Origin: Candidatus Freyarchaeum deiterrae
Lineage (GTDB): Archaea; Asgardarchaeota; Jordiarchaeia; Jordiarchaeales; Jordiarchaeaceae
DNA length: 64,000 nucleotides
Assembly: GCA_037305845.1 (NCBI GenBank)
Contig: CP147778.1
Location: forward strand, 2,336,001-2,400,000
Direction: 5' to 3'
In this document: piece after piece, positions 1 to 64,000 of the stretch
How positions within the stretch are numbered: position 1 is the stretch's first letter
Layout of the letters: every line of letters begins with the position of its first letter
Notes under the pieces: model-generated
Told to the model about the DNA's origin: nothing
Database searches by the model: none
What the model saw: the letters and a program-made list of their open reading frames with translations, nothing else
Program-made: the position numbers and the translations under genes

Positions 1-941
1 CCGCTTCCGGCACAGTACAGTTAAAAGCTTATGATTCCGCAGGATCAATACCAGCTTGGATTAGTGGTGACAGTGTCATAATAACCCCCCACTACCCAGT
101 TCCGCCAAATGGAACTTACGCCTATTATGTGATCTACTCCATTCCAATTGACTTTTCACAAGTGGGCAGCTCCGGTTCATACCTGTTTGCGTTCAACATT
201 CTGCCCAGTTACGGAGCATTAATTGACAACTTTTACGTATCGCTAACATTCAACAACTTCGCGAGCATATCATCACAGAGCCCCCCGACAATCTCTATAT
301 CCTCCTCAATTGCTGAGAACACTTATCTTTACTCTTTTAACAATGTCCTTCCCACCCAAAACGTGGAAGCCTACGCTACATACAGTATTGGTTTGCCAAC
401 AACATACCTCCGTCCACTCGTCTTCATGTTAATCTTCGGATCTATAGCAATAGCCTATGTAGTTATCAGATCACGCCGCGTAGAAGAAGCTGCGCCCATC
501 ATAGTAAGCCCTGCAGAAGTTGTGGCTCCCGTTCTTCGCGAATTCTGCGACCTGTACGAAGAAAAGAACTCACTAATACTCGAAATGGACAGTTTACGCG
601 AGGATGTTCTTAGAAAAAAGATTAGAAAAATAGAATACAATCAGAGAGCCAGAAACTCTGAAAAAGAGATATCCAGACTTAGCATACAGATAGACCAGAA
701 AAAAACAGAAGTGCTAAAATCAAACAATAAATTCGAGTCGGATTTCAGTTTCTTGGAAATAAACGAGGCTGACCGAGACCATGCCAAAATAACGCTCCAG
801 CACCTTAAACGAAGATACTTTATGAAACGCTTATCCAAAGAAACATACATCAAACTCAGCGAGGAACAAGAAAAGAAACTCAACAAGGCAGAATCCAACA
901 TAGACAAGAAAATTCAAGACCTACGCAGAGAAGCAAGCTAA
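1..941 (+). CDS. Ribophorin I (OST1)-like membrane protein, 5' truncated by window edge
   Basis: Frame is open from position 3 (ASGTVQLKAYDSAGSIPAW...ITPHYPVPPNGTYAYYVIYSIP), resembling ribophorin I YxDxxGxI and PR(F/Y)PL..GW...Y.LP motifs; single TM (LVFMLIFGSIAIAYVVI) then a cytoplasmic coiled-coil tail. Confidence 0.65.
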   Translation, partial: ASGTVQLKAYDSAGSIPAWISGDSVIITPHYPVPPNGTYAYYVIYSIPIDFSQVGSSGSYLFAFNILPSYGALIDNFYVSLTFNNFASISSQSPPTISISSSIAENTYLYSFNNVLPTQNVEAYATYSIGLPTTYLRPLVFMLIFGSIAIAYVVIRSRRVEEAAPIIVSPAEVVAPVLREFCDLYEEKNSLILEMDSLREDVLRKKIRKIEYNQRARNSEKEISRLSIQIDQKKTEVLKSNNKFESDFSFLEINEADRDHAKITLQHLKRRYFMKRLSKETYIKLSEEQEKKLNKAESNIDKKIQDLRREAS

Positions 942-1183
942 ACCGCATCTTTCCATCTTTATTCTAAAACACACTTTTCAATTTACATTTTTATTCATCA
1001 AGCTTACTTTACTTAATACACCGCGTTTCGGTAACTATTTTTGAATTTGGAAAGACTCTTCGATGAATATGCGGCTTCCCGTTTGATGGTTTTTCAAGCT
1101 CAACAATACTTCTAGATGGTTTCTTGAAATCCTATTCACACTATTTGAAAATGAGAATCGAGAATTAGAAGAATGAAGAATAT

Positions 1184-1289
1184 TGGTAGCGCCGCGCAGA
1201 TTCGAATTCCGCGGCCACACAAAAGCTGTAGCTACTCTGCGGTCTCGGGGTCCAAAGCCCCATATGCTTGTCCTCTACACCACGGCGCT
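1184..1289 (-). tRNA. tRNA-Gln(UUG) with encoded CCA and a 30-nt non-canonical intron at 53/54 (intron 1207..1236)
   Basis: Reverse complement AGCGCCG-TGGTGTAGAGGACAAGCAT-A-TGGGG-CTTTGGA-CCCCG-AGAC-CGCAG[intron]TTCGAAT-CTGCG-CGGCGCT-ACCA; removing 30 nt gives a 76-nt cloverleaf; BHB with central helix CCGC/GCGG and bulges AG|A and AA|T. Confidence 0.93.
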
Positions 1290-1317
1290 CCGAGAACTGG
1301 ATAAGAAATCTTACAGT

Positions 1318-1333
1318 TATTTTATATATTTTT
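1318..1333 (-). promoter_or_regulatory. Probable TATA box of tRNA-Gln
   Basis: Minus-strand AAAAATATATAAAATA about 30-45 nt upstream of the mature tRNA 5' end. Confidence 0.45.
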
Positions 1334-1399
1334 CTACTTTTTAACTGTTATCATTAGGATGCCAACATTATTGATTAGAGTCCAGGATACCGTTTGAAC

Positions 1400-1613
1400 C
1401 TAATCTTCTTCTATGGAGATAGCTCCCGCCTCACACTGTATCTCACATGCCCTGCAAACCAAGCACTCTTCTTCGGCCGCCGCCTTTGCTAAACCATCCT
1501 TAAGCTTGTAAACCGCAGCGGGGCAAATTTTTACGCGGTCAGACTATGTCTTGTACCTTTACGCATACCCCGCAGCCAGTGCATTTGTTCTTATCCACTC
1601 TAATTTTCACCAT
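1400..1613 (-). CDS. 2[4Fe-4S] ferredoxin (61 aa after splicing; exons 1613..1559 and 1530..1400), interrupted by a 28-nt putative BHB intron; alternatively a pseudogene
   Basis: GAGGTG SD then ATG; joined product MVKIRVDKNKCTGCGVCVKICPAAVYKLKDGLAKAAAEEECLVCRACEIQCEAGAISIEED has two intact CxxCxxCxxxC motifs; the unspliced frame stops at TGA after 24 codons. Confidence 0.85.
1531..1558 (-). other. Putative BHB-type mRNA intron (28 nt)
   Basis: GCGT-AA|A-GGTACAAGACATAGTCTGACC-GCGT-AA|A: central helix GCGU/GCGU (GU, CG, GC, UG), two AAA bulges, inner hairpin GGU/ACC plus AGAC/GUCU, exon-exon helix GCGGGGUA/UGCCCCGC. Confidence 0.75.
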
Positions 1614-1749
1614 TTTCTGGGCACCTCATTAATTTGTTGGCTCAACAAGTGGAGACTATAAGTGATTCTTTTGTACTAATTATTTATTTTCTTAATAGGG
1701 CTGAAATTCTCATAAAAAAGAGAATTAGGGCATTCAACTATTTTTTTTC

Positions 1750-2361
1750 CTACTTTAAGTTGAAAGGCTTTCCCTCGTTTAATACCTTTTTGGGAATTTT
1801 ATCCTTCCACTTCTCCAGAAAGGCTTTGTCATCCTTAGCCTCACGAAGATCGTCGGGTAACATGTGGGGAATTGTTTCTATTACTGGGTACCATCTGCCG
1901 CACTTGTCACAGAGTATTACTCCCTCCTCAACTTCGGCTCTGTACAACAGCCAGTTTAACAGGTGTATATCCAAGTTGAGTTCAGGAGTGAGACTAGAAG
2001 GGAGCTTACCCTTTTTTATTTCCAGAGCGCTTTTTATCAACTGTACTGACGGGGCATCGCTTAAATCCTCAATTGTCATTAATATGTCCAATTTTTCGGA
2101 GAATGTTTCCAGATATTCTTGGAGGGGGACTGGTTCCCTAGTCATTTCATCCTCAATCTTAACTGTGGACCCTGATTGATCTGTTTTAATCCTGTCCTTC
2201 AACTCCTTTTTTAGGAAGTTCGAGTCTTTCTTTTTGAGATCCTCATTGACTTTCTGGAAGTCCTCCTTTTTTGTTTCCCATGTGAAAATTTTGAGCTTTA
2301 GAGGATAATTTTTACAACCACTTATCGGGCAAGCTAAGATATCTAACAACCAAAGCTTCAT
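1750..2361 (-). CDS. trm112: Trm112-like methyltransferase activator (long form)
   Basis: MKLWLLDILACP...YPLKL N-terminus and EGVILCDKCGRWYPVIETIPHMLPD C-terminus flanking a helical insert. Confidence 0.85.
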   Translation of the reverse strand: MKLWLLDILACPISGCKNYPLKLKIFTWETKKEDFQKVNEDLKKKDSNFLKKELKDRIKTDQSGSTVKIEDEMTREPVPLQEYLETFSEKLDILMTIEDLSDAPSVQLIKSALEIKKGKLPSSLTPELNLDIHLLNWLLYRAEVEEGVILCDKCGRWYPVIETIPHMLPDDLREAKDDKAFLEKWKDKIPKKVLNEGKPFNLK

Positions 2362-2578
2362 TTTTTAAACCTCTCTGATAATTATTAGTTTTCATTCTTG
2401 TTTCATTTTATATTCGTAGTATTAGATTACTGGTTTTAAATTAATTCTGCGTCAATGTTTCACTACATACCAGTAGCGTTGGTATGCCCTAGTGCTGAGG
2501 GCAATGTATTAACGATAAGATAAAAATTTAATATAAAAACTTTTGTATAAATTTCTTTGTCAAACAAATTCCAGCAGA

Positions 2579-3718
2579 TTATATTCTTGTTCTTACTGTG
2601 CCGCTTATTCGACCTTTAACCCAAAGGTCCGGCCAAATTCTTGAACCTGGCAAAACTGTGCTCGAATCTGCAATTACACAGTTGGGCCCCACAACTGCTA
2701 ATTTACCTATATCCACCTTGTTTCCTACTTCACAATTTTCAGCTATGATACATTCTTGGAGGTGTGCACTAGAAGCGATTATTGAATCTTGATACATTAC
2801 TGCCTTGTCAACTTTGGTATAACTACCTATAGTTACCCCCGACTTCACTATTGAACCGGGTTGAATTTGAGCGCCTGCTTCTATTGTGCAATCGTTTTCA
2901 ATAATTACCGGACCCTCAACTTTCGTACCTTTTTTAATAACAGTGTTTTCTCCGATGTAGACTGGGCCTTCTACTTTCCCCTCTATTTCAGCGGTTTCAC
3001 TAATATACTTGTTTATTTGGTTAACAATCCATTCTGTAGCTTTCATATAACCCTCGGGTTTCCCCACATCTACCCAAAACCCTTCAGCCCTATAACCATA
3101 GATCCGCTTACCCCTCTTTAGCAACTGGGGAAACAAATCTTTTGCAAAATCAAAAGGAGTGTTTGCAGGAATGTAATCCAAAATCTCGGGTTCCAGAACG
3201 TAGAGACCCGTGCTGGCGAGGTTGCTAAAACATTCATCAGGTTTTGGCTTTTCAAGAAATTTCTTGACCTGATTTTTTCTGTTTAACTCCGCAATGCCGA
3301 ATTGCCACGGGTTTTCAACATCGATGAGTGAAATTGTGGCTATACCCTTCTTTTCCTTATGATATTTCAGGGCTTCTGCGAGACTTATCTCTGTAATGTT
3401 ATCTGCCTGTATTATACCAAAGGGTTCGTCGAGATATTTTTCAGCGTTTTTGACGGATCCCGCGGTTCCGAGCGGTTCATTCTCTTTCGGATAATATAGT
3501 TTTACACCGAACTCTTGTCCGTCTCCAAAATAATTCTTTATTTTTTCTTCTAGATAGTTAGTCGTGATAATAATCTCATCAAAACCTCTTTTACTAAGGG
3601 AGTCAATTATCCAGTGTAAGACTGGTTTATCGCAAATAGGTAACATGGTTTTCGGTGTAGTATACGTCAAAGGACGTAATCTTGTGCCATAACCACCCGC
3701 TAGAATAACTGCTTTCAA
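2579..3718 (-). CDS. NDP-sugar pyrophosphorylase (mannose-1-phosphate guanylyltransferase-like) with LbH domain
   Basis: ILAGGYGTRLRPLT..PK, EPLGTAG, FLEKP, WVDVG motifs and C-terminal hexapeptide repeats. Confidence 0.9.
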   Translation of the reverse strand: MKAVILAGGYGTRLRPLTYTTPKTMLPICDKPVLHWIIDSLSKRGFDEIIITTNYLEEKIKNYFGDGQEFGVKLYYPKENEPLGTAGSVKNAEKYLDEPFGIIQADNITEISLAEALKYHKEKKGIATISLIDVENPWQFGIAELNRKNQVKKFLEKPKPDECFSNLASTGLYVLEPEILDYIPANTPFDFAKDLFPQLLKRGKRIYGYRAEGFWVDVGKPEGYMKATEWIVNQINKYISETAEIEGKVEGPVYIGENTVIKKGTKVEGPVIIENDCTIEAGAQIQPGSIVKSGVTIGSYTKVDKAVMYQDSIIASSAHLQECIIAENCEVGNKVDIGKLAVVGPNCVIADSSTVLPGSRIWPDLWVKGRISGTVRTRI

Positions 3719-4382
3719 GAAACTACCTCCCTTCTAAGACCAAACCAGCATTTTTATTGTTATTATCAGGTAAACGTAATTTTGTTTCTAGTTTACCTCT
3801 TCGATTGTAATCTCTTACACTAGGTAAGATTGTGATGCTGTAAAACTTATTGTATTGTTGTTTTCTGAATTAACCTCTCCCACGATATAAATGTAGTGGT
3901 TAGATTCCGGAAATATTTTTCAAGCGCGTAATTGGAATTAACAAGGTTGATTTTTAACTTCCACCTTCTAGAGAAATATAACAAGTATAATCTATGGAAA
4001 AGCAAAAAAGTTAATGGATAAAATAAAACCAATATACAAAACCTTACGCCATCGGCTCTTTATCTGAGGAAGATTAGGCGCCAAGATTACTTTTATTTCA
4101 AAATTTTAAAGGCCAAGAAAATCGGGATACGGATAATCGGCGCATTTTTTTCAATAATAGTCTTATTTTACTATTTATCTTCAATTTCTAAATTAATAGG
4201 GCACGACACTAAGTTTTCATCGAATTAAAAAATTTATTAACGGGGGGATACTAGAAAATTTAATAATATGGGAGCTCTTTCTCTTATCCATGCTTTTTAC
4301 TGAATAAGGGAGACCCAGGGTATTTGTGGGCGACATATATAACATGACTGAGCATAGTTCTAGAAACATTGGTGGGATTTAA

Positions 4383-6563
4383 TTGGTTGCAAGTCTGGAA
4401 AAGATAAAGGGTATAGGCAAAAAAGTAGAGGAAAAGTTAGTGGAACACTTTGGATCAGAAGAAGAAGCGCTTGATGCCGTTTTAAATGGAAGAATATCCG
4501 AAATAGGCGGAATTCCCGGCATAGGCCTGGGTAAGGCGCTACAAATCGTAAAGAACGCCTATGAAGAGGTAGAAGGTGTAACTTCTTCTCAAGTTCTTAA
4601 AACCGATGATATTCAGGAAATTTATGATCACATACTAGAAATAGTCCGATCCTATGCCAGAACAACATACGGTAAAGATAAAATGGCGCTTTACTGGCCC
4701 CTCCCTCCCTCCAAGATAGATAAGATAAAAAACAATTTGACTCGTTTTATCGAGTCTAAGGAAATTATTGAAACCATAGGGAAAGAAAAAGTTGATGAAA
4801 TATCCGAGTTACTGGGCGCCCTTGCTCCCCTTAAAAAGGGTATGATTAAAAAGAAGATAGAGGGTAGGACGATTCTCACAAAAAGTGAAGAGACTTACAA
4901 AGAAATACGAAAACAAAAAATTGAACACTACTGCAATGTAGCTTTATTAGACCCCAATGAAAAAACCGCGGAATACGCCCAGGGATACGACCTAGCTTTG
5001 TACATACCGTCAACCGGCGGTGATTATGACAGTTCACTTGATTATGCTGAAAACGTTTTCATGATCCCCAAAGAATGGACCGCAAACGATTTGGTTCCAG
5101 AATTAACCATCGAATTTTATTCGGTAAACTACAAGGTCATAAATGCCGCCTGTGAGCTGGCTAAAACAATTAACACTCTCCCGGACGGAGAAGCCCTAAA
5201 TGAATTCAAGTCACAACTGGATATTCAAGTCTTAGAAGAAGTGAAAACTCTTCTCGGATTAATTACCGAAGAGGGCCGCGTATCCGAAGGATACAATGCT
5301 GAACTGGATAGATTCGGGAAGGCGTTAGCAAGTTTTGACACCGCGGTAATGGACACAGAAACCTGGTTAAATGACGAGATAAGAAAAAGACTATCTGACA
5401 GCGAAGCAAAACTCGGAGGAGAACAGATAATCAAGATTCTTGAAGCGGCGAGAAAAGACTCCATCGAAGCGGGGAGTCTTAAAAGTTACCTTCCAGGTGA
5501 GGTTAGTGACATTATAATAGACACCATGGGAAAAGCGGAAGACAGATTTTGCAAAATTCTAAATCTAACTTCCAAGGAAATAGCTTGGATAGATGGAATA
5601 TTCCCCACAGAAATTTTATTGCCCTTGGAACTAAATCGCTCCAAGACAATTGAATTAGAAAACACTCTGCGTAAACAATACAGTATTAAAGAATACACGA
5701 TATTAAGAGAGATCGCGGACAAACTTTCAAAATACATGGTAGTAGTAAGAAAGGCAGTTCAATCGGTTCTCGAATTCGACTTATTCTTCGCCGTAGGCTT
5801 ATTCTCCAAGGATTACGAGCTTAACATCCCAAAAATTCAAACCGAAAGCTGCGGAATTGGATTCGAAGGCGGACAGAATATCTTCCTAAAGGAGAACGAG
5901 CTCAAGGGAAAAGACAAAGTTGTTCCCATTAACTACATAGTAGGCGACCCCGGCTTCAAAATGGATGACACAAAGGGAGAACGCGTTGTAATGCTCTCGG
6001 GTGCAAATTCCGGAGGGAAAACCATGACCATCCACCTAATAGCCCAAATAGCCATACTATCTCAGATGGGATTCCCGATTCCAGCAAAGAAAGCAAGCGT
6101 AAGCATATACGACGAACTGTTTTACTTTGGAAAATCTCAAGGAATGGTCTCCGCGGGAGCTTTAGAAACAACGCTCAAAAGATTCGTATCCATAATAACT
6201 GATCCGGCTTCCAAACTCGCGTTATTCGATGAAGTGGAAGCCATGACCGAGTCAGGGGCAGCAGCCAAAATTATTGCCGGGATACTAGACATCATGTTCG
6301 AAAACAAAAGTACATGCGCAGTTTTCGTTAGCCACTTATCTCAGGAAATAATAGACCTAACCAAAACTCCCATCAGGGTGGACGGTATCTCTGCCAAAGG
6401 GCTTGACGAAAACCTTAACCTCGTAGTTGATAGAACACCAAGATTTAACTATCTAGCCAAATCAACACCAGAACTAATACTACAAAGATTATACTCCCTC
6501 TCCAAAGGCGAAGAAAAAGAGGTTTTCGGAAACATCCTAAAAAAAGTGAGCGAAAAAGAATAA
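4383..6563 (+). CDS. Archaeal MutS-related ATPase with N-terminal HhH motifs
   Basis: IKGIG and IPGIG HhH motifs; SGANSGGKT Walker A; SAGALE; LFDEVE; VSHL; no mismatch-binding domain I. Confidence 0.85.
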   Translation: MVASLEKIKGIGKKVEEKLVEHFGSEEEALDAVLNGRISEIGGIPGIGLGKALQIVKNAYEEVEGVTSSQVLKTDDIQEIYDHILEIVRSYARTTYGKDKMALYWPLPPSKIDKIKNNLTRFIESKEIIETIGKEKVDEISELLGALAPLKKGMIKKKIEGRTILTKSEETYKEIRKQKIEHYCNVALLDPNEKTAEYAQGYDLALYIPSTGGDYDSSLDYAENVFMIPKEWTANDLVPELTIEFYSVNYKVINAACELAKTINTLPDGEALNEFKSQLDIQVLEEVKTLLGLITEEGRVSEGYNAELDRFGKALASFDTAVMDTETWLNDEIRKRLSDSEAKLGGEQIIKILEAARKDSIEAGSLKSYLPGEVSDIIIDTMGKAEDRFCKILNLTSKEIAWIDGIFPTEILLPLELNRSKTIELENTLRKQYSIKEYTILREIADKLSKYMVVVRKAVQSVLEFDLFFAVGLFSKDYELNIPKIQTESCGIGFEGGQNIFLKENELKGKDKVVPINYIVGDPGFKMDDTKGERVVMLSGANSGGKTMTIHLIAQIAILSQMGFPIPAKKASVSIYDELFYFGKSQGMVSAGALETTLKRFVSIITDPASKLALFDEVEAMTESGAAAKIIAGILDIMFENKSTCAVFVSHLSQEIIDLTKTPIRVDGISAKGLDENLNLVVDRTPRFNYLAKSTPELILQRLYSLSKGEEKEVFGNILKKVSEKE

Positions 6564-6687
6564 ACAAACCAAATTCGGCGAATCATTCTTTTAATTTTTT
6601 AATCAAAACTTTTTTGAAATATGAAACCGCTCACGAATCGGCTGACTTTAAACAAGCCCAAAAAATATTTTTTTAGTAATTGAGATT

Positions 6688-7494
6688 TCAACCACCGGCT
6701 TCTATCCTGATTTTGTCTCCTACCTTCAGACCCAGCTTATTAGCGGCGTTGCCCTGATTTATCGATATCTCCAAAAAGTCATAACTTCCAATAACACAAA
6801 CATAGTCCCCTCCCTTAACATAACCATATGCTCTTTTGAATGGAGAGCTAATTCTTTTGCCACCAATACTGACATTCATGTTGATATCATATTTTACATT
6901 GATTTTCTCCAAGTCTTTTTCAGTTATATTAGTTATACCATTACCAAACTGATCGATATGTATAATCTCCCCCAAAATCACTCCATCTTCAACAATAGAT
7001 TTTTGAAAGCTCCAACGAATATAGTCGTTAATTTTAGGGCCTACCAGTCGAGGTTTGACTCCATTTGCCAAGTGTGCCGCTACCGGTGAAAAAATAGTTA
7101 AACCGTGAAAAGTATGTGTTTTCTTTTTGAGCATTAGCTCCTCATTTTTGATTTCATAAACATTCTTAACGCCCTCTCTATCCATGAAGAGTGAAAAGAG
7201 ACCATTATCCGGACCGACAGCCAAGAACCGTTCAGTTTCCACAACTATTCCCCTTCTCTCCGTGCCCACACCCGGATCAACTACACATACAAAAATAGTG
7301 CCCTTCGGAAAATAGGATGCCGCCGAAGCAAAAACAAAAGCACCGTCCTTTATATCAAAAGAAGGAACTTCATGAGAAATATCAATTATCTGAGCCTCCG
7401 GACATATGCCCAGTATTGTACCCTTCATAGCTGCTACCGACGATTCCTTAAACCCAAAATCGGTCAATAAAGCAATAACCCTCAGCTTCGCCAT
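6688..7494 (-). CDS. SAM hydrolase / SAM-dependent halogenase family (DUF62)
   Basis: LLTDFG, DISH, VVDPGVGTER, GPDNG, TFHG, HIDQFGN; start moved to ATG 7494 behind a purine-rich SD-like stretch. Confidence 0.9.
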   Translation of the reverse strand: MAKLRVIALLTDFGFKESSVAAMKGTILGICPEAQIIDISHEVPSFDIKDGAFVFASAASYFPKGTIFVCVVDPGVGTERRGIVVETERFLAVGPDNGLFSLFMDREGVKNVYEIKNEELMLKKKTHTFHGLTIFSPVAAHLANGVKPRLVGPKINDYIRWSFQKSIVEDGVILGEIIHIDQFGNGITNITEKDLEKINVKYDINMNVSIGGKRISSPFKRAYGYVKGGDYVCVIGSYDFLEISINQGNAANKLGLKVGDKIRIEAGG

Positions 7495-7657
7495 TAAATG
7501 GACACCCCTTCCTAACATTAGTTTAACATAATATTCATGAGTCATATAACTTTATTTTCCAAATATTTTTTTAATAAAATACAAATAAAGAAACATATAA
7601 AGGATATTAGATAACCTGTTAATAAGCAAAAACCAAATAGAATAAAGGGTAATACTG

Positions 7658-8206
7658 ATGACTCGAGGTCTATTTGTCGGCAGATTTCAACCATTCCACC
7701 TCGGACACCTGCACGTAATAAAAGAATTGCTAGAAAAAGTAGATGAACTAATAATAGCCATTGGCAGCGCCCAGTACAGTCATACTTTCAAGGATCCTTT
7801 TAATGCGGGTGAGAGGATTTGGATGGTTAGAAGTGCATTAAACGATAATGATGTAGACCCGAGAAGATATTATGTTATACCTATTCCGGATGTTCATGAT
7901 AACCGCATCTGGGTGGCGCACGTAACATCTTACACTCCCCCCTTCAGAATAGTTTTTTCAAATAACTCCTTAGTGAAAGTGTTATTCGAAGAAGCCGGGT
8001 ACGATGTTCAGCCTTCCCCAATGTATCACAGAGAATTGTACTGCGCCACGGAGATCCGCAAAAAAATTGTATCTAATGAAAAATGGGAACATCTTGTTCC
8101 TGATATCGTGGCAGAAATTATTAAGGAGATAGGGGGAGACAAAAGACTCAGAGAAATTGTGAAGAAGGATAACGAATCCGTAACTACTAGCAAAGACTCA
8201 GAATAA
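7658..8206 (+). CDS. nadM: Nicotinamide-nucleotide adenylyltransferase
   Basis: GRFQPFHLGH, IGSAQYSH..DPF.AGER, WVAHV, ATEIR. Confidence 0.92.
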   Translation: MTRGLFVGRFQPFHLGHLHVIKELLEKVDELIIAIGSAQYSHTFKDPFNAGERIWMVRSALNDNDVDPRRYYVIPIPDVHDNRIWVAHVTSYTPPFRIVFSNNSLVKVLFEEAGYDVQPSPMYHRELYCATEIRKKIVSNEKWEHLVPDIVAEIIKEIGGDKRLREIVKKDNESVTTSKDSE

Positions 8207-8294
8207 TTTCAAACTCTTAAAGAAGGTTATAACTGTCTTCACAATTACAGATTTTTTCCCTTTAATTTCAATCTTTCACACTGCGATAATTTCC

Positions 8295-9029
8295 TCAGTC
8301 AATGCCACTATTTCCATACCGATTATGGTGAGTGAATTCTTCCACATCGCGGCGTACTCTCAGGTATTTAGCTGGCGCAGAGACAGGGTACCCTAGACGG
8401 ATAGTATAAGCAATATTCATATATTCAGGGATATTGAGAATTCGCTTTACCTCTTTCGCTACAGGATACGCGCTGAAGACGCTCAGTATCTGAAGGCCGA
8501 TCCCTAGGGACTGAGCCATGAGCCACATGTTCTCCATAACACAACCAAGGCTTATAAAACCCAGAACATCCCCTTCCGAAGCAGGTGCTCTCTTTCTGGA
8601 ATCATAGATCACAACCAGAAGCACCGAACTACCATCAATCCTTTGGATTAGAGGCATAGGCGTGCTTTGGCGGGCTATCTCTTCCATCTTGGCAGGGTCT
8701 CTCCACGCGGGCGGAAACATGGTACCGAGAATTCCTACCTTCTTCTCAAGTAACTCCTCTTCCGAGAACGAAAGCTGTTCATAGTTCTCGCGCAAAAACT
8801 CTACTGAGATACTAGATTTAATGTTACCTATTTTTTCAAGAGCCTTCTTATCATCAACAACAAGAACCTCGAAGTTCTGCATGTTGTGAGCTGTGGGAGC
8901 CCACCTACCTGCCTCCAGGATCTGCCTCAAATCCTCTTTAGAAACCGGTCGACGAGAATCAAAGGGAACTCTTGACGATTGTCTTTGCTGGATAAGTTTC
9001 AGGATGTCACTCTCACTCATTACTACCAT
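8295..9029 (-). CDS. Nitroreductase family protein
   Basis: RQSSR, ILEAGRWAPTAHNMQ, ENMWLMAQSLGIG, IRLGYP. Confidence 0.88.
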   Translation of the reverse strand: MVVMSESDILKLIQQRQSSRVPFDSRRPVSKEDLRQILEAGRWAPTAHNMQNFEVLVVDDKKALEKIGNIKSSISVEFLRENYEQLSFSEEELLEKKVGILGTMFPPAWRDPAKMEEIARQSTPMPLIQRIDGSSVLLVVIYDSRKRAPASEGDVLGFISLGCVMENMWLMAQSLGIGLQILSVFSAYPVAKEVKRILNIPEYMNIAYTIRLGYPVSAPAKYLRVRRDVEEFTHHNRYGNSGID

Positions 9030-10047
9030 CTCCTATTTTTAAGACCGCCCGGAAATGAACCTGCGCAGACATCATCCGTTCAAAAGCCAGTGCGGCCTGC
9101 TCCAGCGGAAACACTTCGACCATGGGGACGACTCCCGTTAGGACACTGAAACGGAACGTGTCACCGGCGTTTCCGCCAATCCAGCCACTTATGGATCGCA
9201 CACCTCTCATCAAAAGAACTGGTGAAATCAGCATCGGCTCGTTGACGAAGGTGATTATAATCATCTGTCCGTTACGGCTTAATCCGCCGACAAGTTCTGA
9301 AATAGCCTTGCTGTTTGGAGCTGTGCAAAGGATGACCCGCGCCCCACCGAGCTTCATCAATTCCTCCGCAGCATTAGCTGCATCTGTATCAATATAGTGA
9401 TGAGCGCCCATCTCTCGGGCTAACTCTTCCTTTTCCCTGCCACGCGACAGAACCACAGTATTGAGCCCGAGCTTGACGGCGAACTGCAGCGCTAAGTGAC
9501 CAAGTCCTCCGAGACCATGGATTGCAACCAGATCTCCGCCTTTTGCTATACTATTCTTCAAGGCTCCCAAAGTGGTTGCCCCAGCACAGAGAAGCGGTGC
9601 GGCTTCCACAGAAGAAAGTTCATTAGGAATGGCGGTCAACGCTTCCAAACGAGCAACCATGTACTCGGCATAGCCGCCGTCGGTAGAGATGCCGGTCGCC
9701 AAAGGATTTTCGCAAGCCCAAAACTCCCCTCTCAGACATGCACGGCAGGAGTAGCAGTATCCGCCGCGCCACCCCACGCCAACTCTTTGTCCGGTCTTCC
9801 AGATTTGCGATTTGGAACCCAATCGCTCGATAACACCGACCACTTCATGACCGGGAGTTCTGGGGTATTGGAGTCCAGGGTAGCGTCCCTCTTTAACAAG
9901 AGCATCTCCGTGACAGACTCCGCAAGCTTCAACTTTAATAAGAACTTCGTTTGCTTTTGGTTCAGGAATTTCCTTACGAACTAACTCAAAATCAGCTCCA
10001 GGCGAACGCACTTGGATTGCCCTCATCGAAGGCATAAAGCTTCGCAC
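9013..10047 (-). CDS. Zn-dependent (MDR) alcohol dehydrogenase
   Basis: GVCHGD, PGHEVVG, CxxCxxC...C structural Zn site, GLGGLGH; true start may be ATG 10035 or 10026. Confidence 0.92.
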   Translation of the reverse strand: MRSFMPSMRAIQVRSPGADFELVRKEIPEPKANEVLIKVEACGVCHGDALVKEGRYPGLQYPRTPGHEVVGVIERLGSKSQIWKTGQRVGVGWRGGYCYSCRACLRGEFWACENPLATGISTDGGYAEYMVARLEALTAIPNELSSVEAAPLLCAGATTLGALKNSIAKGGDLVAIHGLGGLGHLALQFAVKLGLNTVVLSRGREKEELAREMGAHHYIDTDAANAAEELMKLGGARVILCTAPNSKAISELVGGLSRNGQMIIITFVNEPMLISPVLLMRGVRSISGWIGGNAGDTFRFSVLTGVVPMVEVFPLEQAALAFERMMSAQVHFRAVLKIGDGSNE

Positions 10048-10210
10048 CTCCTTAACTTATCTTAACACCTAATCCATATCGGATTATCGATATCAAGTCA
10101 CTATATAAATCTTACCAGTCAGGGCTCCGAACCATGCAGCGCATAACAATCTTTTTTAAAATATCTGGTGTATCTTTAACAAATATTTTACCAGAAAAGA
10201 ATAGCAAGAT

Positions 10211-11287
10211 TTGGAGGCCAAAGAAATTATAGAAATAGACGGACTGCTTGGTGGTGGTCAAATTGTCCGTACAGGCATTGCTCTATCCGCTCTCGTGAAT
10301 AAACCTGTGAAATTTTACAATATACGCGCTAAAAGATCAGACTCAGGTCTTAAGGCTCAGCATGCAACTGCAATTAATGCTTTAGCTAAAATAACCCAAG
10401 CTAAGGTAACTGGCGCTGAAATCGGGTCGAACGCAATAACGTTTAATCCCAGTAAGCCTCAAGGAGGAAACTTCAAATTCGACATCGGCACAGCAGGATC
10501 TATTAGCCTAGTTCTTCAAACCATAATGCCCTGCTCCGCATTCGCACAGTCCGCAACCCGACTGGAAATAACAGGAGGTACAGATGTAGCTTGGAGTCCG
10601 CCTATAGACTACATAACGAATGTTACTTTACCGATTCTGACGAAGATGGGTTATAATTCGGAGATTTTATCGGTTAGGCGAGGACATTATCCGCGAGGAG
10701 GTGGGCAAGTGAGAGCTGTTATAAATCCCGTAAAGAAGTTAGTCCCACTAAACCTGACCGAGAGAGGAGAAATTCTTAGCATTAAGGGAATTTCACACGC
10801 TGTGAGATTACCTCAACATGTTGCTCAAAGGCAAGCAGATTCAGCGCAAAACAAACTGAGGGAAGCTGGTTTCAAAGATGTTGAAATCCAACTGGAATGG
10901 TATGAACAGGGAAAAGATCCACATCTAAGCCCGGGTTCCGGTATTGTGTTATGGGCTGAAACAGATTCTGGTAGCATAATTGGTTCGGATGCACTGGGTG
11001 AGAGAGGCAAACCTGCAGAGAAAGTAGGGGAGGAGGCTGCTGATAAACTTCTAAGAGAAATTGGAGGAGATGCACCTGTTGATTCGCATCTTGGGGACAT
11101 GCTGATTCCCTATCTGGCGGTTGCGGATGGTAGGTCTGAAATAAAAGTTACTGAATTAACTCTCCACCTAATTAGTAACATTTCGGTAACTGAAAAAATC
11201 CTGAACATTAAATTCGACGTTAATGGTAAGGAAGGTGAACCTGGAATAGTTAGCGTCGATGGAATAAATCTTAAAAATTCAATTTAG
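10211..11287 (+). CDS. rtcA: RNA 3'-terminal phosphate cyclase
   Basis: IDG..GGGQIVR, GLKAQH, GTAGSI.LVLQ, GGTDV.WSP, RGHYPRGGG, VDSHLGD (adenylated His). Confidence 0.93.
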   Translation: MEAKEIIEIDGLLGGGQIVRTGIALSALVNKPVKFYNIRAKRSDSGLKAQHATAINALAKITQAKVTGAEIGSNAITFNPSKPQGGNFKFDIGTAGSISLVLQTIMPCSAFAQSATRLEITGGTDVAWSPPIDYITNVTLPILTKMGYNSEILSVRRGHYPRGGGQVRAVINPVKKLVPLNLTERGEILSIKGISHAVRLPQHVAQRQADSAQNKLREAGFKDVEIQLEWYEQGKDPHLSPGSGIVLWAETDSGSIIGSDALGERGKPAEKVGEEAADKLLREIGGDAPVDSHLGDMLIPYLAVADGRSEIKVTELTLHLISNISVTEKILNIKFDVNGKEGEPGIVSVDGINLKNSI

Positions 11288-11374
11288 AACTCTTTCCCAA
11301 ACGTTTTAAATCAGTTACAGATTTATCTTGCCAATAGGAGTATACTCGGCTTTAGTTATTCCTACTTTGAGCTG

Positions 11375-11791
11375 TTAATCGACTTTTACTTTGCCTGCTT
11401 GTTCTGATTTGGTTTTTGGGATGTATATCTCTAAAATTCCGTTATTTCCTGAGTATTTGGCTCTAATATTATTGGTGTCGATTTTTTCTGGGAAAGTAAG
11501 CCGCCTTTTAATGCTGCCAGAAATTCTTTCGTGTAATAAATATTTTCCCGGTCCCAGCTCTGGAAGTGGAATATCTGCCGAAAAATCCAAAAAGTTACCG
11601 CTAGCGTTCAAAATGATTTTGTTCTTATCCACTCCCGGTAAATCCACGAAAACCGTGTATTCATTATCGGATTCAACTATGTCTACGAGGGGAAATTCCA
11701 CGGTTGGTTTGTTCTCCAGAGCCGCTTGAAGCTTACTCTCCAATCTTTTTAAAATCATGAACACGTTTTCAGAGCGCGGTCCCTTTCTCAT
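11375..11791 (-). CDS. Small heat shock protein (Hsp20)
   Basis: PLVDIVE, VDLPGVDK, ER, AKY..NGILEIYIPK alpha-crystallin motifs. Confidence 0.88.
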   Translation of the reverse strand: MRKGPRSENVFMILKRLESKLQAALENKPTVEFPLVDIVESDNEYTVFVDLPGVDKNKIILNASGNFLDFSADIPLPELGPGKYLLHERISGSIKRRLTFPEKIDTNNIRAKYSGNNGILEIYIPKTKSEQAGKVKVD

Positions 11792-12806
11792 ATCTCAAAT
11801 CTCCTTCGAGTTTACCGGCTTTCACCGCCGCTTCAAGTGCCTCTTGCACCCCGACGTTTTGAACCGCTACCATCTCAATTGGATTGTCCACTTTCATCTT
11901 AACTTCTTCTAGGTCTTTATTGCTCATCAAGTCCACCTTATTAATTACAACAACTACGGGAAGCGTGGGGAAAGTCTCTCTCATCTCACTCAATAAATCT
12001 AACTGTCCCTCTAATGGATAGCCACTGGTAAGTGATGGGTCAATAATGAAGACTACCACATTAGCGATATGACGAATAGCCGTTATTGCTTGAAGCTCTA
12101 TTGGATTTCTCTCCCTCATTGGTCTATCGAGTACACCCGGGGTATCAATTATTTGACAGCGAGAATTATTATATGAAAAATGACCCAAAATAATTTTCTT
12201 TGTTGTGAAAGGATATTCTGCAATTTGCGGTTTTGCCGATGAAACAGCACTCACAAAAGAGCTCTTGCCGGTATTTGGATACCCCGCAACAACAACCGTG
12301 AACTCATCTGTATTAACCGTGGGAAGTTTCGAAAGTATTTTAGACGCATCAATTAAAAAATCTAATCGGCTGGCTAATTTATTAATCACAGAAGAAATTC
12401 TGGCGTAAGCTTGTATACGCGCTTGTGAAGCCTGTTTAGGCTGCTCCGAAAATTTTATTACCCGCATTTTGTCTCCAGCAATTTTTTTTATTACTCGAGC
12501 CGCCCCCTCAATAGAGGCTAAAATCTCTTTTAATTTATCAATACCCACCAGAATATCCGCTAACTCATGATAAAATGGATGAATCTCATCCAGGTTTGGA
12601 AACATTTTCACCGTACTGTCTAAATACTCTACAAGATTATATGAAATAAACTTCACACGTGCCACTTCACGCTTCCTAGCCTTAGCAATCGGAGTGGAAC
12701 GCCGCGACACATCTAGGGAGAGACGCGAAGCCCTATGAAAAACAATATCAAGAAGTTCCTCCGACCTATGAATATTCCTGACTTTCGAAAATGGGTGCAT
12801 CTTCAC
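11769..12806 (-). CDS. NOG1-family GTPase
   Basis: HPFY..L, GYPNTGKSS, YPFTTK, DTPGVLDRP..ERN.IE.QAI, NKVD. Confidence 0.93.
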   Translation of the reverse strand: MKMHPFSKVRNIHRSEELLDIVFHRASRLSLDVSRRSTPIAKARKREVARVKFISYNLVEYLDSTVKMFPNLDEIHPFYHELADILVGIDKLKEILASIEGAARVIKKIAGDKMRVIKFSEQPKQASQARIQAYARISSVINKLASRLDFLIDASKILSKLPTVNTDEFTVVVAGYPNTGKSSFVSAVSSAKPQIAEYPFTTKKIILGHFSYNNSRCQIIDTPGVLDRPMRERNPIELQAITAIRHIANVVVFIIDPSLTSGYPLEGQLDLLSEMRETFPTLPVVVVINKVDLMSNKDLEEVKMKVDNPIEMVAVQNVGVQEALEAAVKAGKLEGDLRYEKGTAL

Positions 12807-13036
12807 ATCCCTCAGTAAGAGGGACTAAAAGGCACTTTTTAACTTTATCGGCGGGCTACTCCATTGATTCAACTAATGAAATGAGAGTGTATCCATGTGT
12901 CCTAAAATGGCACTCTAGAGGGACAAATAGAAATTAATAAAAGGTGATGATTAGATTGAGAATGTAGGATAAAGGATTTTACCACAAAAAGTTTTTATTT
13001 GTCAGACGGATTGATGGGTTAAAGGAGAGGATCAAA

Positions 13037-13636
13037 ATGTCAGGATTTCCAGAGAGTGCAACTATAATAGGAATAGTTTGTAAGGACGGCGTCGTTTTAG
13101 CCGCTGAAAAACGCATTACTTACGGTAGTCTTATCATGAGCCGTACTGGTAAAAAGGTGTTCAAGATTACTGACCGAATAGGAATTACAGTTGCTGGACT
13201 TGTAGCAGATATGCAGGTTTTATCAAAAGAGCTTGAAGCAATGACCAGAATGTACTCCATGGAACAGCGTAGGCCCATAGGCATCCGCTCCGCCGCTCAC
13301 CTTCTATCAAACATACTGTACGAGAGGAAGATGTATCCCTTCTTCAGCCAAACAATCATTGGCGGGTTTGATGACAGTGGACCGGCAATCTACACTCTGG
13401 ACTTAATGGGTTCGCTTCTAAAGGATTCCTATGCGTCTGTTGGTTCTGGTTCAGAAATCGCTCTCGGAACTCTCGAGAGGCACTTCAAAGAAGACATAGA
13501 TGTTAGCGAAGGAAAAGACCTTGCAGTACGGGCGATAAAGGCTGCAGCTAGAAGAGATACTCAGTCCGGAGAAGGAATTGACATAATGGTCATAACCGAT
13601 AAGGGAATAGAGATATCCGAAGAGAGCATAACCTAA
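13037..13636 (+). CDS. psmB: Proteasome beta subunit, probably non-catalytic
   Basis: DGVVLAAEKR, KKVFKITDRIG, AGLVADMQ, GSGS, RDTQSG; Thr1 position reads S-A-T instead of G-T-T. Confidence 0.9.
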   Translation: MSGFPESATIIGIVCKDGVVLAAEKRITYGSLIMSRTGKKVFKITDRIGITVAGLVADMQVLSKELEAMTRMYSMEQRRPIGIRSAAHLLSNILYERKMYPFFSQTIIGGFDDSGPAIYTLDLMGSLLKDSYASVGSGSEIALGTLERHFKEDIDVSEGKDLAVRAIKAAARRDTQSGEGIDIMVITDKGIEISEESIT

Positions 13637-13805
13637 ATCATGAAAGTATCCCCTTCTCTTTTTCTTGAAATATTTATAGAAAAATCCTTGCAAACAAGAT
13701 AAACATCTTTAAGATAAAGGTCAAAATACTTTTTATCATTCATAAAATACTAGTTCACCTGCTAATATTTTCCAAATCAGAAACACCAATTTAAGTTTCC
13801 TTATC

Positions 13806-14774
13806 ATGAAAGATTTTTCCCTGGAGATAAAAATGCTTGAATCATTAGAGAAGCTAGCTTCTAAAACAAACCGAGCTTTATGCTTGGGAGTGGGAGGAGG
13901 CGGCGATATAATGGGCACCCTGCCCACCAGCGGTTTTCTCAACGTTCTCAGAGTAGAGACAATCATAGGAAGCGTAAGCTGGGAACGCATCGTCATCGAC
14001 CCTAAACCTGGACCGAGATTACTAGATGAAATACTAAACATAGAGAAGATATCAGAAAGCACTGCTTATGCTGATAAAGATTCCCATACAAGTGACGGCG
14101 TATACTTTCAATGCAGCAACATGGCTAATTTTCTAAAAGAGAGAACTATAATCGTGGATATTTCCAAAGGCGTCCATGATATTTCAAGGGGACTACAAGA
14201 AACTGCTGACAAACTAGAGTTAGACCTAATAATAGGCGTCGATGTGGGCGGCGATATCTTGGCAAATGGTCAAGAACCGGGGCTCAGAAGTCCTCTTTGT
14301 GACGGTATGATGCTTGCAGCTCTCAGATTATTAAAAATTCCAACAGTAATAGCTGTTTTCGCTCCAGGCTGTGACGGCGAACTAACTCTTAATGAATTAG
14401 TGAATAAATTTGAACTAGTAGCTAAGAATTCCGGATATCTGGGAGCCAGAGGCATGACTCCAGATGATTTCTCCAAGATGAGTAATGCTTCTGGATATGT
14501 AAAGACTGAAGCCAGCCTACTTCCTCTGCGAGCTTGGAAGGGGGAACACGGTGTTTTTAAAATAAGGAATGGAGCCCGTAGCGTGGATCTCTCTATTATT
14601 TCGACACTGACATTTTATTTCGATACAAAAGTTGTTTATAATTTGAGCCCCATTGCAAAGGCTCTCAAGGACGCCAAAAACTTTCATGAAGCAAACGAAA
14701 AACTTCACGGTTTGGGTCTAACAACAGAATATGACCTAGAATTGGATTACACAAAAAATCAAAAAGAATTGTGA
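13806..14774 (+). CDS. DUF1152 family protein
   Basis: GVGGGGD, WER...DP.PGPR, VDVGGDILA.G.E.GL.SPL.D, GCDGEL, TEAS. Confidence 0.8.
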   Translation: MKDFSLEIKMLESLEKLASKTNRALCLGVGGGGDIMGTLPTSGFLNVLRVETIIGSVSWERIVIDPKPGPRLLDEILNIEKISESTAYADKDSHTSDGVYFQCSNMANFLKERTIIVDISKGVHDISRGLQETADKLELDLIIGVDVGGDILANGQEPGLRSPLCDGMMLAALRLLKIPTVIAVFAPGCDGELTLNELVNKFELVAKNSGYLGARGMTPDDFSKMSNASGYVKTEASLLPLRAWKGEHGVFKIRNGARSVDLSIISTLTFYFDTKVVYNLSPIAKALKDAKNFHEANEKLHGLGLTTEYDLELDYTKNQKEL

Positions 14775-14916
14775 CCTGTTAAAAACTTGCCTTTATCTCT
14801 TCATTACCTTTTTACACGCTTGAATTTTTCCAATCTTTTCTGAAGCCTTACCCACATGTCTTATGGTAAATACATACACTATTATTAAAGGAAACTAAGA
14901 GTTATATACGCGGTTC

Positions 14917-16509
14917 CTAGCTAATTCTCTCATTCTTTATAGGTATATCTACAATAAACGTGCTTCCTTTCCCAACTTCACTTTCGAAGGTGATTTTTCC
15001 ACCATGGGCTTCGACCAACCGTTTGCAGACAGCCAAGCCGAACCCCTGTCCCTTTGATTTCGTTGTAACTAATGGAGTAAAGAGCTTAGGTCTAACTTCC
15101 TCAGGTATACCCATGCCCGTGTCCCGAACAGATATGTACACGTCTTCTTCTTTTTTGGACGCATTTATGGTTAGCTTGCCTCCATTTGGCATTGATTGGA
15201 TAGCGTTTGTAATCATGTTGGTTAAAACTCTCTTCATCATCGTTAAATCAGCCATTGGCTTCGGAACGTCTTTTTCAACCGTCACCGAGAAATCGACATT
15301 TTGCGGTATAGAACTCAGACGTAAGGCGTCTTCTATGAGTTGCATGACCTCGACTTTTTCGAACTCAGGTTTCAACGGTTTCGCGTAGTCTTGGAGGTCG
15401 GAAACAATCTTGTTGATGTACTTCGACTGTTCTCCGATCAAGTCTAACATCTCCCCGATACCACTTTTCTCCACGAATTGAGAAGGGATGGAGTTCAATT
15501 CTTCCCTAGCCAGATACAGTGCACCCTCTATGCTCTGCAGCGGGTTACGGATGTCGTGTCCAACCATGCCGGCCATGTGGCCAATCGCGGCCAGTCGCTC
15601 AGCGTCCTTCAGTTCTTTGGTTCGCTCTTCGACCAACTGCTCCAAATGACTTGAATAACCTTTGATCTTAGCCTCCGCCTTCTTACGCTCGGTTATGTCT
15701 AATGTGGAACTGACAATGACCCGCTCTCCATGCAACGTGATGACCTGGGCTGACACCAGAGCAGTCCATACCTCACCGTTTTTCCTGACGGCCTCAAACT
15801 CCCGATTACTGTATGAGCCATGCATCTCCAGATCGCGAGCCATCTGCGCCTGCTCTTCGGGGTGTTTCCATGTATTATTCTCGAATGTTGGTCGGCCGGT
15901 GACCTCTTCACGTGAGTAGCCAAAGAGCTCTAGCCATCTTTCATTCACGTCTATGATGCGTCCATCCTGAAGACTCGTTAGTGCCATAGCGGCAGTATTC
16001 CCGTAGAACGCTTTTACGAATTTTTCTTCGGACAAGCGTAACGTTTCATCGGCCAGCTTCTTCTGCTCAGTGATGTCGTTTTGGATGACTATTGCTGCTG
16101 AGATACTTCCGTCTTTGTTCCGAATTGGAGCAGACCTCACTAGCATCGTGCCTTCAGAGCCGTCGCCTCGGATGAATTTAAATTCCTCATCGTTCACAAC
16201 CTCACCTTTGAATAACGATCTCGCAAGAGGTCTCTCCTCAGGGTCGTATGAGGTTCCATTCAAATGAAAAGCTCTGTAATACTGCTGAAACTCGTTAAAA
16301 TCTACACACTGCTTGAAAGTCTTACCCCAAATCTTTTCAACCTGTCTGTTCCCCCAAACGATTTTTCCAGACGGAGCTTCAGCAACGATCACGCCAACCG
16401 GCAGTTGATCCAAGATATAAAACAACTGAGCCTCTTCTCCGCGTTCAGAAGAAACACCCAAGACTCTGTGATTGTGCTTTGAACTATTGGATTTCTTTTC
16501 ATCGCCCAT
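14917..16509 (-). CDS. Cytoplasmic two-PAS sensor histidine kinase (no adjacent response regulator)
   Basis: Two PAS/PAC domains (NDITEQK, DITERK), H-box HDIRNPL, N-box NMITNA, DTGMGI, F, GFGLA boxes. Confidence 0.93.
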   Translation of the reverse strand: MGDEKKSNSSKHNHRVLGVSSERGEEAQLFYILDQLPVGVIVAEAPSGKIVWGNRQVEKIWGKTFKQCVDFNEFQQYYRAFHLNGTSYDPEERPLARSLFKGEVVNDEEFKFIRGDGSEGTMLVRSAPIRNKDGSISAAIVIQNDITEQKKLADETLRLSEEKFVKAFYGNTAAMALTSLQDGRIIDVNERWLELFGYSREEVTGRPTFENNTWKHPEEQAQMARDLEMHGSYSNREFEAVRKNGEVWTALVSAQVITLHGERVIVSSTLDITERKKAEAKIKGYSSHLEQLVEERTKELKDAERLAAIGHMAGMVGHDIRNPLQSIEGALYLAREELNSIPSQFVEKSGIGEMLDLIGEQSKYINKIVSDLQDYAKPLKPEFEKVEVMQLIEDALRLSSIPQNVDFSVTVEKDVPKPMADLTMMKRVLTNMITNAIQSMPNGGKLTINASKKEEDVYISVRDTGMGIPEEVRPKLFTPLVTTKSKGQGFGLAVCKRLVEAHGGKITFESEVGKGSTFIVDIPIKNERIS

Positions 16510-16571
16510 AACATTTCTCCAAATACTTCAATCTCTTGCATTAGAATAACTCCGATGAAGAAAACTCCATT

Positions 16572-16587
16572 TTGTCAACTTTGACAA
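16572..16587. promoter_or_regulatory. Inverted repeat, possible operator upstream of the histidine kinase
   Basis: TTGTCAA-CT-TTGACAA perfect 7-bp inverted repeat about 60-80 nt upstream of the kinase start. Confidence 0.3.
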
Positions 16588-16748
16588 TGGATTGTATAGA
16601 ACCAACTACTCATAAGTATTTCTTCACAAGCTTTTCTATCAAGTCTACTATAGGCTTTTATTCAGGCTCAGTTTTTCGAGGGAATCAAGAGGAGAAACGC
16701 CGTATATTGCCAGAGCAACCATCAACAAAAGAACCTGCCACAAAAATC

Positions 16749-17981
16749 TTATCTATATTTGTTCAAAACTTCTAGGTGTCCCTTAATTCTGCCATTTTTG
16801 CCGAGTTTATATAAATCTCTGAGCACTTCCTTATCTAATTCAGCGGGTTTGCTGTGTGCCAAGGGTGTTCCAGCTAGTGGCGTGAAATAATGAAGTCTAG
16901 CCGTAACCTGACCCTTCTTGAATAGACGCTTAATCGCTTCATAAGTTTTATACTGATCGTCTCTTGTCTCTGAGGGAAATCCGAGAAGAAAATCTACAGA
17001 GACCCCTAAACCATTATTTACTGCGCAGTCCACCGCTGCGTACACATCTTCTATGACGTGCCCTCTATTCATTAACTTTAATACGCGGCTACTCCCAGAT
17101 TGAGCTCCTATAGCAACAATTTTGTTGCTACAATACTCCGAAATTATTCCTGCAACTTCATCACCAAAGTTTTCAGGACGACCTTCCGATGGGAACGAGC
17201 AAAAGAAGACTCTCGAATTGTTGAATGATTTGCTGGTTCTTAATAACTCCTCAATAGCATTAGGGTTTGGTTTCAGGCCGTCTTTTGAGCCGTAACAGAG
17301 AGAGTTTGGGCTAATGAACCTAATATCGATGCGTCCCCTACTCTTAAACCGCTTTTCATATGCTTCCATATGTTTCTTTATGGCATCTAAACTCCTGTGA
17401 CGCATTTTCTTCCCGAAAATGTATGAGACTTCGCAGTACTTGCATCCGTGAGGACAGCCACGGCTAATTTCGATGGGAGGATACAAATCAAATTTTTCGG
17501 AAAAACTATAAAACTCGTCTAGTTGTAATTCCTGCGCCTTGGTTCTTTTTATCTCACCATCTAGAAAATATGCGATACCCGGAACACTAGAAAGTGGTTT
17601 GTCGAGTTGAAGATTATAAATGAGATTGGGGAAGCCAGCTTCACCTGAACCCACGGATACAATATCGAACCCCATACCCAGGGTTCCTTTCACATCTCCA
17701 CTGGGGTGCGGTCCCCCCGCGACTAGAGTAAAGTTTTTTCTTCCCAGTGGAGATATGTACTCTGAGAGTTTTTTCAACTCCTTTTGAACTGATGGCGATT
17801 GTGTCGTGAAAAAAGAATATGCAAAAATAATTCTCCCGTACTCTTCAACCATTTTTTTAATCTCGGAGCTGGTTAAGTTTCTAAAATCTTTAAGGAAGGA
17901 TATCTGAAGGTTATCTACTCGCTTATCCCTTTCTAGGGCTCCCAGTAGTGGAGCGAAACTATACCAATTTTGTTTAAGCAT
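16749..17981 (-). CDS. B12-binding domain radical SAM protein (TIGR04013/MJ_1487-like)
   Basis: VAGGPHPSG, EISRGCPHGCKYC, RFISPN, GAQSGS; start uncertain. Confidence 0.85.
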   Translation of the reverse strand: MLKQNWYSFAPLLGALERDKRVDNLQISFLKDFRNLTSSEIKKMVEEYGRIIFAYSFFTTQSPSVQKELKKLSEYISPLGRKNFTLVAGGPHPSGDVKGTLGMGFDIVSVGSGEAGFPNLIYNLQLDKPLSSVPGIAYFLDGEIKRTKAQELQLDEFYSFSEKFDLYPPIEISRGCPHGCKYCEVSYIFGKKMRHRSLDAIKKHMEAYEKRFKSRGRIDIRFISPNSLCYGSKDGLKPNPNAIEELLRTSKSFNNSRVFFCSFPSEGRPENFGDEVAGIISEYCSNKIVAIGAQSGSSRVLKLMNRGHVIEDVYAAVDCAVNNGLGVSVDFLLGFPSETRDDQYKTYEAIKRLFKKGQVTARLHYFTPLAGTPLAHSKPAELDKEVLRDLYKLGKNGRIKGHLEVLNKYR

Positions 17982-18417
17982 TCTTAGAATTAGCAGTAAT
18001 TTCTTCCACTCCTTTTTCTAAAAAATCCGATGTTATCTCAACTATTTTATACAAAAGAGACCCAAAAATAAATATGTTTTCAATTGTCAGTCTTCTTTCT
18101 TCCAACAGTTCCTCATCTCAGGAAAGAAAACTTTAAACCAAGTCTTCAAATTAGAGGAAATTATTGGTTATGTTTTATCTCAATCTTATTTCATTGAAAA
18201 ACCATACTGCATCAAATGTATTGAATTAAATTTCAATTCACTAAGATTTAGCTATCTGTGTTTCGGAACTTAAATAAATATGGAAATCAAAATCATTATT
18301 GTTAGTTTACAACAGCAAAAATTCTAAAAGATTAAAAGTATTAAGTCTAATTATCTTTAATGAAAGATACATAGGTTTGATAGCGATTAGTGTTTTCAAG
18401 GTATAGGAGGAAGAACA

Positions 18418-19023
18418 TTGCCCGGTTGGGAAAAAAAATATGTTGGACTAAATACAAACGTGGACAACATTCTTGAGGAGCTCAAAGTCTTTTTTTCGGA
18501 TCAGAGTTTCAAAATCAAATCTCTGAATAAAAAGAAGGGAACAATAGAGGTTCAAATGGATAGCGACGTTGATAAAAATTATGGCAAGGTTTCATTCATC
18601 GGAACCCCTAACGATTATGCAGCGAGAGTCGACTGGGACACGGCTCTCGGAAAGGTTTTCTGGATAAATTTCACCAACAAATTGCAAGACTTGATAAAGA
18701 TGAATAGTGTTCAAGAAAAGAGTGCAGAAATTAAGGGAGAGAGTTGGTCTCCATCCGAAGAGGTTGTGGGAACATTGGATTGGAGAAGAATGCCTGATGA
18801 TCCAGATTTAGCAAAGTTGAAGAAGGATACAGAAAAGGAGTTAGACGGTAAGCGTAGCATTCTCCTCTCACAAGCAGAAGCATACGAGCTAGAAGGCAAA
18901 AATAAGGAGGCACTAAATCTCTATCAAATGGCTGTCATAATATCAAAAGACTTGGGAGAAAATGTTTACGCCGAAATGTTTGAATCAAAAATTAAGGAAC
19001 TCGAAGGAAAGCCCAAAAAATAG
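18418..19023 (+). CDS. Hypothetical protein with C-terminal TPR/MIT-like helical hairpin
   Basis: GGAGG SD then TTG; C-terminal QAEAYELEGKNKEALNLYQMA pattern. Confidence 0.6.
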   Translation: MPGWEKKYVGLNTNVDNILEELKVFFSDQSFKIKSLNKKKGTIEVQMDSDVDKNYGKVSFIGTPNDYAARVDWDTALGKVFWINFTNKLQDLIKMNSVQEKSAEIKGESWSPSEEVVGTLDWRRMPDDPDLAKLKKDTEKELDGKRSILLSQAEAYELEGKNKEALNLYQMAVIISKDLGENVYAEMFESKIKELEGKPKK

Positions 19024-19116
19024 ACATCAAAATAAAGGCTTATCCTTCCAAAGGTATGCAAAACATTTCTTCGCTATCCCTTATATATCAAAAATTAGTT
19101 TAAATAGCTGATTCTT

Positions 19117-19308
19117 TTATACTGGTTTTTTCAACTTAGGCTTATCAACTATAAGAGTTGAGTTTCGAGAGAATTCACCTTGCTCAATTAACTTTTCTGA
19201 GCCCTCTTTTTCGTCGTAAATTTTTTCAAATCTCGATTTCTTAGGATTCCTTCTTTCTTCTCTCTCTTGTAAATTAGCCCAATTATCCAAAATTTCTAGT
19301 ATATACAT
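19117..19308 (-). CDS. Small charged hypothetical protein
   Basis: 63-aa ORF with a GAGGATG SD-like site, co-oriented with upstream genes. Confidence 0.4.
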   Translation of the reverse strand: MYILEILDNWANLQEREERRNPKKSRFEKIYDEKEGSEKLIEQGEFSRNSTLIVDKPKLKKPV

Positions 19309-19399
19309 TTAGCATCCTCTGTGCCTTCGTGCAGTTATACTTGTGCTTTTTGATTCTTTTAACATTTTAGTGGAAATCGACCTATAGTGAAAGTTGTTG

Positions 19400-19942
19400 C
19401 TACTCCATGGATTTAACGAATTTTTCTGCCTTCTTTCTAAATCTGTAGAACGATAGCGTGATAAGTGCAGGAGTTATAATGAGGGCGGAGATTACTGGGA
19501 CGAGGAAAATCGGGCTATTGAAAATCCCAAAATCATGGTTAATACTGCCCCAAACGTAACATACGAGAGTAACGTATCCCGCGTAAAGAAGCGCCGCGAC
19601 AGCAAGTGCAATAAAACGCCAGTCCTCCCATAATTCTCCCCTAGCCACTAGTGAAGCCAGATTCCATGTCTGAATAACCGCGGCTGCGAATAGTACTAAC
19701 CCTGCGGCTAGAATTACTACTATGACTTGGCCCACCAGTGGATTCATTTCAAAAAATTGGGTTAATGTCATGATGTCCTCAGTTGTAGAAAGAACGATCG
19801 CTATCGGTCCCAAGTTGTATTCAAGACCTGTAGGGTATCTAATGGACAACTTTAATGCAGATGTTGGAGTTAAAGCTAGTAATATAGAAGGTATAATTAA
19901 TAATACGAGTATAACTATTATTGCTATATATCTGAATTTCAT
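19400..19942 (-). CDS. Multi-pass membrane protein
   Basis: Four or five hydrophobic segments; start abuts the upstream stop (TAAATG). Confidence 0.75.
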   Translation of the reverse strand: MKFRYIAIIVILVLLIIPSILLALTPTSALKLSIRYPTGLEYNLGPIAIVLSTTEDIMTLTQFFEMNPLVGQVIVVILAAGLVLFAAAVIQTWNLASLVARGELWEDWRFIALAVAALLYAGYVTLVCYVWGSINHDFGIFNSPIFLVPVISALIITPALITLSFYRFRKKAEKFVKSME

Positions 19943-20884
19943 TTACTCCACCTTCCTTATCCATTCAATATACTTGCCAATCCTCTCAAGAATGTTTACG
20001 AGTTTACTTTCAGGAACGTCCAGAATGCCAGCTACTTCGTCTAATGTTCTTTTCCCGTTACAGAGCCTTCTGAGTTCCTTGTAAAGATTAGTGTAAAATG
20101 GGTCAATTCCAAATAGTAGTAAACTTCCTCCATCAAGCCTTTTAACCAGAGGATACTGTTGAACCCTTTTAACCCAGTTTTGACTTAGCCCCTGCTTCAT
20201 AATCGTCACAAGGTCTTCCAACACTATCCCCGTTTTTTCGACTATTTCTTGAACCGTTTTTTTGCCATCCATTTCTTTTAGCACTTTAACTCCTTTCTCC
20301 CCGAACATCTCCAAAAGTTCCTCTTTTTTTTGTTCAGTTTCGGGGTAGACAAACAAAAAAATTTCATGATTGAAAATATCAGGTTTTTTCTCATCAGACG
20401 TAGATTCTTCATAAAGCATACGGTATTCTTCTACGGGAGATGAACTCAATTTTACAACTATTTCAACAATTTTTTTCGAAAAATGCATAATGTAAGGAGT
20501 TACAGACAAAAGAGGTCCTATCGCACCTTCTGTGTATATCGCAATCGCAGCAGATTCTGATAACTTCCAAACTACTAGAGAGAGATCACTTCTAGGTATG
20601 GCATAACTGCCTTCAGGGAAAAACTCTTGATTTCTCTGCACGTAAGTAGATATGAATTTTAACATCTCTTTTTTTATAGGTCTACTACAATAAAAAATTA
20701 TGCCTTTATCATTAAGTACACACACACTTACTCTTGGAAAAACATTAATGGTATCCCCAATTTTTTGAGCGATCTTCCTAAGCTTAGAGAATAACTTTTT
20801 TTTCTCCTTTTCCTCTCCACCACCTTCATCTAATTCTTCGTATTCATTAAAATCCCAGTCTTTAAGAGGAGAGGAATCATTCAT
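19943..20884 (-). CDS. Longin/profilin-like domain plus two winged-helix domains
   Basis: VSVCVLNDKGIIFY beta-hairpin start; repeated MDGKKTVQEIVEKTG and CNGKRTLDEVAGILD wHTH motifs; GGAGGT SD. Confidence 0.5.
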   Translation of the reverse strand: MNDSSPLKDWDFNEYEELDEGGGEEKEKKKLFSKLRKIAQKIGDTINVFPRVSVCVLNDKGIIFYCSRPIKKEMLKFISTYVQRNQEFFPEGSYAIPRSDLSLVVWKLSESAAIAIYTEGAIGPLLSVTPYIMHFSKKIVEIVVKLSSSPVEEYRMLYEESTSDEKKPDIFNHEIFLFVYPETEQKKEELLEMFGEKGVKVLKEMDGKKTVQEIVEKTGIVLEDLVTIMKQGLSQNWVKRVQQYPLVKRLDGGSLLLFGIDPFYTNLYKELRRLCNGKRTLDEVAGILDVPESKLVNILERIGKYIEWIRKVE

Positions 20885-21026
20885 CTAATTACCTCCAAAG
20901 TTAAGGATATTTACAGCTTCTAGGAATTCATACAATTTTTTGGATCGCTAATTTGTTTTTCATACTTTTTATAATTAAACCTTTTTGAATAACTTTTATC
21001 CAGCTAATCAATATTAACTTTAACCA

Positions 21027-21428
21027 CTAAACAGGGAGTGGCTTGCCACTGCCTCTTATGGTCATTAATCTATCAAAAATCTTTCTGTTGATTACTCCTA
21101 CAATCTTTCCTCCATCCTCCACAGCGATTCTTTCCGCGTCTGTCTGCTCAAAAATCATCTGAACTTCTGTAATCGAGGCATTTCTATCAACGGTAAAGAC
21201 AGGACTTATCATCACATCCTCGGCTATAAGCTCTTTTGGGTTCTCTCCCTCCGCTACAATCTGAAAGATTTCCCTATCCGTTATCATGCCCACAATTTCC
21301 CTTGTCTCATCCTCAACGAGAAGTGATCCAACTTCTTCATCAACCATCATTTTAGCTACTTCGGAGAGAGTGTTATCAACTTTGCAGATAACTACATTTC
21401 TTCTGGCTATGTCATACGCTATAGACAA
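21027..21428 (-). CDS. CBS-pair protein
   Basis: VGSLLV, IVGMITDRE, AEDVMISPVFTV, IVGVI. Confidence 0.9.
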   Translation of the reverse strand: MSIAYDIARRNVVICKVDNTLSEVAKMMVDEEVGSLLVEDETREIVGMITDREIFQIVAEGENPKELIAEDVMISPVFTVDRNASITEVQMIFEQTDAERIAVEDGGKIVGVINRKIFDRLMTIRGSGKPLPV

Positions 21429-21669
21429 GAGTAGACCCCCAATTGGCGTATCATCTACTTCGAATTAAAGAAGCTTCATTGCCCTTAAATTTGTTACTCT
21501 ACTATTAATTAATAGATGAGCCAATACCTGAAAATATTCATGCTAAAATTTTTATTTTCAAAGATGAAAGAACTAAGTATAATCAAAACACTTCTTTAAA
21601 ATATTGTAAAAAAAGATAATTTCTGACCTACATCTAAAAAGTTCAGGCTAAAAATTTGTGTCGGGGATT

Positions 21670-22185
21670 CTAAAGTTTTGTGTTTGGAATGAATTTGTGG
21701 CATCTTATGCACTCGAATCCAACAGGTCTTTCCTCTCCCCTCATTAGTAAAGCATCAGACTCGCCGAGTTCTCCATCACCACAAAGGTGAAGCGCGGTAA
21801 TTTTTGAAGTATTTCCGCAGTGGAAGCATTCATACTCATACTCTACAGAGGACACATTTTTGACTCTGTCAATAGATACGACATACTTTTCTATGAACAT
21901 CCTCCTACACACTGCACATGTGTAAACTATCTCATCAGCAAGTATAGTGGTTGGGCAACCACAGTTGGGGCAGTTTTTGCTAGGCTTTTTAATATGCGTT
22001 CTCAATAGTGTCTTAAACTCTAATTTTTGATACCATCCGCACCATTTACAGACTTCGTGTAGGGGGGAGTCCGTGTCGGGGAGGCTAACCCCTTTTAGAG
22101 CCTTTATAAGCTCGGCTTTTTTCCACATCGCTTTTCCCTCAATTGTGTAGCAAATATACAAAATACGATAATTTTTATTGGTCAA
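21670..22185 (-). CDS. Multi-CxxC zinc-ribbon protein
   Basis: CKWC, CPNC, CAVC, CFHC, CIRC; true start probably the downstream Met (MWKK). Confidence 0.65.
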   Translation of the reverse strand: MTNKNYRILYICYTIEGKAMWKKAELIKALKGVSLPDTDSPLHEVCKWCGWYQKLEFKTLLRTHIKKPSKNCPNCGCPTTILADEIVYTCAVCRRMFIEKYVVSIDRVKNVSSVEYEYECFHCGNTSKITALHLCGDGELGESDALLMRGEERPVGFECIRCHKFIPNTKL

Positions 22186-22418
22186 TATACAAGATTGATT
22201 AATGGATATTTATAGCTTTCTAATAATATTGAGAATTTCACAATAAAGGAAAAAAATTTATGCGAAAATTTAAAAAACCGCAAAAATTTGTTAAAATAGA
22301 GTTATATTTTTAATATAATTCGCAAAACTTTTTAAGAAACGTGGTTCAGTCTTTTACAAAGTATGCTAATTTATTCAGAATCACATAAAAATAAACTATT
22401 AAGTTATTAGGGAAAACT

Positions 22419-22802
22419 TTACTGATTTCTTTCCCAAAACTTGTTTACCCTTGCTACAAGGCTTTTCAAGCAGGAAATTTTGGTAGGATCGCCACTATAT
22501 TTATTCATGATACTCTCAGCATGGGTAACAAAGTTTTCAATGTCTACTTCTCGTTTAAGAAATAAACAGAGAAGATTATACTTATATGAGGATACTACCA
22601 CTTTTTCGTCTTTAAAAACTATGGCTTTGGGTAGTATATCACGATGCATGCCCACCATAAACATAGTATAAAACTCTGCTATCATTTTCTGTACGGATGT
22701 TTTGCCGTCTAAACTCTTTTCCCATTTTAGCATAGGCCCGTATTCCTGATCCATATTAATCAAAGCTACAGCCTTCAAACCATAATTCTTTAGCGTTTCC
22801 AA
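22419..22802 (-). CDS. Small longin/uDENN-like protein
   Basis: GAGGAGG SD then TTG at 22802; AVALINMDQEYGPML resembles the uDENN/longin F-D-x-x-x-G-P start. Confidence 0.5.
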   Translation of the reverse strand: METLKNYGLKAVALINMDQEYGPMLKWEKSLDGKTSVQKMIAEFYTMFMVGMHRDILPKAIVFKDEKVVVSSYKYNLLCLFLKREVDIENFVTHAESIMNKYSGDPTKISCLKSLVARVNKFWERNQ

Positions 22803-23087
22803 TTTTATTATCCTCCTCAATGCTATTAACCGAATTACCCTCAACATTATATTAAACATAGTATTGTTCACGTAATATTCTAAGAGTCTTCCCTGATTCT
22901 AAACACCTTTATTCCATGGATTCATTCTTTTGAAGTAAGATTCAAAAACTAGTAGGAATATCTAAAATTATAGCTATATGTAATTATAAAACAATATTTT
23001 TAATAGATTACAACTTTTTCTCAAATAGAAAAATTAAAAAGATTCAAAATTAAGGGAAAGACTAGGGAAAAAAACCAGGGGAACACC

Positions 23088-23519
23088 ATGGCTATAAGAA
23101 ACCTATACGTTTTCAAGTTTTCAGGTCTCTTGCTCTTCCACAGAGACTATCAAGAAGCCACCGTAGACTCCGACTTGGTAGCCGGATTCTTCTCGGCAAT
23201 ACAATCATTCGCAGAAACCCTACTAAAAGAACCAGAAACAGAACTTCACAGTATGAGATTGGGTAAATACACCTTCATGTTCACCCCTAATGCAGATTTG
23301 GAAATCACCGTTGTAATAGTTGTTGACGACCCCAAAAAAGACCAAGCAAACGCCAAAAGAATAGTGGAAGCAACTATAAAAATATTCAAAGAAAAAAGAT
23401 TAAAGGTAAAAAATTTTGAAGGAAGCCTTGAAGAATTCAAAGATGTCCAGCCAAAACTAGATGAATTGGTCAAACCAGAATCACTCGACAAAAAGGCCAT
23501 ACAAGCATTATGGGACTAA
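23088..23519 (+). CDS. Longin-domain protein
   Basis: IRNLYVFKFSGLLLFHRDY, DSDLVAGFFSAIQSFA pattern typical of Asgard longin domains. Confidence 0.8.
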   Translation: MAIRNLYVFKFSGLLLFHRDYQEATVDSDLVAGFFSAIQSFAETLLKEPETELHSMRLGKYTFMFTPNADLEITVVIVVDDPKKDQANAKRIVEATIKIFKEKRLKVKNFEGSLEEFKDVQPKLDELVKPESLDKKAIQALWD

Positions 23520-23689
23520 CCACAGAAAGAAAAACCCCAGTAATAGAAAAATAGTACATCAACACCTGATTTTAAATTCTGCAAAAACAACTTTTCAGAA
23601 CCTAACATATTATTGAAGGATCATAAAATTTTTTGAATTTTAAGAATCAAAAAATACAAAAAGTGAAAAAGAGGGTAAGGATTCTACTT

Positions 23690-24247
23690 TTAGAACCTGG
23701 TCCAGTCCCTGGTGATTAAGCCGCCTATCATCCCTAGAAGTGCTGGTAGCCCAAAGAGTAGAATATAATCCCAACCCGAAACACTTGTTACAAAGCCGAA
23801 GATATTAACCAAACTTGAACCGCCAGTACCTGTAATGATGAAGATGATAACTACTATAATACTGCAGATTATTCCGATCATTATTGCCCTTAATGGATGC
23901 TTTGTAATAAGACCAGAGATAAAGCCAGCTAGAGTCAGAGCCGCAATTGGGACAAAGGTCTGAGCGGGCGGGCCGCTTGTTGCTAATGTATAAGGACGTG
24001 CCAAGTAATCAGCAGCCGCAAGTTGCACGTTATTCCAGAACGCTGCATACTGTGTACCAGTTCCTGTTGGGTCTAACCATAACATGTACGCATTGAGTAG
24101 ATTCAATAGAGTGTGATGCATTGCAACGAAGTAGATGATTCCGAACATAGTTGCTAGGCATACGACAAACGCTAAAATAAGTCTGAATATCGATCCGATA
24201 ATCACTTTTATCTGCTCCCTTCTTACCTTTTTGAGTTGATATACCAC
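23690..24247 (-). CDS. Multi-pass membrane protein
   Basis: Four hydrophobic helices with GxxxG motifs (AGFISGLIT, LGMIGGLIT). Confidence 0.75.
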   Translation of the reverse strand: MVYQLKKVRREQIKVIIGSIFRLILAFVVCLATMFGIIYFVAMHHTLLNLLNAYMLWLDPTGTGTQYAAFWNNVQLAAADYLARPYTLATSGPPAQTFVPIAALTLAGFISGLITKHPLRAIMIGIICSIIVVIIFIITGTGGSSLVNIFGFVTSVSGWDYILLFGLPALLGMIGGLITRDWTRF

Positions 24248-24348
24248 TTTAATATATTAAAAGATGTTGTTCGAGGCATTCTTTAAATTTACCAAATTTC
24301 GACTTTTGGCAGTGGAATATTTTTATATTCCCTGTTGAATTCTAGGTT

Positions 24349-25329
24349 TTAATTGGTATTAATTTCTTTTTTTCTGGTTTTCTTTCCAGGATTTGAAGTT
24401 AAATCGTCGAATACTTTACTAACCTGCCCCGTGATATTCAGAAGTTCAGTGGGTATAACATACTTCTTTGAGCTACCCGAAGCCATATTTTTGAGCGTAT
24501 CCAAGTACTGTATTCCCAGGGTTTTACTATCAATGTCTTTCGCAACATTTTGAATGGTATCCAACGCCTTGGAGTAACCTTCAGCTTTCAGAATGGATGA
24601 TTGTCTCTTCGCTTCCGCTCTAAGAATTAGAGCTTTCTTCGTAGCTTCCGCTTTAACAATGGTTGACCTTTTCTGGCCCTCCGCTATTTTAATAGAAGAC
24701 ACCCTGGTTCCATCGGCTTCCGTTACTGTTGCTCTTCTAATTCTCTCCGCCTCCATCTGTTTTATCATTGCTTCGAGCACCTGCTGTGGAGGCATTATTT
24801 CACGAATCTCAACACTTGTTACCTTAACTCCCCACCGACTCGTAACCTCGTCCAACTTCTCCCTAAGAGTATTGTTGATACGTTCCCGTTCAGTTAAAAT
24901 ATCATCCAAACTTATGTCACCCATCACAGACCTAAGAGTAGTCTGAGATATACCCATAGCGGCACCCTTCCAATCCTCAACCTTAACAACTGAATCATAA
25001 GCATCCATTACCCTGTGATAAATGAGGACATCAACCTCTGCGGGCGCGTTATCTTTTGTTATACATTTCTGTCTTGGTACTTCGAAGAAGTTTTCTCTCA
25101 AGTCCACTTTGACTGTACGGTCGATTATGGGCGTTATGTAAACGAGTCCTGGTCCTTTAGATCCGGCTAGTGCGCGACCCAGTCTGAATACTACGGCCCT
25201 TTCGTATTCACGGTATACTCGGAGTCCGCTCAGTATAATTAGTAAAGCGATTATTCCAACTACAAAGATTGATATAAAAATTGGGTCTGTAAAAAGATTA
25301 TATTGAAATTGCAAAGTGTTTAGTGCCAT
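24349..25329 (-). CDS. SPFH/band-7 (stomatin-like) protein
   Basis: N-terminal TM, EYERAVVFRLGR, VDLRE, ITKDN, QTTLRSVMG, WGVKV..VEI, Q..AER.RRA; start set to the ATG after GGAGGAG. Confidence 0.92.
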   Translation of the reverse strand: MALNTLQFQYNLFTDPIFISIFVVGIIALLIILSGLRVYREYERAVVFRLGRALAGSKGPGLVYITPIIDRTVKVDLRENFFEVPRQKCITKDNAPAEVDVLIYHRVMDAYDSVVKVEDWKGAAMGISQTTLRSVMGDISLDDILTERERINNTLREKLDEVTSRWGVKVTSVEIREIMPPQQVLEAMIKQMEAERIRRATVTEADGTRVSSIKIAEGQKRSTIVKAEATKKALILRAEAKRQSSILKAEGYSKALDTIQNVAKDIDSKTLGIQYLDTLKNMASGSSKKYVIPTELLNITGQVSKVFDDLTSNPGKKTRKKEINTN

Positions 25330-25541
25330 TTCTTCTCCTCCCATCTGCTTCACAGTTTTTAAACTTATTTTATTATTCTCTATTAGGCTTTTAAATCTTT
25401 ATTCTCGTGCATTGCAAAACACTGTTATCTCAAGGAATTTACTTTTAAAAATTGCTTCAATTTGTTTTGCATAGGGTTTAAATCGTACTTTTACACTGTT
25501 ATAATTAGCTTTTTATTGTAACTAGGAAATCTTAGAGGTCA

Positions 25542-28223
25542 TTGACGTTGTTCTTGGCGCGTTGCTTGGATGATGGAACATTGCATAATTTTTACCTACT
25601 TGACGCTCGTATACATTTAGGTGTTGATCGAGGGCCGCCGATACGTAATTACGATTGTGCAAATTTCTTCAAGTTTTGTCAATCAGTGGAAAAAGCGTTT
25701 TTTAAGGACTTTTCGCTGTCGTCTACGGGTTTGAATTATAAGTTAGAGGGGGCGCGCATTCCCGATGGAACAGTTGGTTTTCCTCTTTCTTTGGTTGAAG
25801 GAATAACTCCTTCTCAGCTTTTTGACGAATTTTTTGTGTCAGCTTACATGAGTAGGATAACCTCTGTTAGTATGGATAGTGTAAAGATTGATGGTGACGA
25901 TGTTCAAGCTTTTACAAATAATAAGTTAATTACGAAATGGTGTGCCTTGCCTAGTATGACGCGTCTCACCGGATTCAAGTATGTGATGCCTTCGAAAGAG
26001 AGTTCGCTTGAAAACCAAATTGAATTAGCTTTGTCGCGTGAAGGGTTTTCGGGTGTTAAAATTAAATTTGATGTCTTAGAGGAGACTTTTGTAAATGTAT
26101 TAAAGTTTATGCAGAATAAAAACTCACCCATTATTGTAGAGATGTTGAATTCCGAAAAGTTGGAAACTTTTTTGAAACTGTTAAACGATGCCGTTTTAAA
26201 AATTGGTGGTATTTCGACTCCGATTATACTCAGTAGCTTTGGACAAGATTCAGATATTGACTTGCTCGGGAAAGTTTTAAGCATAGACAACATTTATGCA
26301 GACCTTTCTGCGTTAGACCTTAATCATTTAGCTGACTTTATCCTTTCAGCCAAAAAAAATATTTCCAATTGGTCTAAGAGGTTGATATTTGGCACCAACT
26401 ATCCTTTTTGTAAAATTGGTGATGTGGTGTCTACTCTAAGTTATTTTTTTAGTTCTGATTTCGTTGGAGAACCTATAGATCTTAAGAGGATACTCGGAGG
26501 GAACGCTGTGGGATTAGTTCCTCCGCGTTATAACTTGTTGACTCCTTCAATTGATGAGATGTGTACTCTGGCTATTGATAAGTATTCTGAACAGGCGGCG
26601 AAAATATTTGAAGAATTGTTAAGCTATTTCATCAAACGAGGTTTAGCAACAGTTAGTTCCTGTGATTTTTTGGTAAGAGGAGAAGATGGAGTTATTGATC
26701 TCTCAAAATATTTCTTATCTTTGAAATCGATGAAGGAACAGAATAGAGGCGTTACTTTCCTGTTCATGAAGACTCCGGGAAACGTGCCTCGTGATGCCTT
26801 AGCTATAGCGGTGCTTAATTCTAAAACCTTGAGTGCCTTTAAGAATAGGACCATTGAAAACTTTGGTGCCAACAAAACCATGAAGAATCTACTAAGCCGA
26901 GCTTCTCTCATATCCTCTGATGAAGAAATCAACAAAGTTTCAGAAATGATTACAGATGCAGTTTACAAAACTAAAACAATCAGTAAAGGCGAAATCAGTG
27001 TTTTTTCGCTTTCGGCTGCTCCCCTTAAAGAAAAGGTTGTTGGAATGAATCCTAAGGATATGAAAATTCTTGGTATAAACGATGGCGGCATTATTCTCAT
27101 AAAACCAACAGTTACTGAAAATTGGTACGCCGCTTTGGTGAAAAGCTTTGAAGACGCTTCCTCAGGTGAACTGCAAGTTAATGAGGAAATTATGAGCAAT
27201 TGGTACGTTTTTGAAGGGGATATGGCTATAATAGAAAATTACTCCGGTAAAATTGAGCTTCTTGAACAAGTAGATTTTGCTGTGGAATCTTCTGAAGAAA
27301 TAAAATTACCCGACTTCCTAGAGAAAATCGAGGGTAAAATGGATTTACTACTCGAAAAGCTAGATGGGTTTTTCATTGGAAAAGACATGAGATTCATTCT
27401 ACCCGAACTATTCTTAGACTCTCCATTCATCATACGACCAGTCCATTCTCAACCTGAAATAGAACAAAAAAAGCTAGGAATCATAAAAACTGGGAAGACT
27501 GTAATTAATTTCGTTTCAGAACAATGGGTTAAACCATACAATTTAGTCCTTGTCATCAATACGAGTGAGATCATGAAAAATTCAGATATAACTATTGAGG
27601 AATTCGAAAAAATCGCAGATCTTCTCTCTACAATAGATGCGAAATCAGTAGAGAAATTTGAAAAAAGGATCAGAGAGGGAAACATTACAAAGAATATTGC
27701 TGCGGCTTTCATTGGAGTTTCAAGTTTAAAGAATCTTTCAGAAAAAAGTAATTTACATAAAGCATCAGTTATCTCCTACTCCAATCAGAGTAATTTATTC
27801 TCAATTTTAGAAAAAGGACAAGTAACCCCATACATGGATTTTAGATCAAATAGAAAGGATTTCTCACTAAAAGTGCTCTCATCACATATAATGGACAAGT
27901 GTCAGTATCCAGAAGGAAAAGCGGCACTTAAGGAAGCAGGAGCCAAAGTTGAAGAATTCATTGAAAAAGTCGGAGAAAAAATTCCAACCCTAACAGTGCT
28001 AATCACCGCTGGAGAAAAAACAGAAAACTTTGAAATCTTCCAGGAAATAGCAGATAAGGACCCAAGAATAAAACTCGTGGTAATACAAATTGGGAAACCA
28101 GAAAATGAGAAAGAATTAAAAAGAATTATAGACTCCATAAAAGGCAAGTACATTCAAGTCGAGGAAATAGACCCGCAAAACTTGGGAATGAAGCTAATAT
28201 CCCAGCTAACAGAATTTCTATAA
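25542..28223 (+). CDS. Degenerate amidohydrolase + CDC48-N-like + degenerate vWA fusion protein
   Basis: Colinear similarity to 40351..41811 (FYLLDARIHLG, NWSKRLIFGTNY, KRILGGNAVGLVPP) and to 41907..43367 (double-psi barrel, PYNLVLVINTSEIM). Confidence 0.75.
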   Translation: MTLFLARCLDDGTLHNFYLLDARIHLGVDRGPPIRNYDCANFFKFCQSVEKAFFKDFSLSSTGLNYKLEGARIPDGTVGFPLSLVEGITPSQLFDEFFVSAYMSRITSVSMDSVKIDGDDVQAFTNNKLITKWCALPSMTRLTGFKYVMPSKESSLENQIELALSREGFSGVKIKFDVLEETFVNVLKFMQNKNSPIIVEMLNSEKLETFLKLLNDAVLKIGGISTPIILSSFGQDSDIDLLGKVLSIDNIYADLSALDLNHLADFILSAKKNISNWSKRLIFGTNYPFCKIGDVVSTLSYFFSSDFVGEPIDLKRILGGNAVGLVPPRYNLLTPSIDEMCTLAIDKYSEQAAKIFEELLSYFIKRGLATVSSCDFLVRGEDGVIDLSKYFLSLKSMKEQNRGVTFLFMKTPGNVPRDALAIAVLNSKTLSAFKNRTIENFGANKTMKNLLSRASLISSDEEINKVSEMITDAVYKTKTISKGEISVFSLSAAPLKEKVVGMNPKDMKILGINDGGIILIKPTVTENWYAALVKSFEDASSGELQVNEEIMSNWYVFEGDMAIIENYSGKIELLEQVDFAVESSEEIKLPDFLEKIEGKMDLLLEKLDGFFIGKDMRFILPELFLDSPFIIRPVHSQPEIEQKKLGIIKTGKTVINFVSEQWVKPYNLVLVINTSEIMKNSDITIEEFEKIADLLSTIDAKSVEKFEKRIREGNITKNIAAAFIGVSSLKNLSEKSNLHKASVISYSNQSNLFSILEKGQVTPYMDFRSNRKDFSLKVLSSHIMDKCQYPEGKAALKEAGAKVEEFIEKVGEKIPTLTVLITAGEKTENFEIFQEIADKDPRIKLVVIQIGKPENEKELKRIIDSIKGKYIQVEEIDPQNLGMKLISQLTEFL

Positions 28224-28329
28224 AAGTGCAAAGTACCAAAAAAAAACAATTTTTTCTAAAATGAAAATTTCACTCATTTTTTAAACATAGAAATTACGCT
28301 TTTTCAGATATTATTTACTTCCCATTATC

Positions 28330-29310
28330 CTACCATTGAAATACTAATAACGTAACTATTAAGAAGGCTACAAGAGAAGCAAAGGTAACAATCCATATTC
28401 GTTTACTCCATTGCCAAACTTTATATCCGTCGAAAGGTGGAACAGGCGACATATTAAATAGTCCTAAATTAGCGTTTATACTCGCTCCAACAATCATTAT
28501 ATAGGACAAGTTCACCTGCGAGAATAAAGATTGAACATGAAGATTCGGAAACAGGAAAGACAGTACGAATAGACTGGCTCCTAATGCAAGATTAACTAGG
28601 GGCCCAGAGATCGATGTCTTGCCCATAGACTGCAAATCGCTGGGCCCTGATATCATAACTGCCCCCGGTGCCAGAAATTTCAGAAAAGTAAAAATAGATA
28701 AAATTGTGAAAAAAATACCGAATAATACTATCCTAAACTCCGCCCATAGATTATACATTTGAGCAACAAGCTTGTGGCTGAGTTCATGAAGTAGAAAACT
28801 TGCAATAACGATTAGTCCTAACCATAAAACGTTATCAATCTGGAAAAAGGTTAGAAAATTTGACAACCCTGGTATATAAGAGAGTAACCACGTTGATCCA
28901 CTAAAAACCAGCCAGATGAGCGTTCCAAATACAAAACCCCCTAGCCCACTGGTGAAAATCCATATTACATTGAATATAAGACTTGAAAAAACCACCGCTA
29001 AAATAAGAACGGTGGCCGCAAAAAGATGAGCAACCTCCGTTTTGGAAGTAGACAACTTACCTAACCTACTAACAGATCGACCTTGAACTATCCTTCGTGG
29101 AACTATATCCTTCTCCACATCTTCTTCCTGAGATCTTTTTTCCATCTCCCTCGGTTCCTTTTTTGTTTTTCTCTCTTTTTTAGGAGCCTGGTATGCTTTT
29201 GAGCAGTTATGATTTTCAGGAAGTCGATGTTCTGCGCAAAAATAACCATTGCAGTAGCGGCATTTGAAGGGTAGATAATCCTCTTTACCACAGAAATCAC
29301 ACTTGACCAA
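28330..29310 (-). CDS. AN1 zinc finger + site-2 (M50) intramembrane protease
   Basis: CDFC...PFKCRYCNGYFCAEHRLPENHNC; HELSH; GPLVN; FNMSPVPPFDG. Confidence 0.9.
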   Translation of the reverse strand: MVKCDFCGKEDYLPFKCRYCNGYFCAEHRLPENHNCSKAYQAPKKERKTKKEPREMEKRSQEEDVEKDIVPRRIVQGRSVSRLGKLSTSKTEVAHLFAATVLILAVVFSSLIFNVIWIFTSGLGGFVFGTLIWLVFSGSTWLLSYIPGLSNFLTFFQIDNVLWLGLIVIASFLLHELSHKLVAQMYNLWAEFRIVLFGIFFTILSIFTFLKFLAPGAVMISGPSDLQSMGKTSISGPLVNLALGASLFVLSFLFPNLHVQSLFSQVNLSYIMIVGASINANLGLFNMSPVPPFDGYKVWQWSKRIWIVTFASLVAFLIVTLLVFQW

Positions 29311-29632
29311 GGTCAGAGTCCTCCGGCTAGGTTAAAATTTATCAAACTTCTCGAGCTCCCAAGAATCCGACATTTTAAGTCTTTTTAGTGTACTATAAAA
29401 AAACAAAAATTTAAGTCTTTACCCATAAAAAGGGCAAAAAACCTTCTCCGTTCTTTAAAATCTAATTTAAAATTAAAAAACGTCTATTAAAATAATTTTC
29501 TGTATTCAACATATCTCACAAAAAAATATTCTTCTATTCCCTCAATTAGTCACATGAACTTTTTCCACGAAAAAACAAATAAATTGGTCACAGCATTAGT
29601 ATAAGTAAATAAAAAAATTATGAGGAATTCTT

Positions 29633-30787
29633 ATGTCTTCAGATGAGGGCCCTACCGTGGTTTTTGAGCCATGGAGTCGAAAGGCGAGTATAGCAGGGAG
29701 TTCATACATAGTACAAATAGGAAAAGTAGATGACTATTGGTCAATAGCTATTTTCAGAGGAAACGATTTGATATCCGTAAAAAAAGTAGGTACACTTGAC
29801 CCTAATGTGCTTACCAGTATCATAAGCAGCAGCATATCTCTGCCTCTAATATCTCCCTACTCGATAGTAAGAAGTTTAGGGAATATAATAAACGAAGCTA
29901 AGGTAAGAAAATATCCTCTCACATACACCCCAAGTCCAGAGGGCGAACAACCAACAGCCCCCGCCCCTAGTCCCGCTCCAGTTTATACTCCCGCTCCTAG
30001 TCCCGCTTCAGCCCATGAGGCTGCTCCCGCGAAAATATCTGATTTTGAATCAAGGACAGGTTTCAAAAGGATGACTACACCTGAGGTAACGGAGAAAGAG
30101 GATACAGGTGCATTCTATGAATCTACTCCAGAATCCACCGAATCACAAGTTGAAGAAGAAACAAACGAGAAAGAACTAACAGAGGTCGGTAAATCCAAAG
30201 ATGTACTAGGTAGCTTCGCTTCGGGAAATGACAAAGCTTTTAGTTCTATGTTTGAGGAAGAAGAGGGACCAGCCAAACCCATGATTCATAAGGCTGGAAC
30301 TAAATCAATAGAAATACCCGAGTTGCAACCTTTAGAAAAGTGGCAAAGAGGAGTTTCTGGTTTAAGCTTCTTTTTGGACATAGCGATATCTTTTATGAAG
30401 AGTAAGCACTCTAAGGATTTATCTAAACTTTGGCAGTATTATCTAGAAGTAGAATCTAGAAACTGGAAAGCTGCCAAAGGTAGGAAATTTGAAGAAGTCG
30501 TTGGAATACTGGTAAATATAGAGAGAGCTACGGGTTCGGAGATAGAAGTGCAGGAGTTTACTGAAAGCACCTTCAAAGCTAAGGTTTCAAAGTGCCTTGG
30601 CAAAAACTATAAACAAAAGTATGGGTCCGTGCTGCCACTTCCCGATGAATTTCCCTGTGTTCTGTGCAAAATCAGAGGCGAATCAATAAGTCGCAACCTA
30701 GGCTACTCCTTTGACATGATAGAAACACCTCAGGGCTGCCAAATACAAATGAGTGCATCTCCCAAAAAAGAAAAATTAGTCATCTAA
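29633..30787 (+). CDS. Hypothetical protein: N-terminal domain, Pro/Glu-rich linker, C-terminal V4R-like Cys domain
   Basis: KVSKC...PCVLC...GCQI cysteine pattern at the C-terminus; low-complexity middle. Confidence 0.55.
   Translation: MSSDEGPTVVFEPWSRKASIAGSSYIVQIGKVDDYWSIAIFRGNDLISVKKVGTLDPNVLTSIISSSISLPLISPYSIVRSLGNIINEAKVRKYPLTYTPSPEGEQPTAPAPSPAPVYTPAPSPASAHEAAPAKISDFESRTGFKRMTTPEVTEKEDTGAFYESTPESTESQVEEETNEKELTEVGKSKDVLGSFASGNDKAFSSMFEEEEGPAKPMIHKAGTKSIEIPELQPLEKWQRGVSGLSFFLDIAISFMKSKHSKDLSKLWQYYLEVESRNWKAAKGRKFEEVVGILVNIERATGSEIEVQEFTESTFKAKVSKCLGKNYKQKYGSVLPLPDEFPCVLCKIRGESISRNLGYSFDMIETPQGCQIQMSASPKKEKLVI
29960..30011 (+). repeat. Two-copy intragenic repeat (30-nt period) encoding PAPSPA
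   Basis: CCCGCCCCTAGTCCCGCTCCAG and CCCGCTCCTAGTCCCGCTTCAG. Confidence 0.7.
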
Positions 30788-30929
30788 CCTCTTTCCCAAA
30801 CATATGACCCCTATCCAATTGATTCCTTTCCTTCCCTTTATTTTGAAACCATATTTTTGAAAAATAGTAAATCCAGCCATACACTATGTAAAAAATTAAA
30901 AAGGTTTTAAACGGTAGAACTTCAACTCT

Positions 30930-32126
30930 CTAAGACTCTTTTTTTAAAAAGCTCTCCAGCTTATCAAAGGTTTCTTCTAGAACTTTCAAGTCTGGTAAGA
31001 ACACCATTCTAAAGTGATCCTTACCTTGTACTGGGTCGAAGCCTGATCCGTTAACGAATAGTAGTTGAGTTTCTGAGAGAACCTGCAAAACAAAATCGGT
31101 GTCGTCCTTCCATCTCATTGTTTCAATTTTTGGGAATGCGTAGAAAGCTGCTTCTGGCTTAACGCAGCTAAGTCCATTTATTTCATTCAATCTCTTGTAG
31201 GTGAAGTCTCTTCTCTCTTTGAGTTGAGAAACCAGTTCCGGTATATGATTCTGGGGACCGTATATCGCTGATACACACGCTTTCTGTGCTGGAGTGTTAG
31301 TACATATTCTGACACGGGCTTCCTTTAAGATGCTTTCACGGAGTTCGGTTAACTGTTCTTCGGGGTCATAAAAATACATGTAACCAACTCTCCACCCTGT
31401 AGCAAGATAAGTTTTCGAGAATCCGTTAAACCCAATTATTGGGACGTCCTTTGCAATGGAAGCCGTGCTAGTAAACTTCTTATCGTACACCAATCGATCA
31501 TAAGTCTCATCTGAAACCATGGGGATACCATATTCTCCAGAGATAGAAATCAGTTCACTCAAAACCTTCGGCTCATAAACTGATCCACAAGGATTATTGG
31601 GATTAACTAGTATCAAGGCTTTCGTCTTATCAGTGATTTTTCTCCTTAAATCGTCCAAATCAGGCTGCCAACCCTCTTCTTCAACGCACCTGAACGTAAT
31701 CGGATTTGCTCCAAAAAACTTTGTAAAAGAAATAAAGGGCGGATAAGACGGTCCAGGAATAAGAATTTCATCACCCGGATTTGCAATCGCTCCAAGAAAC
31801 ATTTGAATGCCCTCAGAAATCCCCGCAGTGACAATAACATCATCAGCCTCTAAACCCCGAACACCATTAACCTTCTCCTCCTTATAACAAATAGCCTTCC
31901 TTAGTTCAGGAAGCCCCTCAGAAGGAGCATAACGATTAAAACCCGAATTAACAGCGTCAAAAAGAGCCTCCTTCAAATGATCCGGGGTATCAAAGTAAAG
32001 AGCGGGGTCACCTATATTCAAATAGGTAATCTTTTTACCCTCAGCTTCAAGCTTCTCGGCGTAAACTACAAGATCTCTTATAGCGTAATTAACTTCCTTA
32101 ATTCTATCAGCAATTTGAACCCGCAT
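30930..32126 (-). CDS. Class I/II PLP aminotransferase (alanine aminotransferase-like)
   Basis: YAIRD, LNIGDP, NPNNPCG, SDETYD, NGFSKTYLATGWRVG. Confidence 0.92.
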   Translation of the reverse strand: MRVQIADRIKEVNYAIRDLVVYAEKLEAEGKKITYLNIGDPALYFDTPDHLKEALFDAVNSGFNRYAPSEGLPELRKAICYKEEKVNGVRGLEADDVIVTAGISEGIQMFLGAIANPGDEILIPGPSYPPFISFTKFFGANPITFRCVEEEGWQPDLDDLRRKITDKTKALILVNPNNPCGSVYEPKVLSELISISGEYGIPMVSDETYDRLVYDKKFTSTASIAKDVPIIGFNGFSKTYLATGWRVGYMYFYDPEEQLTELRESILKEARVRICTNTPAQKACVSAIYGPQNHIPELVSQLKERRDFTYKRLNEINGLSCVKPEAAFYAFPKIETMRWKDDTDFVLQVLSETQLLFVNGSGFDPVQGKDHFRMVFLPDLKVLEETFDKLESFLKKES

Positions 32127-32271
32127 TAAACCACCAAAAATAAATCATAACAAGACAAGATAAAATGAAAAATCAACTTAAAAAACTTGCCCAAAAAAAT
32201 AAAAAAAGAGGATATTAAAGCTCCTTTACTGAAACATTAGTGTAGAAAATAAACGATATTTGGTAACAATT

Positions 32272-33903
32272 TCATGTTAATCCAAGCTTCTTCTTCTCCT
32301 GCGCTATCAGTTCACGCCTCAGAATCTTACCCGTACCGGTCTTAGGAATACCTTCCACGAACTCGACTTCACGGATCTTCTTGTAAGCAGAAATCCGCTC
32401 GCCAACCCAATCCATAATTTCCTGTTCAGTCACTTTGCCCTTAGCTTCAGGTTTCAAAATTATGAAAGCCTTCGGAATCTGGCCAACATCAATCTCTGAG
32501 GAAGGCTTGCCAATAACCGCAGCGTCGAACACGTTCGGATTTTTGTAAAGAAGATCCTCTAGTTCAGCTGGTGCTATGCTCCAACCTTTATACTTGATCA
32601 TTTCCTTCAAACGGTCTACAAGATGCTCATAACCCTCCTCATCAATGTAAGCTACGTCACCAGTTCTAAGCCACTTCACGCCGGTCTTGGGATCGATCCA
32701 AAAGGCGCCCTCAGTAGCTTCGGGCTTCTTCCAGTAACCCAACATCACCTGGGGTCCAGCAACTATTAACTCACCAACTTGCCCCGGCTCAGGAAGCTCC
32801 TCACCAGTTTCGAGATCGATAACCTTGTGGTAAGTATCTGGAAGTAAAATGCCTTGGGACTCCATCTTGCGGCGATACATAGGATTAACAGCAACAACCG
32901 GCGAAGCCTCAGTTAATCCCCAGCCATGTTGGATGATTAAATTTTGGGCGTTACACTTCTCCTTGGATAACTTATCAAATCTTTCAAGAAGCTCCATGGG
33001 AATTGGTGCGGCACCATTATTGAAAACTTTGAGGTCTGCCCAGTCGTATCCTTTTACGTTTGGATCTTCAAGGTGTCTTACTACCGCGAGGAATATTGGC
33101 GGTACGCATAGGCTGAATGTCACTCTATGCTTTTCTAGGAGTTCGCAGAATTCTTTAACGTCGAATCTTGGTACAACTACTTGTGGTGCGCCAGCCCATA
33201 TTGAAGCATTCATACAGCACGTCATTCCGTATATATGGTATAATGGTAGTACAGTCATAGCGACATCGTCTTCGCTTAAATCGAAGAGTTGAGATGTTTG
33301 AACTACGTTTGATACCAGGTTGAGGTGTGTGAGCATTGTTCCTTTGGGTAGTCCTGTTGTCCCGCTTGTGTATACCAGCGCTGCTAGATCTTTCTTCGCG
33401 TCGTATTTATATTCCGGTGGATTTGGTTTTGTTTTCGTGATTAGTTCTGTCCATCCGATTGTGCCTTTCGGCTTTTCCCCGAATTCCTGCACTATCACGT
33501 TTTTAAGTTTTGTTTTGTTCTGGACTGCTGCTACGGTGGGGTACATGAGTTGAAAAACTACAATTGTTTCTGCCCCGGAGTCGTTTGCCTCATATTCCAC
33601 TTCAGCTTCTTTGAATAATGGGTTCATAGGAACTAATATAGCACCTGCTTTGGAAATTCCGTAGAATGCGATTTCCCACTGAATCAGGTTCGGTCCGTAT
33701 AATGCTACCCTGTCTCCCTTCTTAACTCCTAAGCCTTTTAGCGCGGTGGCAAATATGTCCACTTGCTCCTTAAATTGTTTGAAAGTCATTTTTACAGGAT
33801 GCAGGAATGCTGGCCTGTCTGGAAATTTTTCGGCTGTCCATTCCAAAATTTTGTAAACAGGTACTTCAGGATAGAAGAGGTGGCCTCTTTTGTATTTAAC
33901 CAC
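32272..33903 (-). CDS. Long-chain acyl-CoA ligase (ANL family)
   Basis: YTSGTTGLPKG, GWGLTEASP, LRTGD, DRLKEMIK, PKTGTGKILR. Confidence 0.93.
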   Translation of the reverse strand: MVKYKRGHLFYPEVPVYKILEWTAEKFPDRPAFLHPVKMTFKQFKEQVDIFATALKGLGVKKGDRVALYGPNLIQWEIAFYGISKAGAILVPMNPLFKEAEVEYEANDSGAETIVVFQLMYPTVAAVQNKTKLKNVIVQEFGEKPKGTIGWTELITKTKPNPPEYKYDAKKDLAALVYTSGTTGLPKGTMLTHLNLVSNVVQTSQLFDLSEDDVAMTVLPLYHIYGMTCCMNASIWAGAPQVVVPRFDVKEFCELLEKHRVTFSLCVPPIFLAVVRHLEDPNVKGYDWADLKVFNNGAAPIPMELLERFDKLSKEKCNAQNLIIQHGWGLTEASPVVAVNPMYRRKMESQGILLPDTYHKVIDLETGEELPEPGQVGELIVAGPQVMLGYWKKPEATEGAFWIDPKTGVKWLRTGDVAYIDEEGYEHLVDRLKEMIKYKGWSIAPAELEDLLYKNPNVFDAAVIGKPSSEIDVGQIPKAFIILKPEAKGKVTEQEIMDWVGERISAYKKIREVEFVEGIPKTGTGKILRRELIAQEKKKLGLT

Positions 33904-34005
33904 TATTTACACCTCCCAACTGTATTTTATAACTCAAAAATAAACTATATTTAGCTTTCGCTCAATAGGAAAAATTTAGATGACTTTCTGATGGTTATAC
34001 CTGTT

Positions 34006-35571
34006 TCACTTTATTTTTGATATTAGCGTTTCCAGCTCGGTTTTTGTTCCTGGGACTCCTTTTGATCTGGCTATCGTTTCTATGTACAGTTTTAGTGGGC
34101 TTTGGTATCCGTATTTTTCGGCTAGATTTTTGTTGAATCCACTTCTTTTGGCTAGCTTTTCTAGGAGATTTTGGGATAAGGATCCAAACTGCATGGCAAT
34201 CTTTGGACGATTAACCAGAATTTCGGGTAGTTCAATTTTTTCGGCGATTTTTCTTGAGATGAATTTTCTGATATAGGTTGAGTTGTTTTTTACAATTTTG
34301 TACTGCGGAGGGACAGATAGGGCGTATTTTACAAATTCATAGTCTAGGTACGGTAACTTTAGTTCGATTGAATTGGCCATACCTGTGGCATCGTCTCTTT
34401 GAATGTTTCCTTCAGCCATTTCCTTAACGTCTTTGAATAGAGCTTGGTGTAGAGCGGAGTATCCGCCTGATTCTAGAACTTGTACATACTTTGCGTATCC
34501 TCCGAAGAGTTCATCCGCCCCATTTCCCGAAATCATGAATTTTAGACCATCGCTTTTGGCTTGCTGTGCTGAGAAAAATAGGGGGAGGGTGATGCCTAAT
34601 TTCATTGGATTAGTTTCTTCGCTCATGTAAACAATGTTTGGCAGGTTTTCCTGCAGGTTTTCTAGCGTCATGAAATTAATTTTGAGGGGTAATCCTAATT
34701 TCTCCGCGGCTTGGATTGCATTTCCAATGTCCTTTGAGCCCTCCACGCCGGAACAGTATAAGACGGGTTCGTATCCCGAGTCTTGGATAATTTTGGTTAA
34801 TATAGCGCTGTCTAGGCCCCCAGAAAAAAGTATTCCTAATTGTTTATTTTTTATTCTTTTTTCTAAAGACTCTTTTAGGAGTTTTAGTAGTTTCTGTTCC
34901 GCGGTTTCGAGGCTTAATTTCTCATCGTATTCTTCTTTGAGGTTTTCAATGTAACTGATTTTTGTTCCCGATTCCGCTATTATTGCCCAAGACGAGGGAG
35001 GTAAGGGATGTATATCTAGCATTCCTATGCTCCATAGAGCCTTTCTCTCGCTGGCGAAGGCTATTGTTCCATTTCTCTCGGATACGTATAGCGGTTTAAC
35101 ACCAATGGGGTCTCTGGCTATGAGGAGCAAATTTTTGTAGAATAATGCGAAGGAGTAGACTCCATCCAGAAAGTTTAACGTCTGTTCCATCGCAAGCGAA
35201 ATATCGGAATTTGCGGAAAGAAATTTTTCGAAAAGAAGCTGAATTGACTCCTTATCAACCGAAAAATGTTTATTATCTGTTAGCTCTTCGACGCGGCTCC
35301 GATTATAAATCTCTCCATCACAAACAAGTGATAAATCTAATTCATCATGTTGAAAGGGTTGCTCGGTGTCTCTTGATGTCGCACCAATGCCAATGTTACC
35401 CTCTATGCCGCAATCTAATAATTTCTCGATTCTTTTTTCTCTGCAAATATTATGATTCAGGTCTATTCCTACAAAATTTGAGCCTCTGTGCAAGGTTACT
35501 TGAATCATCTTTATGAGATTTTGAAGGACATTTTCTCCACTTTTACTGTAGACGCCAACAATTGAGCTCAA
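34006..35571 (-). CDS. asnB: Asparagine synthetase-like amidotransferase (N-terminal Cys replaced by Ser)
   Basis: HRG, DGEIYN, ARDPIGVKPLY, FASE, LFSGGLDS, SGNGADELFGGY. Confidence 0.85.
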   Translation of the reverse strand: MSSIVGVYSKSGENVLQNLIKMIQVTLHRGSNFVGIDLNHNICREKRIEKLLDCGIEGNIGIGATSRDTEQPFQHDELDLSLVCDGEIYNRSRVEELTDNKHFSVDKESIQLLFEKFLSANSDISLAMEQTLNFLDGVYSFALFYKNLLLIARDPIGVKPLYVSERNGTIAFASERKALWSIGMLDIHPLPPSSWAIIAESGTKISYIENLKEEYDEKLSLETAEQKLLKLLKESLEKRIKNKQLGILFSGGLDSAILTKIIQDSGYEPVLYCSGVEGSKDIGNAIQAAEKLGLPLKINFMTLENLQENLPNIVYMSEETNPMKLGITLPLFFSAQQAKSDGLKFMISGNGADELFGGYAKYVQVLESGGYSALHQALFKDVKEMAEGNIQRDDATGMANSIELKLPYLDYEFVKYALSVPPQYKIVKNNSTYIRKFISRKIAEKIELPEILVNRPKIAMQFGSLSQNLLEKLAKRSGFNKNLAEKYGYQSPLKLYIETIARSKGVPGTKTELETLISKIK

Positions 35572-35658
35572 TTATGCGACATCCTTATTTTTCCTAAAAC
35601 ACGTGTCTACTACTATTATTATTTTTATCTAAGATTTGCGTTCGAAGGAGTAAAAGAA

Positions 35659-36957
35659 ATGCAGGAAACAAACATTGTTGAACCTTTCGATGTCAATGAG
35701 GATCTTTTTATTCCGAATCACAATCAAAACATCTTCATGACTATGCCCACAGCATTTAGGATGCTGGGTGTTAATGCTGGTGACCGGAAAAGTCTTTTTG
35801 ATAACAAGAATTGTAGATGGATGCTTGAGGAAAACGAGTGTCTGGATGCTGAGAATGTTGTCAATGTGATAGTGGATTCTATAGGCACCCAACAATTTCC
35901 CCAGGCAGATAGGCTCTTTAGAATTTATGAAAAACTAAATGGAACAGTTCTAAGTTCAATTTTTCCCACAATCACCTCCGCCGCTATTCCCTCCATACAT
36001 TCTGGTTTGCCCCCAGAAAGACATGGAATAATGGGACACAAGATTCTCTTCACCCATCTGGGTAGCGTAGTAGACACTCTTAAATTGGCTTCCGTAAGCG
36101 CCCCCGGCTTCGATTTGTTATACAGAAGCGGAATAGATGTTAAACTGTTACTGCTAGAAAGGGGAATTTATAACCTCCTAAAGGAAGAGAATGTGGTCCA
36201 CGCCGAATTGCTACCCTGGGATATAGCGGGTACTGGTCTTTCGCATCTACTTGAAACTGAAAAAGTGAGTATAGGTTATTCTGAAATAATAGATGGTTTT
36301 TCTCTAGCCAAGAGAATATTAGAAAAATATGAAGGCCATAAGACTTTAATCAATATTTACGTGGGTTTAATGGATTCAATGAGTCACGTTTACGGTCCCT
36401 ACAGTGACGAATACAAATACGCTATGCATCACATTGAGGATGTGATTCTTAATTTTACTAAAGGCTTGAATGAAAATATTGCGAAGAAATCTGTTATAAC
36501 TCTAATTAGTGATCATGGTCAGGATGGACTGGAAAAGAAAAAAAAGATGATTGTAAAAGAGACGGAGATTGCAGAAGTTTCAAAGTTTCTCAGATTTCCA
36601 CCAGGAAGATCGGGACGCGTAATGCACTTTTATGTCAAAGAAGATGGGTCGCAGGATGTGGTGGACTGGCTTACTAAAAAAGTCGGGGATAATGGGTTGG
36701 CTTTAACTTTCAACGAAATTCAAAGTAAACTTTTACCTGAAACTAGAGATTTAGACGCCATTCGATCCAGAGTGGGCGATGTAGTACTCATAATGAAAAA
36801 AGGTGCGGAAATGAAGACAGAAAAAGAAGAAGAAGAAAATAGAGCGGAAATAATAGAAAAGACATTTCTAGGTTCTCACGGTTCTATAACATTGAATGAG
36901 GTAACAGTACCGTATATGGCATCAAATATTAATAAGATAAAAAATTTTATAGAATGA
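35659..36957 (+). CDS. Alkaline phosphatase superfamily / nucleotide pyrophosphatase
   Basis: IVDSIG, SIFPTITS, P..HG, DSMSHVYGP, SDHG, GSHGS. Confidence 0.88.
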   Translation: MQETNIVEPFDVNEDLFIPNHNQNIFMTMPTAFRMLGVNAGDRKSLFDNKNCRWMLEENECLDAENVVNVIVDSIGTQQFPQADRLFRIYEKLNGTVLSSIFPTITSAAIPSIHSGLPPERHGIMGHKILFTHLGSVVDTLKLASVSAPGFDLLYRSGIDVKLLLLERGIYNLLKEENVVHAELLPWDIAGTGLSHLLETEKVSIGYSEIIDGFSLAKRILEKYEGHKTLINIYVGLMDSMSHVYGPYSDEYKYAMHHIEDVILNFTKGLNENIAKKSVITLISDHGQDGLEKKKKMIVKETEIAEVSKFLRFPPGRSGRVMHFYVKEDGSQDVVDWLTKKVGDNGLALTFNEIQSKLLPETRDLDAIRSRVGDVVLIMKKGAEMKTEKEEEENRAEIIEKTFLGSHGSITLNEVTVPYMASNINKIKNFIE

Positions 36958-37691
36958 TTAGAAAATTATTCTTTGTGGCGAAAGAAATGGTAAAAGTATC
37001 TATTATTATCCCCACCCTCAATGAGGAGCGTTACCTCCCAGACTGTATTAACTCCATTTCAAATCAGACCTTACCCCGAAACATGTACGAAATAATCGTG
37101 GCGGACAGCCATAGTTCTGACCGAACTCCCGAAATAGCAAAAAAATACGCTGATCATCTATTGAATGTCCCAAGAGAGGGAGCTGGAGCTGCTCGAAACG
37201 AAGGCGCTAAAATCGCTAAAGGCGAAATACTATTGTTTCTAGACGCTGACACCACGATAAGTAAAAATTTCTTAGAAGAACTTGTGAAAAATTGTGATGA
37301 AAAGCCTGTAGTGGGTGGTACTTGCGATATTTATCCCAGCGACGGCACTCCTTTTGGAAATGCCTTTTTCAAGTTAATTAACATTATTTATAAACTAGTT
37401 TACTTTCTCGGTAAGCCTCACGCTCAAACCAAGTGTTGCTTTTATAAAAAAAATGCCTTCAGATTACTTGGAGGTTTTAATAAGAATCTAATTATTACAG
37501 AAGATCAAGAAATGGCATGGAGAGCCGGTAAAATAGGAAAAATTATTTACCTACCAACTACCCAAGCATTTTCCTCAATGAGGAGAGAAAAAACAGTAGG
37601 GTATGTAAAAACAGTTATGGATTGGTCAAAAAATTACTTTAGTGTTCTTCTCTTTAAAAGATCCGCACAAGTTTGGCATCCCATAAGATAA
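36954..37691 (+). CDS. GT2 glycosyltransferase
   Basis: SIIIPTLNEE, EIIVAD, AARNEG, FLDAD, TEDQE, SMRR; start may be the second Met. Confidence 0.9.
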   Translation: MIRKLFFVAKEMVKVSIIIPTLNEERYLPDCINSISNQTLPRNMYEIIVADSHSSDRTPEIAKKYADHLLNVPREGAGAARNEGAKIAKGEILLFLDADTTISKNFLEELVKNCDEKPVVGGTCDIYPSDGTPFGNAFFKLINIIYKLVYFLGKPHAQTKCCFYKKNAFRLLGGFNKNLIITEDQEMAWRAGKIGKIIYLPTTQAFSSMRREKTVGYVKTVMDWSKNYFSVLLFKRSAQVWHPIR

Positions 37692-37790
37692 ATAAATCCA
37701 CAAAATGGTTTAGACTCGTAAAGGAAATATTCGCAAAAGATTCATAATAACAGATAAAATTGGAAATTTTTTGAATCGGAAAACCGAATA

Positions 37791-38417
37791 GTGGTTCGGA
37801 TGAGTCTAATAGATATGCATATACATACTACATTCTCGCCTTGTTCTAAAATTAGTATTTATGATGCCATGGTGACCGCGCTCGACCTAGGTTTGACCGG
37901 AATAGCAATTACGGATCACGACACGATAGAGGGAGCTTTAAAGGCTAGTCGCACCGCGAGCAAATATGGAATAACTGTTTTCATCGGGTGCGAAGTAACA
38001 TCACTCGAAGGCCACATCCTGGCATACGGTATTTCCGAAAGTCTTCCTATAAATCTATATGCCAATGATGCTATCGATAGAATTCACAGTCTTGGCGGAA
38101 TAGCCGTAGCCGCTCATCCCTTCAGAAACATTGAAAACAGTTTAAACAACAAAATATTTGAACTCCCACTAGACGGTATCGAAGTATTTAACCACGTTCC
38201 CAGAAGAAGTGTAAACAAAGAGGCAAGAACTGCGGCTATAGAAATGGGAATCGCTCAAACAAGCGGAAGCGACGCACATGAGTCAAAATACATAGGGCGG
38301 GTTGCCACGCAATTCAAAGATGAAATATACAATGATGATTCTTTAATAGAAGCCATAAGAAAAAAGGCCTGCAAACCTACCGTACCCAGAAAAAGCCCCC
38401 GACATAAATCAAGGTAA
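37791..38417 (+). CDS. PHP-domain phosphoesterase
   Basis: DMHIHT, AITDHD, GCEV, GH, AHPF, GSDAH. Confidence 0.92.
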   Translation: MVRMSLIDMHIHTTFSPCSKISIYDAMVTALDLGLTGIAITDHDTIEGALKASRTASKYGITVFIGCEVTSLEGHILAYGISESLPINLYANDAIDRIHSLGGIAVAAHPFRNIENSLNNKIFELPLDGIEVFNHVPRRSVNKEARTAAIEMGIAQTSGSDAHESKYIGRVATQFKDEIYNDDSLIEAIRKKACKPTVPRKSPRHKSR

Positions 38418-38448
38418 AAATTTCATGCCTTTACTGATGAAAGAAAAT

Positions 38449-38481
38449 AAAAAGTATGCTGCGTTGCCATTAACCAGCATA
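38449..38481 (-). terminator. Hairpin plus T-tract downstream of the gelsolin-like gene
   Basis: TATGCTG...CAGCATA 7-bp stem followed on the minus strand by a T run, between convergent genes. Confidence 0.4.
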
Positions 38482-38542
38482 TCGTAGCAAGGGGTGAAGC
38501 AAAACCCTTATTGGAAATTGAGACAGCACGGTTACAAGCTTA

Positions 38543-39424
38543 CTACTTTTCCTTTTTGGAACGACCAGTTGACTGTTTTGCTTTACTCGGCTTAAACGTG
38601 CCTACTAAATCGCGAAGATGGGACACCATTTCTTCTTTCAGGGGCTCAACGGAAACATCTTTGTCTGTGCTTTCCTTCAAAAATTCAATCGCCTGAACTA
38701 CACCGTTTTCCACAAGTATTCTCGGAATAAAATCTTCTGCCAGAAAAATCCCCTCAGGAGGATTAACACGTTCCAATCTTTTCTCAAAACTCTCCTTACC
38801 GAAAACACTTGTCTTGCTTTCCTTAATTGCGTATAACGCATGACCCGAAATAACGAGTTCTCTAGCCAGTCCTTTCGGAACTTCGATCTTCTCAAGCTTG
38901 GCCATAATCTCATTTTCATTTACTCTCGGCTGCTCAACTTGAGCTGTGGTAACTCTAGGGCTGGGCTGTGTCTTGATAGTCACTTTTGGCTCTGGTGCCG
39001 GCGCTTCCGCTGTGACTAGTTTTTGCGCTGTTGGTTTTGGTTTTGGTGTTGGCTTTGGAGTTGGTTCTGGTTCCGTTACGGGTTCTGTTACTGTTTCAGG
39101 GGCCGGAGCTGGGGCTGCTTTTGGTTTTTTGCTAGGTTTCATTCCAATTAGGGCAAGGAAGTCCGCTTCTTCGTCAGTTTCATCCATAGCTACTACTTTG
39201 TAAGCGAATCCGTATTCTGTTCTGAGACCTGATGCTTGACGCGCTCCAATGAATTTTTTGCTAACAGGGCTGTTTTTTCCCTTCCAGAGGTAGATTTTTT
39301 TGTTATTCTCAGCAATAACAATAAGTACTTTCTCACTCGATAGAACATTCTTGTCGAGTCGGTCTATATTATCCAGTTCTCCGTCTGCTCTAACATCATA
39401 GACCACAAGGCTCATCATAATCAC
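38543..39424 (-). CDS. Gelsolin-domain protein with Pro-rich linker and extra C-terminal domain (1DGelX-like)
   Basis: LSSEKVLIV...KIYLWKGKNSPVSKKFIGARQA...DETDEEADF gelsolin signature; PAPAPE/PTPKP linker. Confidence 0.8.
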   Translation of the reverse strand: MIMMSLVVYDVRADGELDNIDRLDKNVLSSEKVLIVIAENNKKIYLWKGKNSPVSKKFIGARQASGLRTEYGFAYKVVAMDETDEEADFLALIGMKPSKKPKAAPAPAPETVTEPVTEPEPTPKPTPKPKPTAQKLVTAEAPAPEPKVTIKTQPSPRVTTAQVEQPRVNENEIMAKLEKIEVPKGLARELVISGHALYAIKESKTSVFGKESFEKRLERVNPPEGIFLAEDFIPRILVENGVVQAIEFLKESTDKDVSVEPLKEEMVSHLRDLVGTFKPSKAKQSTGRSKKEK

Positions 39425-39816
39425 TTTCTCGCACTTTTCTCATTCATTTATTGTATTTTATGAGTTTAAAACATTTCCATTACTATTCTAATTGCTTTTA
39501 CTGTTTTTTTATCTTTCGGGTTTTTTAAAATATATTTCCAGATTCATACTGCATTTACAACTTTTGGGCTTATCTTTTTCATTGATTATCAAATCTTGTA
39601 AAACCCACATGATTTATTCGAAGTTTCTGAAACCACTCTTCTCGGGCAACAATTCGGCGTATTAAGATATTTTCTCATTATAAATTTATTTGATTGATGA
39701 AAGTCCATGGAAACGGATACGTTTAATTTGTTTACCTGCATATTATATATTTGTTTTAACATTTTTAAAATGATTTGTAAAGTCTATTTTCTCTGCACAA
39801 ATCAAGGCGATTAGCG

Positions 39817-40350
39817 ATGCCCAAAACGGTGCCCAAAACAAGCGGTGAGAGTTTGAGTAGTTTGATTGAACATTTCAATTCAATTGGGAGCACAATCAAT
39901 GATTTGACCAAAACCTTTGGTAAGATACTAAGCGAAACTGATAATCGTCTAAAAGAAGCAGAAGCAAAAAATTCGGAACTTGAGGCATTCCTAAAAAAAG
40001 GTGATTCCTCTTTAAAAAATGATTTGGAAAAATTGAATGGGGCTCACGAGAATTTAAAGAACGAATTCGTGCAGAGAGAGGCGGAGATTCAGAGATCAAT
40101 TAAAAGCCTTACAGAGAACCAGAAGCGCATTCTATCCGCTCAGGGATCTCTTGAAATTTCTATTCAAAAACTAGAACAGAAATTTGACCAGCTAAATACA
40201 CAGATGGAAAAACGCTTACTGGAAATCTCCGAGAACATATCAAATGTAATATCTCCAGTGGAGAACTGGAACAAGGAAATGAACGCCATAAAAGCGGAGG
40301 TAGGTAGACTATCTCGTGAAATAGAAAAAAGACTTTTGGGTGAGAAGTAA
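39817..40350 (+). CDS. Coiled-coil protein
   Basis: Continuous heptad pattern over about 160 aa; stop abuts the next start (TAAATG). Confidence 0.75.
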   Translation: MPKTVPKTSGESLSSLIEHFNSIGSTINDLTKTFGKILSETDNRLKEAEAKNSELEAFLKKGDSSLKNDLEKLNGAHENLKNEFVQREAEIQRSIKSLTENQKRILSAQGSLEISIQKLEQKFDQLNTQMEKRLLEISENISNVISPVENWNKEMNAIKAEVGRLSREIEKRLLGEK

Positions 40351-59776: not shown

Positions 59777-59965
59777 TTGGCTAGTGAAGCACTTCTTGAT
59801 GAGGATGATATTCAATCGTTTTTGGAACAAGTTCAAGAAACTTACAGAACCTTATTAAAAACTAAAGAGCATAAAACAACGAATGATCTAATCCTACTAA
59901 ATAATCTCTGCAGCTCCATAATTCGACTAAAATTCATGCTAGAGCAAAAAAGGAATCATAGTTAA
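59777..59965 (+). CDS. Small helical-hairpin hypothetical protein (paralog B)
   Basis: GGTGA SD then TTG; similar to 59415..59642. Confidence 0.7.
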   Translation: MASEALLDEDDIQSFLEQVQETYRTLLKTKEHKTTNDLILLNNLCSSIIRLKFMLEQKRNHS

Positions 59966-60343
59966 ATTATTTACAAATCGGAAAAGGATACTCAAGCTAA
60001 GCAGGGCGCTTCAAATTATTAGCTATCAGCTGGTTCTCTAATCAAAATAATGCTTGTTATTACGTTTCCAAGCCTGTTCCTGAACTGCTTTTATTTAGTT
60101 CTGCTCGGCACCCCTAAATTAGATAACATTTTTTAGGAACCCCTCATTAAAATAAATTTAGAGGATGAGGGCTTAGAACATGTGGCTTCTGAGAAGCAAG
60201 TCCGGTTAATCTAATCGAACAATGAACTAATAAATAGAGAAGCATGTTTGAATCACCCTCCAAGTACTCATAGAGTTTGCTGTTTGGGAAATTTGAGAGA
60301 CCTTAAGCAGTCTCAAAATAGTTGATAGGAGAGGATTAATAAT

Positions 60344-61258
60344 ATGGCGGATAAGAGTGAGGTTTTTCTTATAAAAACATCGGACAGGAATCTTGGGATA
60401 AGGAGCTTGCTTGAACATTTCGACCTTAACAATTATAACAGAAAAAGGGTTGCTTTGAAGCCGAACTTTAACAGCGCCGACCCATTTCCCGCTTCAACTC
60501 ATATCGATACCCTTGAGACAATTGTAAGTGTGTTGAAGGAAGCAGGAGTAGAGCATCTGACAGTAGCTGAGCGGAGTGGAATGGGAATTACCAGAGAAGT
60601 TTTGAAGAAAATGGGAGTATTCAATCTATCCGACAAGCTGGGTTTTGATGTTGTGGTATTAGACGAGCAGGACATTGATGGATGGGTGAAGATAGCTCCT
60701 GATGGAAATCACTGGTCAAGAGGATTCTACATCGCGAAGCTCTTTCTTAGTGCTAGTGCAGACAAGGTCGTACAAACCAGTTGCCTCAAAACCCACAGAT
60801 TTGGAGGCCAATTCACTATGTCTCTAAAGAACTCCACAGGTTTGGTGGCAAGCCAAGTACCCGGGGATTCATACAACTATATGTCGGAACTTCATACTTC
60901 CCCCAATCAAAGGCTTATGATAGCTGAGATCAACGGTTCCTACAAGGTAGACCTAGTTGTGATGGACGGAATTAAAGCCTTCACCAGTGGAGGCCCAGAG
61001 AGTGGTAATATTGTTGAGCCGAACCTCCTGTTGGCAAGTAGAGATAGAATTGCTATAGATGCGGTTGGAATAGCTGTTCTCAGAAAGTATGGAACGACTA
61101 AGGATGTTACGAAGGGGTCTATCTTTAAACTTGAGCAGATTCGCAGGGCGGCTGAGCTTGGTGTGGGAGCCAAATCTGCGGATGACATAAAACTGGTTCC
61201 ACTAAATGATGATAGCTCCGAAGACGCGGATGACATAGAACGTATCCTCAAGAGTTAA
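60344..61258 (+). CDS. DUF362 family protein
   Basis: VALKPNFN, AERSG, CLKTHRFGG.FTMSLKN..G, VMDG, GGP, DRIAIDA. Confidence 0.88.
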   Translation: MADKSEVFLIKTSDRNLGIRSLLEHFDLNNYNRKRVALKPNFNSADPFPASTHIDTLETIVSVLKEAGVEHLTVAERSGMGITREVLKKMGVFNLSDKLGFDVVVLDEQDIDGWVKIAPDGNHWSRGFYIAKLFLSASADKVVQTSCLKTHRFGGQFTMSLKNSTGLVASQVPGDSYNYMSELHTSPNQRLMIAEINGSYKVDLVVMDGIKAFTSGGPESGNIVEPNLLLASRDRIAIDAVGIAVLRKYGTTKDVTKGSIFKLEQIRRAAELGVGAKSADDIKLVPLNDDSSEDADDIERILKS

Positions 61259-61721
61259 TGAAGTGAAGAAAGCCAATCTTTTTTTTGGGGATGTATACGT
61301 TACTCTCTTCCCTCACATTTTTTGTGGTCGTGAGGATTTAAATAATATAAATAATAAATAATTTGATTATGGTAGCTTCTTTTCTAAATTGTTTTTCACT
61401 TAAATTAACTACAAACTAAACAAAAAGATTTTATACTGAAAAAAAATTGTATGCACGGAAAAATAAAAATGAAAATGACGCGGGGTAATCTGAGAAACCT
61501 CCGCGAAAAACAATCTAGTGTCCTTGATAGGGTTACCGAAAAATAATAAAATTGGTTAAGAACGTTAATGGCTTTACCATCATATTTGGGCTTTTACCAA
61601 AAGGCTCAGAAAAACCATTAAAAACGTCTAACGAATCTTCAAAAATTAAAAATTGGTTTGGACCATGTCACCTGATGGTTAGAATAAAAATTTAGTTAAT
61701 TGAAAAATTGGAGGATTCAAA

Positions 61722-62294
61722 TTGGTTGAGGCATCGTCGAAAAAGGATAATAACCTTCGTGGTGAAATTACAGAAACTCATGAAGGGGAAACCCTGAACT
61801 TTTGTTACCAGTGTTCGACCTGTTCAGGATGTTGTCCGGTTTTCAGATATAATGCAAGATTTAACCCAAGGAAAATCGTTGAAAATACTCTGCTAGGAAG
61901 AAAAGATCGCACAGTTGATAGTCCTGACATTTGGTTCTGTACAGTGTGTCACAATTGTACAGAGAAGTGTCCTCAGGGAGTTAAGGTCTCGGAAATTATT
62001 ATTGAACTGAAAAACCTCTCGAGCAAAGAAGGTCTGTTTCCAGTACATCTGCAAGAAGAAGCCAAGGCATTATTGGAGTTCGGAATGGTCAGTCCTGCCA
62101 ATAAGGCCATTTTGTCTCGTAGAGAAAAACTAGGGCTGCCCGTGGTTGAAAACGCTCCTCCCGAAGAGATACGGACACTAACCAGCTTTACCGGGTTCGA
62201 TAAACTGGTAGCGAATAGAAAACCAATGGAGGGCGAAGCCCAAAAGAAGCCAGAGGGCGAAGCTCCAAAGAAAAAGGAGGCTGCACAAGAATGA
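61722..62294 (+). CDS. hdrC: Heterodisulfide reductase subunit C
   Basis: CYQCSTCSGCCP and IWFCTVCHNCTEKCPQGV. Confidence 0.92.
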   Translation: MVEASSKKDNNLRGEITETHEGETLNFCYQCSTCSGCCPVFRYNARFNPRKIVENTLLGRKDRTVDSPDIWFCTVCHNCTEKCPQGVKVSEIIIELKNLSSKEGLFPVHLQEEAKALLEFGMVSPANKAILSRREKLGLPVVENAPPEEIRTLTSFTGFDKLVANRKPMEGEAQKKPEGEAPKKKEAAQE

Positions 62295-63178
62295 GCAATG
62301 ATTACGCTCTATTTCTAGGTTGCACTATACCAAATCGTCTTCCACACCTCGAAGTATCCACTAGGATTATACTAAAAAGCTTGGATGTAAATGTGAAAGA
62401 TTTACCCGGATTTGCCTGCTGTCCCGATCCAGTTGGTTTCTCTGCATTGGACAGATATACCTGGCTTGTTCTAGCTTCCAGAAACCTAGCCGTAGCCGAA
62501 GAAAAGGGATTAGACGTTTTGACACTCTGCAGTGGCTGTTTCGAATCACTAAAGACGGCAAACTACTTAATCAAGAGTGGAAACGGATACAAAGAAAAGA
62601 TTAACGAAGCTCTATCCAAAGTTGGAAAACAATATAATGGTACTGTTGAGGTTAGACACCTACTTCAAGTGTTATATGAAGATGTGGGACCTAAAAAGAT
62701 TGAGTCCACCGTCAAAAAGCCACTCGAAGGAATAAAGGTTGCTATCCACTACGGTTGCCACGTTCTTAGACCAAGCGAGGTGGTTCAGGTAGATGATCCA
62801 TTTAATCCCACTAGCTTTGAGAGTATCGTCAAGGCTACTGGCGCAACACCTGTTGATTATGAGAAGAAGTCTCTCTGCTGCGGAGTAGGAGTACGCTCTG
62901 TGGACGAAAACACAACAAACAAAATGATAGAAGAGAAGCTCAGATACGTTAAGCTTGCGGGAGCTGATCTTCTCTGTGTAATCTGTCCGTTCTGCCTAAT
63001 TCAATACGATATCGGCCAATTCCAAATCAATAAGGTGTTTGGCACTGACTACAATATCCCTGTCTTCTATTATCCGCATCTACTAGCTCTAGCCCAAGGT
63101 ATTTCAGCTGAAGAACTGAATTTCAAGTTCCAGAGGATAAAACCGGATGCGGTTCTTGAAAAAATCGAAAAATTATAG
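62291..63178 (+). CDS. hdrB: Heterodisulfide reductase subunit B
   Basis: FLGC, CCP, CSGC, HYGCH, CCG, CPFC..QYD.GQ (two CCG domains). Confidence 0.94.
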   Translation: MSNDYALFLGCTIPNRLPHLEVSTRIILKSLDVNVKDLPGFACCPDPVGFSALDRYTWLVLASRNLAVAEEKGLDVLTLCSGCFESLKTANYLIKSGNGYKEKINEALSKVGKQYNGTVEVRHLLQVLYEDVGPKKIESTVKKPLEGIKVAIHYGCHVLRPSEVVQVDDPFNPTSFESIVKATGATPVDYEKKSLCCGVGVRSVDENTTNKMIEEKLRYVKLAGADLLCVICPFCLIQYDIGQFQINKVFGTDYNIPVFYYPHLLALAQGISAEELNFKFQRIKPDAVLEKIEKL

Positions 63179-63187
63179 GTGATTCTC

Positions 63188-64000
63188 ATGTCTAAGATTG
63201 GTTTGTTCATATGCGACTGTGGAAAAACCCTATCCAACGCTATTGATTACGATTCAATAGTTTCGGATTTGGAGAAAAGCGGGAAATTTGCATTCATAAT
63301 GAGGGATAGTGTCCTGTGCAAAACAGGTTTAGAAAAAATGCTAAAACAGCTCAAGAAAAGCAAGGTTGACAAGGTGGTGGTTGCCGCCTGCACCCCCAAA
63401 CTATACACGTCCACATGGGGGCATCTTCTCGAGCAAGCCGGAATGAGCTATTACGACCTTGTAATTTCAAACATCAGAGAACAGTGCGCATGGGTGCACA
63501 AGGACGAACCCCAAGAATTAGTGACAGAAAAAGCCAAAGCCTTAATTCTTTCAGCCGCCAACAGAGCAGAGGCTCTGGAAGAAATCCCTCTTGAGAAGAT
63601 ACCGATTACTCAGAAAGTTGTGGTAATCGGAGGCGGAATAGCCGGAATAACAGCGGCTCAGGAATTAGCAGAACTGGGAATCGATGTTGATGTAATAGAA
63701 AGAAAACCAACAGTGGGTGGACTAAGTCTAAAGCTAGGAACAGTGTTTCCCACACAGGACTGCTCTCTCTGTGTAAGAACAACAGGATGTCCCGGTCTGG
63801 GTGACGGTTCTCCACGTCGATGCATTTATCGAGCTAACCTCGAGTTTAATCCAAAAATAAAGTTCTACACCAATTCCGAAGTGGTTGATGTTCTGGGCGA
63901 TGTTGGCAACTTCAAGGTTGTAGTTAAAAAGAATCCAAGATATGTGAGCGAAGAAAAGTGCATAAGATGCAACGAGTGTGTTAAGGTCTGCCCAGTTGAT
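63188..64000 (+). CDS. hdrA: Heterodisulfide reductase subunit A, 3' truncated by window edge
   Basis: Translated by hand: MSKIGLFICDCG, VVVAACTPK, NIREQCAWVH, VIGGGIAG, FPTQDCSLC, NPRYV...CIRCNECVKVCPV. Confidence 0.93.
   Translation, partial: MSKIGLFICDCGKTLSNAIDYDSIVSDLEKSGKFAFIMRDSVLCKTGLEKMLKQLKKSKVDKVVVAACTPKLYTSTWGHLLEQAGMSYYDLVISNIREQCAWVHKDEPQELVTEKAKALILSAANRAEALEEIPLEKIPITQKVVVIGGGIAGITAAQELAELGIDVDVIERKPTVGGLSLKLGTVFPTQDCSLCVRTTGCPGLGDGSPRRCIYRANLEFNPKIKFYTNSEVVDVLGDVGNFKVVVKKNPRYVSEEKCIRCNECVKVCPVD

What the first reader, a model, noticed from the sequence alone, without database searches (positions are those of the whole stretch)
1400..1613. Ferredoxin mRNA interrupted by a BHB (tRNA-type) intron: candidate protein-coding gene splicing in an Asgard-like archaeon
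Seen: a 2[4Fe-4S] ferredoxin with an SD site and all eight Cys is broken inside its first CxxCxxCxxxCP motif by 28 nt containing an in-frame TGA. The insert folds as GCGU-AA|A-[GGU..AGAC-AUA-GUCU..ACC]-GCGU-AA|A: a 4-bp central helix, two 3-nt A bulges on opposite strands, an inner hairpin directly abutting the motif, and an 8-bp exon-exon helix GCGGGGUA/UGCCCCGC. The outer helix next to the bulge is loose (relaxed BHB/BHL type). Cutting after the second bulge nucleotide, the canonical EndA position, restores TGC GTA AAA ATT TGC CCC (CVKICP). The flanking 7-nt direct repeat means any 28-nt excision within it gives the same product, so frame restoration alone does not prove the cut sites. Known: EndA-spliced mRNA introns in archaea are established mainly for crenarchaeal cbf5. 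Inference: this lineage may splice other mRNAs, possibly as a regulatory switch (compare eukaryotic HAC1/XBP1 non-spliceosomal splicing). Gene callers would systematically miss such genes.
Basis: partly seen in the sequence, partly recalled or inferred. Interest (0 to 1): 0.93.

Follow-up and report, generated by a model that had tools for sequence, protein, structure and literature searches.

The report
tRNA-type intron in Asgard ferredoxin gene
A small iron-sulfur protein gene of an Asgard archaeon is broken by a 28-base insert that is almost certainly cut out of the message by the cell's tRNA-splicing enzyme, and about 14 other protein genes of the same genome carry similar inserts, although published work documents such splicing in the coding region of only one archaeal gene.

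Summary
Observation confirmed. A 2[4Fe-4S] ferredoxin gene (1613-1400, minus strand) carries a 28-nt insert (1558-1531) with an in-frame TGA. It folds as a relaxed bulge-helix-loop motif (z -4.2). Six other assemblies of the genus (Jordarchaeum/Freyarchaeum) have a 28- or 29-nt insert at the same site. Both exons are under purifying selection (dN/dS 0.04-0.28), and every change in the 18 pairs keeps pairing. The 7-nt repeat is not conserved. In relatives the canonical EndA register gives one shared residue (CVEICP); shifted registers do not. Syntenic orthologs in other Asgard families lack the insert. The genome encodes two EndA paralogues; the catalytic one has the loop that allows relaxed motifs. 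A genome-wide scan found frame-restoring 27-36-nt motifs 12 times against 2 and 0 in shifted controls, including cbf5 at the crenarchaeal position. Pseudogene, assembly error, bypassing and selenocysteine are rejected. Nothing supports a regulatory switch. This scan has already noted such mRNA introns in other genes of this genome and in other archaea. In print I found only cbf5 and one 5' UTR case.

The parts
1622..1627 (-). Shine-Dalgarno-like GAGGTG, 8 nt before the ATG
   Evidence: Sequence; GAGG kept in all relatives
1559..1613 (-). Ferredoxin exon 1 (55 nt; C11, C14, C17)
   Evidence: Pfam Fer4 and Fer4_6 above cut-off; dN/dS 0.02-0.23 in unsaturated divergent pairs, but 1.2 against L016 on only 1 synonymous change
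1566..1573 (-). 5' arm of the 8-bp exon-exon helix (GCGGGGUA)
   Evidence: the two synonymous changes seen are C-G to U-G and A-U to G-U
1561..1564 (-). Central 4-bp helix, exon strand (GCGU)
   Evidence: Invariant in 7 assemblies
1558..1560 (-). 5' 3-nt bulge (AAA; AGA in relatives); predicted cut between 1559 and 1558
   Evidence: Unpaired probability 1.0; cut position inferred from the EndA rule (PMC2738675)
1531..1558 (-). 28-nt intron (29 nt in G003, G004, G005, L017), with in-frame TGA at 1541-1539
1537..1557 (-). Intron hairpin (GG/CC closing pairs, inner AGAC/GUCU stem; AGGC/GCCU in the 29-nt form)
   Evidence: One compensatory A-U to G-C change
1533..1536 (-). Central 4-bp helix, intron strand (GCGU; GCGC in G002 and L016)
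   Evidence: G-U to G-C change keeps the pair
1526..1532 (-). 3' loop of the relaxed (BHL) motif; predicted cut between 1531 and 1530
1400..1530 (-). Ferredoxin exon 2 (131 nt with stop; C21, C41, C44, C47, C51)
   Evidence: Pfam Fer4_9, weak; dN/dS 0.06-0.20
1518..1525 (-). 3' arm of the exon-exon helix (UGCCCCGC)
   Evidence: Invariant in 7 assemblies; partly by construction, as the search pattern contained it
1184..1289 (-). Neighbouring tRNA-Gln(UUG) with its own 30-nt BHB-type intron at 53/54 (1236-1207; bulges AGA and AAU)
   Evidence: Rfam RF00005, 35 bits; missed by ARAGORN; removal restores the T-arm; conserved in relatives
1750..2361 (-). Upstream Trm112-like gene (synteny marker within the genus)
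   Evidence: PF03966
3..941 (+). 3' part of a 589-aa membrane protein gene (synteny marker across Asgard families)
   Evidence: tblastn E 1e-20 to 1e-35 with the neighbour of the intronless orthologs

Best explanation
The insert is a tRNA-type intron in the ferredoxin pre-mRNA, removed constitutively by the cell's tRNA-splicing machinery. Shown from sequence: the transcript can fold into intron hairpin, 3-nt bulge, 4-bp helix, 7-nt loop and 8-bp exon-exon helix, and removing 28 nt yields an intact 61-aa 2[4Fe-4S] ferredoxin. Inferred: the two-subunit EndA, whose catalytic subunit has the loop that permits relaxed motifs, cuts after the second nucleotide at each site (1559|1558 and 1531|1530); the exon-exon helix holds the halves together; RtcB joins them. 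Unspliced message gives a 24-aa dead-end peptide with three of the eight Cys. The intron was probably gained in the Jordarchaeum/Freyarchaeum lineage. It is one of about 15 such mRNA introns in this genome, tolerated because a permissive EndA already serves tRNA genes that are nearly all interrupted. The 7-nt direct repeat is a by-product of a self-complementary central helix plus A-rich bulges.
For: Same-site insert of 28 or 29 nt in six other assemblies, four distinct sequences in all. Whole-gene dN/dS 0.04-0.28 at dS 0.4 to above 1.5, with all eight Cys kept. 72 of 72 cells paired; three one-sided changes and one compensatory change, all pair-preserving; slid controls 23-50%. Registers 0 to +2 give CVEICP in all relatives, whereas registers -1 and below give VQ, VK, AQ or AK depending on genome, and +3 changes I to V. 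Intronless syntenic orthologs in three genomes of family f13 and one of f28. Two EndA paralogues; one aligns without gaps to the A. pernix catalytic subunit across the Crenarchaea-specific loop, with K44 and the catalytic His kept (role of the loop in PMC3241643); the other lacks that His. Genome scan: 27-36-nt motifs restore the frame 12 times against 2 and 0 in shifted phases, with no excess at 37-76 nt. Predicted cuts give contiguous Pfam positions: NadE 136|138, PCMT 59|61, AIRS 48|49, TsaD 61|64. The scan recovered cbf5 cut at G|AT of the catalytic Asp, the site known to be spliced in Crenarchaeota.
Against: No spliced RNA, cDNA, peptide or cleavage was seen. No spliced junction among JGI metagenome records (mostly DNA, so weak) and no spliced protein in the protein collection. 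The 3' site is a loop, and the cleavable conformer is about 3 kcal/mol above the minimum-energy fold. Covariation rests on four distinct sequences and does not beat the shuffle control (134 of 500). A looser scan lost most of the phase signal.
Confidence: 0.9

Rival explanations
1. The intron is spliced as described, but splicing is a regulated gate on ferredoxin (and other) expression, as with HAC1/XBP1.
For: Unspliced message is non-productive. 9 of 10 frame-shifting mRNA introns have a stop in the read frame within the intron (shuffle expectation 4.7, P about 0.003; other frames 6 and 5 of 10, so only suggestive). The cleavable fold is not the most stable one.
Against: The host genes have no common function (Alba, PorA, NadE, Kae1, Pcm, HypD, DsrH, aconitase family, aminoacyl-tRNA synthetase, ferredoxin). 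Size and bulge letters match the neighbouring tRNA intron. No sensor or dedicated nuclease was identified. In-intron stops are equally explained by selection against long junk peptides.
Confidence: 0.1
2. Translational bypassing or frameshifting: the ribosome hops from the GUA codon before the insert to the GUA in the repeated 7-mer, or shifts frame inside the insert.
For: In this genome the repeat offers a matched take-off and landing codon and a hairpin between them.
Against: The landing triplet is GCA in G002 and L016, so the match is lost. The insert is 28 nt in some genomes and 29 in others, needing different shifts. The insert's peptide is not conserved. What is conserved is the bulge-helix geometry. 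TGA is TAA in relatives, which also excludes selenocysteine.
Confidence: 0.03
3. Decaying pseudogene: a 21-nt insertion scar with a 7-bp target duplication.
For: Perfect GCGTAAA repeat in this genome; the genome has many other ferredoxins.
Against: Purifying selection on both exons across deep synonymous divergence, no further lesions in seven assemblies, SD kept, and the repeat is imperfect in every relative while pairing is kept. No second copy of the insert in the genome (best 4 mismatches of 21).
Confidence: 0.03
4. Assembly artefact.
For: None specific; the genome is a metagenome assembly.
Against: Seven independent assemblies carry an insert at this site.
Confidence: 0.005

Closest known systems
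cbf5 pre-mRNA intron of Crenarchaeota (Desulfurococcales, Sulfolobales; Watanabe 2002, Yoshinari 2006, Yokobori 2009 PMC2738675)
   Same: Short (16-44 nt there, 28-29 here), no ORF, relaxed BHB motif, cut after the second bulge nucleotide, placed in a functionally essential motif, hetero-oligomeric EndA present. This genome also has the cbf5 intron at the same Asp codon.
   Different: Different gene family (electron carrier, not an RNA-modifying enzyme), different phylum, apparently genus-restricted, and one of about 15 in a genome rather than a single case. Splicing is shown experimentally for cbf5, not here.
Non-canonical tRNA introns of Freyarchaeia and Atabeyarchaeia (PMC11291895; bioRxiv 10.64898/2026.10.13.758758)
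   Same: Same lineage, same size class, same bulge letters as the tRNA-Gln intron 270 nt downstream, lineage-specific gain, no shared sequence family.
   Different: Host is an mRNA. My term searches of both papers found no mention of protein-coding introns.
Haloferax volcanii HVO_1309 5' UTR intron (PMC7714728)
   Same: EndA-cleaved BHB intron in an mRNA.
   Different: 46 nt, in the untranslated leader, does not break a reading frame.
HAC1/XBP1 non-spliceosomal splicing (own knowledge; review PMC13149111)
   Same: Short frame-shifting intron, endonuclease cut, tRNA ligase join.
   Different: Cut by Ire1 at two stem-loops and stress-regulated; no such nuclease, geometry or regulation is shown here.

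Membership tests
Archaeal BHB/BHL (EndA-type) intron | 4-bp central helix between the two splice sites | tested here: met
   GCGU/GCGU, GCGU/GCGC in relatives; pair probability 0.97-0.99
Archaeal BHB/BHL (EndA-type) intron | 3-nt bulge at the 5' site with abutting intron helix | tested here: met
   AAA or AGA unpaired, GG/CC closing pairs invariant
Strict BHB motif | 3-nt bulge at the 3' site with abutting exon helix | tested here: not met
   1x7 internal loop (or 6-nt bulge); this is the relaxed BHL form
Archaeal BHB/BHL (EndA-type) intron | Cuts after the second nucleotide of each bulge or loop restore the mature product | tested here: met
   61-aa ferredoxin in all 7 assemblies; relatives narrow the register to 0 to +2
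Archaeal BHB/BHL (EndA-type) intron | Host encodes an EndA type able to cut relaxed motifs | tested here: met
   Two paralogues; catalytic one with the Crenarchaea-specific loop and K44 equivalent. Sequence evidence only
Archaeal BHB/BHL (EndA-type) intron | Host encodes the RNA ligase RtcB | tested here: inconclusive
   An rtcB-like gene near genome position 1,452,850 is itself split by a 29-nt insert whose removal restores the LPDAHQGYGFPIGG motif; not scanned against a family model
Archaeal BHB/BHL (EndA-type) intron | Spliced RNA or cleavage by EndA demonstrated | not testable with these tools
2[4Fe-4S] bacterial-type ferredoxin | Two CxxCxxCxxxC motifs in about 60 aa | tested here: met
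   After splicing only; Pfam Fer4 hits on the exons and on the intronless ortholog
Programmed translational bypassing (T4 gene 60 type) | Matched take-off and landing codons, stop directly after take-off | tested here: not met
   Landing triplet GCA in G002 and L016; the stop is 2 to 7 codons after the GUA codon
Mobile mini-element with target duplication | Conserved direct repeat and further copies in the genome | tested here: not met
   Repeat imperfect in all relatives; no second copy
HAC1/XBP1-type regulated splicing | Condition-dependent splicing by a dedicated sensor nuclease | not testable with these tools
   Needs RNA from several conditions

The most novel reading that the evidence does not exclude
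Asgard archaea of the Jordarchaeum/Freyarchaeum lineage run a genome-wide, non-spliceosomal mRNA splicing system with EndA and RtcB (that much I put at about 0.85), and use it as a condition-dependent gate on gene expression, a prokaryotic counterpart of HAC1/XBP1 splicing in close relatives of eukaryotes. The probability given is for the full claim including regulation.
Probability: 0.1. Interest if true: 0.95.

Novelty: new variant of a known kind. Interest (0 to 1): 0.76.

Why it matters
In print, splicing inside an archaeal coding sequence rests on one gene, cbf5; introns in other protein genes were only predicted (PMC2738675; PMC7714728). A conserved, genus-specific intron in a ferredoxin, among about 15 in one Asgard genome, means mRNA splicing is probably routine in this lineage and that introns are still being gained in protein genes without a spliceosome. 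It gives a small, defined substrate (57 nt) for testing EndA and RtcB on mRNA. It also bears on annotation: core genes such as porA, nadE, kae1, hypD and this ferredoxin will be called broken, truncated or missing in these genomes. It does not show any link to spliceosomal introns, whose chemistry is different.

Tried and rejected
A pattern that matches both spliced and unspliced junctions found only unspliced forms in JGI metagenomes and in the archaeal genome records; the one short-gap hit was an unrelated bacterium. The genome scan pooled over all insert lengths showed no phase excess; the signal appeared only at 27-36 nt, a size class chosen after seeing the data, so the Pfam contiguity is the independent check. 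A looser scan was mostly noise. The strict scan missed rtcB and mis-phased ychF and one other locus, so 15 is a lower bound. A candidate at window 56681 is an ordinary overlap between an AAA-ATPase-like and a vWA-like gene. The candidate at genome 3,226,960 was not supported by Pfam. My look near the reported mvhD intron was off target and did not test it. No clear ortholog was found in the sister family f2 (five genomes, 73-95% complete); G001's contig ends just before the gene. Invariant third codon positions are no more frequent in the paired region (5 of 9) than elsewhere (15 of 32). A fuzzy-regex search timed out and was redone. No structure prediction was run, as the fold of the product is not in question.

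Full report
Source. The window lies in a single-contig genome of 3,576,204 nt. Same-genus relatives that share the locus are named Ca. Jordarchaeum madagascariense and Ca. Jordarchaeia RPF2 and QZM_A3. The size matches the complete 3.58-Mbp Freyarchaeum deiteterre genome of PMC11291895, in which 92-95% of tRNA genes carry introns. That identification is my inference from size and kinship.

Observation. On the minus strand an ATG at 1613, preceded by GAGGTG, opens a ferredoxin that reads to C17-V18 and then runs into a TGA after 24 aa; the remainder lies in another frame. Removing 28 nt restores a 61-aa protein with two CxxCxxCxxxC motifs. The junction region folds at -22.2 kcal/mol, z -4.2. 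The elements are an intron hairpin, a 3-nt bulge, a 4-bp helix and an 8-bp exon-exon helix. The 3' site is a 1x7 loop rather than a 3-nt bulge, about 3 kcal/mol above the minimum-energy fold. The motif is therefore of the relaxed BHL type.

Relatives. Four same-genus genomes and two metagenome contigs have an insert at the same site, next to the same Trm112-like gene: 28 nt in G002 and L016, 29 nt in G003, G004, G005 and L017. This excludes an assembly error. Both exons are under purifying selection (whole gene dN/dS 0.04-0.28), all eight Cys are kept, and there are no other lesions. This excludes a decaying pseudogene. Across the four distinct sequences all 18 pairs remain paired, with three one-sided changes and one compensatory change; with so few sequences this does not beat the shuffle control. 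The loss of the matched GUA codon in G002 and L016, the two insert lengths, and TAA in place of TGA argue against bypassing, frameshifting and selenocysteine.

Intronless orthologs. Among 251 Asgard genomes the best matches outside the genus are three genomes of family f13 (two are single-contig 2.8-Mb genomes, probably Atabeyarchaeia; inference) and one of f28. They encode uninterrupted 62-aa ferredoxins next to a homologue of the membrane protein that flanks the gene here. Gain in the Jordarchaeum/Freyarchaeum lineage is the simplest reading; no tree was built. The insert has no second copy in the genome, so its source is unknown.

Machinery. The genome has two EndA paralogues. One matches the A. 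pernix catalytic subunit best (E 8.6e-43) and aligns without gaps across the Crenarchaea-specific loop, keeping K44 and the catalytic His. That loop confers cleavage of BHL motifs (PMC3241643). The other lacks the His, as expected of a structural subunit. An rtcB-like gene is present and appears to carry its own 29-nt insert.

Other mRNA introns. I scanned both strands for strict motifs whose removal joins two open frames, with shifted excisions as control. For 27-36-nt inserts the counts were 12 in phase against 2 and 0; longer inserts showed no excess. The size class was picked after seeing the data, so I checked the hits independently with Pfam. Where both exons hit one model the positions are contiguous at the predicted cut (NadE, Pcm, AIRS family, Kae1), or nearly so (NADH:flavin oxidoreductase). 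For Alba, PorA, HypD, DsrH, Cbf5 and a Tyr/Trp-tRNA synthetase, exon 2 starts inside the model. The HD-domain and aconitase-family cases rest on restored motifs. With rtcB and ychF this gives about 15 genes, a lower bound. [quoted passage not shown] A tRNA-Gln gene 110 nt downstream of the ferredoxin stop has a 30-nt intron with the same bulge letters.

Mechanism. Shown: the structure can form, it is conserved, and excision is needed for a functional protein that selection maintains. Inferred: EndA cuts at 1559|1558 and 1531|1530, the exon-exon helix splints the halves, RtcB ligates. I put this at 0.9. Regulation is not supported: the host genes are unrelated in function and the introns look like the tRNA introns. 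The frequent in-frame stops inside the introns (9 of 10) are suggestive only and fit quality control as well as gating.

What is known. Splicing in an archaeal coding sequence is published for cbf5; a 5' UTR intron is published for Haloferax; others were only predicted. Five literature searches, and the two papers on tRNA introns of this lineage, gave no report of Asgard mRNA introns; the library lacks most subscription journals. Earlier notes of this scan report the same kind of intron in other genes of this genome and in other archaea, one with RNA support. I confirmed several of the same-genome cases myself and did not check the RNA claim.

Verdict. A real, conserved, lineage-specific tRNA-type intron in a ferredoxin mRNA, part of a genome-wide set. 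New variant of a known kind; interest 0.76.

Noticed in passing
window 1184-1289, minus strand: tRNA-Gln(UUG) with a 30-nt intron at position 53/54 in the T-arm (1236-1207), missed by ARAGORN and by the whole-window Rfam scan; conserved in G005 and L016.
   Followed up: yes
G000 genome, 1,483,452 minus; L068-L072: cbf5 has an insert at the catalytic Asp codon, the crenarchaeal position, in G000 and in all five other Asgard genomes checked (three families). In G021 it is 36 nt and in frame without a stop.
   Followed up: partly
G000 genome: 987059+, 1125563+, 1619881+, 1873172-, 2458214+, 2494674+, 2579998+, 2636196-, 3108463-: 28-34-nt BHB-type inserts in an HD-domain protein, Alba, NadE, a Tyr/Trp-tRNA synthetase, an AIRS-family protein, an NADH:flavin oxidoreductase, HypD, an aconitase-family protein and DsrH. 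Not checked in relatives.
   Followed up: partly
G000 genome, 2,434,726 minus: Very stable 33-34-nt hairpin insert splitting a gene at VIPGY-GYKAKE; the motif register is off by one from the canonical rule, and the protein was not identified.
   Followed up: no
G000 mRNA introns as a set: 9 of 10 frame-shifting introns hold a stop codon in the read frame; in the ferredoxin the stop is kept as TGA or TAA and re-arises at a different place in the 29-nt form.
   Followed up: partly
G000 genome, about 0.99-2.64 Mb: Nearly all well-supported mRNA introns, and the tRNA genes found, lie in the middle part of the chromosome; may only reflect where core genes lie.
   Followed up: no
window 3-941 against L040-L042, L048: The ferredoxin is convergent with the membrane protein gene here but follows it on the same strand in the intronless orthologs, so the gene was inverted in one lineage.
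   Followed up: partly

What the first reader, a model, noticed from the sequence alone, without database searches (positions are those of the whole stretch)
25542..28223. Catalytically dead Rosetta-stone fusion of the amidohydrolase and CDC48-N/vWA genes found about 12 kb downstream
Seen: colinear matches GTLHNFYLLDARIHLG / GTIHRFYIVDAHHHLG, NWSKRLIFGTNYPF / NWSEKILFGTDYNYF, DFVGEPIDLKRILGGNAVGLVPP / DFPGTPEDAQRVLGSNILKLVPP, then the double-psi barrel and PYNLVLVINTSEIMKNSDITI / PFNAILLIDVSRSMLTEDMTV. The main functional sites are altered (HHH to RIH, catalytic D to N, KVHP to KIKF, MIDAS DxSxS to NTSEI, SDG to TAG), yet the 893-codon frame is intact. Inference: the amidohydrolase and CDC48-N/vWA proteins work as one complex, and this double pseudoenzyme is a retained scaffold or regulatory subunit. 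Active/inactive pairing of this kind is seen in eukaryotic Rpn11/Rpn8.
Basis: partly seen in the sequence, partly recalled or inferred. Interest (0 to 1): 0.78.

Follow-up and report, generated by a model that had tools for sequence, protein, structure and literature searches.

The report
Dead enzyme-adaptor fusion in Asgard archaea
This Asgard-archaeal gene is an old, well-conserved fused copy of a metal hydrolase and a metal-site adaptor protein in which both metal sites are lost. It belongs to an undescribed ligase-hydrolase-adaptor gene set, yet some lineages keep it after losing the active genes, so it is probably a binding or scaffold protein rather than an obligate partner subunit.

Summary
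Observation confirmed. The 893-codon ORF (Jordarchaeia genome) is colinear with the amidohydrolase and Cdc48-N/vWA genes 12.1 kb downstream (profile E 1e-37 and 2e-40). Active amidohydrolases keep all six metal ligands (53/53); fused copies keep at most three. MIDAS is complete in 55/58 split proteins and in 0/65 fused ones. The fusion is old (Jordarchaeia, Thorarchaeia, Asgardarchaeia; one branch in both trees), under purifying selection (dN/dS about 0.13) and head-to-head with the active pair in 51/52 Thor loci. The Rpn11/Rpn8-like idea is weakened: three 95-98% complete Thor genomes deleted the active pair (ligase absent or degenerate) yet keep an intact fusion, in at least two independent events. 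Best reading: a non-catalytic scaffold or regulator derived from a probable peptide-tagging module and partly independent of it. The Cdc48-N/vWA half shares its domain order with DEPDC5/Iml1 (top Foldseek hits); homology is unproven. I found no paper on it.

The parts
25542..28223 (+). Fused double pseudo-enzyme (893 aa; probable start 25548)
25584..26531 (+). Amidohydro_2-type TIM barrel, aa ~15-330. Ligand positions read R23, H25, K173, K175, S232, N286, so only 2 of 6 are kept
26544..26981 (+). Alpha/beta middle domain, aa ~335-480, homologous to the C-terminal domain of the active amidohydrolase; fold not identified
26997..27521 (+). Cdc48/NSF/PEX1-type N domain (double-psi barrel plus second lobe), aa ~486-660
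27522..28223 (+). vWA domain, aa 661-893, MIDAS lost (N673, S675, I677, A794, A823); the family's conserved K-x-G-R-G-x-G-E loop is also lost
40351..41811 (+). Active-type amidohydrolase (H21, H23, K167, H169, H239, D300 all kept)
41907..43367 (+). Cdc48-N plus vWA protein with complete MIDAS; the most constrained gene of the set (dN/dS about 0.03)
43441..47016 (-). YbdK/GCS2-type carboxylate-amine ligase (G20-x-E22-x-E24, H173/H175, E285, R287) with a ~700-aa, probably Ig-like beta-rich tail; third core gene
47027..47818 (-). 263-aa ligase-adjacent gene; homologues lie next to the ligase in Thor and Loki-type loci (fourth conserved component); fold not identified
47819..49096 (-). 425-aa protein with C-terminal coiled coil, weakly related to the Thor gene that is co-lost with the active pair
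   Evidence: hhalign prob 78, E 1.7e-5
38543..39424 (-). Single-gelsolin-domain protein; its homologue also lies beside the module in Loki-type loci
39817..40350 (+). 177-aa coiled-coil gene directly upstream of the amidohydrolase, seen only in the window's own family

Best explanation
SHOWN: the gene is an old fused duplicate of the tandem amidohydrolase and Cdc48-N/vWA genes. It lost both metal sites, kept the folds, and is maintained by purifying selection in three Asgard classes. Its parents belong to a conserved module with an ATP-dependent GCS2/YbdK-type ligase. INFERRED: the module is a reversible tagging system. The ligase joins a gamma-glutamyl or similar carboxylate to an amine, probably on a protein; the amidohydrolase removes or processes the bond; the MIDAS vWA with its Cdc48-N domain binds an acidic tag or partner. 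The dead fusion is a non-catalytic binding platform that began as a regulator or scaffold of this module, using the inherited surfaces. It also holds a binding role that does not need the active enzymes, which is why it survives their loss.
For: Site loss versus site retention. Folds kept, pLDDT 84.5. dN/dS 0.13 (fusion) against 0.10 (hydrolase) and 0.027 (vWA) over 27 Thor pairs, and 0.11-0.17 in Jordarchaeia. Fused copies form one branch in both half-trees (100/100 and 95/86). Head-to-head with the active pair in 51/52 Thor loci, gap 50-163 bp in 45/46; same cluster as the ligase in Asgardarchaeia and Jordarchaeia. The ligase has an almost identical family-level distribution and lies next to the hydrolase in Loki-type and other lineages. 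In Thor, 73 of 80 fusion genomes have the ligase and 6 genomes lack both. Independence from the active pair. GCS2-derived enzymes can act as protein ligases (PafA; PMC2588565).
Against: No substrate or partner is identified. A small-molecule role for the ligase and hydrolase is not excluded: the nearest named families are YbdK-type ligases and aromatic-acid decarboxylases or hydrolases. No small Pup-like modifier gene stood out in the cross-lineage neighbour comparison (ORFs under 90 aa were not examined). The module works without the fusion in most lineages (none found with the fused profile in G137, G142, G067, G082, G126). Orphan fusions evolve somewhat faster, which could be slow decay.
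Confidence: 0.5

Rival explanations
1. Obligate inactive subunit: the fusion hetero-oligomerises with the active amidohydrolase and/or vWA protein (Rpn8/Rpn11-like) and has no other job. Orphan copies are decaying relics.
For: Tight divergent synteny with the active pair. The best-kept part of the dead barrel is the beta-8/alpha-8 region shared with the active enzyme. Orphan branches are longer.
Against: Intact 854-886-aa orphans arose in at least two, probably three, separate events. Two orphans that share the deletion are 49% identical, with saturated synonymous sites (pN 0.34, pS 0.84) and no frame break.
Confidence: 0.17
2. Metabolite or tag sensor: the ligase and hydrolase make and break a small gamma-glutamyl compound, and the dead barrel binds it without turnover and signals through its Cdc48-N/vWA half.
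For: The nearest named families act on small molecules. Several barrel residues (D21, D95, N126, N321) are nearly invariant in fused copies. Small GTPase genes lie near several loci.
Against: The active-site face is not conserved across fused copies: positions 169, 239 and 300 vary freely and the invariant Arg141 of active copies is never kept. The fusion persists where the ligase is gone.
Confidence: 0.15
3. GATOR1-like scaffold: the Cdc48-N/vWA half is the archaeal homologue of the DEPDC5/Iml1 NTD-SABA module and the fusion organises longin/roadblock proteins and small GTPases. The enzymes are secondary.
For: DEPDC5/Iml1 chains are ranks 1-7 for the split model (E 2.8e-11 to 4.1e-10, 423-439 columns) and rank 1 for the fused model. 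DEPDC5 has an NSF-like NTD followed by a Sec23-like SABA domain (PMC8534245). NPRL2-like longins are reported in most Thor genomes (10.1101/2020.10.19.343400). GTPase and longin-like genes flank some loci.
Against: The margin over p97/NSF is small (E 4.6e-10 at rank 8), with TM about 0.3, rmsd about 12 A and 8-10% identity. By sequence, DEPDC5 is hit only in the barrel and below Cdc48 (E 7e-4). The Foldseek ranking may only reward the shared domain order.
Confidence: 0.13
4. Neutral leftover or assembly artefact.
For: Low identity to the parent genes (21-25%).
Against: Full-length or contig-edge orthologues in about 90 genomes of three classes; dN/dS about 0.13; confident fold.
Confidence: 0.01

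Closest known systems
Amidohydro_2 family (PF04909; e.g. CAC3332, LigW, ACMSD)
   Different: The fused copy lacks the beta-5 His, beta-6 His and beta-8 Asp, carries an extra alpha/beta domain and is joined to Cdc48-N/vWA.
DEPDC5 / Iml1 (Sea1) NTD-SABA module of GATOR1/SEACIT
   Same: Same domain order (Cdc48/NSF-type N domain, then a vWA-fold domain, no ATPase); top Foldseek hits.
   Different: 8-11% identity and a different modelled domain orientation (rmsd about 12 A); no SHEN/DEP/CTD. The Asgard parent has an intact MIDAS and travels with a ligase and a hydrolase.
Pup system (PafA ligase, Dop eraser, Mpa/ARC reader) and YbdK/GCS2 ligases
   Same: A GCS2-fold ligase with the GhExE signature (PMC2588565), paired with a predicted amide-cleaving enzyme and an adaptor bearing an AAA-type N domain.
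   Different: The predicted eraser is a TIM-barrel amidohydrolase; no Pup-like gene or AAA motor was seen in the module; the ligase scores far below YbdK cut-offs and has a long tail.
Rpn11/Rpn8 active/inactive pair
   Same: A metal enzyme kept alongside a dead paralogue.
   Different: Different fold (JAMM/MPN). Rpn8 is an obligate partner, whereas this fusion is missing from most lineages with the active genes and persists in some without them.

Membership tests
Amidohydro_2 (catalytic member) | TIM-barrel fold | tested here: met
Amidohydro_2 (catalytic member) | Metal ligands HxH, K/H (beta-5), H (beta-6), D (beta-8) | tested here: not met
   Window copy keeps 2 of 6; no fused copy keeps more than 3 of 6; active copies keep 6 of 6 in 53/53
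Amidohydro_2 (catalytic member) | Pfam gathering score 26.4 | tested here: not met
   20.3 bits
vWA with functional MIDAS | vWA fold | tested here: met
vWA with functional MIDAS | DxSxS...T...D | tested here: not met
   1 of 5 in the window copy; 0/65 fused copies complete; 55/58 split copies complete
Cdc48/p97 AAA ATPases | N domain (double-psi barrel plus second lobe) | tested here: met
Cdc48/p97 AAA ATPases | AAA ATPase domains | tested here: not met
   The N domain is followed by vWA and the protein ends
DEPDC5/Iml1 | N domain followed by a vWA-fold (SABA) domain | tested here: met
DEPDC5/Iml1 | Pfam IML1 (PF12257) / IML1_N (PF23013) score | tested here: not met
   No match over the cut-off in G000 and none on these genes
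DEPDC5/Iml1 | Specific structural closeness of each domain to NTD and SABA | tested here: inconclusive
DEPDC5/Iml1 | SHEN, DEP and CTD domains | tested here: not met
   The protein ends with the vWA domain
DEPDC5/Iml1 | Binds NPRL2/NPRL3; GAP complex for Rag GTPases | tested here: inconclusive
   The NPR2 family search rang nowhere, controls included; binding was not tested
GCS2/YbdK carboxylate-amine ligases (neighbour gene) | GhExE signature and conserved His, Glu, Arg | tested here: met
   PF04107 over its cut-off; conserved G20, E24, H173, H175, E285, R287
GCS2/YbdK carboxylate-amine ligases (neighbour gene) | YbdK subfamily cut-off | tested here: not met
   84 bits against 176
Obligate active/inactive pair (Rpn11/Rpn8-like) | Inactive copy occurs only with the active one | tested here: not met
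   G320, G322 and G314 keep the fusion without the active pair
Obligate active/inactive pair (Rpn11/Rpn8-like) | Physical hetero-oligomer | not testable with these tools
   Needs co-purification or a solved structure

The most novel reading that the evidence does not exclude
The Asgard Cdc48-N/vWA family is the archaeal source of the DEPDC5/Iml1 NTD-SABA scaffold. It began as the metal-site reader of an undescribed ATP-dependent protein-tagging system, and this doubly dead fusion records the step in which the module became an enzyme-independent scaffold.
Probability: 0.2. Interest if true: 0.88.

Novelty: new variant of a known kind. Interest (0 to 1): 0.58.

Why it matters
The finding points to an undescribed gene module present in most of the Asgard genomes sampled (ligase in 251 of 400). 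It looks like a writer-eraser-reader set and is present in Loki-type genomes, so it may be testable in cultured strains. The fusion is a clean archaeal case of a pseudo-enzyme that arose by duplication and then outlived its active parents, a route to scaffolds usually discussed for eukaryotes. If the DEPDC5 likeness is true homology, it would supply the GATOR1 subunit for which I found no Asgard report: Liu et al. report NPRL2-like proteins and mention DEPDC5 only as a eukaryotic subunit, and PMC12290439 does not mention DEPDC5.

Tried and rejected
Complex prediction of the fusion's N-half with the active amidohydrolase gave no answer (score 0.00); this is no evidence either way. DEPDC5 did not appear in the VIA top-50 lists, the IML1, IML1_N and NPR2 family searches found nothing relevant, and the atlas feature searches gave no usable hit; these blanks do not exclude homology. 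My idea that the fusion goes only with the long-tailed ligase was dropped: long ligases (977-1132 aa) also occur in lineages where no fusion was found, and Loki-type loci carry a separate upstream gene that begins with a beta-rich domain. My guess from memory that 47027-47818 is a dead N-formylglutamate amidohydrolase was not supported by Pfam or PDB searches. A shared partner gene beside the fusion in all three classes was not found: the Thor HEAT gene, the Jordarchaeia 384-aa gene and the Asgardarchaeia 790-aa gene show no detectable similarity. Literature searches found no description of the fusion or the module; one relevant paper on amidoligase systems was not held. The first genome-contig scan found nothing. 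G368 (77% complete, fragments of the pair) and G330 (80% complete, pair genes without the fusion) were left out as inconclusive. Limits: genomes are related, so co-occurrence counts are not independent; long branches may inflate the single-origin trees; class names for families other than Jordarchaeia, Thorarchaeota and Asgardarchaeia are inferred.

Full report

Both sites are dead across the family. After removing near-duplicates, 53 of 53 split hydrolases keep all six ligands (H21, H23, K167, H169, H239, D300). None of 65 fused copies keeps more than three, and H239 and D300 are never kept. MIDAS is complete in 55 of 58 split vWA proteins and in none of the fused ones, which also lose the family's K-x-G-R-G-x-G-E loop.

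The gene is old and selected. Orthologues occur in all 11 Jordarchaeia genomes and 80 of 87 Thor-type genomes, a few of them cut by contig ends, and more divergent copies occur in Asgardarchaeia. None was found in the Loki-type and other genomes probed with the fused profile. Fused copies form one side of a branch in both half-trees (100/100 and 95/86), consistent with one origin, though long branches call for care. The fusion is therefore not a recent copy of the pair next door. This genome also has a second module and a third vWA copy. Median dN/dS over 27 Thor pairs is 0.13 for the fusion, 0.10 for the hydrolase and 0.027 for the vWA; Jordarchaeia pairs give 0.11-0.17 for the fusion.

In 51 of 52 Thor loci with enough sequence, the fusion is head-to-head with the hydrolase-vWA operon, 50-163 bp apart in 45 of 46. 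In Asgardarchaeia the order is hydrolase, vWA, ligase, two further genes, fusion, then small GTPases. The window has the same core: 43441-47016 is a GCS2/YbdK-type carboxylate-amine ligase with conserved catalytic residues and a long tail. The ligase is found in 251 of 400 Asgard genomes, in nearly the same families as the hydrolase/vWA hits, and is absent from the same families. In Loki-type and other lineages it lies next to the hydrolase, with the vWA gene nearby. The 263-aa gene at 47027-47818 has homologues beside the ligase in Thor and Loki-type loci. A gelsolin-domain gene lies beside the module here and in Loki-type loci, and one locus with four vWA paralogues adds a transglutaminase gene. 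Named homologues are Asgard, apart from one labelled Thermoplasmatota on a 2.4-kb contig and two loci of one MAG labelled Thermoproteota.

Test of the pairing idea. Three Thor genomes (G320 98%, G322 95%, G314 97% complete) carry an intact fusion, but profile searches found no active hydrolase or vWA orthologue in them. At the locus the HEAT-repeat gene now abuts the fusion, and the pair plus three co-travelling genes are cleanly gone. The ligase was not found in two of them and is shortened and degenerate in the third. A metagenome contig (L053) shows the deletion seen in G320. These two orphan fusions are 49% identical, with pN 0.34 against saturated pS 0.84; genomes that keep the pair show 42-69% (median 59%) at a similar distance. 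A quick tree needs three changes, at least two forced by strong branches. So the fusion has been kept for a long time without its active parents, with some relaxation. This argues against an obligate Rpn8-like role. The Rosetta-stone argument is also weak on its own, because the parents were already tandem genes.

How it most likely works. Shown: a non-catalytic, folded, selected protein tied by synteny and distribution to a ligase-hydrolase-vWA module. Inferred: the ligase forms an amide from a carboxylate, typically a gamma-glutamyl group, as GCS2-derived enzymes such as PafA do on proteins (PMC2588565). The hydrolase reverses or trims the bond, and the MIDAS protein reads the acidic group. 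A protein substrate is suggested by the ligase's long tail, by the Cdc48-N domain (an adaptor-binding domain in p97/NSF, from my own knowledge) and by the gelsolin and GTPase neighbours, but it is not shown. The fusion would act as a binding platform that began as a regulator of this module and gained a role of its own (0.5). Rivals: obligate inactive subunit (0.17), metabolite sensor (0.15), GATOR1-like scaffold (0.13).

Comparison with known systems. Foldseek ranks DEPDC5/Iml1 chains first to seventh for the split Cdc48-N/vWA model over 423-439 columns and first for the fusion. DEPDC5 starts with an NSF-like NTD followed by a Sec23-like SABA domain (PMC8534245). The lead over p97/NSF is small, TM is about 0.3, identity is 8-10%, the IML1 Pfam models do not score, and by sequence DEPDC5 is hit only in the barrel, below Cdc48. 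I treat it as the same architecture with homology unproven. Published surveys report Asgard NPRL2-like and GAP-type longins but no DEPDC5 homologue in the passages found. I found no paper on the fusion or the module.

Earlier notes of this scan. One earlier report describes the same fusion in another genome, and four describe the ligase module and the DEPDC5 likeness. I had recorded the DEPDC5 idea before the first look-up and tested it before reading those four notes. They are not independent evidence.

Verdict. A real and undescribed double pseudo-enzyme of an undescribed Asgard module; interpretation partly supported; new variant of a known kind (pseudo-enzyme scaffold of a predicted ligase/hydrolase system); interest 0.58.

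Noticed in passing
L001:9629-19768 (G000 C1 ~2917600-2927800, outside the window): Second complete module in this genome: active-type amidohydrolase, membrane protein, Cdc48-N/vWA, 1399-aa ligase, a longin-like gene and a small GTPase. Its hydrolase and vWA group with a different paralogue clade than the window's.
   Followed up: partly
L002:8215-9516: Third, stand-alone Cdc48-N/vWA paralogue with intact MIDAS, conserved in both Jordarchaeia families, without hydrolase or ligase nearby.
   Followed up: partly
L036:13040-17649 (Thor): Beside the fusion: a coiled-coil protein, a second MIDAS-less Cdc48-N/vWA gene, a vWA-HTH-Ig protein, a cyclophilin-like gene and an E2F/DP-type winged-helix gene. 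The first three are lost together with the active pair.
   Followed up: partly
window 29633-30787: 384-aa gene that follows the fusion in both Jordarchaeia families: conserved N domain, Pro/Glu-rich linker and a Cys-containing C domain that looks V4R/Bet3-like by eye; no Pfam, NCBIfam or PDB hit.
   Followed up: partly
window 24349-25353: SPFH/Band-7 gene divergent from the fusion; an SPFH (plus NfeD) gene also lies near the fusion in Thor loci.
   Followed up: no
L159:14-2140 (G314): Shortened, degenerate ligase (708 aa, His and Glu/Arg motifs altered) kept in a genome that lost the active pair; a possible further pseudo-enzyme or a decaying gene.
   Followed up: partly
L165:8380-21329: Expansion to four Cdc48-N/vWA paralogues with a ligase, a 492-aa gene (probably the hydrolase) and a transglutaminase-core gene.
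   Followed up: no
L061:8848-10344 (G120): The active vWA gene is split into two frames (190 + 302 aa) in one close relative; real break or assembly error not checked.
   Followed up: no
L051:8193-9440: An IS605/TnpB element sits between the fusion and the hydrolase in one Thor-type genome; a Cmr-type CRISPR gene cluster lies downstream.
   Followed up: no
window 56904-57518: 204-aa ORF with a weak match to the split vWA profile (E 7e-7).
   Followed up: no
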